DNA from: Zootoca vivipara
Lineage: Eukaryota
DNA: 64,000 bases
Assembly (NCBI RefSeq): GCF_963506605.1
Contig: NC_083276.1
Coordinates: forward strand, 82,522,001-82,586,000
Direction of reading: 5' to 3'
Below are positions 1-64,000 of the stretch, one piece after another. How positions within the stretch are numbered: position 1 is the stretch's first letter; every line of letters starts with the position of its first letter. The notes beneath the pieces were generated by a model. The model saw nothing but the letters and a program-made list of their open reading frames with translations, did no database searches and was not told the origin of the DNA. The translations under genes were made by a program, and so were the position numbers.

Positions 1-254
1 CAGAACTCAGTAGCACAGCATTTTGCTAATCTACTTTATTTACATATAAACACACACGGAGCACTGCAACATGGCTCCCTCTCTCTCTAGCATCAGACAG
101 CAAAGAGAAGGAACAAAGGACAATAGTCCCAGTTCACGAACACAGTAAGACAAACATCCTGTCTATGTCACTTCCCATTCCTGTGGAATGTAAACACATA
201 TACATGTGATAGACAACGAACCCATGACTGGACACGGGGAATGAATCTCCAACA
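1..254 (-). mobile_element. Probable LTR fragment running off the window start
   Basis: Ends ...aatctccaaca (TGTTGG start on -); tttatt near 35-40 reads AATAAA on -. Resemblance only. Confidence 0.35.
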
Positions 255-1027
255 GAGACATGGTGCTCCTTTCACTGTGTGTTTGTGGAAAATTATACAG
301 ATAAATGTTGAAACACAAATATTGTTGGGTATTTTATAAAAATGTTATGTTTTCTTATCTACACGCTATTTTTATTGTATTTTTAAACTATTTTTAAAAA
401 TAAGTTGAATCTGTTGTAATTACTTTTATATGTAATCATTTTTGAAAATAAAAAGCTGAAAACAAGAGAAGGATAAAATAACACTTTATTAAGAATTGTC
501 TTCAGTCAAGCCCATTAAAACTAATGAACATGGCAAACTTAGATCCTTTCAGTTCAATAGGACTACGTGGAATAAAACTAAGTTTGATACAACCAAAACC
601 AGGAAGTTTTACCCGCACTAAAACCTTGGTGAAATAAAAGGGCATTAGCTCTTTACCTGAAGTTAAAAGAAATGGGGCCAAATGAAACAACTAGAGAGAG
701 GGTATTCTACAAATTGGGTGCCACAGTAGAAAAATGGCCAGTCTTGCATCTGAATCAATCATATTTTTGAACATAGTGGAACACATAGTAAAGCCTCTTG
801 AAAATGGGCACAATCAGGGAACAGGATTGTAAGGAAGAAGGCCGCCCTTCAAATATGCTTCTTTGAAACCCTTTAGCACTTCACAGTTAGGAAAGGACAA
901 AGTAAGCAACATCTATTCTGCCATCTTGTTTGGAATTATCTTTTCAAAGTAAACAAAGTAGCTAATGGCCCATGAATATGTCACACTTGGGGAGGGAGGA
1001 AATTTGATGCCACCTTTGTACCATATA

Positions 1028-1263
1028 CAGTGGTACCTTGGGTTACAGACGCTTCCGGTTACAGACACTTCAGGTTACAGACTCCACTAACCCAGAAATA
1101 GTACCTTGGGTTAAGAAGTTTACTTCAAGGTGAGAAATATTGTGGTGGCAGCACGGTGGCAGGGGGAGGCCCATTAGCTAAAGTGCTACCTCAGGTTAAG
1201 AACAGTTTCAGGTTAAGAACGGACCTCCAGAACGAATGAAGTTCTTAACCCAAGGTACCACTG
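1028..1263. mobile_element. Tc1/mariner (Tigger/pogo-like) MITE
   Basis: TIRs CAGTGGTACCTTGGGTTA...TAACCCAAGGTACCACTG flanked by TA on both sides. Confidence 0.85.
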
Positions 1264-1667
1264 TATTTTAAACACTATGATACTACTTTAAACAGTCATG
1301 GCTTCTTCCAAAGAATGTGGGGAACTATAATTTATTAAGGGTGCTGAGAGTTCTTAGGAGACCCACATTCCTTTCCCAGACCTACATTTCCCAGAGTAGT
1401 TTAACAACCAATCCTTTTTCATGGGGAACTCTGGGAATTGTAACTATGGTAGTGAATATGGGTCTCCTAAAAGTTCTTAGCACGCTTAATATATTATAGC
1501 TCCCAGATTAATTTGGAAAAAGCATCCTGCTTTTGCACTATACAGCTTTCGGTGAATGCTGAAGATACACCTTTTTGCCCTCGTCTTTGAGAGCTGAAAT
1601 ATCCATTTTCAGAACCCACCACATTCCTGTGATTCTACCTTTGTTTTAAATAGTGTTTGATACTAAG

Positions 1668-2210
1668 TGTCAAAGGATTGCCAGCAGTAAATCACACTGT
1701 GCATGCTGGAGTTCACTCTTTATTAGCAAAAACACATTCCACACAGGAGTGTCAGGCCTACTGGGCACAGCAACTCATCTCTGGTAGGACTTGCCGCCAT
1801 GAAGCAGTTGCAGAGACTGAAGTTCCTTGCCTCCTGACAGGTGCCTAAGTCCCCTCCACTCCAGGGTTTTTCCCAAGCAATAAGAGACAATGTGCATCAC
1901 CAATCTCCCCTCTGCCCTTCTCATGCTTCTCCTCGATCTGGCAAATCTCAGCTGGGCCAGCCAGAATAAAAAGCTGGGGAGGAGACCTGAGAGAAGACTG
2001 CCTCATTCAGGTCTGCTCCCCAAGCAACGCCCCCTAGGCTGCCGTGCATTGGCTCATTCAAATCTAAGGGTTTAGCGGGAACCCATGAGCCTCTGCACCA
2101 GCCGAGGGGGACAACTGCATGGGCCGCCACCGCTGTTCGCCGTGGAAGGGTGGTAAGCGGCCATTCTAGCACATCTCAAACCCCTTGGTAGCGATCTTCT
2201 TGCTACTAGC
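1668..2210 (-). mobile_element. Possible solo LTR (Gypsy-like)
   Basis: GC-richer island starting TGTC with ttttatt ~50 nt in (polyA signal on -); far boundary not verified. Confidence 0.3.
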
Positions 2211-3280
2211 TAATTCATTATTTCTTGCATCAGTTGTGTTTGAAATCTCTAAAGGTGGGTTTGGGGAACATTTTTCCAGAAACCTCAGCTATTGGGGATT
2301 AATAATAAGTTTCTTGGGGCATCATTACAATCTTTTCCCTATAATTTCGTCTATAATTTGTCAACAGGAAGCAAATAGCACTGGGAATATTTGAATAGAA
2401 CATCTACACGTTGCATTATTCTCGCTATAGAAATAATGGTCCCAATCCAACTAAAGCTAATTTTAATCAAGTCCCATTGAAAGCAATGGAACAATTTCTT
2501 TCCATAGATTGAACTAATCTGCATTGCATTCTCAAGATTGCAGCTGTAGGTTAGGATTCACCTAACAAATCCTTTCAGAAGAAGGCCTGCACATGGGGTC
2601 AGCTTGCACAATGGGGCTCCCCCCCCCCAAAAAAAAAAGAAAACACACCTGGAAGGACTCCCAGAATAGCATGCAGGTGGTGAAGGTGGATTGTTTCATA
2701 TGGTAATCTCATATGCTTGTGCAGAAGGAGCATTTGTAGTAGAACCAATCAGATAAGAGGGCCAAAGAGACAAATAGAGGAATGTGCTAATTTCCAGTTC
2801 CCTCAGATTCTCAGTTTCCGATCTTAATTTGGTTCTCCATAGTTCTGTAACAATTTAAGTTCATCTGAAAAGAGGAGGGGGGACTCTTCATTTGCTGTCA
2901 CTGAATTTTTCTGTTGAGTTTTTCTGTTTGTGGCTTTATGGTTATTGCCCTGAGACCTTTCAGGGGCTCTGTTTTGACGTACTTATGAAGGGAATGTTTT
3001 GCGACTCATGTTCACCTAATCAAAATCTCTTTGGGACCAAATAATGGCATCTACCTCCCTCCCTCTTTGAGGCTCCCTCCTTCTTCCTTTAAGAGATATA
3101 AATGCACCACTGTCTTCTCGTTCTGCCAGCCTTCCTATTTGAAGATTGGGATCACCATGCTATCAAAACAACCTGTATTTGTCATCATAAGGCTTCTTTT
3201 TCTACGTCTGCTTTAGAATGCAAGAGAATGCAAAGGAAATCTTAGTCGTGTGGGAAATGCTGCAGGCAGTGTTGAGGAAT

Positions 3281-3955
3281 CTCTAGGTAAGTCAAATGTG
3301 CTATTACAAGTTTTAGTGTAGTGACAGCCTGTAAATATTAATCAACATCTCTATGGCTCTTTTGACATCTGTAGCATAGGCAAGGGTCTCCTAACTGGGG
3401 ATAGTCCTATTCTCTGTGGCCTCTGCAAATACTTACATTTATCTGGATTGTTTGCTTGAGAGATTGAATCTAACTCCAGAACAATTGCCTTTTCCTATAT
3501 TGTCTTTGCACACATTAGAGAAAAATTTGCTCTGGATAAAAGGAATGAAAGAATGAATCGATTTATTTCGGTCACTGACCAGAGTGGTATGGGGGAAACG
3601 GTGAAGTGAGAAAAGGTGAAGCAGCTCTATGTCACCCCCTCCATTTAAGCATGTGGCCCCATGAAACTATTGCTGCCTGGGGGAAAAAGTTGAAGGATTG
3701 TATGCTATTCTGTGTTCCTTGCTATTCCTCCACTTAAATGGGGGGATGGGATGGAGATGGGGAAGAATATCATGTTGCATGTGTAACGCCTAGAGAAAAG
3801 GTTCAGCAGCTCTGTGTCACCCTAGGCAGAAGCATGTGGCCTCATGAAATGACTGCAGTTTGGGGGGGAAATGTGAATGATGATATGCTATTCTGTGTCA
3901 TATCAAGAATGGAAATAATTCTCCTTCATCATTGTTCTCATATTCTTGTTTACAG
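3281..3955 (+). other. Predicted 5'-UTR intron of OR at 3977
   Basis: Donor CTAG|GTAAGT at 3286/3287; acceptor tattcttgtttacAG ending at 3955, 21 nt before the ATG; TATAAA-like motif near 3097. Confidence 0.55.
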
Positions 3956-3976
3956 GTGAGAGCACAACTTACGTAA

Positions 3977-4921
3977 ATGGCAGAGGGAAACTTCACCGCA
4001 ATTACTGAGTTTGTATTGCTGGGATTCACAGATAACCAGAATATGATGTTTGTTCTCTTCGCTGTGTTCTTACTGATTTACTTGCTGATCCTGGTGGGGA
4101 ACATTGGCATGGTGACATTAATCAGGATTGACTCCAGGCTCCACACTCCCATGTATTTTTTCCTCAGCAGCCTGTCACTCTTGGATATTGGTTACTCCAC
4201 TGTCATCGCTCCCAGGACACTGATGACCTTCGTAGCAGAAAGCAAAAACATTTCCTTCACTGGCTGCGCCCTGCAGTTTTTCTTCTTCTGCATTGCTGTA
4301 TCCTGTGAGTGCTGCCTGCTGGGTGTGATGGCGTACGACCGCTTCATTGCAATCTGCAACCCACTGTTGTATACTGCTATTATGTCCAGGAAGCTATGTT
4401 ATTTGCTTGTGGCTGGTTCCTATCTAACAGGTTGTGTGAATGCAATTGTCCAGACATCATTTATATTTAATTTGTCCTTCTGTAGATCCAACATCATCAA
4501 CCATTTCTTTTGTGATGTGCCCCCTATCCTAAAGCTCTCCTGCTCAGACACAGGTGTCACTGATATAATTCATTTCATCTTCTCTACGGCAATTGTATCA
4601 GTAACTCTCCTGACCGTTCTTGTCTCTTACACATACATACTAGTTGCCATCCTTCGGATCAACTCAGCCGAGGGCAGACGAAAAGCCTTCTCCACCTGTG
4701 CCTCCCACCTTACTGCCGTCACCGTATTCTATGGGACAGCCATTTTCATGTACTTAAGGCCCAGTTCAAAATATTCAGTCGAGCAAGACAAAATCATCTC
4801 TGTCTTTTACACTCTTGCAATACCTATGTTGAATCCCCTCATCTATAGTCTAAGAAACAAGGAGGTAAAAGAGGCTTTCAAAAGGTTGATTAAGGGAAAG
4901 GTTGTTTCTCAGAGACAATAA
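3977..4921 (+). CDS. Olfactory receptor, class II, OR5-like, intact (314 aa)
   Basis: N-terminal NFT sequon, [49 protein letters not shown]. Confidence 0.97.
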
Positions 4922-4976
4922 CTATCGGGTATCATCGTCATATGCCTGATCCTGTTCCTTCCTGCTACCTTTATTG

Positions 4977-5255
4977 TTGTTGTTGTTGTTTAATCGCTTA
5001 GTCGCGTCCGGCTCTTCGTGACCCCATGGACCAGAGCACACCAGGCACTCCTGTCTTCCACTGCCTCCCGCAGTTTGGTCAAACTCATGTTCGTAGCTTT
5101 GAGAACACTGTCCAACCATCTCATCCTCTATCGTCCCCTTCTCCTAGTGCCCTCAATCTTTCCCAACATCAGGGTCTTTTCCAGGGAGGCTTCTCTTCTC
5201 ATGAGGTGGCCAAAGTATTGGAGCCTCAGCTTCAGGATCTGTCCTTCCAGTGAGC
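4977..5255 (-). mobile_element. RTE/BovB LINE 3' fragment, 5'-truncated, just downstream of the OR stop
   Basis: (CAA)n tail on -; near-identical to 18555-18836; 10-bp TSD ACCTTTATTG at 4967-4976 and 5256-5265. Confidence 0.9.
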
Positions 5256-6066
5256 ACCTTTATTGCAATGTCTAAATTATGAATTTTTGCCTTCACTTTG
5301 TGCTACATCCAGGTAATGCTGTTATCCTATACATAGCTTACAAATAGTTACATTGACCTCTGCAAGGTGGAGGGCTGCTTGCCCAGCTTTGGGAAGAGGG
5401 GGCTCTGGCCGGGTCCTAGAGTCCACACGTCTCCTTCCCCAAACCCAGTAAGTGATTGCTCAGCTTTATGAAGGAAGTAGGAGGGCTCTACAACCCTGCC
5501 ATAGCCCTCGAACCATCTTCCCAATGCCAGGTAAGCCTGTGATCATAGTTTGCTCAGGTGGTGATGGTGAATAAATAAACGTAGAGTGGATTTCCTCTGC
5601 TCTCCTTGCATAAGTAAAAGAAGTGTAAGGTGTGAGTTACGTTCAATATATGTGAATAAGATGTAAGTTTTACTGACCAGTGGTTATTAAATTTACTGAG
5701 ACACAGAGGATTCAAATATCTGTCTTCTATCAGAGAGGGAATGAGACACTACATTAATGTGCAACACAGAGTTTACTTTTTAACACGTAAGTGATGGAAA
5801 TACTTGATGGAGAGATGAATATCTGTCTTCTATCAGAATCTCAGATTAAGTCATTTTCAAGTGCTCTCCTCCACACCAGTGCTCTTCAACCTTGGGTCCC
5901 CAGATGTTGTTGTACTGCAAATCTCATCATCCCTGACCATTGGCTAAACTGGCTGGGAACAATGGGAGTGCAAATTCTGGAGAGCCAAAGATCTAGTTAC
6001 AGGTAGGTAGCCGTGTTGGTCTGATGTATTCGAAACAAAATAAAAAAAAAACTAAGTTTGTCATAG

Positions 6067-6104
6067 GTATGAGCTTTCGTGTGCATGCACACTTCTTCAG
6101 ATAC
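6067..6104 (-). ncRNA. Minimal type-I hammerhead ribozyme motif, second copy
   Basis: Exact reverse complement of 6535-6572. Confidence 0.75.
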
Positions 6105-6534
6105 ACTGAAGCAGAAGTCCCCAGGCGTTTATATATAGTGAGATGGTGGGGAGAGGTATTACTCAGAAGGGTGGAGGGAGTGGGTGATTGATAACTGTTG
6201 ACGACTGTTAACGACTGCAAATGGTCTACAGGAAAAAGCAAGGGGTGAGATGGTTAAAGATAGCTTTATTATGTATAATGAGATAAGAATCCAATGTCTT
6301 TATTCAGACCAGGTCTCTCCATGGTTTTAAGCTTGGTAATAAGTTGCAGTTCAGCAACTTCTCTTTCCAGTCTTTTTTTTTTAAGCTTGGTAATAAGTTG
6401 CAGTTCAGCAACTTCTCTTTCCAGTCTATTTCTGAAATTCTTCTTATTAGCTGTCTTATTACAAAAGAATTTCAAAGTAATACCTCTCCCCACCATCTCA
6501 CTATATATAAACGTCTGGGGACTTCTGCTTCAGT

Positions 6535-6572
6535 GTATCTGAAGAAGTGTGCATGCACACGAAAGCTCATAC
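6535..6572 (+). ncRNA. Minimal type-I hammerhead ribozyme motif (Penelope-associated)
   Basis: GUAU-CUGAAGA-A-GUGUG(CAUG)CACAC-GAA-AGCU-C^AUAC: stem I GUAU/AUAC, CUGANGA and GAAA cores, palindromic AGCU stem III; predicted cleavage after 6568. Confidence 0.75.
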
Positions 6573-7282
6573 CTATGACAAACTTAGTTGGTCTCTAAGG
6601 TGCTACTGGAAGGATTTTTTGTTGTTGTTGTTTGGAGAGCCAAAGTTGAAGAACATTGTTCCATAGGATTGTAATCACATGGAACAGGAGAGTAGGACCA
6701 CAGCTGCTGGCCACACCTCCATCACCACATCACTAAGGGGAATGGGTATAAAATGTCTTTTACTTATTATGGACGGAACCCCTGAAATATGAGCACTGAA
6801 AAATTGGACCTGTTGACAAGTTTAGCTAACCTACTTTTCTGCTAGATCACAATGATATCTTCCACAGAACAAGCCGTTAAAATAAGGATGGCAGTCATTA
6901 AGTAGCATCTGAGGACAGCAGTATGAATGGCATAGTGAGCAGCGATGAGGGAGCTCACAGTGATGTGGCAGGGTGGGGACACACCAACACTCTGCCCCCC
7001 CACACACACATGCAAAATATGGAAACAGCTCAGAATATTTCTTCTGAATAAAACCCCTGACATGTAGAAGGTCCCAGGTTCAATCTTTTGGCATCTTCAT
7101 TTAGAAGGATATGTTTGCAGGTGATGTGGCAGCCATGTGCTTGGCACAGTGGAATACTGTAAGCAATGCTGTGGGGGTGTCATTGTTTCGGTTTGTTATT
7201 ATATTATGCATTTTTGCGTTTGTGTATTATAAACACAGGTGAAGGGCAGTATAGAAATTTAATAAATAAATGATAAAAATGG

Positions 7283-7533
7283 ATGTGTGGTGTAGTGGTT
7301 AAGAGCGGTGGACTCGTAATCTGGGGAACCGGGTTCACGTCTCTGCTCCTCCACATGCAGCTGCTGGGTGACCTTGGGCTAGTCACACTTCTCTGAAGTC
7401 TCTCAGTCCCACCCACCTCACAGGGTGTCTGTTGTGGGGGAGGAGAGGAAATGTGATTGTTAGCCGCTTTGAGACTCCTTCGGGTAGTGATAAAGCGGGA
7501 TATCAAATCCAAACTCTTCTTCTTCTTCTTCTT
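7283..7533 (+). mobile_element. tRNA-derived SINE (Squam3-like)
   Basis: A-box TGGTGTAGTGG, B-box-like GGTTCAC, body gtgaccttgggctagtcac, (CTT)n tail. Confidence 0.75.
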
Positions 7534-7703
7534 ACACGGTCCAGAATACCTGAACGAACATCTCCACCCCCCATCGTTCTGCCCAGGCACTGCGGTCCAG
7601 TGCCGAGGGCCTTCTGGCAGTTCGCTCGTTGCGAGAAGCCAAGTTACAGGGAACCAGGCAGAGGACCTTCTCGGTAGTGGCACCCACCCTGTGGAACGCC
7701 CTC
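7534..7703 (+). mobile_element. L2 LINE ORF2 3' fragment
   Basis: Resembles squamate L2 end (ggtccagaatacctg..., ccttctcggtagtggcacccaccctgtggaacgccct). Confidence 0.5.
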
Positions 7704-7705
7704 AG

Positions 7706-8570
7706 TGTCCAGGCAGAATGATGGGGGTGGGGACGTTCTGCCCGGACACTGCATGACTCAAGACAACGTGCTATGGGATTAAAATTGGCCACAACTTTAT
7801 TAAGTTTCAGATGTAGGGAGACCTTGGCTCAGGCATTGGGCGTTTATCCTTCCCAGTCCCCAGCCGGGGATCTGGGAGACATCAGGGTTATCCAGAATGT
7901 GTGGGGATTGGGCTGGCTCTGGAGAACATATGTCCAAACAGATACATATTCCATTTCACCACCGTTGGAGGGGAGAGCAATGACAACCTCTTGGCGTATG
8001 GCCAATGACTCCACTCAAGACCCCTTTAACGGAGAACCCTGGGATCACCGCCTCAAGGGGGCATGGGTCACCACTTCACACACACACCCTTTAGGGGAGA
8101 TAGACTAAAGGATTCTGCCCAAGGCCTGAAACCGCCAAATTTGTGACATTTTGCTATGGGAAAGGCAAAACCTGCAAATGCAGGGGAATTCCTTTCCAGC
8201 CCTTCAACAGTGACCATGACGTAGCACGTACCTGTGGAGAAGAGGTTAACCTGCAAAAGAAGGCTTAACTGAGGGAGGGCAGGGAGGGGGAAGCTCTGGA
8301 GCCAACTGGCGCTTCGCAGGTAAGATTCACCTTCCATTGTGTGGGCTGGGCAGTCCCTCCCCCTATCTGGTCGATCCCCTGGCAACGCCTCCCCAGGTGG
8401 GATTGGGCGATTGGCTGAGGTAGGCGGAGACCTCCAGGTATCCAGCCTGGAGAGGGCGAAGCCAGCCCATACTACCAGGAGCCACACTGGGATCCGGGGG
8501 GCTTAAAGGGAAAGAGACATGTCACCTAACTCCTCGAAATTACAAAGGTCTTCCGCGTTTCCTCTACACA
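7706..8570 (-). mobile_element. LTR-like interspersed repeat (full-looking copy)
   Basis: On -: TGTGTAG start, AATAAAGTTGTGGCC near the end, terminal ACA; its 3' half recurs at 46281-46977, 52661-53189 and 58187-58662. Confidence 0.65.
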
Positions 8571-8687
8571 AGTCTCCTGAGTGGACATCCACTCTAGTGA
8601 TGCACCTGTTAACAAGACCCAACAGGCTTGGAACCATTGGCAATAAATAAAGGAAACATACAGAAAGAAAGAATAAATAAGCTAGTA

Positions 8688-8850
8688 AAGGTAAAGGGAC
8701 CCCTGACCATTAGGTCCAGTCATGACCGACTCTGGGGTTGTGGCACTCATCTCGCGCTATTGGCCGAGGGAGCCGGCGTACAGCTTCCAGGTCATGTGGC
8801 TAGCATGACTAAGCCGCTTCTGGCGAACCAGAGCAGCACACGGAAACGCG
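8688..8850 (-). mobile_element. Sauria SINE, 5'-truncated
   Basis: (ACCTTT)n tail on -; 13-bp TSD AAATAAGCTAGTA (8675-8687, 8851-8863). Confidence 0.9.
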
Positions 8851-9458
8851 AAATAAGCTAGTAGTTGGAACTAAAATGCACAAGTTAAGCAAATAAACAG
8901 ATGAAATGTATCACTAATTCACAGAAATAACAGAAAAAAATAATAGTCTCATTGGCGTTTGAACTCTTGGCTAGACTTACTAACAAAAAATATTAACATT
9001 GTTTCAGATGTTTTCAGATAAATACAGTATCAGGAGGTTGTATTACCCAAACATGAGACAGCACTGTATAAAATATTTTTATTTATGTATTTATTTTATT
9101 ACATTTATATCCCACCTTTCCTCTAATGAGCCCAAGGTGGCATACATACTAATCCTGCCCTGAACTGAATCAGAAGTGTCTCGCAGAGCCCTAGCTCTTA
9201 CCCTTGGAAAGTTTCGTTCAAGGAAGAGAGACAAGTTAGATATATAGATCTTAGGTAAGAAAATAATAATTACTATTTAGGAACTATGGAAACTTTAGCA
9301 TGAATCACATGAACATACTATAGTTCCCCCTTTTTTCTTTTAAAAATGTCAAAATATTATGGAACAAACATAATTTTGAATAGCAAATAAATTCAAACAA
9401 TTCAAATTAATACTCAGCTTTATTGGCAAAACCCTTCACCTCTACCACCTACCTCCAA

Positions 9459-9607
9459 AGATTAATTGTTTTATTTATGTTTTGCATAGCCAACATTATC
9501 AGGGGAATATTTTCCCAAGTGGTTAACCAGTCCTTGAATTAATAAGATAAAATCAAATTGGGGTAACTCACAACTGCAGTGCTGATTGCTTCTAGCCAGA
9601 GGTAAGA
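9459..9607 (+). promoter_or_regulatory. Conserved upstream block / non-coding exon of the OR10-like gene
   Basis: Conserved with 16329-16477: TAATT, O/E(EBF)-like ATCAGGGGAA and TTCCCAAGTG, donor GAG|GTAAGA (9601 and 16471); a further donor at 9254 and 16120. Confidence 0.45.
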
Positions 9608-10105
9608 CACTTGTAGATAGTAGCATATCTCCATTCACTCATTCATTCATTCATTCATTCATGTATGCATCCATCCCCGCTAGTCTCTATCTTCGTTTCA
9701 GTGCTCATTTTAAAAATGCTATAGACAAACTGAACAGGAGTTGCCTTTAAAGCCTGAGAGAGAAACAGAAGCTGTATAAAGAATGATTCAGTAAACTCTA
9801 TTCAGTCCTACACCATCTATTAGGGTTAGATGAAGCATCTTGCTCACCTGTGTTATGTAACAAAGGCAGAGATCATTTGTTTTCAAAGTGCTACTCAGCC
9901 TAAAAATATGTGGTAGGGGATGGTTCATTGCAGCAGGGAGGGGGTAATTTTTGGTTCTGTTCTCATTTTAATGTGAAATGACCTAGTTTGCTGTTCCTGA
10001 AGCAATGCACAGACCAAGACACATCTGTCATTCAAAATTTGCACTTCTTTGTATTTTGCAATGCAGTTCTTCAAATGTGCATATTAAGGGAAAATGTTCA
10101 TAACC

Positions 10106-10109
<4 letters not shown>

Positions 10110-10166
<57 letters not shown>
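10110..10166. repeat. (GA)n microsatellite
   Basis: Seen directly. Confidence 0.95.
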
Positions 10167-10168
<2 letters not shown>

Positions 10169-10495
10169 AATATACATAGATTAACTGTATTAAGCAACAT
10201 TGCTTGCCAAAATGTGCATGTTAGGAGAAAATGCCTACAAATCTGCAGATAAATTTCCGAAAGGTCTTTTTTCAAATGTTCAAATTAACAGGGAAATATG
10301 GAATATTGCAGACAGGGAAAATGAGAAACTTAGAGAAATTAAATGGATAAATTTCTCCAGCCATACATTTGCAACTATTCCAATGAATTTCAAAACCTCA
10401 AGGCAGCGTCAATGTCAAAGGTTATATCAGAAAGTTTTTTTAAAACTTCACTTGGCTTTCATTTTCCTTTCAGGTCAGATAACATTATTGGTAAC

Positions 10496-11425
10496 ATGAA
10501 TAAGGGAAACGACAGCTCAGTGACTGAATTTCTCTTGCTGGGGTTTTCTGTATTTGGAAAGAAACCAACTCTACTTTTCCTAGGTTTCTCTCTTATCTAT
10601 GGCACAATCCTGGTCTTCAACATCACCATCATGACTGTCATCCTGTTCGACCGGACTTTACACAGCCCCATGTACTATCTACTCTTTGCATTCTCCGCAT
10701 CAGAAACCTGCACGACATTTATCACCATCCCCAAGCTGCTGGTGATTCTGGTGACAGGCAGTCAATCCATTTCCTTTGTTGAGTGTGCCATGCAGATGTT
10801 TTTCATTTGTGTATTCGGAGCAAACAACTGTTTCCTGCTTGCTGCTATGGCTTACGATCGGTATGTGGCTATATGCTGCCCACTTCACTACCAGGTACTG
10901 ATGAACAAAAGAATTTGTTCCCAAATGGTAGCTGCTTCGTGTGTAACTGGATGTATCATATCACTGAGTATTAATACCCTTATTTTCAGGTTGCCCTTCT
11001 GTGGGCCAAATGGAATCAGGCATTTCTTTTGTGATTTCCTACCTGTGCTGAGGCTGGCTTGCATTGATAAATCGGTCTTGCACCTGACTAACATTGCAAT
11101 CATTATTTTGTGTGCCATTGTTTTGCTGGGCACAGTCATAGTGATGTTTGTCTCATACCTTTACATCATTTCTGCCATCCTAAGGATCCCCTCCAGCTTA
11201 GGAAGGCAGAAAGCCTTCTCCACATGTGCCTCCCACCTCACAGTGGTGATAACACACTTTGGGTGTGCATCCTTTGTGTATTTGAGACCCAAGTCTTCCT
11301 CATCGCTAGATCAGGACACCTTGATCTCAGTGACTTATGTCTTTCTAACCCCTCTACTGAACCCTGTGATTTATACCTTAAGAAACAGGGAGGTTAGAAT
11401 AGCCATAAAGAAATTACTAGTGTGA
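10496..11425 (+). CDS. Olfactory receptor, OR10-like, intact (309 aa)
   Basis: True start MNKGNDS after acceptor ttttcctttcAG (10473); [38 protein letters not shown]. Confidence 0.95.
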   Translation: MNKGNDSSVTEFLLLGFSVFGKKPTLLFLGFSLIYGTILVFNITIMTVILFDRTLHSPMYYLLFAFSASETCTTFITIPKLLVILVTGSQSISFVECAMQMFFICVFGANNCFLLAAMAYDRYVAICCPLHYQVLMNKRICSQMVAASCVTGCIISLSINTLIFRLPFCGPNGIRHFFCDFLPVLRLACIDKSVLHLTNIAIIILCAIVLLGTVIVMFVSYLYIISAILRIPSSLGRQKAFSTCASHLTVVITHFGCASFVYLRPKSSSSLDQDTLISVTYVFLTPLLNPVIYTLRNREVRIAIKKLLV

Positions 11426-12042
11426 AGAGAAGGCACCTTAACCTTTTTGTCGATTAGCATGCAAGTCCTGATGGAGAATGCAGTTGTTAAAGCTGTGACT
11501 GCTATTTGACATGAGAAATGAACCTGGATACATTTTAGGGTTAGGACCATGGTGTAGGAGATAGGGGTACACCCCCTCTCCTATACTCTCTCGCTCCAAT
11601 CCTGATCATGTCCACCAATGACTGCCATTTTTAGTTTTCAAAAATACAAGGAATGTCAATCCACACATTGAACATTATGGGTAGTTTGGCCTTAGTTTTA
11701 AATAACAACATACCATTCTCCTATACAGTTTGCCAGTCCACTGTTTCAGTATTTGTACCTGAATAAATATTTACGTACTCAAAAAATCTGTAGGCAGTAA
11801 TTTTTACTCTAAGGGTTGATATATATTAGATCAGGAGTAGTCAGTCTCTTGCCCGCCAGGTATTTGGTGGACTAGAATTCTCATCAGGGTGAACTGACTG
11901 GCCAGCCATGTCCTTGGGTGTCGTGAGAACTTCATTCTCAGAATGTGGGGTAGAGACTGACTCAGGAGGATCCCCTCGCTTTCTGTGATATCTGGGAGCA
12001 AAGGGGAATGTTATGAGCCCAAAAATGGAAGCAGGGAGATTT

Positions 12043-12445
12043 ACCAACGAAAGAAGAGTGGCAGATGAAATTACTGGACTATGCCGAACTGGCGAAACTG
12101 ATGGGAAAAATCTGGAACCAGCAGGATCATGTTTCTCTGAAAGACTGGGAAAAAATTATGTTATATTTGAAAGACAACTGTAAACAATTAACAACGTTAG
12201 CAAGCTTATAGGAAGTTTTGTAAGGTTAAATTTATCACTTATTATGTATCGTTGTTAAGTAAGTATTATATAAGGTTATGATTTAAGAGGAATAAGAAAT
12301 AAAGGAAAATGCAATATATATAGATTACGTGTGAAAACCATCAGCCAGGGAGGAGGGAAGTCACAGCCTCAGGGAGCCAAATGTTTTATTGTGCAAACAA
12401 CAGTCATGTATGAAAATATTTGTAAAATTAATAAAAAAATAAATA
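12043..12445 (+). mobile_element. L1/Tx1-type LINE 3' end
   Basis: Translates PTKEEWQMKLLDYAELAKL...KDWEK (ORF2 C-terminus-like); ends AATAAAAAAATAAATA. Confidence 0.65.
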
Positions 12446-13171
12446 GGAATCTAAAGTGTACAGGTGTTCTACTTAGAGTGGCTGCTCATTTTAACATTCA
12501 TTCGTTCAGAGTTAGCAGGCTCAGTGAATCCCCAAAGTTTTGTGGCCTGACCACAAAACTGGGAAGACCAGTTAAGGAGGAATCTAATGTTCTTTCTCTT
12601 AAACAGCACTCACTCCATGACGTTTGGAAATACAGGAGATGATTGTGGCTTTTATTAGGGTTGTGCATCTGCTCAGAGCAAATCCTTGATCCCAAACTCA
12701 TTCCGGCTGAGTGAGTCAAGGAAGCTCATGATTCTCTTAGGTCAGTCCCACCTGGAGCAATCAAAATGGAGAGGCAGTCAGGTGGTGAGGTGAGTGGGAA
12801 GGAGATGATGGAGTCAAACAATCCCACCTGCATTGTCTCCCTCTTCCCCCACTATTTATTGCCAACCATGTGTTTCATTAGGGCTTAATACCATGGTTGA
12901 ACCTGGGCTAGGAGGGGGGAAGTGAGACAAGGTCACCAATCACATTGAGTTATATAACCCTGATTACACCTTCCCTGGTGGGGTGGGAAGACACACTGAC
13001 CACATGTTCAATTTGAGCTTAAGCTGTTATGTTTTTAATTACAGCCTTTATAAAACTCCTGATTAAATTTAGGGTCCAGGTTGCCTTGGGTTCAGATCAA
13101 TCTCAGCCAGATTGAAACCTAATCATGATTCTTGATTTTATTTCACAAAATTTATCTAATGTTTCATAGTA

Positions 13172-15956
13172 CCGTGTTTCTCATATTTTAAGGCATCCCC
13201 CCAAAATAAGCCATGACAGGATTTCAAAGGGTTGGTGAAAAATAAGACATACCCCGAAAATAAGCACTATCGCAAAGCCCTGACCGAGCGAGAGGCGAAG
13301 GCGCGGGACCCAGCAGGAGCTCCCTGCCTGCTTCCCCGAGCCGTAGCGCATCGGGGGACAGAGCCGAAGATCGGCGGGCGCTCCTTGCTGGGCTTGACAA
13401 GCCCGGCAAACAGCGCCCGCCGATTTTGGACCTGTGCTGTGTGACGGGCGGGGGTGGGTGGGGAAGCGGAGATCGTTCTCCGCTCTCCCCCCACCCCCGC
13501 CTGTCACCGAAGATCGGCGGGCGCTGTTTGCTGGGCTTGACAAGCCCGGCAAACAGCGCCCGCCGATCTTCGGACCTGTGCTGTGTGACAGGCGGGGGTG
13601 GGGGGGAAGCGGAGATCGTTCTCCGCTCTCCCCCCACCCCCGCCTGTCACCGAAGATCGGCGGGCGCTCCTTGCTGGGCTTGACAAGCCCGGCAAACAGC
13701 GCCCTCCGATCTTCGGACCTGTGCTGTGTGACAGGCGGGGGTGGGGGTGGGGAAGCGGAGATCGTTCTCCGCTCTCCCCCCACCCCCGCCTGTCACCAAA
13801 GATCGGCGGGCGCTGTTTGCTGGGCTTGACAAGCCCGGCAAACAGCGCCCGCCGATCTTCGGCCCTGTGCTGTGTGACGGGCGGGGTGGGGGGAAAAGCG
13901 GAGATCGTTCTCCGCTCTCCCCCCACCCCCGCCTGTCACCGAAGATCGGCGGGCGCTGTTTGCTGGGCTTGACAAGCCCGGCAAACAGCGCCCGCCGATC
14001 TTCGGCCCTGTGCTGTGTGACAGGTGGGGGTGGGGGAGAAGCGGAAATCGTTCTCCGCTCTCCCCCCACCCCCGCCTGTCACCGAAGATCGGCGGGCGCT
14101 GTTTGCTGGGCTTGACAAGCCCGGCAAACAGCGCCCGCCGATCTTCGGCCCTGTGCTGTGTGACAGGCGGGGGTGGGGGGGAAGCGGAGATCGTTCTCTG
14201 CTCTCCCCCCACCCCCGCCTGTCACCGAAGATCGGCGGGCGCTCCTTGCTGGGCTTGACAAGCCCGGCAAACAGCGCCCGCCGATCTTCGGACCTGTGCT
14301 GTGTGACAGGCGGGGGTGGGGGGGAAGCGGAGATCGTTCTCCGCTCTCCCCCCACCCCCGCCTGTCACCGAAGATCGGCGGGCGCTGTTTGCTGGGCTTG
14401 ACAAGCCCGGCAAACAGCGCCCGCCGATCTTCGGCCCTGTGCTGTGTGACGGGCGGGGGTGGGGGGGAAGCGGAGATCGTGCTCCGCTCTCCCCCCACCC
14501 CCGCCTGTCACCGAAGATCGGCGGGCGCTGTTTGCTGGGCTTGACAAGCCCGGCAAACAGCGCCCTCCGATCTTCGGACCTGTGCTGTGTGACAGGCGGG
14601 GGTGGGGGTGGGGAAGCGGAGATCGTTCTCCGCTCTCCCCCCACCCCCGCCTGTCACCAAAGATCGGCGGGCGCTGTTTGCTGGGCTTGACAAGCCCGGC
14701 AAACAGCGCCCGCCGATCTTCGGCCCTGTGCTGTGTGACGGGCGGGGTGGGGGGAAAAGCGGAGATCGTTCTCCGCTCTCCCCCCACCCCCGCCTGTCAC
14801 CGAAGATCGGCGGGCGCTGTTTGCTGGGCTTGACAAGCCCGGCAAACAGCGCCCGCCGATCTTCGGCCCTGTGCTGTGTGACAGGTGGGGGTGGGGGAGA
14901 AGCGGAGATCGTTCTCCGCTCTCCCCCCACCCCCGCCTGTCACCGAAGATCGGCGGGCGCTGTTTGCTGGGCTTGACAAGCCCGGCAAACAGCGCCCGCC
15001 GATCTTCGGCCCTGTGCTGTGTGACAGGCGGGGGTGGGGGGGAAGCGGAGATCGTTCTCTGCTCTCCCCCCACCCCCGCCTGTCACCGAAGATCGGCGGG
15101 CGCTCCTTGCTGGGCTTGACAAGCCCGGCAAACAGCGCCCGCCGATCTTCGGACCTGTGCTGTGTGACAGGCGGGGGTGGGGGGGAAGCGGAGATCGTTC
15201 TCCGCTCTCCCCCCACCCCCGCCTGTCACCGAAGATCGGCGGGCGCTGTTTGCTGGGCTTGACAAGCCCGGCAAACAGCGCCCGCCGATCTTCGGCCCTG
15301 TGCTGTGTGACGGGCGGGGGTGGGGGGGAAGCGGAGATCGTGCTCCGCTCTCCCCCCACCCCCGCCTGTCACCGAAGATCGGCGGGCGCTGTTTGCCGGG
15401 CTTGACAAGCCCGGCAAACAGCGCCCGCCGATCTTCGGCCCTGTGCTGTGTGACGGGCGGGGTGGGGGGAAAAGCGGAGATTGTTCTCCACTCTCCCCCC
15501 ACCCCCGCCTGTCACCGAAGATCGGCGGGCGCTGTTTGCTGGGCTTGACAAGCCCGGCAAACAGCGCCCGCCGATCTTCGGCCCTGTGCTGTGTGACAGG
15601 CGGGGGTGGGGGGAAGCGGAGATCTCCGCTCTCCCCCCACCCCCGCCTGTCACCGAAGATCGGCGGGCGCTGTTTGCTGGGCTTGACAAGCCCGGCAAAC
15701 AGCGCCCTCCGATCTTCGGACCTGTGCTGTGTGACAGGCGGGGGTGGGGGGGAAGCGGAGATTGTTCTCCGCTCTCCGCCCACCCCCGCCTGTCACCGAA
15801 GATCGGCGGGCGCTGTTTGCTGGGCTTGACAAGCCCGGCAAATAGCGCCCGCGTGCACTTTATTAAAAAATAAGACATCCCTTGAAAATAAGCCATGTCG
15901 TGTTTTTTTGAGGAAAAAATTAATATAAGACATGTCTTATAATATGAGAAACACGG
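13172..15956. mobile_element. Tc1/mariner (Tc2-like) non-autonomous transposon with internal satellite
   Basis: TIRs CCGTGTTTCTCATATT / AATATGAGAAACACGG, TA duplication, repeated subterminal AAAATAAG(A/C)CA motifs at both ends. Confidence 0.9.
13364..15852. repeat. 143-bp GC/CpG-rich double-palindrome tandem repeat, 17 units + partial
   Basis: Units start at 13364, 13507, 13650, 13796, 13939, 14082, 14225, 14368, 14511, 14657, 14800, 14943, 15086, 15229, 15372, 15515, 15653 and 15796. Confidence 0.97.
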
Positions 15957-17295
15957 TAAAAAACCAAAAACAACCGTCAAAGCAGTTTCTAAAAACAATG
16001 GTTTAAAAAATCAGGATTGCCAAATTGGGTCTGGACCAAATTATGAGTACTTTGCACAACCCTAGATTTTAACCCCATGGGCAATTGAAAAGAAAGGCAG
16101 TTTATCTGTCTACAACGTAGGTGAGAAAGCAAAAATTATCACTGTTTAGGATCTATAAAAAAAAACACCATTTTAGGCTAAATAACATGACACACTATAT
16201 TTTTCTTTTTAAAATGTCACAAACGTTTATGGAATAAACATAATTTTAAATAAGAAATAAATTCAAGCAATTTATATCAATACTCGGCTTTACTGACCAA
16301 ATCCTCCACCTTTACCATCTAACACCAGAGAATAATTATTCTATCTAAGTTTTGAATACTCTGTATTATCCAGGGAATGTGTTCCCAAGTGGCAAACCAG
16401 TGCTTGTATTAATAGCATAGTAGCAAAGTGGGGTCTCCCACAACTGCAGAGCTGCATTATTCTAGCTGGAGGTAAGATACTAGGAGATGGTAGCACCCAT
16501 CTTTTCATGCATTCAAGCTAGTCTCCATTTGTTTCAGTCCTCATTTTAAAAATGCAATTGACAAATGGGAAAGGAGTTACTCTTAAAGTTTGAGAGAGAA
16601 AGAGGAGCTGCATGAGGAACGAATCAGAAAATTGGCTTGTATTCAGCTTGGAGGGTTTCTTCAGTCCTTTACCATCCATTAGGATTAGATGAAACATCTT
16701 TTTTTACCTGTGTTATGTAACAAAGCCTAAGAAGACAGAGTTCATTTCTTTTCAAAGTGCCACTCTGCCTCAGAATAGGTAGCAGGGGGTGGTTCACTGC
16801 ACAAGACAAGGGAGAAATTTGGTCCTCTTCCCACTTGAATGCAAAACTACGTAGATTGCTATTGTTAAAGCAATGCACAGGCCAAAACACACCTGTCCTT
16901 CAAAATTTCCACTTCTTTGAACTTTCCCATGGTAAATCTGCATATAGAGGGAAGGTGTTCATAAATAGCCATATATGCATGAAATACAACTTATATAGAT
17001 TAATTATATTAAGCAACGTTGCTTACAGATTTGTGCATATTACGAAAAAATGAATACTGAACGGCTTATAAATTTACAAAATGACATTGGGGGAAGAAAA
17101 CACTTGCTCGGTGAAGATTTAAAAAATGAGAAATTGAAATAGATAGATTTGTCCAGCCATACATTTGCAGCAATTCCAATGTATTTCAAAACCTAGAGGC
17201 AGGGTTAATGCCAAGGGTTAGATCAGAAAGATTTTTTAAAACTAATAAGACTTCACTTCCTTTTCCCTTTCAGGTCAGATAACATTATTGGTAAC

Positions 17296-18249
17296 ATGAA
17301 TAAGGGAAATGACAGCTTAGTGACTGAATTTCTCTTGCTGGGGCTTTCTGTCTTTGGAAAGAAACCAACTCTACTTTTCCTAGGTTTCTCTCTTATCTAT
17401 GGTACTATCCTGGTCTTCAACATCACCATCATGACTGTCATCCTGTTCGACCGGACTTTACACAGCCCCATGTACTATCTACTCTTTGCATTCTCCGCAT
17501 CAGAAACCTGCAGCACATTTGCCACCATCCCCAAGCTGCTGGTGACTCTGGTAACAGGCAGTCAATCCATTTCCTTTGTTGAGTGTGCCATGCAGCAATT
17601 TTGTTTCTTTGGCTTCTCTGGAAGCAACTGTTTCCTGCTTGTTTCTATGGCTTACGACCGGTATGTAGCAATATGCTCCCCACTTCAGTACCATATACTG
17701 ATGAACAAAAGGGTTTGTACCCAAATGGTAGCGGCTTCGTGTGTAACTGGATGTATCATATCACTGAGTATTAATACCCTTATTTTCAGGTTGCCCTTCT
17801 GTGGGCCAAATGGAATCAGGCATTTCTTTTGTGATTTCCTACCTGTGCTAAGGCTGGCTTGCATTGATGAATCGGTCTTGCACCTGACTAACATTGCAAT
17901 CATTATTTTGTGTGCCATTGTTTTGCTGGGCACAGTCATAGTGATGTTTGTCTCATACCTTTACATCATTTCTGCCATCCTAAGGATCCCCTCCAGCTTA
18001 GGAAGGCAGAAAGCCTTCTCCACATGTGTTTCCCACCTCACAGTGGTGATAACACACTTTGGGTGTGCATCCTTTGTGTATTTGAGACCCAAGTCTTCTT
18101 CATCGCTAGATCAGGACACCTTGATCTCAGTGACTTATGTCTTTCTAACCCCTCTACTGAACCCTGTGATTTATACCTTAAGAAACAGGGAGGTTAGAAT
18201 AGCCATAAAGAAATTACTTGTGCACTCATTCCATTCTCAGAAACTGTGA
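17296..18249 (+). CDS. Olfactory receptor, OR10-like, intact (317 aa), paralog of 10496
   Basis: Same motif set; acceptor ttttccctttcAG at 17273. Confidence 0.96.
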   Translation: MNKGNDSLVTEFLLLGLSVFGKKPTLLFLGFSLIYGTILVFNITIMTVILFDRTLHSPMYYLLFAFSASETCSTFATIPKLLVTLVTGSQSISFVECAMQQFCFFGFSGSNCFLLVSMAYDRYVAICSPLQYHILMNKRVCTQMVAASCVTGCIISLSINTLIFRLPFCGPNGIRHFFCDFLPVLRLACIDESVLHLTNIAIIILCAIVLLGTVIVMFVSYLYIISAILRIPSSLGRQKAFSTCVSHLTVVITHFGCASFVYLRPKSSSSLDQDTLISVTYVFLTPLLNPVIYTLRNREVRIAIKKLLVHSFHSQKL

Positions 18250-18554
18250 ACAGAAGGCATTTTGACATTTTGTTAATGGACGTCCAAGCCCTGATGAAGG
18301 ATGCAGTTGATTCAGCAGGGCCTGCTACTTAACATGAGTGGGTAGCTTGAGAGCATTTTACTGTCGGAAGAAAAGCTAAATCGCCTCTCCCACATTATCT
18401 GTTTCCAGTCCTGGTCACATCCACCAAATACATTCCAAAATACATGGAATGCCAATCCACACATTAAATGTTACAGGTAGCTTGGCCCTGAATAGCACAA
18501 TATAGTTCTATAGTACAGCTTGCCCATCCAGTTCATCAGTATTTGTCCTTGAGC

Positions 18555-19155
18555 TGTTGTTGTTGTTTAGTCGTTTAGTCGTGTCCGACTCTTCGTGACC
18601 CCATGGACCATAGCACGCCAGGCACTCCTGTCTTGCACTGCCTCCCGCAGTTTGGTCAAACTCATGTTCGTAGCTTCGAGAACACTGTCCAACCATCTTA
18701 TCCTCTGTCGTCCCCTTCTCCTAGTTCCCTCAATCTTTCCCAACATCAGGGTCTTTTCCAAGGATTCTTCTCTTCTCATGAGGTGGCCAAAGTATTGGAG
18801 CCTCAGCTTCACGATCTGTCCTTCCAGGGAGCACTCAGGGCTGATTTCCTTAAGACTGGATAGGTTTGATCTTCTAGCAGTCCATGGGACTCTCAAGAGT
18901 CTCCTCCAGCACCATAATTCAAAAGCATCAATTCTTCGGCGATCAGCCTTCTTTATGGTCCAGCTCTCACTTCCATACATCACTACTGGGAAAACCATAG
19001 CTTTAACTATACGGACCTTTGTCGGCAAGGTGATGTCTCTGCTTTTTAAGATGCTGTCTAGGTTTGTCATTGCTTTTCTCCCAAGAAGCAGGCATCTTTT
19101 AATTTCGTGACTGCTGTCACCATCTGCAGTAATCAAGGAGCCCAAGAAAGTAAAA
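18555..19155 (-). mobile_element. RTE/BovB LINE 3' fragment (open C-terminal ORF region)
   Basis: ORF 18567-19166 (...VFPVVMYGSESWTIKKADRRRIDAFELWCWRRLLRVPWTARRSN...) is typical BovB; (CAA)n tail; TSD TCCTTGAGC (18546-18554, 19156-19164). Confidence 0.93.
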
Positions 19156-19357
19156 TCCTTGAGCAATGAATATTAACTCAATGAATCAGTACACAGTGAT
19201 TTGTACTGTGAGAATTGTTGGATGTGATTCATGCAGAATATAATATGGAAAGACAACATATGTACATTTTCATCTTTTAATGACAGAATAGATTATGTAT
19301 AATTGTCCCTATTAAACTGGAATGTAGACCCTAAGCAATGAAACTTCTTCTTTACCA

Positions 19358-19702
19358 TCTAAATCACTGAGCCTAGGGCTTGCCGATCGGAAGTTCGGCA
19401 GTTCAAATCCCTGCGAAGCGGTGAGCTCCCGTTGCTCAGTCCCTGCTCCTGCCAACCTAGCAGTTCGAAAGCACATCAAAGTGCAAGTAGATAAATAGGT
19501 ACCACTCCAGTGGGAAGGTAAACAGCGGTTCCGTGCACTGCCCTGGTTGCACCAGAAGAGGCTTAGTCATGCTGGCCACATGACCCAGAAAAACTGTCTG
19601 CGGACAAACGTCAGCTCCCTTGGCCAGTAAAGCGAGATGAGTGCTGCAACCCCAGAGTCATTCGCGACTGGACTTAACTCTCATGGGTCCTTTACCTTTT
19701 AC
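19358..19702 (+). mobile_element. Sauria SINE
   Basis: Similar to 24499-24857; cctttacctttt tail. Confidence 0.85.
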
Positions 19703-20641
19703 TGGCAATGTAAATGAGCCAAATGAAAGGTGATTTGGGCTTGCAGAATCTACTTTCCTTTTTCCTTTAACACTGAGGCTGAACTACTGGAGCCAAATGT
19801 AAAATAATGGCAAGGTTGGAAGCAGACATACTTAGAATTAAAGAACAGGATGCCTCTTTATTGTGCATCACCTTGAGGGAGGTATTTGAAATGTGATTAA
19901 TAAATCAGTAATAATAACAGAACTGAAACACAGCAATCCTTTGAATTTTTCACTTTTCTGAATTTTGTAATGTGGTTCTACAGCCAAGTAATTGTACAAA
20001 TTGCATATACTAGTGTAAACTGTGCATAGAAATTTCACATTTTAGTGAAAATTGCTTTGCAAAATGTAAATATTGGTCACAACTGGAAAAAATATGAATA
20101 TTAAGAGTAATTTACACAAACATGCAGATGAGTTTTCATGAGGAGTATTTTTTAAATTTAAATCCATGGACATGTTGAGAACTGAACTTAAGAGTCAACA
20201 AACAAAAAATGGAGGGGAACTGAAACGGACAGATTCACCCACCCCAGTGCTGAAGATGCAACTTTTTTTCTATGGCCTCTGAAAGTTGAACTGTATTATT
20301 ATGACCCTCCTGAAAAGGGTAAATGAATGTATCAGTTTTTCCTTTGTGTTGATGGTTGGTTTTATTCCATTTTAAACTATTGTTTACTCTGGAACCTTAT
20401 GATGAAGAGTGGGTGATAAATCTAATAAATAAATATAAATACATTGTTGTTGTTGTTGTTGTTGCTGTTGTTGTTGTTAGAATCATAGAATGGAATACAG
20501 GGGGTTGTTGTTAGTATTCAACACAGGTTTGCTGTCCTGGGATCATAAATTCACAAATGTATTTTATAGCTTTCTCCTGCAAATGTGGATATATAGGATT
20601 GCAACATTATTCTTCATTTTCAGATCATTACTAGATGATTA

Positions 20642-20891
20642 CAGTGGAACCTCTATTTGCGACCATAATCCGTTCTGGAGGTCCGTTCGGAGGTCCAAAC
20701 AGGTCGCTGGGAGAGGTGCCGTTGTGCGCAGGCGCGGGCAGCGATTGCCCGCTTCTGCGCATGTGTGAATGGCAATCGCCACTCCTGCGCGTGCGCAAAT
20801 GGTGGCAAACCCGCTGGTTACTGCCAGGTTTGCCACAGTCGCGACTTGGAATGACCATAAGAAGAGGTGGTGGTAGGCAGAGGTTCGACTG
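20642..20891. mobile_element. Tigger/pogo-like MITE
   Basis: TA-CAGTGGAACCTCT...AGAGGTTCGACTG-TA. Confidence 0.75.
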
Positions 20892-23834
20892 TATTGTGCA
20901 TGTATTATTAACATGTCAGACATTTCCATGCGGAAGCGAGGTTGGGGACATGCTTTTATCTCTGCTGAATCTGGCCTTGCATCTCCTTCCTTTGACATCT
21001 ATGTGTTTAGTGTGCTTGTCTGCCATGGAACTGCAGCATCAGCACCTACTTGCAAGTAGAGGCTCTGTGTGTGATTGGCACACCTATAGAGCCATGCATT
21101 GGGGTTCCTTTGAAGACAATGATGTTCAAAATAGGGATGTTAGAGAAATGAGATGCAGTGTCAGAGAAGGGAGACGGGTATTAAAGCAACAACTCTGCTC
21201 CAGTTTAGCATGGAATTGCTCTACACTTGAGTAATGCCTGAAGCTATTTTCTCTCACATGGTGCAATCTGAAATTTGTTCCATTTGTTTTTCTTCTGCTT
21301 CTGTTTAATCATTTTCCATCTTGTGAACTCTTGGTGCACCCGATTGCCATTTGCAAACAATCTCTGGGGGTGCAGGTCTCTGCAACTTCAGGACTGAAAT
21401 ATTGTTGTGTGGCGTGTACTGCGCACCTGGGATTCATTAGAGTAAATATGAACTCTGCCTTTACCCACAGGATATCATAGTGTGGGGTTTGTTTGTTTTT
21501 AAACACAACCATACTGTATTAATTTTCCATGAATAAAATGAGAGAATCAAGTCTTTTCAAACTATCGCATGCAGATCATTAAATCAGAAGGCTTTGAAAA
21601 GTCCATGTTCTCTTGCCCTCTTCCACACTTTCCATACAGTAAGTTCAATAATATTCCCTACCGGTAAGTATAATGTGTTTCACTAACAAATAGAGGGGTG
21701 GGATGACAGACAGTAGCCCAACTGAAGAAGCTCATAGCCTAGAGGATGAGCATATGCATTGCACCCAAAAGGTCCCAGGTCCTATCTCTTGAATCTTCAG
21801 GTCGGGCTGTGAAATGTTGGAGACACACTGTTTGTCAGTGCAGGCCAAACTGACCAAGATGGACCAATGGTCTGAGTCAGTATAAAAGTAGTTAGAGATA
21901 GAGAGGAAATCTGTACGAAACATATTTATCAATGGAATTTGGCACTTCTGAACATACTGGATTACTTCTTACATAAAGTATTCTCTTAAAACTAAGCCAC
22001 TGGTGCATTGTCACTTTTAAAAAAAATGCACAACTGATTATATTCAAAATTTTAATCAAAATTATAGAGGGTGGAGCATGTTGCATGTATAAAAGAGTCA
22101 AGCCCAATGTGGTACTATGTTTTAACTATTAATATGTATGAATTTTTATACAGTTACATGCTTTTTTTGTATGCATCTGTTTTACGTGCTGGTTACTTTA
22201 GGGAACCTGGAGTGCATATGCATATAATACCCAAGAAATGTTCGTATTTTTAGTGGAACCAGGGGGAAGGAATACCTTCCTTCTTGACAAGATCAAAGGA
22301 GCAAGACAAGAATTAGAAAGAAAGAAAAACTCATGTGGATAAGTTCAGCATCAAGTTTTTCCGAAGGTTCCCTCCCTAAAGGTAGCTTCCATTGCTTCTG
22401 CTTTACTTTCTACTTCTGAGTAAACTTGCAGAAGACCTGCCTTCAGACATAAGGCTCATCCATACTTACCTCTGCTTCACATTTCAAAGGACAGGTTCCG
22501 GCTTTCTGGGTCTGCATCCCAGCTCTTTTCTTAATTTTTGACCAGCTGCTTTCTCCATGAAGAGCTGTTTGCCACTGAATTGGAGCAAACAGCAATCCAC
22601 AGAAAATTCAAATTGTCATTTGCTCTGATTCAGCAATAAAGATTGGGTTTAGGGAAAGTTGCAGGCCAAGAAACAAAAAGTGCTCGGACACAGACCGGAG
22701 AAAGCTTGGGCCTATGCCTAGAAAGTATGGGGCAAAAGGTAAGCCCTGAATCTCACTATTTTCCATACTGAAAGAAGAGGAAGCAGTGAAGAGGTTAGTA
22801 GGATGGATTCTATAAAGTTCTCAGAAATGTAATATTTCCACATTAATCTGATGGGGGCTGTTCTACAACCCCTTGCATACATGTGCAGCGGTAAAGGCAT
22901 AAGTAAGCTTTTAAAATTGTGTGCCTGCTTTTTTAATTGATCCTAAGATGTTCTTGATTGTTAAGCTGCTATTGGAACAAAAAGGGGATGGGGGGATTTT
23001 ACTCATGTAACTTGAGGATAGGGAGAACTCTGTTATTGTTACATTAATTCCAAATTGAAGTCTTTTTATCTTTTGTTTTCTGGAACCTGTCCTGAAGCTT
23101 TATTGAATAGCATAATGAAAATCAGTATCAGTAAATGCCTCTTGGGGGAGTTAAATAATAGGGGGGGGGGCAGGGTAACTTCAGTGATAACTGTGCCATT
23201 TAAAGAACGCTGTCTTGTTCACCAAATTGAAGGCGGCTAATTACCCTTCAACACTCTTTCCTCCCTTTCCTTATACTCACAACCAGGGTGATTTAAAAGA
23301 AAAAGATTCTTATCCCACCCTAAGTCTAAGCTGAGTTGGTGATTCAAAATATAGAACCAGAAGGTGGTGATTATTGTGCATTAGTCAGCACTGAATGTTT
23401 TGTGGTGGAGCATTCAGGCGAGGCTTCCTTCTTTATTTGAGTTTCCAGAAATAAAATAACCTCATCCCAGGACTCTTCTTGACTTGATCCCCATCCTAGT
23501 ACACACACCCCGTGTAAAATGTCCTTAGTAGCCTTATCACTGCTGAGCAGCGAAACATTGTTTTTAAAAGGAGAAAAAGAGCCAGTGAGCCCTTGGGCGA
23601 TGCCATAAAAGAAAAGAAAAGAACTAGGAATGAGCAGATCACGATTCGAAAGGCCTGTAGACATGCAATCTAATCTGCATGTCTATGTTCCCATCCAGCC
23701 CATCAAATGTAGACCATGGAGTTTTGTCCCAAAATCGGGAACCAACCATAATCTTCCCCCATCCTTACCTGTCACCCTGCAAATATTATTCTACTCCACC
23801 TCCCATCAGCTACAGCCAGCATGACATGCTCAAT

Positions 23835-23840
<6 letters not shown>

Positions 23841-23883
<43 letters not shown>

Positions 23884-24018
23884 TTTATACCCCACCCATC
23901 TGGCTGGGTTTCCCCAGCCACTCTGGGCGGCGTCCAACAAAAAAATAAAAATACAATATAACATCAGATATTAAAAACTTCCCTAAACAGGGCTGCCTTC
24001 AGATGTCTTCTAAAAGAT
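23841..24018 (-). mobile_element. L2 LINE 3' end with (AAT)n tail
   Basis: tttataccccacccatctggctgggtttccccagccactctgggcggc...; related pieces at ~27568-27665, 44971-45140 and 56900-57070. Confidence 0.7.
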
Positions 24019-24498
24019 GTCACTTGTTGCAGTGAGTAACAAGACAGCTATAAGTAAGGGAACGTACATTATATTCAGACGGTGTTAACCAAAGCACTGG
24101 AGTGACATTCTTTAGTTGTGTGATCTTGGGAGAAAACACAAGTAGTCTTTTGGTCCGAGCCATGTACTTTGCCCAGAGAGCTGTAGTCCCAAAGCATATC
24201 GTAGCATCCATTCCTGCTCTCCGTCCCTGCTTAATGTGATGCTAGTTATCATGTGTTAAAAAAAAATCTCTTCCATGTGGCTTCTCACTACTAGCAAAAT
24301 GGCCAAAACATACAGGCATGCATGATTTTATTTGTACACTGCCTTTCCATAGTTAAAACCATGCTCAATGTGGCTTACAGCATGGGGGGGTCATAATTAC
24401 AAACATAACAAAGTAGTCATGAACAGTAAATAAAACATCTAAAAGTGCACAACCAAATTAAGCAATTTCCACATAAATCATTACAATATCTAAAAATC

Positions 24499-24857
24499 AG
24501 GGATGCGGGTGGCGCTGTGGGTTAAACCACTGAGCCTAGGGCTTGCCGATCAGAAGGTCGGCAGTTTGAATCCACGCAATGGGGTGAGCTCCTGTTGCTT
24601 GGTCCCAGCTCCTGCCAACCTACCGGTAGCAGTTCAAAAGCATGTCAAAGTGCAAGTAGATAAATAGGTACCACTACAGCGGGAAGGTAAACGGTGTTTC
24701 CGTATGCTGCTCTGGTTTGCCAGAAATGGCTTTGTCATGCTGGCCACATGACCTGGAAGCTGTACGCCGGCTCCCTCGGCCAATAACGCGAGATGAGCGC
24801 CGCAACCCCAGAGTCAGTCACGACTGGACCTAATGGTCAGGGGTCCCTTTACCTTTT
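24499..24857 (+). mobile_element. Sauria SINE, full length
   Basis: Head gggatgcgggtggcgctgtgggttaaacc; tail ggggtccctttacctttt. Confidence 0.9.
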
Positions 24858-24962
24858 TAACAGCAACAACCCCACCCCCACTAAACAACATCCCAGTCCA
24901 AGAGTCTGCTCAGCAGCCTCAGCTTTTGTAACTGGAGTCAAGCAAAACAAGGAACTTTTGTG

Positions 24963-26202
24963 AGAATCATAGAATCATAGAGTTGGAAGAGACCACAAGG
25001 GCCATCCAGTCCAACCCCCTGCCAAGCAGGAAACACCATCAAAGCATTCCTGACAGATGGCTGTCAAGCCTCTGCTTAAAGACCTCCAAAGAAGGAGACT
25101 CCACCACACTCCTTGGCAGCAAATTCCACTGCCGAACAGCTCTTACTGTCAGGAAGTTCTTCCTAATGTTTAGGTGGAATTTTCTTTCTTGTAGTTTGAA
25201 TCCATTGCTCCGTGTCCGCTTCTCTGGAGCAGCAGAAAACAACCTTTCTCCCTCCTCTATATGACATCCTTTTATATATTTGAACATGGTTATCATATCA
25301 CCCCTTAACCTTCTCTTCTCCAGGCTAAACATACCCAGCTCCCTAAGCCGTTCCTCATAAGGCATCGTTTCCAGGCCTTTGACCATTTTGGTTGCCCTCT
25401 TCTGGACACGTTCCAGCTTGTCAGTATCCTTCTTGAACTGTGGTGCCCAGAACTGGACACAGTACTTCAGGTGAGGTCTGACCAGAGCAGAATACAGTGG
25501 TACTATTACTTCCCTTGATCTAGATGCTATACTCCTATTGATGCAGCCCAGAATTGCATTGGCTTTTTTAGCTGCTGCATCACACTGCTGACTCATGTCA
25601 AGTTTGTGGTCTACCAAGACTCCTAGATCCTTTTCACATGTACTGCTCTCAAGCCAGGTGTCTCCCATCCTGTATTTGTGCCTTTCATTTTTTTTGCCCA
25701 AGTGTAGTACTTTACATTTCTCCTTGTTAAAATTCATCTTGTTTGCTTTGGCCCAGTTGTCTAATCTGTTAAGGTCATTCTGAAGTGTGATCCTGTCCTC
25801 TGGGGTGTTAGCCACCCCTCCCAATTTGGTGTCATCTGCAAACTTGCTCAGGATGCCCTCAAGCCCATCATCCAAGTCATTGATAAAGATGTTGAACAAG
25901 ACTGGGCCCAAGACAGAACCCTGTGGCACCCCACTAGTTACTACTCTCCAGGATGAGGAGGAGCCATTGATGAGCACCCTTTGGGTTCGGTCAGTAAGCC
26001 AGTTACAAATCCACTGAATGGTAGCATTGTCTAGCCCACATTTTACCAGCTTCTTTACAAGAATATCATGGGGCACCTTGTCAAAGGCCTTGCTGAAATC
26101 AAGATAGGCTACATCCACAGCGTCCCCTTCATCTACCAGGCTTGTAATTCTGTCAAAAAATGAGATCAGATTAGTCTGACATGACTTATTTTTCAGGAAC
26201 CC
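24963..26202 (-). mobile_element. CR1 LINE, 5'-truncated, young; RT C-terminal ORF open
   Basis: ORF 25039-26118 with [23 protein letters not shown]; CR1-type (TTCTATGA)n tail. Confidence 0.95.
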
Positions 26203-26378
26203 AAGGGGAGGCCAAGTATTTTCTGGTTAGATACACATCCCTGGAACACAGCCAGAGCGCTGACACAGCAAGAAATTAGCGTAACCTGTAAATATTAGGT
26301 AGGTTGGTATTATTCAGCTTTATTTACTTGCTTTGTTCAATTATCATCTTCGCTCTCCAGGTTCTTGATGCTGAAAAG

Positions 26379-27401
26379 ATGGACAAGCAGAATAATCGCA
26401 GTAGGGTGACAGAATTCATCTTGCTGGGATTCACTGATGACCCAAAGGTGCAGATTGCCCTCTTCTTGCTCTTTCTAGCCATCTATGTTATCACCGTGGC
26501 TGGAAGCCTCAGCCTGATTGTGCTGATCAGGACTTACTCCCACCTGCACACTCCCATGTACTTCTTCCTCTGCCACTTATCATTCACGGACCTCTGCTAT
26601 ACCTCTGCTATAGCCCCCAAGATGCTGGTGAGCTACTTGGTGGGTGATAAAACCATCTCATACGCTGGCTGTGCTGCTCAGCTGTGCTCATTTGCTGCTT
26701 TTGGGAGTACCGAGTGTTTCCTTTTGGCTGTGATGGCGTTTGACCGCTACATGGCTATTTGCAACCCACTTCTGTACTCTGCTGTTATGTCCCAAAGAGT
26801 GTGCAGCTGTCTGGTTGTAGGATCGTATGCAGCTGGTTTTGCCAACTCAGCGCTGCAGACAGTGTGTATATTCAGATTATCCTACTGTGGACACAACATC
26901 ATCAAACATTTCTTCTGTGATATCCCTAAACTTCTGGTGCTTTCCTGCTCTGAAACCTTCCTTTCAGAGTCACTGTCAGTCTTTGCATCTGGAGCAGTTG
27001 CTATGACCTCTCTTTCAGCCATTATTATCTCCTACTTCTGCATTTTATCTGCCATCCTGAAAATACACTCTATCAAGGGCAGGCACAAGGCCTTCTCCAC
27101 TTGTGCTTCTCACTTGACATCAGTGGCTCTGCTTTATGGAACGGGGACTTTTATGTATATACATCCCAACTTGAAATCTGGACTAGATGGTAATATGGTG
27201 GTTTCTGTAGTCTACACATTAGTGATACCCATGCTCAACCCCCTAATCTATAGTTTGAGAAACAAAGAGGTGAAAGAGGCCATTAGAAAAGCCACAACCA
27301 GAATGAAAGAACATCCCCCTTCCAAAAGCATTGGGGGAAATGATGGCAACCAATGTCACACCCCAAGACCGAACAACTTAAACCAAGGTAAGATTACATA
27401 G
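26379..27401 (+). CDS. Olfactory receptor, OR5-like, intact, long C-terminal tail (340 aa)
   Basis: Start MDKQNNRS after acceptor cttcgctctccAG (26360); [41 protein letters not shown]. Confidence 0.94.
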
Positions 27402-27564
27402 GGAGATACATTACCGTGCACCAGACCATTGGTTCAACTTGCTCGCTATTCTCTACTTTAACTGGTGATAGCTCTCCAGGGTTTCAGACATAGCTCTCCC
27501 TGCCCTACCTGGAGATACTGAACCTGGGACCTTCTGCATGCAAAGCACATCCTCTACCATCGAC

Positions 27565-27609
<45 letters not shown>

Positions 27610-27677
27610 TATACCCCATCCATCCGGCTGGGTTGCCCCAGCCACTCTGGACGGCTTCCAACACACATCAAAATACT

Positions 27678-27850
27678 AACTAAGTTTTTTCTTGGTATAA
27701 GCTTTCTTGTGCATGCACACTTCTTCAGATATATGATACATTTATCTGAATATGTATCTGAAGAAGTGTGCATGCACACAAAAGCTTATACCAAGAACAA
27801 ACTTAGTTGGTCTCTAAGGTGCTACTGGACATTTTTATTTTATTTTTTAT
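27678..27850. mobile_element. Penelope-like pseudo-LTR inverted pair with two degenerate hammerhead motifs
   Basis: Inverted arms ~27678-27733 / 27752-27808. The + motif has GAAA->AAAA; the - motif has stem mismatches. Confidence 0.8.
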
Positions 27851-27975
27851 ATATATTCAAACATTAATAGTAACAATCTGATCCAATATAAAAAGTCACA
27901 ATAATTTTAAAATAAACAACTTATAGAAAATAAAGCACTTTTCAATAATCCATTAGAATTACAGTTCTTCCCTCA

Positions 27976-28070
27976 ATGACAAACTTAGTTGGTCTCTAAG
28001 GTGCTACTAGAAGGATTTTTTTTATTTTGTTTCGACTACATCAGACCAACACGGCTACCTACCTGTAACT
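27976..28070 (+). mobile_element. Penelope-like terminal fragment
   Basis: Matches 6575-6620 and the reverse complement of 5995-6050. Confidence 0.75.
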
Positions 28071-29135
28071 CTGCCAATTTAAGTTTCTCATATTTCTAGT
28101 TGTCCACATTTCTACATCAGTTTGTATCTTTTAAAGTCCTCATGAAAATTCTGTAGCATTCCAGTGTGAATTTCCCCATATCTGATGTACACATATTTGA
28201 AAATCAATTTTCTCTCATGGATTTTTGTATAATGTTTTCAGTAATGATGCATTTGTAGGCATACTTTCCCCTAATATGTGCATTTTTGTACACATCACTT
28301 AACTGCATTGCAAAATTCGGAGAAGTGTAAATTTCAAGACATCAGTGTGTTTCATTGTTTCAGAAAGTGCAAATTAGATGGGTTCGCCTTTAAATGCAAA
28401 CTGAATTGTATTTCTCTCCCATCACTAGTCATGGAGATGACTTCTCCTCTCTACTTACTAGCCATGGGTGTTCCTGAGGAGGCTCCACATACTGTGCTGA
28501 CCTGCCCAAATTTCCTGCTGGACAAGAGGGCTTCAGGTGCCAAACCACTGAAGTCAGTAATGTCTATCACATCCTTTCTACTCATATTACACCTGCATTC
28601 ACTGATGCTTCAGAGTACACAATGATGACTATCTGTTCTAAAAGTGTTTGAGATGGAGTCAAAACTATTTGAATTTGGGTCTTGTGTGAAATGGGGTTTA
28701 CTAGCCCTCCTTTCCCATTCCTCCCTTCCTAAGCAAAAACAGCATAATCATGGTCAGATTATAATGGTACAATTTGAGTCACTGCTAGGGAAGTGACTCA
28801 AATTGTACCATGCCTATCTAAGGGCTAACACACTGAGCTTTATTTTTTTTAAAAATAGCTCATTCCCACCTTTCAATGTTTTTAGCCAATGAGTGAAGAC
28901 AAAACAATGATTGATAAATGATTGATGAGTTCTGTCTTGGGTCCATGGTTGTTCAACTACTGTATTTATAAATGACTTGGTTGACAGAAAGAAGGGGATG
29001 ATCATCAGGTTTGCAGATGACACCAAACTGGGAGGGGTAGCTAATGCAGCAAAGGGAAAATTGGAATTCAAGGTTACCTCAACAGATTGGAGAAGTGGGC
29101 CAAAACTAACAAGGTTGTGCACTTAGGCAGGAATA

Positions 29136-29995
29136 AAGTATTTTTTGCTCCATAGGACACACCTGACCATAGGACGCACCTAGTTTTTAGAGCAGGAAAA
29201 CAAGAAAAAAATATTTTGCTTTCTTGAATTGTCCTAGGCATAGCAGCCAACTCCTATAGGCCATAGCTGCCAAGTTCTCCCTTTTTTTAAGGGAAATTCC
29301 CTTATGCTGAATAGGCTTCCTCGTGAGAAAAGGGAAAACTTGGCAGCTATGCTATAGGCCTAAGTGCCTTTGCCCCCCCCCCCAATTAAATATTTGAGGA
29401 AGCTTCTTTTGCAAAGGGGGAAACCTCCATTTTTTTATCAGCTCAAAGTTGTGCAGCTTTTTTTGCAAATGGGAAAAGCCCTGTTTTTTTGGGGGGGGGG
29501 GTCCAGCTCACAGTTGTGCATCTTTTTTGCAAAGGGGGAAAGCTCCATTTTTAGGATCAGCTCAAAGTTGCTGAGTTTCCTTGCAAAGGGGGGGAATCCT
29601 GTTTTTATGGGGTTCAACTCACAGTTCTGCAGCTGCTTCTATAGGAAAGGAAAGGGACCCATTTCTACAGTTTCCAGACAGATAATCTAATCAGCCAGTC
29701 ACATGTCTCCCTCTGCAGACAACAATTGAGGCCTAGGCAAGGGGCTGGGAAGGGAGCTAGCTCTCTTATCTCCCTTTCCATCTCTTGCAATCAGCTGCTG
29801 AGCGGGTTCCTTTCTCTTTCCCTCTTGTTAGCCTTTAGCTCTTTCTTTAAAAAAAGAAAAAAAAAACACGATCTGCCTTTAGCCCCTGGGCAATTCGGCT
29901 CCAGGGACCATGCATTCGCTCCATAAGATGCACAGACATTTCCTCTTACTTTTTAGGAGGAAAAAAGTGCCTCTTATGGAAGGAGAAAAATATGG
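29136..29995. mobile_element. Tc2-like MITE with internal ~58-bp tandem repeats
   Basis: TA flanks; degenerate TIRs gtattttttgctccatagg / cttatggaaggagaaaaatatgg; internal repeats ~29400-29650. Confidence 0.7.
29262..29351. mobile_element. 90-bp hAT MITE
   Basis: TIR CATAGCTGCCAAGTT / AACTTGGCAGCTATG; 8-bp TSD CTATAGGC. Confidence 0.9.
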
Positions 29996-30868
29996 TAATC
30001 AGCTGCAGAAATATAAAATGGGGGAGCACCTGGCTTGCCAGTTGTGCATGTGAAAAGGATCTAGGGATCTTAGTAGACCACAAGTTTAACATGAATCTAC
30101 AGTGTGATGCGGTGGCAAAAAAAAGATAATGCTATTTTAGGCTGCATCAACAGGAGTATAGTGTCCCAATCAAGGAACATAATAGTCCCCCTCTGCTCTA
30201 CCTTGATCAAACTACACCTGGGATACTGTGTCCAGTTCTGGACAGCACAATTTAAGAAGGATATTGACAAGCTGGAATGTGTGTAACGGAGGGCGACCAC
30301 GATGATCAAGGGTCTGCAAACCAAGCATTTGGAGGAACAGTTGAGGGAATTGGGTATGCTTAGCTGAAAGAGGAGGCGGAGAGGAGATATGATAGCCATC
30401 TTCAAATATTTAAAGGGCTGTCACATGGAAGATGGAGCAAGCTTGTTTTGGTCGGAATCGGGGGATAAAAAGCCAGTTGGCTCGGCCCCAGCTGGAGCGT
30501 CTCCCCTCTCAGCCTTGCCACTGCGGAGATCCATCAGTCATCCTCCCCAATGTGCATCTGTGACTCAAGCTGCAAAGCAGGCTTGAGCACACATTACTCG
30601 GCTGTGTAAACTGCACAACAGATGATGTTTGAGGCGTGGATACAATACTAAGCTGTGCATTTATTATACATAAATCAGGACAAAGAAAACATGGCTTCTC
30701 TCCTTGCCGTTCTTCTTGGAGAGAGAGTGAAAAACAAAAGCAATACAGAGTGGATGTTCCGCTCATGCCAGCAATCTGTGCTGGAATGTAAAGAAACATG
30801 TGACATGTAACAATCCCACATATCTGCAGCAAAGGGTGGAATGGAATTCCCAACAGTTTTACCCTAAC

Positions 30869-30900
<32 letters not shown>

Positions 30901-31245
30901 CCCAAACCCTTACCCACTCATCATAGTTAAAGAGAAGAAGTGGGGGTCTGGTAGGAACATGGTTCCAAGTTCTTAGTCCCCCCCCTCCAGAAAAAAAGAA
31001 TAAACAACAAGTGCTGGACAATTCTCTGAGAAAGCAACACACACACAAACACTGAGGCAAGCAATGGGAGAGTTCACAAATTACGACTTCAGTCAAATAT
31101 TTTATGCATTTATTCATTGACTTACAAATAAATGAATACCCTAGCTTGCTTACTTTTACCAAGCTGACTCACAGAACAACAATAAATTATCCAAATTAAT
31201 ACCTAAAAGGTTAAAAGGGAAAGAGCCTCGTTTTAAAAATGAGTA

Positions 31246-31469
31246 CAGTAATCCCATAATTTATGTGCATTTAACTTGTACACATTCAGTTTTATGTGTG
31301 TGGCAATTTAAAAGAAAAAGGGGACAGAAAGCAGATGGGGTTCCAGGAAAAATTAATTTGGCAATCCCACCTGCCACTGAACACAATGGGGTTTGACTAT
31401 ACAGTACACAGTTTTGGCTTTAGGCAACGTCCCTGGAGCGTAGCCCCTGTGTAAATTGTGGACTTACTG
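31246..31469. mobile_element. Tigger-like MITE (old)
   Basis: TA-CAGTAATCCCATAATTTA...TAAATTGTGGACTTACTG-TA. Confidence 0.65.
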
Positions 31470-32114
31470 TACATGACAGGTGGTGACATTTAAAACAGCA
31501 AGAGACCATTGCTACATTCCAAAGGGCTGCCGGGGGGGGGGGTGTTCACATTTTCCTTCTAAAATAACAAAACATGCAGAACTGCCCTATTTCCAATGGA
31601 GTGGAATTACACAGTTGAGACGAAGTGCATGAAGAGGCCTGGGCAGGCTCTGTATTTATTCCCCAGTGCAGTTTGCCCCACCCCCAGAGAGGTCCTGCAC
31701 AGCAGCCCGCCTGTGATTGGCCAATTTTCAGGCAGGCTATGATCTGACCAGGTCCTGCACCCAGCACTGCTATGGGATTGTGCAGGGGGGGGGGATGGTG
31801 CCAGGCCGCAACACCACCTGCCCAATAGGGAGCAAGAGGACTTGTCAAGTGTCAGGCCTGCTTAAAGCCTTATAGCCACTTAAAATAAAAGAAAGAGAGG
31901 TTAACTTCTTTTGCTTTGTCCCTGCTTACTGATGCAGCTGTGGAGGGAATGTGGACCACCATACAAAAGTGATTTTGGCCTTCCTTCTCCCTTAAAAACA
32001 GACCTGTGTGCGATGTTGGGGATTTGGGCCAAGTCTGAGAGATACTTCTGAATGGGCTAAAGTTCTATACATTTTGATAGTACTGAGGAACAGGGAAAAA
32101 TGAACAGAGCCCAT

Positions 32115-33050
32115 TCACGGAAATCTTTTCAAGCCAAGGGCTTTGACCAGAGCCCTTTTAACTTGCTTATTCCTCAGACTGTAGATCAAAGGGTTTAGCA
32201 GGGGAGTAACAACCACATACAACATAGAAACAATTCTGTCCTGTTTGGGGGAATAGCTGGAGGTGGGGCGTACATAGGTGCCCATGGTCGCCCCATAGAA
32301 CAGGAAAACTACAGTCAAGTGGGAACCACAGGTAGAAAAGGCTTTGCTCCTTCCCTCGGCAGACTGCATGCGCAATATAGCAGAAATGATATAGGCATAA
32401 GAGATCAGAGTGACCAAGAAAGCACCAGCTCCTAAAATACCAGGCACAACAAGAAGAACCAGTTCAAAGATGTAGGTAGAGGAGCAAGAAATCGCAACCA
32501 GTGGAGGGATATCACAGTAATACTGGTTAACTTTGCTGGGCACACAGAAAGTTAATGTAAAGGTCAGCGAGGTAAGAACCAAGGCATGGATAAAGCTAGC
32601 TAGCCAGGTCCCAGCAGCCAGCTGCATACACAGCCGTGTGCTCATTATGTTTGTGTAGTGCAAGGGACTGCAGATAGCCACGTAGCGGTCATACGCCATC
32701 ACTGAGAGCAAGAAAACTTCAGTGCCCACAAAACCAATCAGAAGGAAGAGTTGTAATACACAGCCAGAAAATGATATTGTCTTGTCCTCTGACATGAAGA
32801 CCTGGAGCATCTTTGGCACAGTGACGGTTGGGGAAAGAATATCCAGGAAAGATAAATTGCTGAGGAAGAAGTACATAGGGGTCTGGAGCTGAACTTCCGT
32901 TGCTATTGCCAGGATAATTGCCCCATTCCCTGCCAGAGTGATCAAGTAGATCAGAAGAAACACCAGAAAGAGGGAAATCCGCACTTCTGGAACATCAGAA
33001 AGCTCAATCAGGTAAAATTCTTTTGTTTCTGTGATGTTGTCTTTCTCCAT
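32115..33050 (-). CDS. Olfactory receptor, class II, intact (311 aa); older relative of the tandem-array genes
   Basis: Start MEKDNIT; [39 protein letters not shown]; acceptor at 33084. Confidence 0.96.
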   Translation of the reverse strand: MEKDNITETKEFYLIELSDVPEVRISLFLVFLLIYLITLAGNGAIILAIATEVQLQTPMYFFLSNLSFLDILSPTVTVPKMLQVFMSEDKTISFSGCVLQLFLLIGFVGTEVFLLSVMAYDRYVAICSPLHYTNIMSTRLCMQLAAGTWLASFIHALVLTSLTFTLTFCVPSKVNQYYCDIPPLVAISCSSTYIFELVLLVVPGILGAGAFLVTLISYAYIISAILRMQSAEGRSKAFSTCGSHLTVVFLFYGATMGTYVRPTSSYSPKQDRIVSMLYVVVTPLLNPLIYSLRNKQVKRALVKALGLKRFP

Positions 33051-33673
33051 CTTCCTGCCAAGCGAATTAATCAATTGGAATATCTAAAATTCACAGAGAG
33101 AGAAAGTAGATTTGTTAAAGGTGTTGGAAGAAAAAGAGCAGGGATCATTCAGTTTGTAACCCAAGGGTTAATTCTATCATTAGTAAGACAGCCAACCAAG
33201 AGGAGAGGTGTAGGTGTTTTCTGGCAATGAATCAGAATGCTGTGATCGTTGCTGAGTTCTGATTTGCTGTGCTCTTCTGAATGAGTTTTCCCCCTGTGTA
33301 GTTGTATGTCTGCCTGGCATGTACTTGGCCTGAATGAAGAAACCTTTGCTTATTTCTCCTCATACTGCTCTTGTTCAGGTTACTAAGTAAAGTATTATCA
33401 GTTTCTCTTCTTTCCAGATACTACTTCTGTTACTCAAGTGGCGCTGCTAACAATAAGTAGGTCTATATCTTCCTATATACAAAAAGGTAACACTGTCGTC
33501 ATGCTGTGGTTCACATGGTTGCCACACCAACTCCTGCATGATGACACAATGACAGGCAGGTGTGTGAGAGTGAGTGTGCAAGCAGCATGAATGGGAGGTG
33601 GTCCAAGTGAGCTTCTTAAATGAGGATGAGATGTCTGTAAAATGTGACTGTGGCAATGTTTAATGGAGAGGGG

Positions 33674-34028
33674 TAAAAGGTAAAGGTAAAGGGACCCCTG
33701 ACCATTAGGTCCAGTCGTGACCGACTCTGGGGTTGCGCGCTCATCCCGCATTATTGGCCGAGGGAGCCGGCGTATAGCTTCCAGGTCATGTGGCCAGCAT
33801 GACAAAGCCGCTTCTGGCAAACCAGAGCAGCACATGGAAACGCTGTTTACCTTCCCGCTGTAGCTGTTCCTATTTATCTACTTGCATTTTGACGTGCTTT
33901 CGAACTGCTAGGTTGGCAGGAGCTGGGACCAAGCAATGGGAGCTCACCCCGTCACAGGGATTCGAACTGCCGACCTTCTGATCAGCAAGCCCTAGGCTCA
34001 GTGGTTTAACCACAGCGCCACCTGGGTC
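33674..34028 (-). mobile_element. Sauria SINE
   Basis: TSD AATGGAGAGGGG (33662-33673, 34029-34040). Confidence 0.9.
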
Positions 34029-34125
34029 AATGGAGAGGGGAGGCTTCAACAATTTGGCAAATAGCTCTGAAGCAGCTACCTCCTCTGTTAAACCTTAATG
34101 CTTTAAAGGTGGGAAACCTGTCAAG

Positions 34126-34212
34126 AATGCTTTGATGGTGTTTCCTGCTCGGCAGGGGGTTGGACTGGATGGCCCTTGTGGTCTCTTCCAACTCTATGAT
34201 TCTATGATTCTA
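34126..34212 (+). mobile_element. CR1 3' tail fragment
   Basis: Reverse complement of ~24963-25048; a weaker copy lies at ~35430-35494. Confidence 0.8.
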
Positions 34213-34820
34213 AAGCACCTCCAACCAGCCCTCCTTAAAAAGGAGTTAGGCCAGGTGTGGAGGCAGGAATTTGCAAAGAGGTTAGCAAGTAAATGGGGTT
34301 GGCGAGCAGGAGTGTTTAACTGATAGACCATTTGACTTTTAATCACATAGAACTGGTACCATACCTGTATCCCTGCCACAAACACGGCTACCAAGCAGAC
34401 CAAGAGGAACTGGCAGCTGAGTATAAGAGAGCTGCCAAAATATCAATACAGATTCCATTGAACATTATTTGAAACAAGGTCATGTTTACTTTTCACTGTG
34501 AAATAATTTACCATCTTGGCTGTCTCTTAGTGCAGACCCAGTTCATCATCCCTGAGCTTCCACAGCCACCACCCACCATGAACCACCACTGGCAGTGTTG
34601 ATATTCCTTTTTACTCTCCTTTCAGAGGGATATTTTAAAAAAAGAAATTTCCCTAACTTCAAGGGAGGTGTTGGTTGCAGAGGATTGGATAGAGAGGATC
34701 TGAAACCACCCCTTACCCAGCCCCAGTAAAACCCCAGAAAGCCCCATTTGTTTCCTCACCATTTCAGAGCACCGACAGCAGACACAGAAGCAATAGCAAG
34801 AGATCTTGCCACTGCTTCTG

Positions 34821-35190
34821 CAGACCCTCCAAGTGTCCCAATTTTCCAGAGACATTCCCGGATTTACAGAAGCTGTCCCAGTTTCTGATTGGATCCCAGA
34901 AGGTCCTGCTTTTCCTTAGGATGTCCCTGTCTTCATCGGAGAAATGTTGGAGGGTATGGAGCTATGCAACCCCCAAGCCAAGGAGATAAATAGCTATACA
35001 ACCTTTAAAATACATTGGAAAACAGTCCTGTATAGGGAAGTTTCTTAATGTTTAATGTTTTATTATGTTTTTATATATGTTGGAAGCTGTTCAGTCAGAT
35101 GGGCAGGCCATTATCATCATCAGCAGCAGCAGCAGCAGCATCATTATTTAGGGTGCCCCTGTTTTCATTGGAGAAATGTTGGAGAGTATG
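34821..35190. mobile_element. DNA-transposon MITE (hAT-like)
   Basis: CAGACCCTCCAA...TTGGAGAGTATG; CTTCTG duplicated at the flanks; internal repeat of the right end. Confidence 0.55.
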
Positions 35191-35756
35191 CTTCTGAAGG
35201 GAGCCCTCCCTGATCTCACCTCCCTCTCCACTGAAATATCTCTCTTTCTCTGATCATGCAGAGGAAGATCTGCACAATCCTATGGCATAGGAATGCAGAC
35301 TTGATGAAAATAATAGTTTCATAATGTAAACTGTATCATATACTATGTAATGTAAATTATTCTGTTCAAAATTTTAGAGACCACTGGAATGATGGGTAAT
35401 ACATTAGTACCAAAGCCTGAAAGATATTCCTGAATTGCAGGGGGTTGGACAAGATATTGGGGTCCTTTTCAACTCTACAATTGTATGATTCTATGTTATA
35501 TATATATTTCGCACAACATCTTGCTTTTAGCATTTAACACCTATATTTATTAATTTTATCAAATATACTAGTTCAACCTGGAACACAATGTTGCAATGTC
35601 CAGCCATAGCGTTCTATTCACTCCTTTCTATCTCCACCTTACCCCCAAACAGCAATTTAGCATTTCATGCTCACTGAGGAGGCTGTTTGATGGTTACCCT
35701 CCTCCTAAAGCTTTTTGCCCTGAAGATGTTGCCCAGTTCTGCAAAATTCAAGGAGT

Positions 35757-35995
35757 CAGTGGAACCTCGTTGTTGAACATAATCCATTCTGGAAGACTGT
35801 TCAATTTCTGAAACGTTCGGCAACCGAGGCGCAATGGGCTGTCAGCAATTTCCATTGAGAAAATTGAAAAACATGCAGTGGAAGCCGTTCAACTACCGAG
35901 GCGCGTTTGAAAATGGAAGCATTTACTTCCGGGTTTTCGGCGTTTGGGTTCCAAAACCTTCGGCTTCCAAGCACTCAAAAATCGAAGTTCCACTG
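35757..35995. mobile_element. Tigger/pogo-like MITE
   Basis: CAGTGGAACCTCG...CGAAGTTCCACTG. Confidence 0.65.
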
Positions 35996-37166
35996 AATAT
36001 GCCAAAGATACTATCATTTTTGGACTGCAGTCACTAAACCTACAGTATACATTCTCACAAACAGATCTAAATCTTGGGTAATGACAATATATTCAAAGCT
36101 ACTAACATTACCAAACCTACCATATATCTATACATTCCCACCCACATTTCCATTATACAGATTTTTAATTGTGAAATGGAAACTTGCCCAACATTATCAA
36201 CTGATGTCACGGTGATGTTCTGATCTTTGATCTTTAGCACACTGAATGAATACAATATGAATCCATTTTTTTAAAAAAAACAAACACAGCACTACAGACC
36301 TAAAATGTTTGACTGCCTAAGATTGCCAGTATAATGAAATCCGCCCACTTGCCTTTCTTGCTTTCCTTGTAATCTGTAGCACCACAGTAGGAGAGGGCAA
36401 TGTGAAGAACTTATGTGGAGTCAAGAGAAATGTACATCTTCTGAAGTATAATGCAGTATAAGAAATATTGCCATTGCCATTTGGCAAAAGAGGAAAATCT
36501 TCTCCTCCCTCCACCCCTGCTTTTGCCATGGGAAGAGCTGGCATTAAGACAAGTGTCTCTGGGGCATCTTGCTGTTCCTGACCTGAAGTTGCAAGTGAGA
36601 AAACCTATTTGGCCCAAATATGTTTTGAATCCTATGAGCCTGATTCAGGGTAGCTGAGTTCTCCCAAAGTTCTGGCAAATTCAAGAAGACTTAATTTAGT
36701 GATTTCCATGATTCAAGGAAGGAAGGAAGGACGGAATAGTTTACTGAGTAACATTGAGAGCATTTAGGGTTTTTAATATTATTATTTCAATTTCTAGCCT
36801 ATTATTTCATTCTATTAATGATACCAGGACAGCTTACAACATAAAACATGAATTCCATTAAAACAAAAGCAATACATTCACATATAAAATTGCAAACTAT
36901 TTGGTACATCAGATGGAATACCAGCAATTTACAGCTAGTCACATCAAGTCAAGCCCCTACAGAAATCTGACAAAGTGGTGCTGAAAAGTAGACACCGATG
37001 TCACCAGATATAAACATGGTGCCACCATGGGGGGGGGATAAACATGGTGCCAACACAAGTTACTTGCTTCACATCTCAACATAAATATAAAGAGAGGTAT
37101 TGGTTATCATCGTTAAAAAGAATTAAAAGGATAGGTACATGGAAAACAACCTTCCACTGAGCTATG

Positions 37167-37596
37167 CAGGGGCGTCGCTAGCCTTCTGGCTGCCCGGGGT
37201 GGCAAACCAGAAGGCACCCCGCCAGGGGGCGGGCAGTGGCGTTCCTACCCCAGCATCCTGCAAGTGCACACTCCGCACTGGGCAGGGCACATGCACAGCT
37301 CTACCCAACTCAGGGAGGGAGGGGAGAGCGAGACAGCGGCCTGCCACCTCCCTATCCCAGTGAGCTTCATCTGCATGCGGAGCTTGCTAGGCTGGGGAGA
37401 GTGAGGCAGCGGCCCGTCACCTCCCCATCCCAGCGAGCTCTGCCTCCGCACGTGGCAGCATCGGGGCGGTCTCTCCATGGCGGCAGCCATGGTGGCCGTC
37501 GTAGGTGGAGGTGCAGAGGGGCCAAGGGGCGCTGCCCCCGCTGCCCCACACAGAGTGGAGCTCAGGACGGCCCGCCACCCTGTTGCGGCGCCCCTG
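37167..37596. mobile_element. GC-rich hAT MITE
   Basis: TIR CAGGGGCGTCGC / GCGGCGCCCCTG; 8-bp TSD GAGCTATG. Confidence 0.88.
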
Positions 37597-38624
37597 GAGC
37601 TATGCCACTGACTCATATTGTTCAACAGTAGGTACACTGACTACCAGCAGCTGCCTGGGATCATGTGCAAGCAAAGCATGAGCTACCAGGCAAAATTTTC
37701 CTCTATAACCTGGCCTTTGGTCTTTAACTATTGGTGGCCATTTAGAAGTGGGTGGTATGTTTTCAATGTACTGTATTTCTTTTTCCTCTTGGTTTTAATG
37801 AATCTATGTGAGAGGGTTCCTATCTGTTTGTTTGGTTGCAAGTTGCTAACAAATTTTTATAAATAAAATAATAATAACTTCACTTTTAAAATATACATAG
37901 TTTTTCTAGGAGCAAAGTCTTCCCATTCTTTTTGTGTGGGAGAAGAAGATGGAGCTGTTTAAATATACTTTTATAACTCTGTAAAGATACACATTTTACA
38001 GAGAAACATAAGCAAGAGAGATACCGCCACAAGGAACGTACAATCTAGAGGCAGGTGGGTTGTGGGGCAGGGGCTACAATAGCAGAAGGGATTAGATAAA
38101 GTGAGAGTAAAAGAGAAACAAACGAAAAAATGGAGCAAATGCTTTTTATGCATGTTTACACTGCAACCCTCAGAAGTAACTCCCACTGTATTCAGGTGTA
38201 ATTACTCTCAGGCAAGGCTGCTACAGTTAGTGTGGGCAGGTTGAAGCTCCTGAATCCAAAATTCCTTGTTGCAAGGAGCTTGAACCAACACTACTCACAA
38301 ATAGTGGGGCCTGTTGTTGTTGTTGTTGCTGTTGTTACTCCAGATGTAAAGTTGTGACTGTGAACCCACAAATGCACAATTAACCCACTCAAGCTTCAAT
38401 GCAAACAAATTGGAGCAGCAAAAACAATCATGGTGTCCTACGGTATATCAAAACAAAAAGCCATGTATTCTTCTCTTTAAAAGATGTCCTGTGGAAACTG
38501 AGGAAGATATCAACCAGATTTTATTTCCTTTCAATCAATCAGTCGAATATTAGTCAAGAATGTGATTAGAAGCCAAACATATTATGAGAGTATTGAAGGA
38601 CAGAAAAAAGAGAATTTAGCCCCT

Positions 38625-38860
38625 TCATGAAAATGTTTGGAGGCGAACATCCTTATTCCTCAGACTGTAGATCATAGGGTTTAACATGGGAGTAACAACC
38701 CCATACAACAGAGAAACAATTCTGTCCCATTTGGGTGAATAGCTGGAAGTGGGATGAACATAGATGGCAATGGTGATCCCAAAGAAAATGAACACTACAG
38801 TCAGGTGGGAACCACAGGTGGAAAAGGCTTTGCACCTTCCCTCAGCAGACTGCATGCACA
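38625..38860 (-). pseudogene. OR 3' fragment (ICL3 to C-terminus)
   Basis: [10 protein letters not shown]...[15 protein letters not shown]; upstream part replaced by L1 sequence. Confidence 0.9.
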
Positions 38861-38861
38861 G

Positions 38862-39830
38862 GAGATTTTGTCATTGATCATTTGTAGGTAATCTGTGTTT
38901 GTCTCTTAAGATGGAATATGTATAAAATTCATCCTCTTCATTTATCAGCTGGTCTAACGTTAATATACCCAAATTCACCTACGGTACCTCTTACAAACGA
39001 CCATTTCTTTACCGATTTTTAAAGACAGGTTTCCCCACAAAGTCATTTTCTCATGGGAGAAAAAGGTAAAAATTATATTTTTTGGATATGTGGTGCCATA
39101 TCATTCAAACTGATGTTATTGTTTCAATAGCATCTTGAGTATTAATTTATTTAGACCCAAGTGCCACCCATCATTGGAACAGTGCTACATAGGAATATTC
39201 CAAAGCAGCCCAACTTAGACCGCTGTTGTGGGTCTCCAGAATTGTGTACCTGACAGTAAATATGCTTTGTGATAAAATTATACATCTGGGATCGCAAATC
39301 CTCCTTTCTTCATTGGTATTTTCATTTTTGGCATAGATATTCTTGGAATTGAAGAGCCCCAAAGGCATTTTCAAAACAAAGATTTAATTTTGTGAAAGTA
39401 TTTGCTCAGTATGTCAATTGGAATTCCTCTTAATATATAAACTAGTTTAAGAGCATTGACTTTTCCCCATAGGGTCAGGTTCAATGACTCTCATTTGTCA
39501 ATATCCATTGATACCTCATGATATATTTTGTTGGTGTTTAATGACACTAATGTAGATAAGTCTTGTGGTATTAATATGCCAAGATATTTAATGTTGCCTA
39601 CTCAAATATGAAATTAATATTGTTTAAACGGTTGAACCAAAAAGGTTATTTCCTATTAACATCAACTCCGATATGGAGCAGTTTATAGTATAGTATAACC
39701 AGAGATATTGCCCAAAACATCCATGGTTCGCAGTAATATTAGAACAGAACTGTGAGGTTTCATTACGAACAGAATAATGTCATCTGCAAACATTATCAAT
39801 TTGTATTAAGAAGATTGAGTTGTTTAGGTA
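38862..39830 (-). mobile_element. Decayed L1-type ORF2 fragment
   Basis: MFADD at ~39779-39793 on -; partial duplicate at 47289-47510. Confidence 0.65.
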
Positions 39831-40299
39831 TACAGTACTTATAAAAGTATAGGATACACGACACTTTTCAGAGAAACATGAGCAAGAGAGTTGCTGAGTC
39901 AAGGAGCATACAATCTAGATACAGATGGGTTACAGCATAGGGGCTACAGTAGCAGGGGGGATTACATACAGTGAGAGTAAAAGATAAACAAAGGAAGAAT
40001 TGGAGCAAATATCTTTTTTAAAATTTTTACACTCAGAAGTAATTCCCACTGCATTCAGGTGGACTTACTCTCAGGTACCACGTGAAGACAAGTTGAAGTT
40101 CCTGATTCCAGAATTCCTTGATGCAAGGAGTTTGAACCATTGGTACTCACAAATAGTGAGGCCTGTTGTTGCTGCTGTTGCCAGGTGTAAGACTATGAAC
40201 TAGTGTGAACCCACAAATGTACAACTAACCCCATGGAATCTTCAATGAAAACTAATTTGAACACCCAAAACAGCCATGGCTTTAGACTTATATTCTTTA

Positions 40300-41166
40300 C
40301 TAGTGTCATTCAGCCCGTTCAGTAAACGGCCGCTAGAACATGTGAGGAGTGGCGGGGCCGCGGCCTTCCCTCCCTCTCTGTGCTCGGATGCTGTGCCTGG
40401 GAGGAGAAGGGGAGGTAGCCTTCTGAAGCCCGCTTCCTCCCAAGTAGACCTGCCCGTCGGGGTGCAGCGAGGAGCAGGGCAGGCTACCAGCCACGACTGA
40501 GCGAGGGGAACGACTCCGGCACCCAACCTCTGGGACTGAGGTGCAGGTNNNNNNNNNNNNNNNNNNNNNNNNNNNNNNNNNNNNNNNNNNNNNNNNNNNN
40601 NNNNNNNNNNNNNNNNNNNNNNNNNNNNNNNNNNNNNNNNNNNNNNNNNNNNNNNNNNNNNNNNNNNNNNNNNNNNNNNNNNNNNNNNNNNNNNNNNNNN
40701 ACCCTCTCCTCCTCCTCCTCCACCGTGCGGAGCCCTCTTTCCTTGTTTGCGTTTTTTCTTCCCGCCTTTCCCCTCTGAGGCAAAGGCTCCCCTCACGTGA
40801 GGCGGGGGCCCTGCCTGGCAGTGCCGGAGCTCCCTGCGGCCGCAATGGCAGCGCCAGCGCTTGAGGGAGCCGGCCGAGAAAAGAGAGGCGGAGGTGTGGG
40901 GGAAAGAGCTGCAAACTCTTCCCGCCGCAGCGGCTGCTAACGCAGGTGGGTGGGGAAGGAGGGCGGCGGCGGCAGGCATGTGAGGCTCAACACGGTGGGA
41001 CCCGGCCGGGGTGCCTCGGCGAGAGCCAGTTACCATGAGAGTGTCCTGGGCGTGCGAGCAAGTGTCTCTGCGTCCAATCCCTGTGTCCGTGGGGCACATG
41101 CGTAGTAGCGCAGACACAGGGACACAGGGAGTGGACGCAGAGACACTTGCATATTATTATATAGGA
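40300..41166 (-). mobile_element. Non-autonomous Helitron
   Basis: 5' TCCTATATAATAA, 3' CTAG, subterminal hairpin GCCCGTT-cagta-AACGGCC (40313-40331); inserted at A|T with no TSD; empty site at 47965/47966. Confidence 0.9.
40549..40700. other. Assembly gap (152 N)
   Basis: Run of n. Confidence 1.
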
Positions 41167-41353
41167 TTAAAACAACAGTTTCAATGCCCAGGATCTTCTC
41201 TCTTAAAATATGTACTGTAGAAACTAAGGAAAATATCAAGACCTCATTTGCTTTCCCTCTCAAAGGATCAATCACGTATTTGTCAACAATGTGCTCAGAA
41301 GTCCAACATATTCTGAGAGTACTAAAGGACAGGAAAGACAGAACCTAACCATT

Positions 41354-42289
41354 TCATGAAAATATTTTAAGGTTGGGGGCTTTGACCAAGGCCCTCATAA
41401 CATCCTTATTCCTCAGGCTGTAGATCATAGGGTTTAGCATAGGAGTAACAATCCCATACAACATGGAAACAATTCTGTCCCGTTTGGGCGAATAGCTGGA
41501 GGTGGGGCGAATATAGGTGGCAATGGTGGTCCCATAAAACAGGAAAACAACAGTCAAGTGGGAACCACAGGTGGAAAAGGCTTTATGTCTTCCCTCAGCA
41601 GACTGCATGCGCAGGATAGTAGAGATGATATAGACGTATGAGATCAGAGTGACCAGGAAAGCACCACCTCCTAAAGTACCACCCACAAGGAGAGCAGCCT
41701 GTTCTGGGAGGTAGGTAGAGGAGCAAGAGGCAGCCACTAATGGTGGGATATCACAGTAATATTGGTTAATTTTATTGGGCCCACAGAAGGATAATGAAGA
41801 GGTCAATGAAGTATGAATCATGGAACTGATGAAGCCGGTTAGCCAGGTCCCAGCAGCCAGCTGAACACACCGTCGTTTCGTCATGATGTTTGTGTAGTGC
41901 AAGGGACTGCAGATAGCCACGTAGCGGTCATACGCCATCACTGAGAGCAATAAAACTTCAGTGCCCACAGCATCAATCAGAAAGAAGAGTTGTAATACAC
42001 AACCAACAAAGGATATTGACTTGTCCTCTGACAAGAAGACCTGGAGCATCTTGGGCACAGTGATAGTTGGGCAAAGGACATCCAGGAAAGACAGGTTGCT
42101 GATGAAGAAGTACATGGGAGTCTGGAGGTGAACATCTGTTGCTATTGCTGTGAGAATTGCCCCATTCCCTGCCAGAGTGATCAAGTAAATCAGCAGAATT
42201 GCTACAAAGAGGAAGATTCGCACTTCTGGGAGATCAGACAGCTCAGTGAAGTAAAAATCTCTTGTTTTTGTGATATTCGCTTTCTCCAT
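41354..42289 (-). CDS. Olfactory receptor, tandem array copy 1, intact (311 aa)
   Basis: Start MEKANIT after acceptor at 42309; full OR motif set. Confidence 0.96.
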   Translation of the reverse strand: MEKANITKTRDFYFTELSDLPEVRIFLFVAILLIYLITLAGNGAILTAIATDVHLQTPMYFFISNLSFLDVLCPTITVPKMLQVFLSEDKSISFVGCVLQLFFLIDAVGTEVLLLSVMAYDRYVAICSPLHYTNIMTKRRCVQLAAGTWLTGFISSMIHTSLTSSLSFCGPNKINQYYCDIPPLVAASCSSTYLPEQAALLVGGTLGGGAFLVTLISYVYIISTILRMQSAEGRHKAFSTCGSHLTVVFLFYGTTIATYIRPTSSYSPKRDRIVSMLYGIVTPMLNPMIYSLRNKDVMRALVKAPNLKIFS

Positions 42290-42436
42290 TGCCACTCCAA
42301 TTGCATATCTAAAGTACGGAGAAAACAAAGCAGATTTTTTAAAAGAGCAAGAGCAGGGATCATTCCGTTTGTAACCCAAGGCTAGTTCTGTTCTTAATAA
42401 GACAGCCAGTCAAGAAGCAGGGTGCCAACTCTAGGG

Positions 42437-42783
42437 CAGCGTTTCTGAACTGCTGTTCCGCGGCACACTAGTGTGCCGCGAGACGCTGGCTGGTGTGCCG
42501 CGACGTGCGGCGACGAGAAGGGCGATTTGCATTGTACACTAACCCGCCGGAAAGCAATATTTCTCCTCCTCTTTCCCAAAGCTCAGTGCAAACGAGCCTG
42601 GCGGCCGCCAATTCTCTACACTGACCCGCCGGAAAGCAATATTTGGCAAGTGTTTCTTACAGTTATAATTATAATATAGGGCGGCACAGAGTTAAATTTT
42701 TTAACTTTTTTAATGGTGGTGTGCCTCGTGATTTTTTTCACGGAACAAGTGTGCCGTGGCCCAAAAAAGGTTGAGAAACACTG
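42437..42783. mobile_element. hAT-Charlie-like MITE in the predicted OR 5' intron
   Basis: TIR CAGCGTTTCT / AGAAACACTG; 8-bp TSD CTCTAGGG; absent at paralogous 49277-49284. Confidence 0.9.
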
Positions 42784-44160
42784 CTCTAGGGGATTGTAAG
42801 CACCTCAGTCCCCTTGGTATAAGTTTGACCTGCAACACAATGTTGCAATGTCCACCCACTGGGTTTTATTCACTCCTTTCCACAGTGAGACAGCATTTCA
42901 TAGACAATGGGCATGCTGGGTTTGACAGTTTCCCTCCACCTAAAACTCCCCCGCCCCCTTAAAGATATCGTCCACTTCTGCAAATGTCAGAGTTTCCTAC
43001 ATCAGATGATACCATTTCCTGGTGTGGATGGTACCTTCTTGACTACATAAAGACAGCATGAATGTGCTATTAAAATATATTAATCCAGTCAATGTCCATT
43101 TTTTACGATTGTGAAACTTTATCAAAGCAGGTACAAATTATTCCAGCTTTTTCATCAGCTATTTTCAACTGACAAAATAAGATTTCTCAAAATATGTTTC
43201 ATTTACAAAATCATTAATTTTTTCATTAAAATACATGATGAAAGAAATATCAGATTCTTGTTTTTAAAAATCCCAAGATCAATGAAACAGGTATAGTGCC
43301 ATCTAACCACACTACCCTCCAAAATTACACTTTCTCTCAATACCAGACATACAATAATTGTTATAAAGCAGGAACTAAACCTACCTTGTACATTTCCACA
43401 ACTGAATTTTAAATCAATGGAATGGGTCTTAATGCAGATTTTAAAACTAAATGGATTTAAAAACGAAGTCATTACAACAATGTATACAGTGTTGTGAAGA
43501 TGCTATGGTTTTTCTACTGCAAAACCTAATGCTACAGTATAAAGTCCCTTTTTACTGATAAGGGATTTAAGATTGTGACATGAAAATTTGGCTATGACAC
43601 ACTGATATCATGAGTTCTGATCTCTGATCTTCAGCTCATTGAATGAATACATTATGCCTATCACTAAAAACTAGCACTGCCTACATAAAATGTTTGACTG
43701 CCTAAGCCTGCCAGTACAATAAAGCATCGACTTGCCTTCCTTGCTTTCCTTGCAGACTTGAGCACCACAGTAAGAGAGGGCAATGTGAAGAATTTATGTC
43801 TCATCAGGAAAAATGATGTTGTGCCTCTTCTCAAGCAAAATTCAGTAAACAATGCCTCTGACGTGAGTCAAAAGGGCAAAGTATTGTTTTTCCTTTGGCA
43901 TGGTGGTTGGGGGAATGGTGTCTGTATTGGGACAAAGGTCTCTGAGGAATCCTGCAGTCCCTCAGTTGAAGTCTCAGTTGTGTACAAGTTCATTTGGCCA
44001 AAAGGTATTTTGAATGCAATTGCCCTGATCCATAGAAGACGTATTGTGCCCAAGTTCTGCTGAACTCAAGGGAACTTCCATTAACCTTGAAATCCCATTG
44101 CTTTCAATGGGACTTGCACAGCTACTATTCTCAGGAGGAAAATGTCTATTCAAAGCAATA

Positions 44161-44577
44161 TGCTTTTGTCATGATGTTTGTGTAGCATGATAGACTGCAG
44201 ATAGCAACAGAGCGGTCATATGCCACTGCTAGCAATTAAATATGAGTGCCCATCACCACATCAATCAGAAATAAGAGTTGTAGCATGCAACCAACAAATG
44301 ATATTGCCTTGTCCTCTGACAAGAAGACCTGGAGCATCTTTGGCACAGTGACAATTGAGCAAAGGACATCTAAAAAAGATAAAGTACTGGGGAAGAGATA
44401 CATGGGGGTCTGGAGATGAACTTCTGTCCCTATGGCCAAGAGAATTGGCCCGTTCCCTACCAGAGTAATCAAGTAGGTCAGGAGAATTGCCACAAAGAGG
44501 GACATTTGCACTTCCAGAAGATTAGACAGCTTGGTGAGGTAAAAATCTTTTGTTTCTGTGATATGGTCTTTCTCCAT
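44161..44577 (-). pseudogene. OR 5'-half pseudogene (N-terminus to ICL2)
   Basis: MEKDHIT...LQTPMY...GTHI*, then AYDRSVAIC, then truncation. Confidence 0.92.
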
Positions 44578-45169
44578 CTTCCCGCCAATCAGGTTAACTG
44601 GATAATCCAAAAGACAGTGGAAACAGAGTAAATTTGTTTAAAGCTTAACTACTTAACAATATATAATTGATTACCTATCTGACTTTTATTTACATTGAAC
44701 TTGATTCCTTTTGTGTCTCCACACATCCCTCATCCACCTATGGCTACCAGCTTGGCCAGAGGGGACTGCCAACTGAGTGGGAGTTCATATGTACTTCTCA
44801 GTGTGCAATAATCTAGACTTAATATACCAAAGCTTCACTATGAGCCACTGAGAAAAGGAAATGCCATCTTATCAACAATCTAACCAATAATCAATTATGA
44901 AATTTGAAATACAAAATGTAGGTCGTATTATGCATCAAGCAAAATCCTGACCTTTGACTGATTAACAGTATATAATAATAAAATTTATTATTTATACCCC
45001 CCCCCAAAAAAAAAATCTGGCTTGGATTCCCCAGCCACTCTGTGGAGCTTCCAACAAAATGTTAAAATACAATAATCTGTTAAACATTAAAAGCTTCCCT
45101 AAACAGGGCTGCCTTCAGATGTCTTCTAAAAGTCTGGTAGTTGACATGTGTCCTTCCTAACTCTGTGCA

Positions 45170-45990
45170 ACATTACCAACTACAGTAAATGAAATATTTA
45201 AAAATGAAAAAGGTAGGATTTGCTTATGAAATCTCAAATTTTCAGTCAGAAATTATAGAAAGTGGTACTAAAATATCTTCAAAGATGTACAATTCGTGTT
45301 TGGAATGGGAAATCAAAGATGAAGAGGTCAAGGATGTCATGACAAAGTGGGCAAAAATGTGGGATACAATACTCAGGTGACAGATTGGGAAAAATTCTGG
45401 GAGAAGGACTTAAAATTCATGGCCTGTGCTTCATTTAAAGGTTAAAAAAAAGAGGGGGGGATGCTGTTTGGATAATCCTAGCTCAGTACAGTCCCAGCTA
45501 AAGAAGACTGGTAAATTAAGTTAATGGAATAGGCTGAAATGATTTAAATAATTGGGAAATCTAGAAATTAAGATGTTAACAATATAAAGAAGAATGGGAA
45601 ATATTTATTGTATACACACAAAAGCAATGCACATAAGTAAATACATTAGCAGGATTTCGAAAAACACTTGTAACACGTTAGACAATGTATTAAAAATGGA
45701 AGAAAACAGAAGTTAAGATTTTTTGGATGTCCATAAATGAAAATAATAGAATGGAACCAGGGGAGGGGACGGAGGGAAGTTGAGGGATTCAAGTAATCCC
45801 AAACTAAGGATTTAATATGAATTGTTAAAAAAAACACCAAAAAACATTATTGTGTTTGTGTCTTCTTCTTCCTCCTCCTCCTCCTCTTCTTCTTCTTCTT
45901 CTTCTTCTTCTTCTTCTTCTTCTGTTCTTCTGGGTTATTTTCTTTTTCTTTCAATGAAATGTTTTTGTTTTTGGTAAAAAGTTAATAAAA
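45170..45990 (+). mobile_element. Decayed L1-type 3' region with (CTT)n
   Basis: ISSKMYN...VKDVMTKWAK is ORF2-like; duplicated at ~51890-52650 and ~57105-57900. Confidence 0.55.
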
Positions 45991-46280
45991 ATATTATTAC
46001 ATTTTTTAAAAACCAGTCTGTGTCCTTGGTGGCAAAGATAATTAGTGGGATTCACCTAAGTTGTTGTGTGCATAGAATGAAGTCCACTCAGGCCACATCT
46101 CCTTCCACCTTGTGCCCCCAGTAATCCATAAATCTGCTGTAGGAGGTTGGGAGAAAACCCAGAGCAGGATGCAAGAGGAGTGCATGGCAGAAGACAGGGG
46201 GGGAAGGTCCTATTGTGCAGGTGGAACTTGTTCCCCTGCTCATGTGCCCCTTAGCACTACACTGAATTCCACCCACTATG

Positions 46281-46977
46281 TTAGCCTTCCCCGTAGCAAA
46301 ACATCACAACTTTGGGGGTTTCAGGCCTCAGGTGGAATCCTTTAGTCTATCTTACAAAATTGGGGGGGGTTTGAAGCGTTGACCCACGCCCTGCCTGCGG
46401 TGGCGATCCCAGGGTTCCCCATTAAAGGGGTTGTTTTGAGGGGAGGCATTGGCTATACGCCGTTAGGTTGTCATTGCTCTCCCCTGGGACGGTGGCAAAA
46501 TGGGGGGCAGGCTCTCTGCTTGAACAGACGTTCTCCAGATCCAGCCCAATCCCCACATATTCTGGATAACCCTGATGTTCGCTAGAGCCCCGGCCGGGGA
46601 CTGGGAGGGATAAATGCCCAATGCCTAAGCCAAGGTCTCCCTACCATAGCTGTCAACCCTCCCTTGTTACTCCAAGCCACAGGTGTCAGCCATCCCTTTT
46701 TTTGCTGGAATTTCCCTAATTCCAGTGCCGTTTCCCGCTGCTATCCTGGATTGTTAGATTGTTAGATATACCGTAGACTGTCCCCAGGACAAGTGAGGCT
46801 GCTGATCCCTTATTTTCAAATCCGAAAGTTGACAGCTATGCTCCCTACATCTGATGTTTTAATAAAGTTGGGGCCAAATTTTAATCCCCCGTTCAACCCC
46901 ACAATTTTAACACGTTGTATTGAGTCATTATTCCACATGGGTGTCACCCAGAGTCGGGGGATCTCCGCCTGTGTGCA
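46281..46977 (+). mobile_element. LTR-like repeat, 3' part (family of 7706-8570)
   Basis: Reverse-complement similarity to 7706-8165. Confidence 0.7.
46645..46840. mobile_element. hAT MITE nested in the LTR-like repeat
   Basis: TIR CATAGCTGTCAAC / GTTGACAGCTATG; 8-bp TSD CTCCCTAC. Confidence 0.9.
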
Positions 46978-47075
46978 AGGAAGGAAGGAAGGAACATTGT
47001 AGTGACTTTTAGCTCAGAAGTACAACATATTTGAAGGACAGTATTCAAGGACAGGGAGGAATGAACCCAGTAACT

Positions 47076-47289
47076 TCATGAAAATCTTTTCAAACCAAAT
47101 GCTTTGACCAAGGCCCTCTTAACATCCTTATTCCTCAGACTGTAGATCATAGGGTTTAGCATAGGAGTAACTATCCCATACAACATGGAAACAATTCTGT
47201 CCTGTTTGGGTGAATAGCTGGAGGTGGGGCGAACATAGGTGGCAATGGTGGTCCCATAAAACAGGAAAACAACAGTCAGGTGGGAACCA
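47076..47289 (-). pseudogene. OR 3' fragment (TM6 to C-terminus)
   Basis: [12 protein letters not shown]...[20 protein letters not shown]; fused directly to L1 fragment. Confidence 0.9.
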
Positions 47290-48201
47290 TATGAAATTAG
47301 TATTGTTTAAACGGTTGAACCAAAAAGGTTATTTCCTATTAACATCAACTCCAATTTGGACCAGATTATAGAACAGTATATCCAGAGATATTGCCCAAAA
47401 CATCCAAGGTTTGCAGTAATATTAGAACAGAACTGTGAGGTTTCATTACGAACAGAATAATGTCATCTGCAAACATCATCAATTTGCATTAAGAAGATTG
47501 AGTTGTTTAGGTATACTTATAAAAGTATAGGATACACGACACTTTCAGGAGAAACATGAGCAAGAGAGTTGCTGAGTCAAGGAGCATACAATCTAGATGC
47601 AGAAGGGTTACAGCATAGGGACTACAGTAGCAGGGGGGATTACATACAGTGAGAGTAAAAGATAAACAAAGGAAGAATTGGAGCAAATGTCTTTTATAAA
47701 ATGTTTACACTGCATTCAGGTGGACTTACTCTCAGGTACCACGTGAAGACAAGTTGAAGCTCCTGATTCCAGAATTCCTTGATGCAAGGAGTTCGAACCA
47801 TTGGTACTCACAAATAGTGAGGCCTGTTGTTGCTGCTGTTGTTACTCCAGGTGTAAGACTGTGAACTAGTGTGAACCCACAAATGTACAACTAACCCCAT
47901 GGAATCTTCAATGAAAACTAATTTGAACACCAAAAACAGTCATGGCTTTAGACTTATATTCTTTATGAAAACAACAGTTTCGATGCCCAACAGTTTCAAT
48001 TCGCACCCTTTTAAAGGCTGTGGCATCTTCTCCCTTAAAACATGTGCTGTGGAAACTAAGGAAAATCTGGACCAGGCCTGATATCAAGACTTAATTTGCT
48101 TTCACTCTCAAAGGATCAATCAAGTATTAGTCAAGAATGTGCTCAGAAGTCCAACATATTCTGAGAGTATTGAAGGACAAGAAACACAGAACTTAACCAT
48201 T

Positions 48202-49137
48202 TCATGAAAATATTTTAAGGCTGAGGGCTTTGACCAAGGCCCTCTTAACATCTTTGTTCCTCAGGCTGTAGATCATAGGGTTTAGCATAGGAGTAAAAAT
48301 CCCATACAACATGGAAACAATTCTGTCCCATTTGGGTGAATAGCTGGAGGTGGGGCGAACATAGGTGGCAATGGTGGTCCCATAAAACAGGAAAACAACA
48401 GTCAGGTGGGAACCACAGGTGGAAAAGGCTTTGTGTCTTCCCTCAGCAGACTGCATGCGCAGGACAGTAGAGATTATATAGACGTATGAGATCAGAGTGA
48501 CCAGGAAAGCACCACCTCCTAAAATGCCACCCACAAGGAGAGCAGCCAGTTCCGGGAGGTAGGTAGAGGAGCAAGAGGCAGCCATTAGTGGTGGGATATC
48601 ACAGTAATATTGGTTAATTTTATAGGGCTCACAGAAGGATAATGAAGAGGTCAATGAAGTATGAATCATGGAACTGATGAAGCCGGTTAGCCAGGTCCCA
48701 GCAGCCAGCTGAACACACCGCCGTTTCGTCATGATGTTTGTGTAGTGCAAGGGACTGCAGATAGCCACGTAGCGGTCATACGCCATCACTGAGAGCAATA
48801 AAATTTCAGTGCCCACAGCATCAATCAGAAAGAAGAGCTGTAATACACAACCAACAAATGATATTGACTTGTCCTCTGACAAGAAGACCTGGAGCATCTT
48901 GGGCACAGTGATAGTTGGGCAAAGGACATCCAGGAAAGACAGGTTGCTGATGAAGAAGTACATGGGAGTCTGGAGGTGAACATCTGTTGCTATTGCTGTG
49001 AGAATTGCCCCATTCCCTGCCAGAGTGATCAAGTAAATCAGCAGAATTGCTACAAAGAGGAAGATTCGCACTTCTGGGAGATCAGACAGCTCAGTGAAGT
49101 AAAAATCTCTTGTTTTTGTGATATTGGCTTTCTCCAT
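48202..49137 (-). CDS. Olfactory receptor, tandem array copy 2, intact (311 aa)
   Basis: Full motif set; ATG at 49137 (the ORF-track start is a GTG). Confidence 0.96.
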   Translation of the reverse strand: MEKANITKTRDFYFTELSDLPEVRIFLFVAILLIYLITLAGNGAILTAIATDVHLQTPMYFFISNLSFLDVLCPTITVPKMLQVFLSEDKSISFVGCVLQLFFLIDAVGTEILLLSVMAYDRYVAICSPLHYTNIMTKRRCVQLAAGTWLTGFISSMIHTSLTSSLSFCEPYKINQYYCDIPPLMAASCSSTYLPELAALLVGGILGGGAFLVTLISYVYIISTVLRMQSAEGRHKAFSTCGSHLTVVFLFYGTTIATYVRPTSSYSPKWDRIVSMLYGIFTPMLNPMIYSLRNKDVKRALVKALSLKIFS

Positions 49138-50721
49138 TGCCACTCAAATTGCATATCTAGAGTACGGAGAAAACAAAGCAGATTTTTCAAAAGAGCAAGA
49201 GCAGGGATCATTCTGTTTGTAACCCAAGGCTAGTTCTGTTATTAATAAGACAGCCAGTCAAGAAGCAGGGTGCCGACTCTAGGGGATTGTAAGCGCCTCA
49301 GTCCCCTTGGTATCAGTTTGACCTGCAACACAATGTTGCAATGTCCACCCACAGGGTTTTATTCACTCCTTTCCACAGTGAGACAGCATTTCATGGACAA
49401 TGAGCATGCTGAGTTTGACAGTTTCCCTCCACCGAAAACTCCCCCCCCCTTAAAGATATCGTCCACTTCTGCAAATGTCAGAGTTTTCTACATCAGATGA
49501 TACCATTTCCTGGTGTTGATGGTACCTTCTTGATTACATAAAGACAGCATGAATTTGCTATTCAAATATATTAATCCAGTCAATGTCCATTTTTTTCGAT
49601 TGTGAAACTTTATCAAAGCAGATACAAATTATTCCAGCTTTTTCATCAGCTATTTTCAACTGATAAAATAAAATTTCTCAAAATATGTTTCATTTACAAA
49701 ATCATTAATTTTTTCATTAAAATACATGATGAAAGAAGAAAATATCGGATTCTTGTTTTTAAAAATCCCAAGATAAATGAAACAGGAATAGTGTCATCTA
49801 ACAACACTACCCTCCAAAATTACACTTTCTCTTAATACCAGACCTTTTGGGGGGCGGGTAAATGAATTATCTGCGAAATCTGCCACTGTTTGATAAAAAT
49901 AAATGAGTTGGAAATTTACATAATGATAACAGTGTATTGCAGACATACAATAATTGTTATAAAGCAGTAACTAAACCTACCTTATACATTTACACAATTG
50001 AATTTTAAATCAATGGAATGGAATTAAAATCTTAATACAGATTTAAAAATTAAATGGATTTAAAAATTAAGTCATCACAACAAAACCGAAAGCTACAGTA
50101 TAAAGTCCCTTTTTACTGATAAGGGATTTAAGATTGTGACATGAAAATTTACCCCTCACCCTCTGATACCATGAGTTCTGATTTCTGATCTTCAGCTCAT
50201 TGAATGAATACAGTATGCCTATCACTAAAAAATAGCACTGCCTACATAAAATGTTTGACTGCCTAAGCCTGCCAGTACAATAAAGCATCGACTTGCCTTC
50301 CTTGCTTTCCTTGCAGACTTGAGCACCACAGTAAGAGAGGGCAATGTGAAGAATTTATGTCTCATCAGGAAAAATGATGTTGTGCCTCTTCTCAAGCAAA
50401 ATTCAGTAAACAATGCCTCTGACGTGAGTCAAAAGGGCAAAGTATTGTTTTTCCTTTGGCATGGTGGTTGGGGGAATGGTGTCTGTATTGGGACAAAGGT
50501 CTCTGAGGAATCCTGCAGTCCCTCAGTTGAAGTCTCAGTTGTGTACAAGTTCATTTGGCCAAAAGGTATTTTGAATGCAATTGCCCTGATCCATAGAAGA
50601 CGTATTGTGCCCAAGTTCTGCTGAACTCAAGGGAACTTACATTGACCTTGAAATCTCATTGCTTTCAATGAGACTCGTACTGCTACTTTTCTCAGGAGGA
50701 CAAAGTCTCTTCAAAGCAATA

Positions 50722-51131
50722 TGCTTTTGTCATGATGTTTGTGTAGCGTGATGGACTGCAGATAGCAACAGAGCGGTCATATGCCACTGCTAGCAATTAA
50801 ATATGAGTGCCCACAACATCAGTCAGAAATAAGAGTTGTAGCATGCAACCAAGAAATGACATTGCCTTGTCCTCTGACCAGAAGACCTGGAGCATCTTTG
50901 GTACAGTGACAGTTGAGCAAAGGACATCTAAAAAAGATAAATCACTGAGGAAGAGATACATGGCGGTCTGGAGGTGAACATCTGTCCCTATGGCAAAGAG
51001 AATTGCCCCGTTCCCTACCAGAGTAATCAAGTAGGTCAGCAGAATTGCCAAGAGGGAGATTTGCACTTCCAGAAGATTAGACAGCTTGGTGAAGTAAAAA
51101 ATTTTTGTTTTTATGTATCGTCTTTCTCCAT
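50722..51131 (-). pseudogene. OR 5'-half pseudogene, copy 2
   Basis: Same GTHI* stop and truncation point; extra indels. Confidence 0.92.
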
Positions 51132-51205
51132 CTTCCTGGCAATCAGGTCAACTGGATTATCCAAAATAGAGTGGAAACAGATAAAATTTGTTTACAGCTT
51201 AACTA

Positions 51206-51548
51206 AAGGTAAAGGGACCCCTGACCATTAGGTCCAGTCATGACCGACTCTGGGGTTGCGGCGCTCATCTCGCATTATTCGCCAAGGGAGCCGGCATACA
51301 GCTTCCAGGTCATGTGGCCAGCATGACTAAGCCGCGTCTGGCGAACCAGAGCAGCTCACAGAAACGCCGTTTACCTTCCCGCTTGGAGCGGTACCTATTT
51401 ATCTACTTGCACTTTGAGGTGCTTTCGAACTGCTAGGTTGGCAGGAGCAGGGACCAAGCAACAGGAGCTCACCCCGTCATAGGGATTCGAACTGCTGATT
51501 GGCAAGCCCTAGGCTCTGTGGTTTAACCCAAAGCGCCACCCACATCCC
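51206..51548 (-). mobile_element. Sauria SINE, specific to unit 2
   Basis: TSD GCTTAACTA (51197-51205, 51549-51557); absent at 44643 and 56571. Confidence 0.9.
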
Positions 51549-52857
51549 GCTTAACTACTTAACTACTTAACAATATATAATTGATTACCTATCTGACTTT
51601 TATTAACATTGAGCTTGATTCATTTTCGTCTCCACACATCCCTCATCCACCCATGGCTACCAGCTTGGCCAGCGGGGACTGGCAACTGAGTGGGAGTTCA
51701 TATGAACTTCTCAGTGTGCAGTAATCTAGAATTAATATACCAAAGCTCCGCCGTGAGCCACTGGGAAAAGGAAATGCCATCTTATCAACAATCTAATCAA
51801 TAATCAATTTTGAAATTCGAAATACAAAATTTAGGTCATATTAGGCATCAAGCAAAAACCTGACCTTTGACTGATTAACAGTTTTATTCCTTCCTAACTC
51901 TCTGTGCAAAATTACCAACTAAATGAAATATTTAAAAATGAAAAAAGGAAGGATTTGCTTATGAAATCTCAAATTTTCAGTGAAAAATAATAGAAATTGG
52001 TACTAAAATATCTTCAAAGATCTACAATTCATGCTTGGAATGTGAAATTAAAGATGAAGAGGTCAAGGTTGTCATGACAAAGTGGGCAAAAGATGTGGGA
52101 TACAATGCTCACGTGACAGATTGCTAAAAATTCTGGAAGGACTTGAAATTCATGGCCTGTACTTCATTTAAGTGTTGCAAATGTTTTGTTTGTTTTTTAA
52201 AGGAAAATGCCGTTTGGATAATCTTAGCTCAGTACCGTCCCAGCTAAAGAAGACTGGTAAATTAATGGAATAGGCTGAAATGGTTTAAATAATTGGGAAA
52301 TCTAGAAATTAAGATGATAACAATATAAAGAAGAATGGGAAATGTTTATTGTATACACACAAAAGCAATGCACATAAGAAAATACATTAGCAGGATTTCA
52401 AAAACACTTGTAACACGTTAGACAATGTATTAAAAATGGAAGAAAATAGAAGTTAAGATTTTTTGGATGTCCATAAATGAAAATAATAAAATGGAACCAG
52501 GGGAGGGGAAGGAGGGAAGTTGAGGGATTCAAGTAATCCCAAACTAAGGATTTAATATGAATTGTTTAAAAAAAACCAAAAACATAATTCTGTGTGTGTC
52601 TTCTTCTTCTTCTTCTTCTTCTTCTTCTTCTTCTTCTTCTTCTTCTTCTGTTCTTCTGGATTGGCCATACGCCGTTATGTTGTCATTGCTCTCCCCTGGA
52701 ACGGTGGCAAAATGGGGGGGCGGGCTCTCTGCTTGAACAGACTTTCTCCAGAGCCAGCCCAATCCCCACATATTCTGGATAACCCTGATGTTTGCTAGAG
52801 CCCCGGCCGGGGACTGGGAGGGATAAATGCCCAATGCCTAAGCCAAGGTCTCCCTAC

Positions 52858-53053
52858 CATAGCTGTCAACCCTCCCTTGTTACTCCAAGCCACAGGTGTC
52901 AGCCATCCCTTTTTTTGCTGGAATTTCCCTAATTCCAGTGCCGTTTCCCGCTGCTATCCTGGATTGTTAGATTGTTAGATGTACCGTAGACTGTCCCCAG
53001 GACAAGTGAGGCTGCTGATCCCTTATTTTCAAATCCGAAAGTTGACAGCGATG
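52858..53053. mobile_element. hAT MITE (duplicate of 46645-46840) inside LTR-like remnant 52661-53189
   Basis: Same TIRs and CTCCCTAC TSD. Confidence 0.9.
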
Positions 53054-53189
53054 CTCCCTACATCTGACGTTTTAATAAAGTTGTGGCCAAATTTTAATCC
53101 CACGTTCAACCCCACAATTTTAACACGTTGTCTTGAGTCATTATTCCACATGGATGTCACCCAGGGTTGGGGGGTCTCTGCCTGTGCAG

Positions 53190-53267
53190 AAGGAAGGAAG
53201 GAAGGAAGGAAGGAAGGAAGGAAGGAAGGAAGGAAGGAAGGAAGGAAGGAAGGAAAGAAGGAAGGAA
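53190..53267. repeat. (GGAA)n microsatellite (also 58662-58725; short at 46978-46994)
   Basis: Seen directly. Confidence 0.95.
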
Positions 53268-53348
53268 TATTGTAGTGACTTTTGGCTGAGAAGTACAACA
53301 TATTTGAAGGACAGTATTCAAGGACAGGGAAGAATGAACCCAGTAACT

Positions 53349-54284
53349 TCATGAAAATATTTTCAAGCAAAATGCTTTGACCAAGGCCCTCTTAACATCC
53401 TTATTCCTCAGACTATAGATCATAGGGTTTAGCATAGGAGTAACAATCCCATACAACATGGAAACAATTCTGTCCTGTTTGGGTGAATAGCTGGAGGTGG
53501 GACGAACATAGGTGGCAATAGTGGTCCCATAAAACAAGAAAACTACAGTCAGGTGGGAACCACAGGTAGAAAAGGCTTTCCGCCTTCCCTCAGCAGAGCG
53601 CATGCGTAGGATAGCAGAGATGATATAGACGTAAGAGATCAGAGTGACCAGGAAAGCACCACCTCCTAAAATGCCAGCCACAAGCAGGAGAACCAGTTCT
53701 GGGAGATAAGTAGAGGAGCAAGAGGCAGCCATTAGTGGTGGGAGATCACAGTAATACTGGTGAATTTTATTTGGCCCACAGAAGGATAATGAAGAGGTCA
53801 ATGAAGTATGAATCATGGAACTGATGAAGCCGGTTAGCCAGGTCCCAGCAGCCAGCTGAACACACCGCCGTTTCGTCATGATGTTTGTGTAGTGCAAGGG
53901 ACTGCAGATAGCCACGTAGCGGTCATACGCCATCACTGAGAGCAATAAAATTTCAGTGCCCACAGCATCAATCAGAAAGAAGAGTTGTAATACACAACCA
54001 ACAAAGGATATTGACTTGTCCTCTGACAAGAAGACCTGGAGCATCTTGGGCACAGTGGTAGTTGGGCAAAGGACATCCAGGAAAGACAGGTTGCTGATGA
54101 AGAAGTACATGGGGGTCTGGAGGTGAACATCTGTTGCTATTGCTGTGAGAATTGCCCCATTCCCTGCCAGAGTGATCAAGTAAATCAGCAGAATTGCTAC
54201 AAAGAGGAAGATTCGCACTTCTGGGAGATCAGACAGCTCAGTGAAGTAAAAATCTCTTGTTTTTGTGATATTGGCTTTCTCCAT
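53349..54284 (-). CDS. Olfactory receptor, tandem array copy 3, intact (311 aa)
   Basis: Full motif set. Confidence 0.96.
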   Translation of the reverse strand: MEKANITKTRDFYFTELSDLPEVRIFLFVAILLIYLITLAGNGAILTAIATDVHLQTPMYFFISNLSFLDVLCPTTTVPKMLQVFLSEDKSISFVGCVLQLFFLIDAVGTEILLLSVMAYDRYVAICSPLHYTNIMTKRRCVQLAAGTWLTGFISSMIHTSLTSSLSFCGPNKIHQYYCDLPPLMAASCSSTYLPELVLLLVAGILGGGAFLVTLISYVYIISAILRMRSAEGRRKAFSTCGSHLTVVFLFYGTTIATYVRPTSSYSPKQDRIVSMLYGIVTPMLNPMIYSLRNKDVKRALVKAFCLKIFS

Positions 54285-54457
54285 TGCCACTCAAATTGCA
54301 TATCTAAAGTACGGAGAAAACAAAGCAGATTTATTAAAAGAGCAAGAGCAGGGATCATTCTGTTTGTAACCCAAGGCTAGTTCTGTTATTAATAAGACAG
54401 CCAGTCAAGAAGCAGGGTGCCGATTCTAGGGGATTGTAAGCGCCTCAGTCCCCTTGG

Positions 54458-54674
54458 CAGTGGTCATCAACCCCCGGGCCATGGACCGGTACCGGTCCGT
54501 GGATCAATTGGTACCGGGCCGCCCAAGGAACATTAAATACAATTAAATTAAAATTATTAAATCAAAACAATCTAAATAAAATATAAACAATCAACGTCCC
54601 CCCCCCTCAGCGGGCCGCAGTAAAATTACCAAACGTTGACTGGTCCACGGCGAAAAAAAGGTTGGGGAGCACTG
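54458..54674. mobile_element. hAT-Charlie (MER1-like) MITE, specific to unit 3
   Basis: CAGTGGTCATCAACC...GGTTGGGGAGCACTG; CCCTTGG duplicated; absent in the other units. Confidence 0.85.
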
Positions 54675-56090
54675 CCCTTGGTATCAGTTTGACCTTCAAC
54701 ACAATGTTGCAATGTCCACCCACAGAGTTTTATTCACTCCTTTCCACAGTGAGACAGCATTTCATGGACAAGGGGCATGCTGAGTTTGACAGTTTCCCTC
54801 CACCGAAAACTCCCCCCCCCCCCCTTTAAAGATATCGTCCACTTCTGCAAATGTCAGGGTTCCCTACATCAGATGATACCATTTCCTGGTGTGGATAGTA
54901 TCTTTTTGACTACATCAAGATAGCTATTCAAATATATTAATCCAGTCAATGTCCATTTTTTACGATTGTGAAACTTTATAAAAGCAAATACACATTATTC
55001 CAGCTTTTTCATCCGCTATTTTCAACTGACAAAATAAGATTTCTCAAAATATGTTTCATTTACAAAATCATTAATTTTTTCATTAAAATACATGATGAAA
55101 ACAATATCAGATTCTTGTTTTTAAAAATCCCAAGATCAATGAAACAGGTATAGTGCCATCTAACAACACTACCCTCCAAAATTACACTTTCTCTTAATAA
55201 GACTAATCAGCCAAATCTGCCACTGTTTGATAAAAATAAATGGCTTGAAAATTTACGTAATGATAACAGTTTAATGCAGACATACAATAATTGTTATAAC
55301 GCAGTAACTAAACCTACCTTGTACATTCCCACAACTGAATTTTAAATCAATGGAATGGGTTTTAATACAGATTTTAAAAATTAAGTCATCACAACAATGT
55401 ATATTGTGAAGATGCTATTGTTTTTCAACTGCAAAACCTAAAGCTACAGTATAAAGTCCCTTTTTACTGATAAGGGATTTAAGATTGTGACATGGAAATT
55501 TGCCCATCACCCACAGATATAATGAGTTCTGATCTCTGATCTTCAGCTCATTGAATGAATACATTAAGCCTATCACTAAAAAATAGCACTGCCTACATAA
55601 AATGTTTGACTGCCTAAGCCTGCCAGTACAATAAAGCATCGACTTGCCTTCCTTGCTTTCCTTGCAGATTTGAGCACCACAGTAAGAGAGGGCAATGTGA
55701 AGAATTTATGTCTCATCAGAAAAAATGATGTTGTGCCTCTTCTCAAGCAAAATTCAGTAAACAATGCCTCTGACGTGAGTCAAAAGGGCAAAGTATTGTT
55801 TTTCCTTTCGCATGGCAGTTGGGGGAATGGTATCGAGACAGTGTCTCTATTGGGACAAAGGTCTCTGAGGAATCCTGCAGTCCCTGAGTTGAAGTCTCAG
55901 TAGTGTGGAAATTCATTTGGCCAAAAGGTATTTTGAATGCAATGGCCCTGGCCTGATCCATAGAAGATGTGTTGTGCCCAAGTTCTGGTGAACTCAAGGA
56001 AACTTACTTTAACCTTGGAATCCCATTGCTTTCAATGGGACTTGCACAGCTACTTTTCTCAGGAGGACAATGTCTATTCAAAGAAATATG

Positions 56091-56505
56091 GCATTGTCAT
56101 GATGTTTGTGTAGCGTGATAGACTGCAGATAGCAACAGAGCGGTCATATGCCACTGCTAGCAATTAAATATGAGTGCCCATCACCACATCAATCAGATAT
56201 AAGAGCTATAGCATGCAACCAATAAATGATATTGCCTTGTCCTCTGACAAGAAGACCTCGAGCTTCTTTGGCACAGTGAGAGTTGAGCAAAGGACGTCTA
56301 AAAAAGATGAATTACTGGGGAAGAGATACATGGGGGTCTAGAGGTGAACTTCTGTCCCTATGGCCAAGAGAATTGCCCCTTCCCTACCAGAGTAATCAAG
56401 TAGGTCAGGAGAATTGTCACAAAGAGGGACATTTGCACTTCCAGAAGATTAGACAGCTTGGTGAGGTAAAAAATATTTTGTTTCTGTGATATGGTCTTTC
56501 TCCAT
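56091..56505 (-). pseudogene. OR 5'-half pseudogene, copy 3
   Basis: Same GTHI* stop and truncation. Confidence 0.92.
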
Positions 56506-58186
56506 CTTCCTGCCAATCAGGTCAACTGGATTATCCAAAAGACAGTGGAAACAGAGTAAATTTGTTTAAAGCTTAACTACTTAACAATATATAATTGATT
56601 ACCTATCTGACTTTTATTTACATTGAGCTTGATTCCTTTTCTGTCTCCACACATCCCTCATCCACCTATGGCTACCAGCTTGGCCAGAGAGGACTGGCAA
56701 CTGAGTGGGAGTTCATATGTACTTCTCAGTGTGCAATAATCTAGAGTTAATATACTAAAGCTTCACTATGAGCCACTGAGAAAAGGAAATGCCATCTTAT
56801 CAACAATCTAACCAATAATCAATTATGAAATTTGAAATACAAAATGTAGGTCATATTATGCATCCAGCAAAATCCTGAACTTTGACTGATTAACAGTATA
56901 TAATAATAAAATTTATTATTTATACCCCCCCACCCAAAAAAAAATCTGGCTTGGTTTCCCCAGCCACTCTGTGCAGCTTCCAACAAAATATTAAAATACA
57001 ATAATCTGTTAAACATTAAAAGCTTCCCTAAACAGGGCTGCCTTCAGATGTCTTCTAAAAGTCTGGTAGTTGACATGTGTCCTTCCTAACTCTGTGCAAC
57101 ATTACCAAGTACAGTAAATGAAATATTTAAAAATGAAAAAGGTAGGATTTGCTTATGAAATCTCAAATTTTCAGTCAGAAATTATAGAAAGTGGTACTAA
57201 AATATCTTCAAAGATGTACAATTCGTGCTTGGAATGGGAAATCAAAGATGAAGAGGTCAAGGATGTCATGACAAAGTGGGCAAAAATGTGAGATACAATA
57301 CTCAGGTGACAGATTGGGGAAAATTCTGGGAGAAGGACTTAAAATTCATGGCCTGTGCTTCATTTAAACGTAAAAAAAAGAGGGGGGGATGCTGTTTGGA
57401 TAATCCTAGCTCAGTACAGTCCCAGCTAAAGAAGACTGGTAAATTAAGTTAATGGAATAGGCTGAAATGGTTTAAATAATTGGGAAATCTAGAAATTAAG
57501 ATGTTAACAATATAAAGAAGAATATTTATTGTATACACACAAAAGCAATGCACATAAGTAAATACATTAGCAGGATTTCGAAAAACACTTGTAACACGTT
57601 AGACAATGTATTAAAAATGGAAGAAAACAGAAGTTAAGATTTTTTGGATGTCCATAAATGAAAATAATAGAATGGAACCAGGGGAGGAGACAGAGGGAAG
57701 TTGAGGGATTCAAGTAATCCCAAACTAAGGATTTAATATGAATTGTTAAAAAAAAACCAAAAAACATAATTGTGTTTGTGTCTTCTTCTTCTTCTTCTTG
57801 TTCTTCTTCTTGTTCTTCTTCTTCTTCTTCTGTTCTTCTGGGTTATTTTCTTTTTCTTTAAATGAAATGTTTTTGGGTTTTGTAAAAAGTTAATTAAAAA
57901 ATTATCACATTAAAAAAACCAGTCTGTTTCCTTGGTGGCAAAGATAATTGGTGGGATTCACCTAAGTTGTTGTGTGCATAGAATGAAGTCCACTCAGGCC
58001 ACATCTCCTTCCACCTTGTGCCCCCAGTAATCCATAAATCTGCTGTAGGAGGTTGGGAGAAAACCCAGAGCAGGATGCAAGAGGAGTGCATGGCAGAAGA
58101 CAGGGGGGAAGGTCCTATTGTGCAGGTGGAACTTGTTCCTCTGCTCATGTGCCCCTTAGTACTACACTGAATTCCACCCACTATGT

Positions 58187-58662
58187 TTGCCTTCCCCGTA
58201 GCAAAACATCACAACTTTGGCAGTTTCAGGCCTCAGGTGGAATCCTTTAGTCTATCTTCTCTAAATTGGGGGGGGGGTTTGAAGCGGTGACCCACGCCCT
58301 GCCTGCGGTGTCGATCCCAGGGTTCCCCGCTAAAGGGGTTGTTTTGAGGGGAGGTATTGGCCATACGCCGTTAGCTTGTCATTGCTCTCCCCTGGGACGG
58401 TGGCAAAATGGGGGGCGGGCTCTCTGCTTGAACAGACGTTCTCCAGAGCCAGCCCAATCCCCACATATTCTGGATAACCCTGATGTTCCCCAGATCCCTG
58501 GCTGGGAACTGGGAGGGATAAACGCCCACAGCCTAAGCCAAGGTCTCCCTACACCTGAAGTTTGAATAAAGTTGTGGCCAAATTTTAATCCCATAACACG
58601 TTGTCTTGAGTCATTATTCCACGCGGGTGTCACGCAGGGTCGGGGGATCTCTGCCGGTCTGC
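58187..58662 (+). mobile_element. LTR-like repeat, 3' part, without the nested MITE
   Basis: Single CTCCCTAC (empty site) at ~58545-58552. Confidence 0.7.
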
Positions 58663-58816
58663 GGAAGGAAGGAAGGAAGGAAGGAAGGAAGGAAGGAAGG
58701 AAGGAAGGAAGGAAGGAAGGAAGGAATATTGTAGTGACTTTTAGCTCAGAAGTACAACATATTTGAAGGACAGTATTCAAGGACAGGGAGGAATGAAACC
58801 AGCAACTTCATGAAAA

Positions 58817-59743
58817 TCATTTCAAGCCAAATGCTTTGACCAAGGCCCTCTTAACATCCTTATTCCTCAGGCTGTAGATCATAGGGTTTAGCATAGGAGT
58901 AACAATCCCATACAGCATGGAAACAATTCTGTCCTGTTTGGGCGAATAGCTGGAAGTGGGGCGAACATAGGTGGCAATGGTGGTCCCATAAAACAGGAAA
59001 ACTACAGTCAGGTGGGAACCACAGGTAGAAAAAGCTTTGCGCCTTCCCTCAGCAGAGCGCATGCGCAGGATAGCAGAGATGATATAGATGTAAGAGATCA
59101 GAGTGACCAGGAAAGCACCACCTCCTAAAATGCCAGCCACAAGGAGAGCAACCAGTTCAGGGAGGTAGGTAGAGGAGCAAGAGGCAGCCATTAGTGGTGG
59201 GATATCGCAGTAATATTGGTTAATTTTATAGGGCTCACAGAAGGATAATGTAAAGGTCAATGAGGTATGAATCATGGAATTGATGAAGCCGGTTAGCCAG
59301 GTCCCAGCAGCCAGCTGAGCACACCGCCTTTTCGTCATGATGTTTGTGTAGTGCAGGGGACTGCAGATTGCCACGTAGCGGTCATACGCCATCACTGAGA
59401 GCAAGAAGATTTCGGTGCCCACAGCATCAATCAGAAAGAAGAGCTGTAATACACAACCAACAAATGATATTGTCTTGTCCTCCGACATAAAGATCTGGAG
59501 CATCTTTGGCACTGTAACTGTGGGGCAAAGGACATCCAGGAAAGATAGGCTGCTGATGAAGAAGTACATGGGAGTCTGGAGGTGAACATCTGTCGCTATT
59601 GCCATGAGGATTGATCCATTCCCTACCAGAGTGATCAAGTAAATCAGCAGAATTGCTACAAAGAGGAATATTCGCACTTCTGGGAGATCAGACAGCTCTA
59701 TGAAATAAAAATCTCTTGTTTTTGTGATATTGGTTTTCTCCAT
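58817..59743 (-). CDS. Olfactory receptor, tandem array copy 4, intact (308 aa)
   Basis: MEKTNIT...; full motif set; stop 3 codons earlier than the paralogs. Confidence 0.95.
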   Translation of the reverse strand: MEKTNITKTRDFYFIELSDLPEVRIFLFVAILLIYLITLVGNGSILMAIATDVHLQTPMYFFISSLSFLDVLCPTVTVPKMLQIFMSEDKTISFVGCVLQLFFLIDAVGTEIFLLSVMAYDRYVAICSPLHYTNIMTKRRCAQLAAGTWLTGFINSMIHTSLTFTLSFCEPYKINQYYCDIPPLMAASCSSTYLPELVALLVAGILGGGAFLVTLISYIYIISAILRMRSAEGRRKAFSTCGSHLTVVFLFYGTTIATYVRPTSSYSPKQDRIVSMLYGIVTPMLNPMIYSLRNKDVKRALVKAFGLK

Positions 59744-61518
59744 TGCCACTCAAATTTTCTATCTAAATTACAGAGAAAACAAAGCAGATTTGTTAAGAGA
59801 GCAACAGTAGGGATCATTCAGTTTGTAACCGAAGGGTAGTTCTGTTATTAATAAGAGAGCTGATTGGGACGCAGGGTGCCGATGCCCCAACTCTAGGGAA
59901 GCATAGGTACCTCAGTCCCCTTGATATCAGTTTTAGGGTGCCAGGCTCCCTCAATGTTCAGCCATTTAATTATCTTTCTTAAAACTGCAAGTTTGACCTG
60001 CAACACAATGTTGCAATGTCCACCCACAGAGTTTTATTCACTCCTTTCCACAGTGAGACAGCATTTCATGGACAATGAGCATGCTGAGTTTGACAGTTTC
60101 CCTCCACCTTAAACTCCCCCCCCCTTAAAGATATCGTCCACTTCTGCAAATGTCAGCATTTCCTACATCAGATGATACCATTTCCTGGTGTGGTTGGTAC
60201 CTTCTTGACTACATAAAGACAGCATGAATGTGCTATTAAAATATATTAATCAAGTCAATGTCCATTTGTTGCAAACATTAAACTTTATAAAACCAGATAC
60301 ATATTATTTCAGCTTTTTCATCAGCTATTTTCAACTGACAAAATAAGATTTCTCAAAATATTAGTCTATTTTTCATTTAAAAATTTCATTATTTCTTCAT
60401 TAAAATACTTGTTTATAGAAGAAGATATCAGATTTTTGTTTAAAAAATTAAGATCAATAAAACAGGTTTAGTGGCATCTAACAACATTACCCTCCAAAAT
60501 TACACTTTCTCTTAATACCAGACCTCTTACGGGGGTAAGAGAATAATCAGCCAAATCTGCCACTGTTTGATAAAAATAAATGGCTTGAAAATTTACGTAA
60601 TGATAACAGTTTAATGCAGACATACAATAATTGTTATAAAGCAGTAACTAAACCTACCTTATACATTCCCACAAATGAATTTTGAATCAATGGAATGGGT
60701 TTTAATACAGATTTTAAAACGAAATGGATTTAAAAATTAAGTCATCACAACAATGTATATTGTGAAGATGCTATTGTTTTTCAACTGCAAAACCTAAAGC
60801 TACAGTATAAAGTCCCTTTTTACTGATAAGGGATTTAAGATTGTGACATGGAAATTTGCCCATCACCCACAGATATAATGAGTTCTGATCTCTGATCTTC
60901 AGCTCATTGAATGAATACAATATGCCTATCACTAAAAAGTAGCACTGCCTACATAATATATTTGACTGCCTAAGTCTGCCAGTACAATAAAGCATCGACT
61001 TGCCTACCTTGCTTTCCTTGCAAACTTGAGCACCACAGTAAGAGAGGGCAATGTGAAGAATTTATATCTCATCAGGAAAAATGATGTCATGCCTCTTTTG
61101 AAGAAAAATTCCATAAACATTGCCTCTGACTTGAGTCAAAGGGGCAAAGTATTGTTTTTCCTTTGGCACGGGTGGTTGGGGGAATGGTATCAAGACAAAG
61201 TGTCTCTATTGGGACAAAGGTCTCTGAGGAATCCTGCAGTCTCAGTAGTGTGCAAATTCATTTAGCCAAAAGGTATTTTGAATGCAATGGCCCTGGCCTG
61301 ATCCGTAGAAGTTGTGCCCAAGTTCTGGTGAACTCAAGGAAACTTACTTTGACCTTGAAATCTCATTGCTTTCAATGGGACTCGCACAGCTACTTTTCTC
61401 AGGAGGACAAAGTCTCTTCAAAGCAATATTTGTTTCAATGTATTTTTAATCTTTTGTTGGAAGGCGCCCAGAGTGGGCGGGTAAATAATAATAATAATAA
61501 TAATTTACTATTATATTA

Positions 61519-61558
<40 letters not shown>

Positions 61559-62597
61559 TGCTTTTGTCATGATGTTTGTGTAGCGTGATGAAAGCGTGAT
61601 GGACTGCAGATAGCAACATAGCGGTCATATGCTACTGCTAGCAATTAAATATGAGTGCCCATCACCACATCAATCAGAAATAAGAGTTGTAGCATGCAAC
61701 CAACAAATGATATTGCCTTGTCCTCTGACAATAAGACCTGGAGCATCTCACAGTGACAATTGGGCAAAGGACATCTAAAAAAATTAAATTACTGAGGAAG
61801 ATGTACATGGGGGTCTGGAGGTGAACATCTGTCCCTATGGCCAAGAGAATTCCCGCATTCCCTACCAGAGTAATCAAGTAGGTCAGCAGAAAGCCACTTC
61901 CGCGCCTGCAATGGAGGTGGGGTTGTGGGCTTCCCGACTGAACCATTGTGTAGGGGCTGCGAGCTCAGCCCCTGCGCGATGAAAGGTTCCCACCTACGTC
62001 ACACCTGGACCGACCAATAAGGTCGGCCGGGGGCGGGGCTTGGCAGTTTAAAGCTCCCTGCCGGCGGGAACTCGGCCTCTTTTCTCCCTGTTTGCTGGAG
62101 CGAATGATTCAGAGGCACAGAGCGTGGCTCCTGCTTTTCGCTAGTCTGCTTTATTTCTTCTCTGCTTTATTTCTTCTTGCTTTTTTCCCTTGTCTTTTTT
62201 TCCCTTTCCCGGGGGCGGGGCTTGGTCCAGAGCCTGGAGACGCCAGGGCCGTAAGGCACGCTCCTACGGTGGCCACAGGGGGCGTTCCGGTAGATGTACA
62301 TCACTAGACTCCTTACTGGTGGTTAACTTCTCATGGACTCCAACACACGGGTTGGAGTCGGATATAGTCTGATAGGTTCCAACGCCTAAGCCAATACCAC
62401 TCAACATCCGTAATCAATAAAGTCGTGGCCTTAACCACCCAATTATAACTTAATTCTTGTGTCTTGTTTCTTTATTTCACGGGGAAGGAGGGACATTGCC
62501 ACACAATTGCCACAAAGAGGGAGATTTTCACTTCCGGGAGATCAGACAGCTCAGTGAGGTAAAAATCTTTTGTTTCTGTGATATATTTTTTCTCCAT
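61559..62597 (-). pseudogene. OR 5'-half pseudogene, copy 4, interrupted by an insertion
   Basis: Same stop and truncation; TM1 split at 61890/62506. Confidence 0.9.
61891..62505 (+). mobile_element. LTR-like insertion (core ~61947-62505) with ~55-bp extra 5' sequence
   Basis: ATTGTGT...ACACAAT inverted ends; CCAAT, GGGGCGGGG and TTTAAA promoter-like motifs; AATAAAGTCGTGGCC. Confidence 0.75.
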
Positions 62598-63274
62598 CTT
62601 CCTGCCAATCAGGTCAACTGAGATATCTAAAATACAGTGAAAACAGAGTAAATTTGTTTAAAATTTAACTACTTAACAATATATAATTGATTACCTATCT
62701 GACTTTTATTTACATAGAGCATGACTCCTTTCGTGTCTCCACACATCCCTCATCCACCCATGGCTACCAGCTTGGCCAGAGGGGACTGGCAACGAACTGA
62801 GTGGGAAGGAATTGCCTGACCCTTGTTTGAAACAAGGTAATATGTACTTTTCACTGTGCAATAATTTAGATTTAATACAGCAAAGCTCTACCATGAGCCA
62901 CTGAGAAATGGAAATGCCATCTTATCAATAATCTAATCAATAATCAATTTTGAAATTTGAAATACAAAGTTTAGGCCATATTAGGCGTCAAGCAAAAACC
63001 TGAGCTTTGACTGATTAACAGTCTGTGTCCTTCCTCTCTTCTTAAAGCTTTTCCGCCTAAATACGCCATGGGCTCTTGTGTGTGGATAGTACCATTAGGG
63101 CTACATAAAGATTCAGAGAATGAATTTGCTATTGGGATATATTACTAGGAGGAGGAGCAATTCCTCAGTACTTTGAATCATTATTGGATTTAATTTATGT
63201 TTCCAGTGGAATCATTATTAGTAGAATGGAATAAAAAAATGATGGAGGGATGTAACACATATATTATGAATCTG

Positions 63275-63425
63275 CAGGGCTGTCTTAAGCATATCTGGCG
63301 TCCTGGTGGCGTGGTGCGAAGATCCTTCTGGCGCCCGCCCCCCCCCCCGCCCCGTTTCACAGCGTGGCTGTCTGGCGGCCCGGCGCCCTGGCACCCTGTG
63401 CCACCTTGCCGTAGGGCCGGCCCTG
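63275..63425. mobile_element. hAT (Tip100-like) MITE
   Basis: CAGGGCTGTC...GCCGGCCCTG; 8-bp TSD TGAATCTG. Confidence 0.88.
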
Positions 63426-64000
63426 TGAATCTGATCAATGTCAGTTTGCTGCAAATACACCTTTATAAACCTTCAGATGCAAATTCTTTTTTCAGCTTTT
63501 TAATCCGAAATTTCCATCAGGCATTTGCAAGTTTTATAATGAGATAGTTCAGAATAGTAGTCCAGGATTCATTGCAAGATACATGCTGAAAGAAGGAGGT
63601 GGCTGTTTCTTGCTAAAACCAATAGAAGTCAGAAAATTTGCATAGTGACATATATGAACATTCCTCTCCAAAAGGTTCTATTAATTTTTCAGGTAAGACA
63701 GTTATTTGCCAAAGGTGACATACTTTAATAAAACTAAATAGATTTAAAACATGCATAATGACAACAACATATTGCAAAGATAATTGGTGGGATTCACCTA
63801 AGTTGTTGTGTGCATAGAATGAAGTCCACTCAGGCCACATCTCCTTCCACCTTGTGCCCCCAGTATTCCCTAAATCTGCTGTAGGGGATTGGGAGAAAAC
63901 CCAGAGCAGGGTGCAAGAGGAGTGCATGGCAGAAGAGAGGGGGGAAGGTCCTATTGTGCAGGTGGACGTCGTTCCCCTGCTCATGTGCCCCTTTGCGCTG

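Follow-up and report, generated by a model that had tools for sequence, protein, structure and literature searches.

A double-hairpin satellite array as probable cargo of a non-autonomous DNA transposon in a lizard genome

The satellite array at positions 13364–15852 of the window, by which we mean the whole 64,000-nucleotide stretch of DNA analysed, is probably the cargo of a non-autonomous cut-and-paste transposon of which the genome has at least 232 copies. The enzyme that moves it is likely a Passer-type transposase (pogo superfamily, DD35D) that is encoded elsewhere in the genome. The array is likely selfish and methylated, with no special role for the neighbouring receptor gene. We assign this reading, which draws on sequence comparison, a probability of about 80%. 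The original prediction described a satellite unit built of two long hairpins inside a DNA transposon, and TRF, unit splitting and folding agree on this architecture. The non-autonomous element spans 2,785 bp (13172–15956) and carries, as predicted, intact terminal inverted repeats (TIRs; 13172–13196 and 15932–15956, 25 bp) and a TA duplication on each side. No ATG-initiated ORF longer than 200 aa lies within it. The predicted olfactory-receptor cluster around it is present as eight receptor ORFs in the window. The element is composed of the following parts.

13170..13171, no strand: left TA target-site duplication; TA flanks also found in 62 of 62 family copies
13172..13196, plus strand: left TIR, 25 bp, 23 of 25 positions matching the right TIR; autonomous element L148 has the same first 28 bases
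13172..13320, plus strand: Passer-type left arm, 149 bp, with repeated subterminal AAAATAAG motifs; common to the parent MITEs L112 and L192–L194
13321..13363, plus strand: remnant of Tigger-like cargo left by a 402-bp deletion
13364..15795, plus strand: 17 full 143-bp units (hairpin 1, 11-nt spacer, hairpin 2), from TRF, unit splitting and folding
13650..15371, plus strand: recent six-unit (861 bp) duplication, units 3–8 (13650–14510) to units 9–14 (14511–15371), from the distance matrix
15796..15852, plus strand: partial hairpin 1, ending at the deletion junction where the donor's right end was lost; junction found 232 times in the genome
15853..15956, plus strand: Passer-type right arm, 104 bp, including the right TIR (15932–15956); 96% identical to the last 100 bases of autonomous L148
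15957..15958, no strand: right TA target-site duplication, a TA beside the TIR
17296..18249, plus strand: neighbouring olfactory-receptor ORF, 317 aa, outside the element and given for context

TRF describes the array with a period of 143, 17.4 copies and 95% matches. Splitting resolves it into 17 full units of 138–146 bp and a 57-bp partial hairpin 1, which gives 35 hairpins, the number foreseen for the back-to-back arrangement. Thirteen of the 17 units are distinct. Units 9–14 repeat units 3–8, with four of the six pairs identical and the others two bases and one base apart; three differences in all point to a recent, real duplication. The array has a G+C content of 68.5% compared with 42% in the rest of the window, and the near-undecayed CpGs that had been noted in CpG-poor surroundings are reflected in observed/expected ratios of 0.82 and 0.30, respectively.

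The predicted geometry holds in detail: hairpin 1 has 33-bp arms flanking one A, with a T.G mismatch that is absent in the perfect unit at 15372, and an 11-nt spacer separates it from hairpin 2, whose 31-bp arms contain two mismatches and enclose a 4-nt loop and whose last C also belongs to the following unit. Folded as DNA, one unit forms the two hairpins expected from the prediction with −84.4 kcal/mol, a stability that none of 200 shuffled sequences reached (z = −17). Hairpins take up about 92% of each unit. Cutting a unit at both hairpin centres yields halves of 75 and 63 bases, each the reverse complement of the other at 60 of 63 aligned positions, with one gap of 12 bases. The array therefore reads almost the same on both strands: an axis of symmetry recurs every ~70 bp, and the array owes its direction to the spacer alone; most likely, the near-palindromic unit was made by repeated fold-back copying. 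The arms appear still to be copied from one another, because the reverse complement of a common left-arm two-base variant occurs in 4 of 662 right arms (in four copies), where single changes also number four. The T-to-C change that makes hairpin 1 perfect is found in 13 of 62 elements, a count that shared descent may inflate, and 59 of 61 first units carry one position-linked variant.

The junction between array and right arm has 232 matches in the genome and the exact unit junction 2,899, with none in reversed controls for either, so that at least 232 dispersed copies is a lower bound for family size. A search with the unit returned 464 candidates on many contigs, and the family amounts to ~0.4 Mb in total. 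We fetched 62 complete copies of the at least 232, 49 of them chosen by likeness to the window copy, after dropping L073, which is interrupted and has no right end. The fetched copies hold 1–31 units (median 8), which supplies the count of monomers per copy that the original prediction had proposed as a check, and measure 489 to 4,775 bp. Arms were compared in 58 copies, after dropping four with non-standard arms. They fall into two subfamilies that are 4.7% apart, with pairwise distances of 0.83% and 2.17% within them, and the window copy is a member of the more varied one. Two 19-unit copies of 3,031 bp are identical throughout and sit in different flanks; whole arrays therefore move intact. 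The idea of a young, mobilisable cassette is well supported by the number of copies, the TA on both sides of every fetched copy, the identical copies at different sites and an intact matching transposase. At L035 and L088, two array elements face in opposite directions with 1.1 and 2.3 kb between them, which hints at local hopping.

The left TIR word is more frequent than the array, with 884 matches, because sister families have the same ends. We collected 31 sister elements with other GC-rich interiors, several of which contain repeats of their own of ~41, 50, 88 or 105 bp. Inverted (‘flip-flop’) forms of the array were considered and rejected, as all eight elements with left-type TIR words at both ends belong to sister families that do not contain the unit. 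In the sister non-autonomous elements L080–L087 (for example, L082:1042-1904), the GC-rich interiors resemble captured promoter/first-exon sequence, with CCGGAAGT motifs and a purine-rich stretch from which an acidic peptide might be translated.

A transposase with matching ends is present in the genome. The DDE_1 search gave 96 matches, and 16 loci were fetched around repeated ones, of which five (L145–L148 and L151) have exactly the TIRs of the window element and eight represent a sister autonomous family with related TIRs. The helper-type elements are 3.5–5 kb long. L148 and L151 contain a complete 431-aa ORF, while the ORF of L147 is open, L145 has a frame break and L146 a shortened end. 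The L148 protein scores over the Pfam cut-offs for HTH_Tnp_Tc5 (PF03221) and DDE_1 (PF03184), with BrkDBD not reported, and its DD35D triad consists of D174, D278 and D314 with a spacing of 35. L148:3391-6863 on contig C12 and L151:3407-6879 on contig C3 differ at one of 3,473 bases (99.97% identity), and we consider the two elements a candidate active transposase in a reptile. The true helper of the window element may instead be a relative, since the left arm of the window element is only 84% identical to L148 over its first 93 bases and a closer left end is found on L198, adjoining a DDE match with one stop. Variable internal repeats occur in the helpers (88 and 79 bp) as well as in the sister autonomous family (158 bp); internal arrays are thus a habit of this Passer-type group. 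The second autonomous DD35D family (L149, L150, L152–L157) comprises eight copies of 3.1–3.7 kb with related but distinct TIRs, and its 158-bp repeat is present in 3.4–7.4 copies in three examined elements. A 138-bp short repeat, of which the window holds four copies (8692–8830, 24713–24851, 33687–33824 and 51210–51348; 92–98% identity), is also embedded in autonomous L148.

These data refine the label ‘Tc2-like’ that the TIRs had received: a TIR/TA DNA transposon it is, but the better label is pogo superfamily, Passer-type. Passer elements are marked by DD35D, HTH_Tnp_Tc5 with or without BrkDBD, DDE_1, 400–500 aa, TIRs shorter than 30 bp and TA, according to the parts of PMC7386202 and PMC9976928 consulted. 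The helper shows DD35D, HTH_Tnp_Tc5 and DDE_1 in 431 aa, a short TIR and TA, an assignment by motif criteria that has to be read with the DD35D of Fot/Fot-like elements in mind. The helper may already be listed in the Passer tables in the supplements of both articles.

The hairpin cargo is foreign to its present carrier. Derivation of the unit from the helper's interior was rejected, as BLAST showed the ends alone in common. Reads of longer forms diverge from the window sequence at 13320, and L049 keeps a 594-bp left part with further hairpins, of which 402 bp are gone in the window type; this deletion took three hairpin modules that copies of the L049/L161 type still keep. Searching with the left part of L049 returned five Passer-ended loci, 12 with one kind of CAGTGG end, four with another, six of Helitron type and three others. 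The hairpin modules are found in four kinds of carrier, namely Passer ends, two Tigger-like families and Helitron-type elements. The donor MITE is probably Tigger-like, a class marked by a TA duplication, CAGTGG ends and a Tigger transposase that shares these ends. Most Tigger-A copies have hairpins 1 and 2 once or twice; L164 has three units and is 96% alike to the Passer form over 753 bases. TA and inverted ends are present in L164 and L169. In a tree of the shared cassette (28 rows), the four Passer rows are nested in the Tigger-A rows beside L164 (90/84, below the starred level), and the node uniting Tigger-A and Passer has values of 95/88. Helitrons are marked by a 5′ TC, a 3′ hairpin with CTAG and insertion between A and T; the Helitron-type carriers have the TC start and terminal hairpin at all six loci and the CTAG end, the preceding A and the following T at five of six each. 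Helitron-type and Tigger-like elements at L177–L190 are packed with up to 12 different hairpins, one of which has 117-bp arms (L184, L190). A non-autonomous element of Helitron type that is related to L179 has both its ends in the window itself (minus strand, 40298–41166), just downstream of the receptor ORF 41354–42289; its 5′ end is 92% identical to L179 over 106 bases.

The route into the Passer element is suggested by a single copy, L166, which itself contains neither hairpin: it joins a Passer left arm to the interior and right TIR of a Tigger-like element, after which come TA and 61 bases of the parent MITE; in the array-free parent copies L192–L194, these 61 bases directly follow a TA. 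Capture of the cargo together with host flanking DNA was rejected in favour of nested insertion, because the sequence beyond the donor TIR (61 bases) is that of the parent Passer MITE. These junctions are most simply read as a nested insertion with later deletions, although template switching that stopped at this same TA may have produced L166 instead. The history we propose from nested insertion has five steps: (i) hairpin modules already resided in Tigger-like MITEs and Helitrons, where they are found; (ii) a module-bearing Tigger-like MITE would have inserted at a TA within a Passer MITE of ~850 bp, as indicated by L166, because it keeps the donor's right TIR at that TA; (iii) deletions, whose junctions are observed and whose order we infer, stripped the donor of both its ends and of another 402 bp; (iv) the unit of hairpins 1 and 2, present three times in a donor-type element, expanded and contracted by duplication and deletion of blocks, visible as 1–31 units and multi-unit repeats, possibly through slippage, unequal exchange or gap repair after excision; and (v) whole arrays are moved intact, as seen in the identical copies.

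A rather unlikely alternative is that the hairpin cargo is favoured at the transposon level, boosting copying or mobilisation or duplicating itself and passing between unrelated families like a transposon parasite. The occurrence of the same modules in four carrier kinds speaks for it, as does the excess of the array family (at least 232 copies) over the 28 matches to the 70-bp stretch that marks the parent lineage. Mean array length is also greater in the younger subfamily (17.9 units, n = 9, versus 8.2, n = 49), but this contrast compares one lineage with another and its p value of 0.0002 is not independent. Against an advantage, the number of units is not correlated with the distance to the nearest neighbour (rho −0.16, p 0.23, n = 58), the group also forms arrays from 41-, 88- and 158-bp repeats that contain no hairpin units, and nesting and capture are common in lizard DNA transposons without such an advantage, as far as the part of PMC3014272 consulted describes them. 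A slightly less doubtful, still tentative, suggestion is that the GC-rich hairpin modules are transposon hitchhikers that, within a single lizard lineage, have travelled in Helitron, Tigger-like and Passer elements, their arms kept matched by copying and the longer arrays mobilised or duplicated more often in the newest carrier. If true, this would be a nascent satellite, and the live transposase would offer a means of testing the idea.

Far less probable is that the array has been co-opted to regulate the receptor gene at 17296, be it as an unmethylated CpG island, an insulator or an enhancer. Its CpG ratio and G+C content and its distance of 1.34 kb before the ATG would suit such a role, which the original prediction had raised as a portable CpG island or insulator. 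The mutation spectrum argues against it. In 615 units, CpG transitions amount to 9.1 element-events per site, or 8.0 if the inherited variant at position 3 is excluded, whereas the remaining C/G sites have a value of 1.44 and A/T sites one of 0.84; the A/T value is provisional, as one set-aside position was numbered 83 instead of 84, which leaves the contrast between CpG and C/G sites unaffected. Units outside 130–150 bp, the G-run and five positions of inherited variants were left out of this count. In the arms of the 58 copies, CpG transitions occur at 0.0057 per site per copy versus 0.0008–0.0009 elsewhere (~6-fold). Across copies, CpG sites thus mutate 6–10 times faster than other sites, an excess from which we take the array copies to be young and probably germ-line methylated rather than protected, where methylation is read from germ-line mutation spectra of copies that are related and not independent. 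The CpGs are intact because the copies are young. High CpG is moreover a family trait, because it is common to the interiors of 30 sister elements (0.53–1.0) and the helper's 5′ region (0.77), and array copies lie on most large contigs and are not confined to receptor clusters. In four other samples labelled as the same organism, one contig each covers the left flank exactly to 13171 and runs on for 198, 192, 504 and 504 letters that do not match the element; the insertion site thus appears empty in four of four other samples, and a filled allele may coexist. Under a second organism label (X12), contigs contain the unit and both arm junctions; a third organism (X14) offers short pieces only.

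The receptor gene had been predicted to have 5′ exons 0.2–0.6 kb downstream of the array, a placement that finds no support in the ATG at 1.34 kb or in the RNA: no read fell on 16006–18300 in two runs, read to ~6% and of unspecified tissue, which are not informative for olfactory tissue. The element is probably incidental for this gene. The original prediction had also suggested that the array may be a source of Dicer/ADAR substrates or a fragile site. RNA reads on the unit are few, at most ~26 in the two runs, and come from other copies, and most RNA reads match the right arm of sister elements. In run X21, 5 of 24 reads have A>G at each of positions 15829 and 15832 in hairpin 1, changes that are found in 1 and 0 of 685 genomic hairpin-1 centres, respectively; as the reads carry 7–8 other differences, we do not claim RNA editing, and a diverged copy may explain them as well. 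Similar receptor ORFs are located at 41354–42289, 48202–49137, 53349–54284, 58817–59743 and, on the minus strand, 32115–33050; three of these five are identical over the first 50 residues, suggesting recent tandem duplication.

Least probable of all is that the array owes its length to misassembly of a hairpin-rich repeat. Although the six-unit block is repeated and array length is known from the assembly alone, the 17 units include 13 different ones, three bases distinguish the two blocks, 61 other copies have their own lengths and variants, and contigs of four independent samples are rich in unit junctions.

Transposons are regarded as seeds of satellite DNA, but the steps rarely all survive. 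Here, one genome seems to keep the parent element, the donor, a nested intermediate, deletion products, arrays of 1–31 units and an apparently live transposase. Because these stages coexist, experiments can ask if transposition is promoted or impeded by hairpin cargo, and if it makes the arrays grow. Hundreds of insertions, probably polymorphic and together comprising ~0.4 Mb of near-palindromic DNA, also serve as a natural experiment on the instability of hairpins in a vertebrate.

With TIRs, TA, no transposase of its own, dispersed copies and a helper with the same ends, the window element is a non-autonomous member of the pogo/Tc1-mariner type. At 489 to 4,775 bp, only its one- and two-unit copies are MITE-sized, a strict MITE being small, uniform and about 400 bp in the sections of PMC9659126 seen. 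It is not a free satellite either: the longest fetched array has 31 units, and 2,899 junctions in 232 elements correspond to ~12.5 each, with no sign of a large free array in the assembly. A known microRNA or structured RNA family was rejected as well, since an Rfam scan (E up to 1) gave merely generic hairpin matches, all below the gathering score among the 150 listed of 491 (best 44.3 bits versus 87). We found no description of this element family in the literature covered, which leaves out subscription journals, Dfam and Repbase.

The closest known systems, compared here through parts of the respective sources, share single aspects with it. In miDNA4, a Tc1/mariner MITE of Xenopus tropicalis, the internal unit likewise occurs once or as an array of variable length and was proposed to be captured (PMC12628747, PMC9659126); in the lizard family, by contrast, the donor is identifiable as a nested transposon, the unit consists almost wholly of two hairpins and an intact matching transposase is present. 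DTC84 of the clam Donax trunculus similarly has a variable internal array with position-linked variants, and its palindromes were proposed as hotspots of length change (PMC3879986). It differs in that its arrays reach five repeats at most, its palindrome is short and located near the junction, and its target duplication is AA, whereas the window family has up to 31 units, ~92% of the unit in hairpins and a TA duplication. Composite elements of Anolis carolinensis show the same nesting in non-autonomous families, partial deletion and exchange between superfamilies but, unlike the window family, are mainly hAT (hobo) (PMC3014272); in the text of that article seen by us, ‘palindrom’ and ‘minisatellite’ do not occur and ‘tandem’ occurs once, in an unrelated context. 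The Passer family, reported in reptiles, agrees with the helper in DD35D, HTH_Tnp_Tc5, DDE_1, TIRs below 30 bp and TA, but its accounts (PMC7386202, PMC9976928) concern, in the portions consulted, autonomous elements, whereas the array here is non-autonomous; ‘MITE’, ‘lizard’ and ‘reptil’ have no occurrences in the portion of PMC9976928 seen. Xstir/Xmix of Xenopus and Tetris of Drosophila virilis are also tandem arrays on inverted-repeat transposons, with stem-loop models of array growth, and, as far as the accounts seen go, their units come from the element's own TIR or interior, in contrast to the foreign cargo described here. By analogy, the window element would work like miDNA4 or DTC84. 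MITE-borne arrays are thus already known from miDNA4, DTC84, Xstir and Tetris, as are nested composite transposons from Anolis; what is new here is the nearly self-complementary unit together with its traceable hand-over between transposon families.
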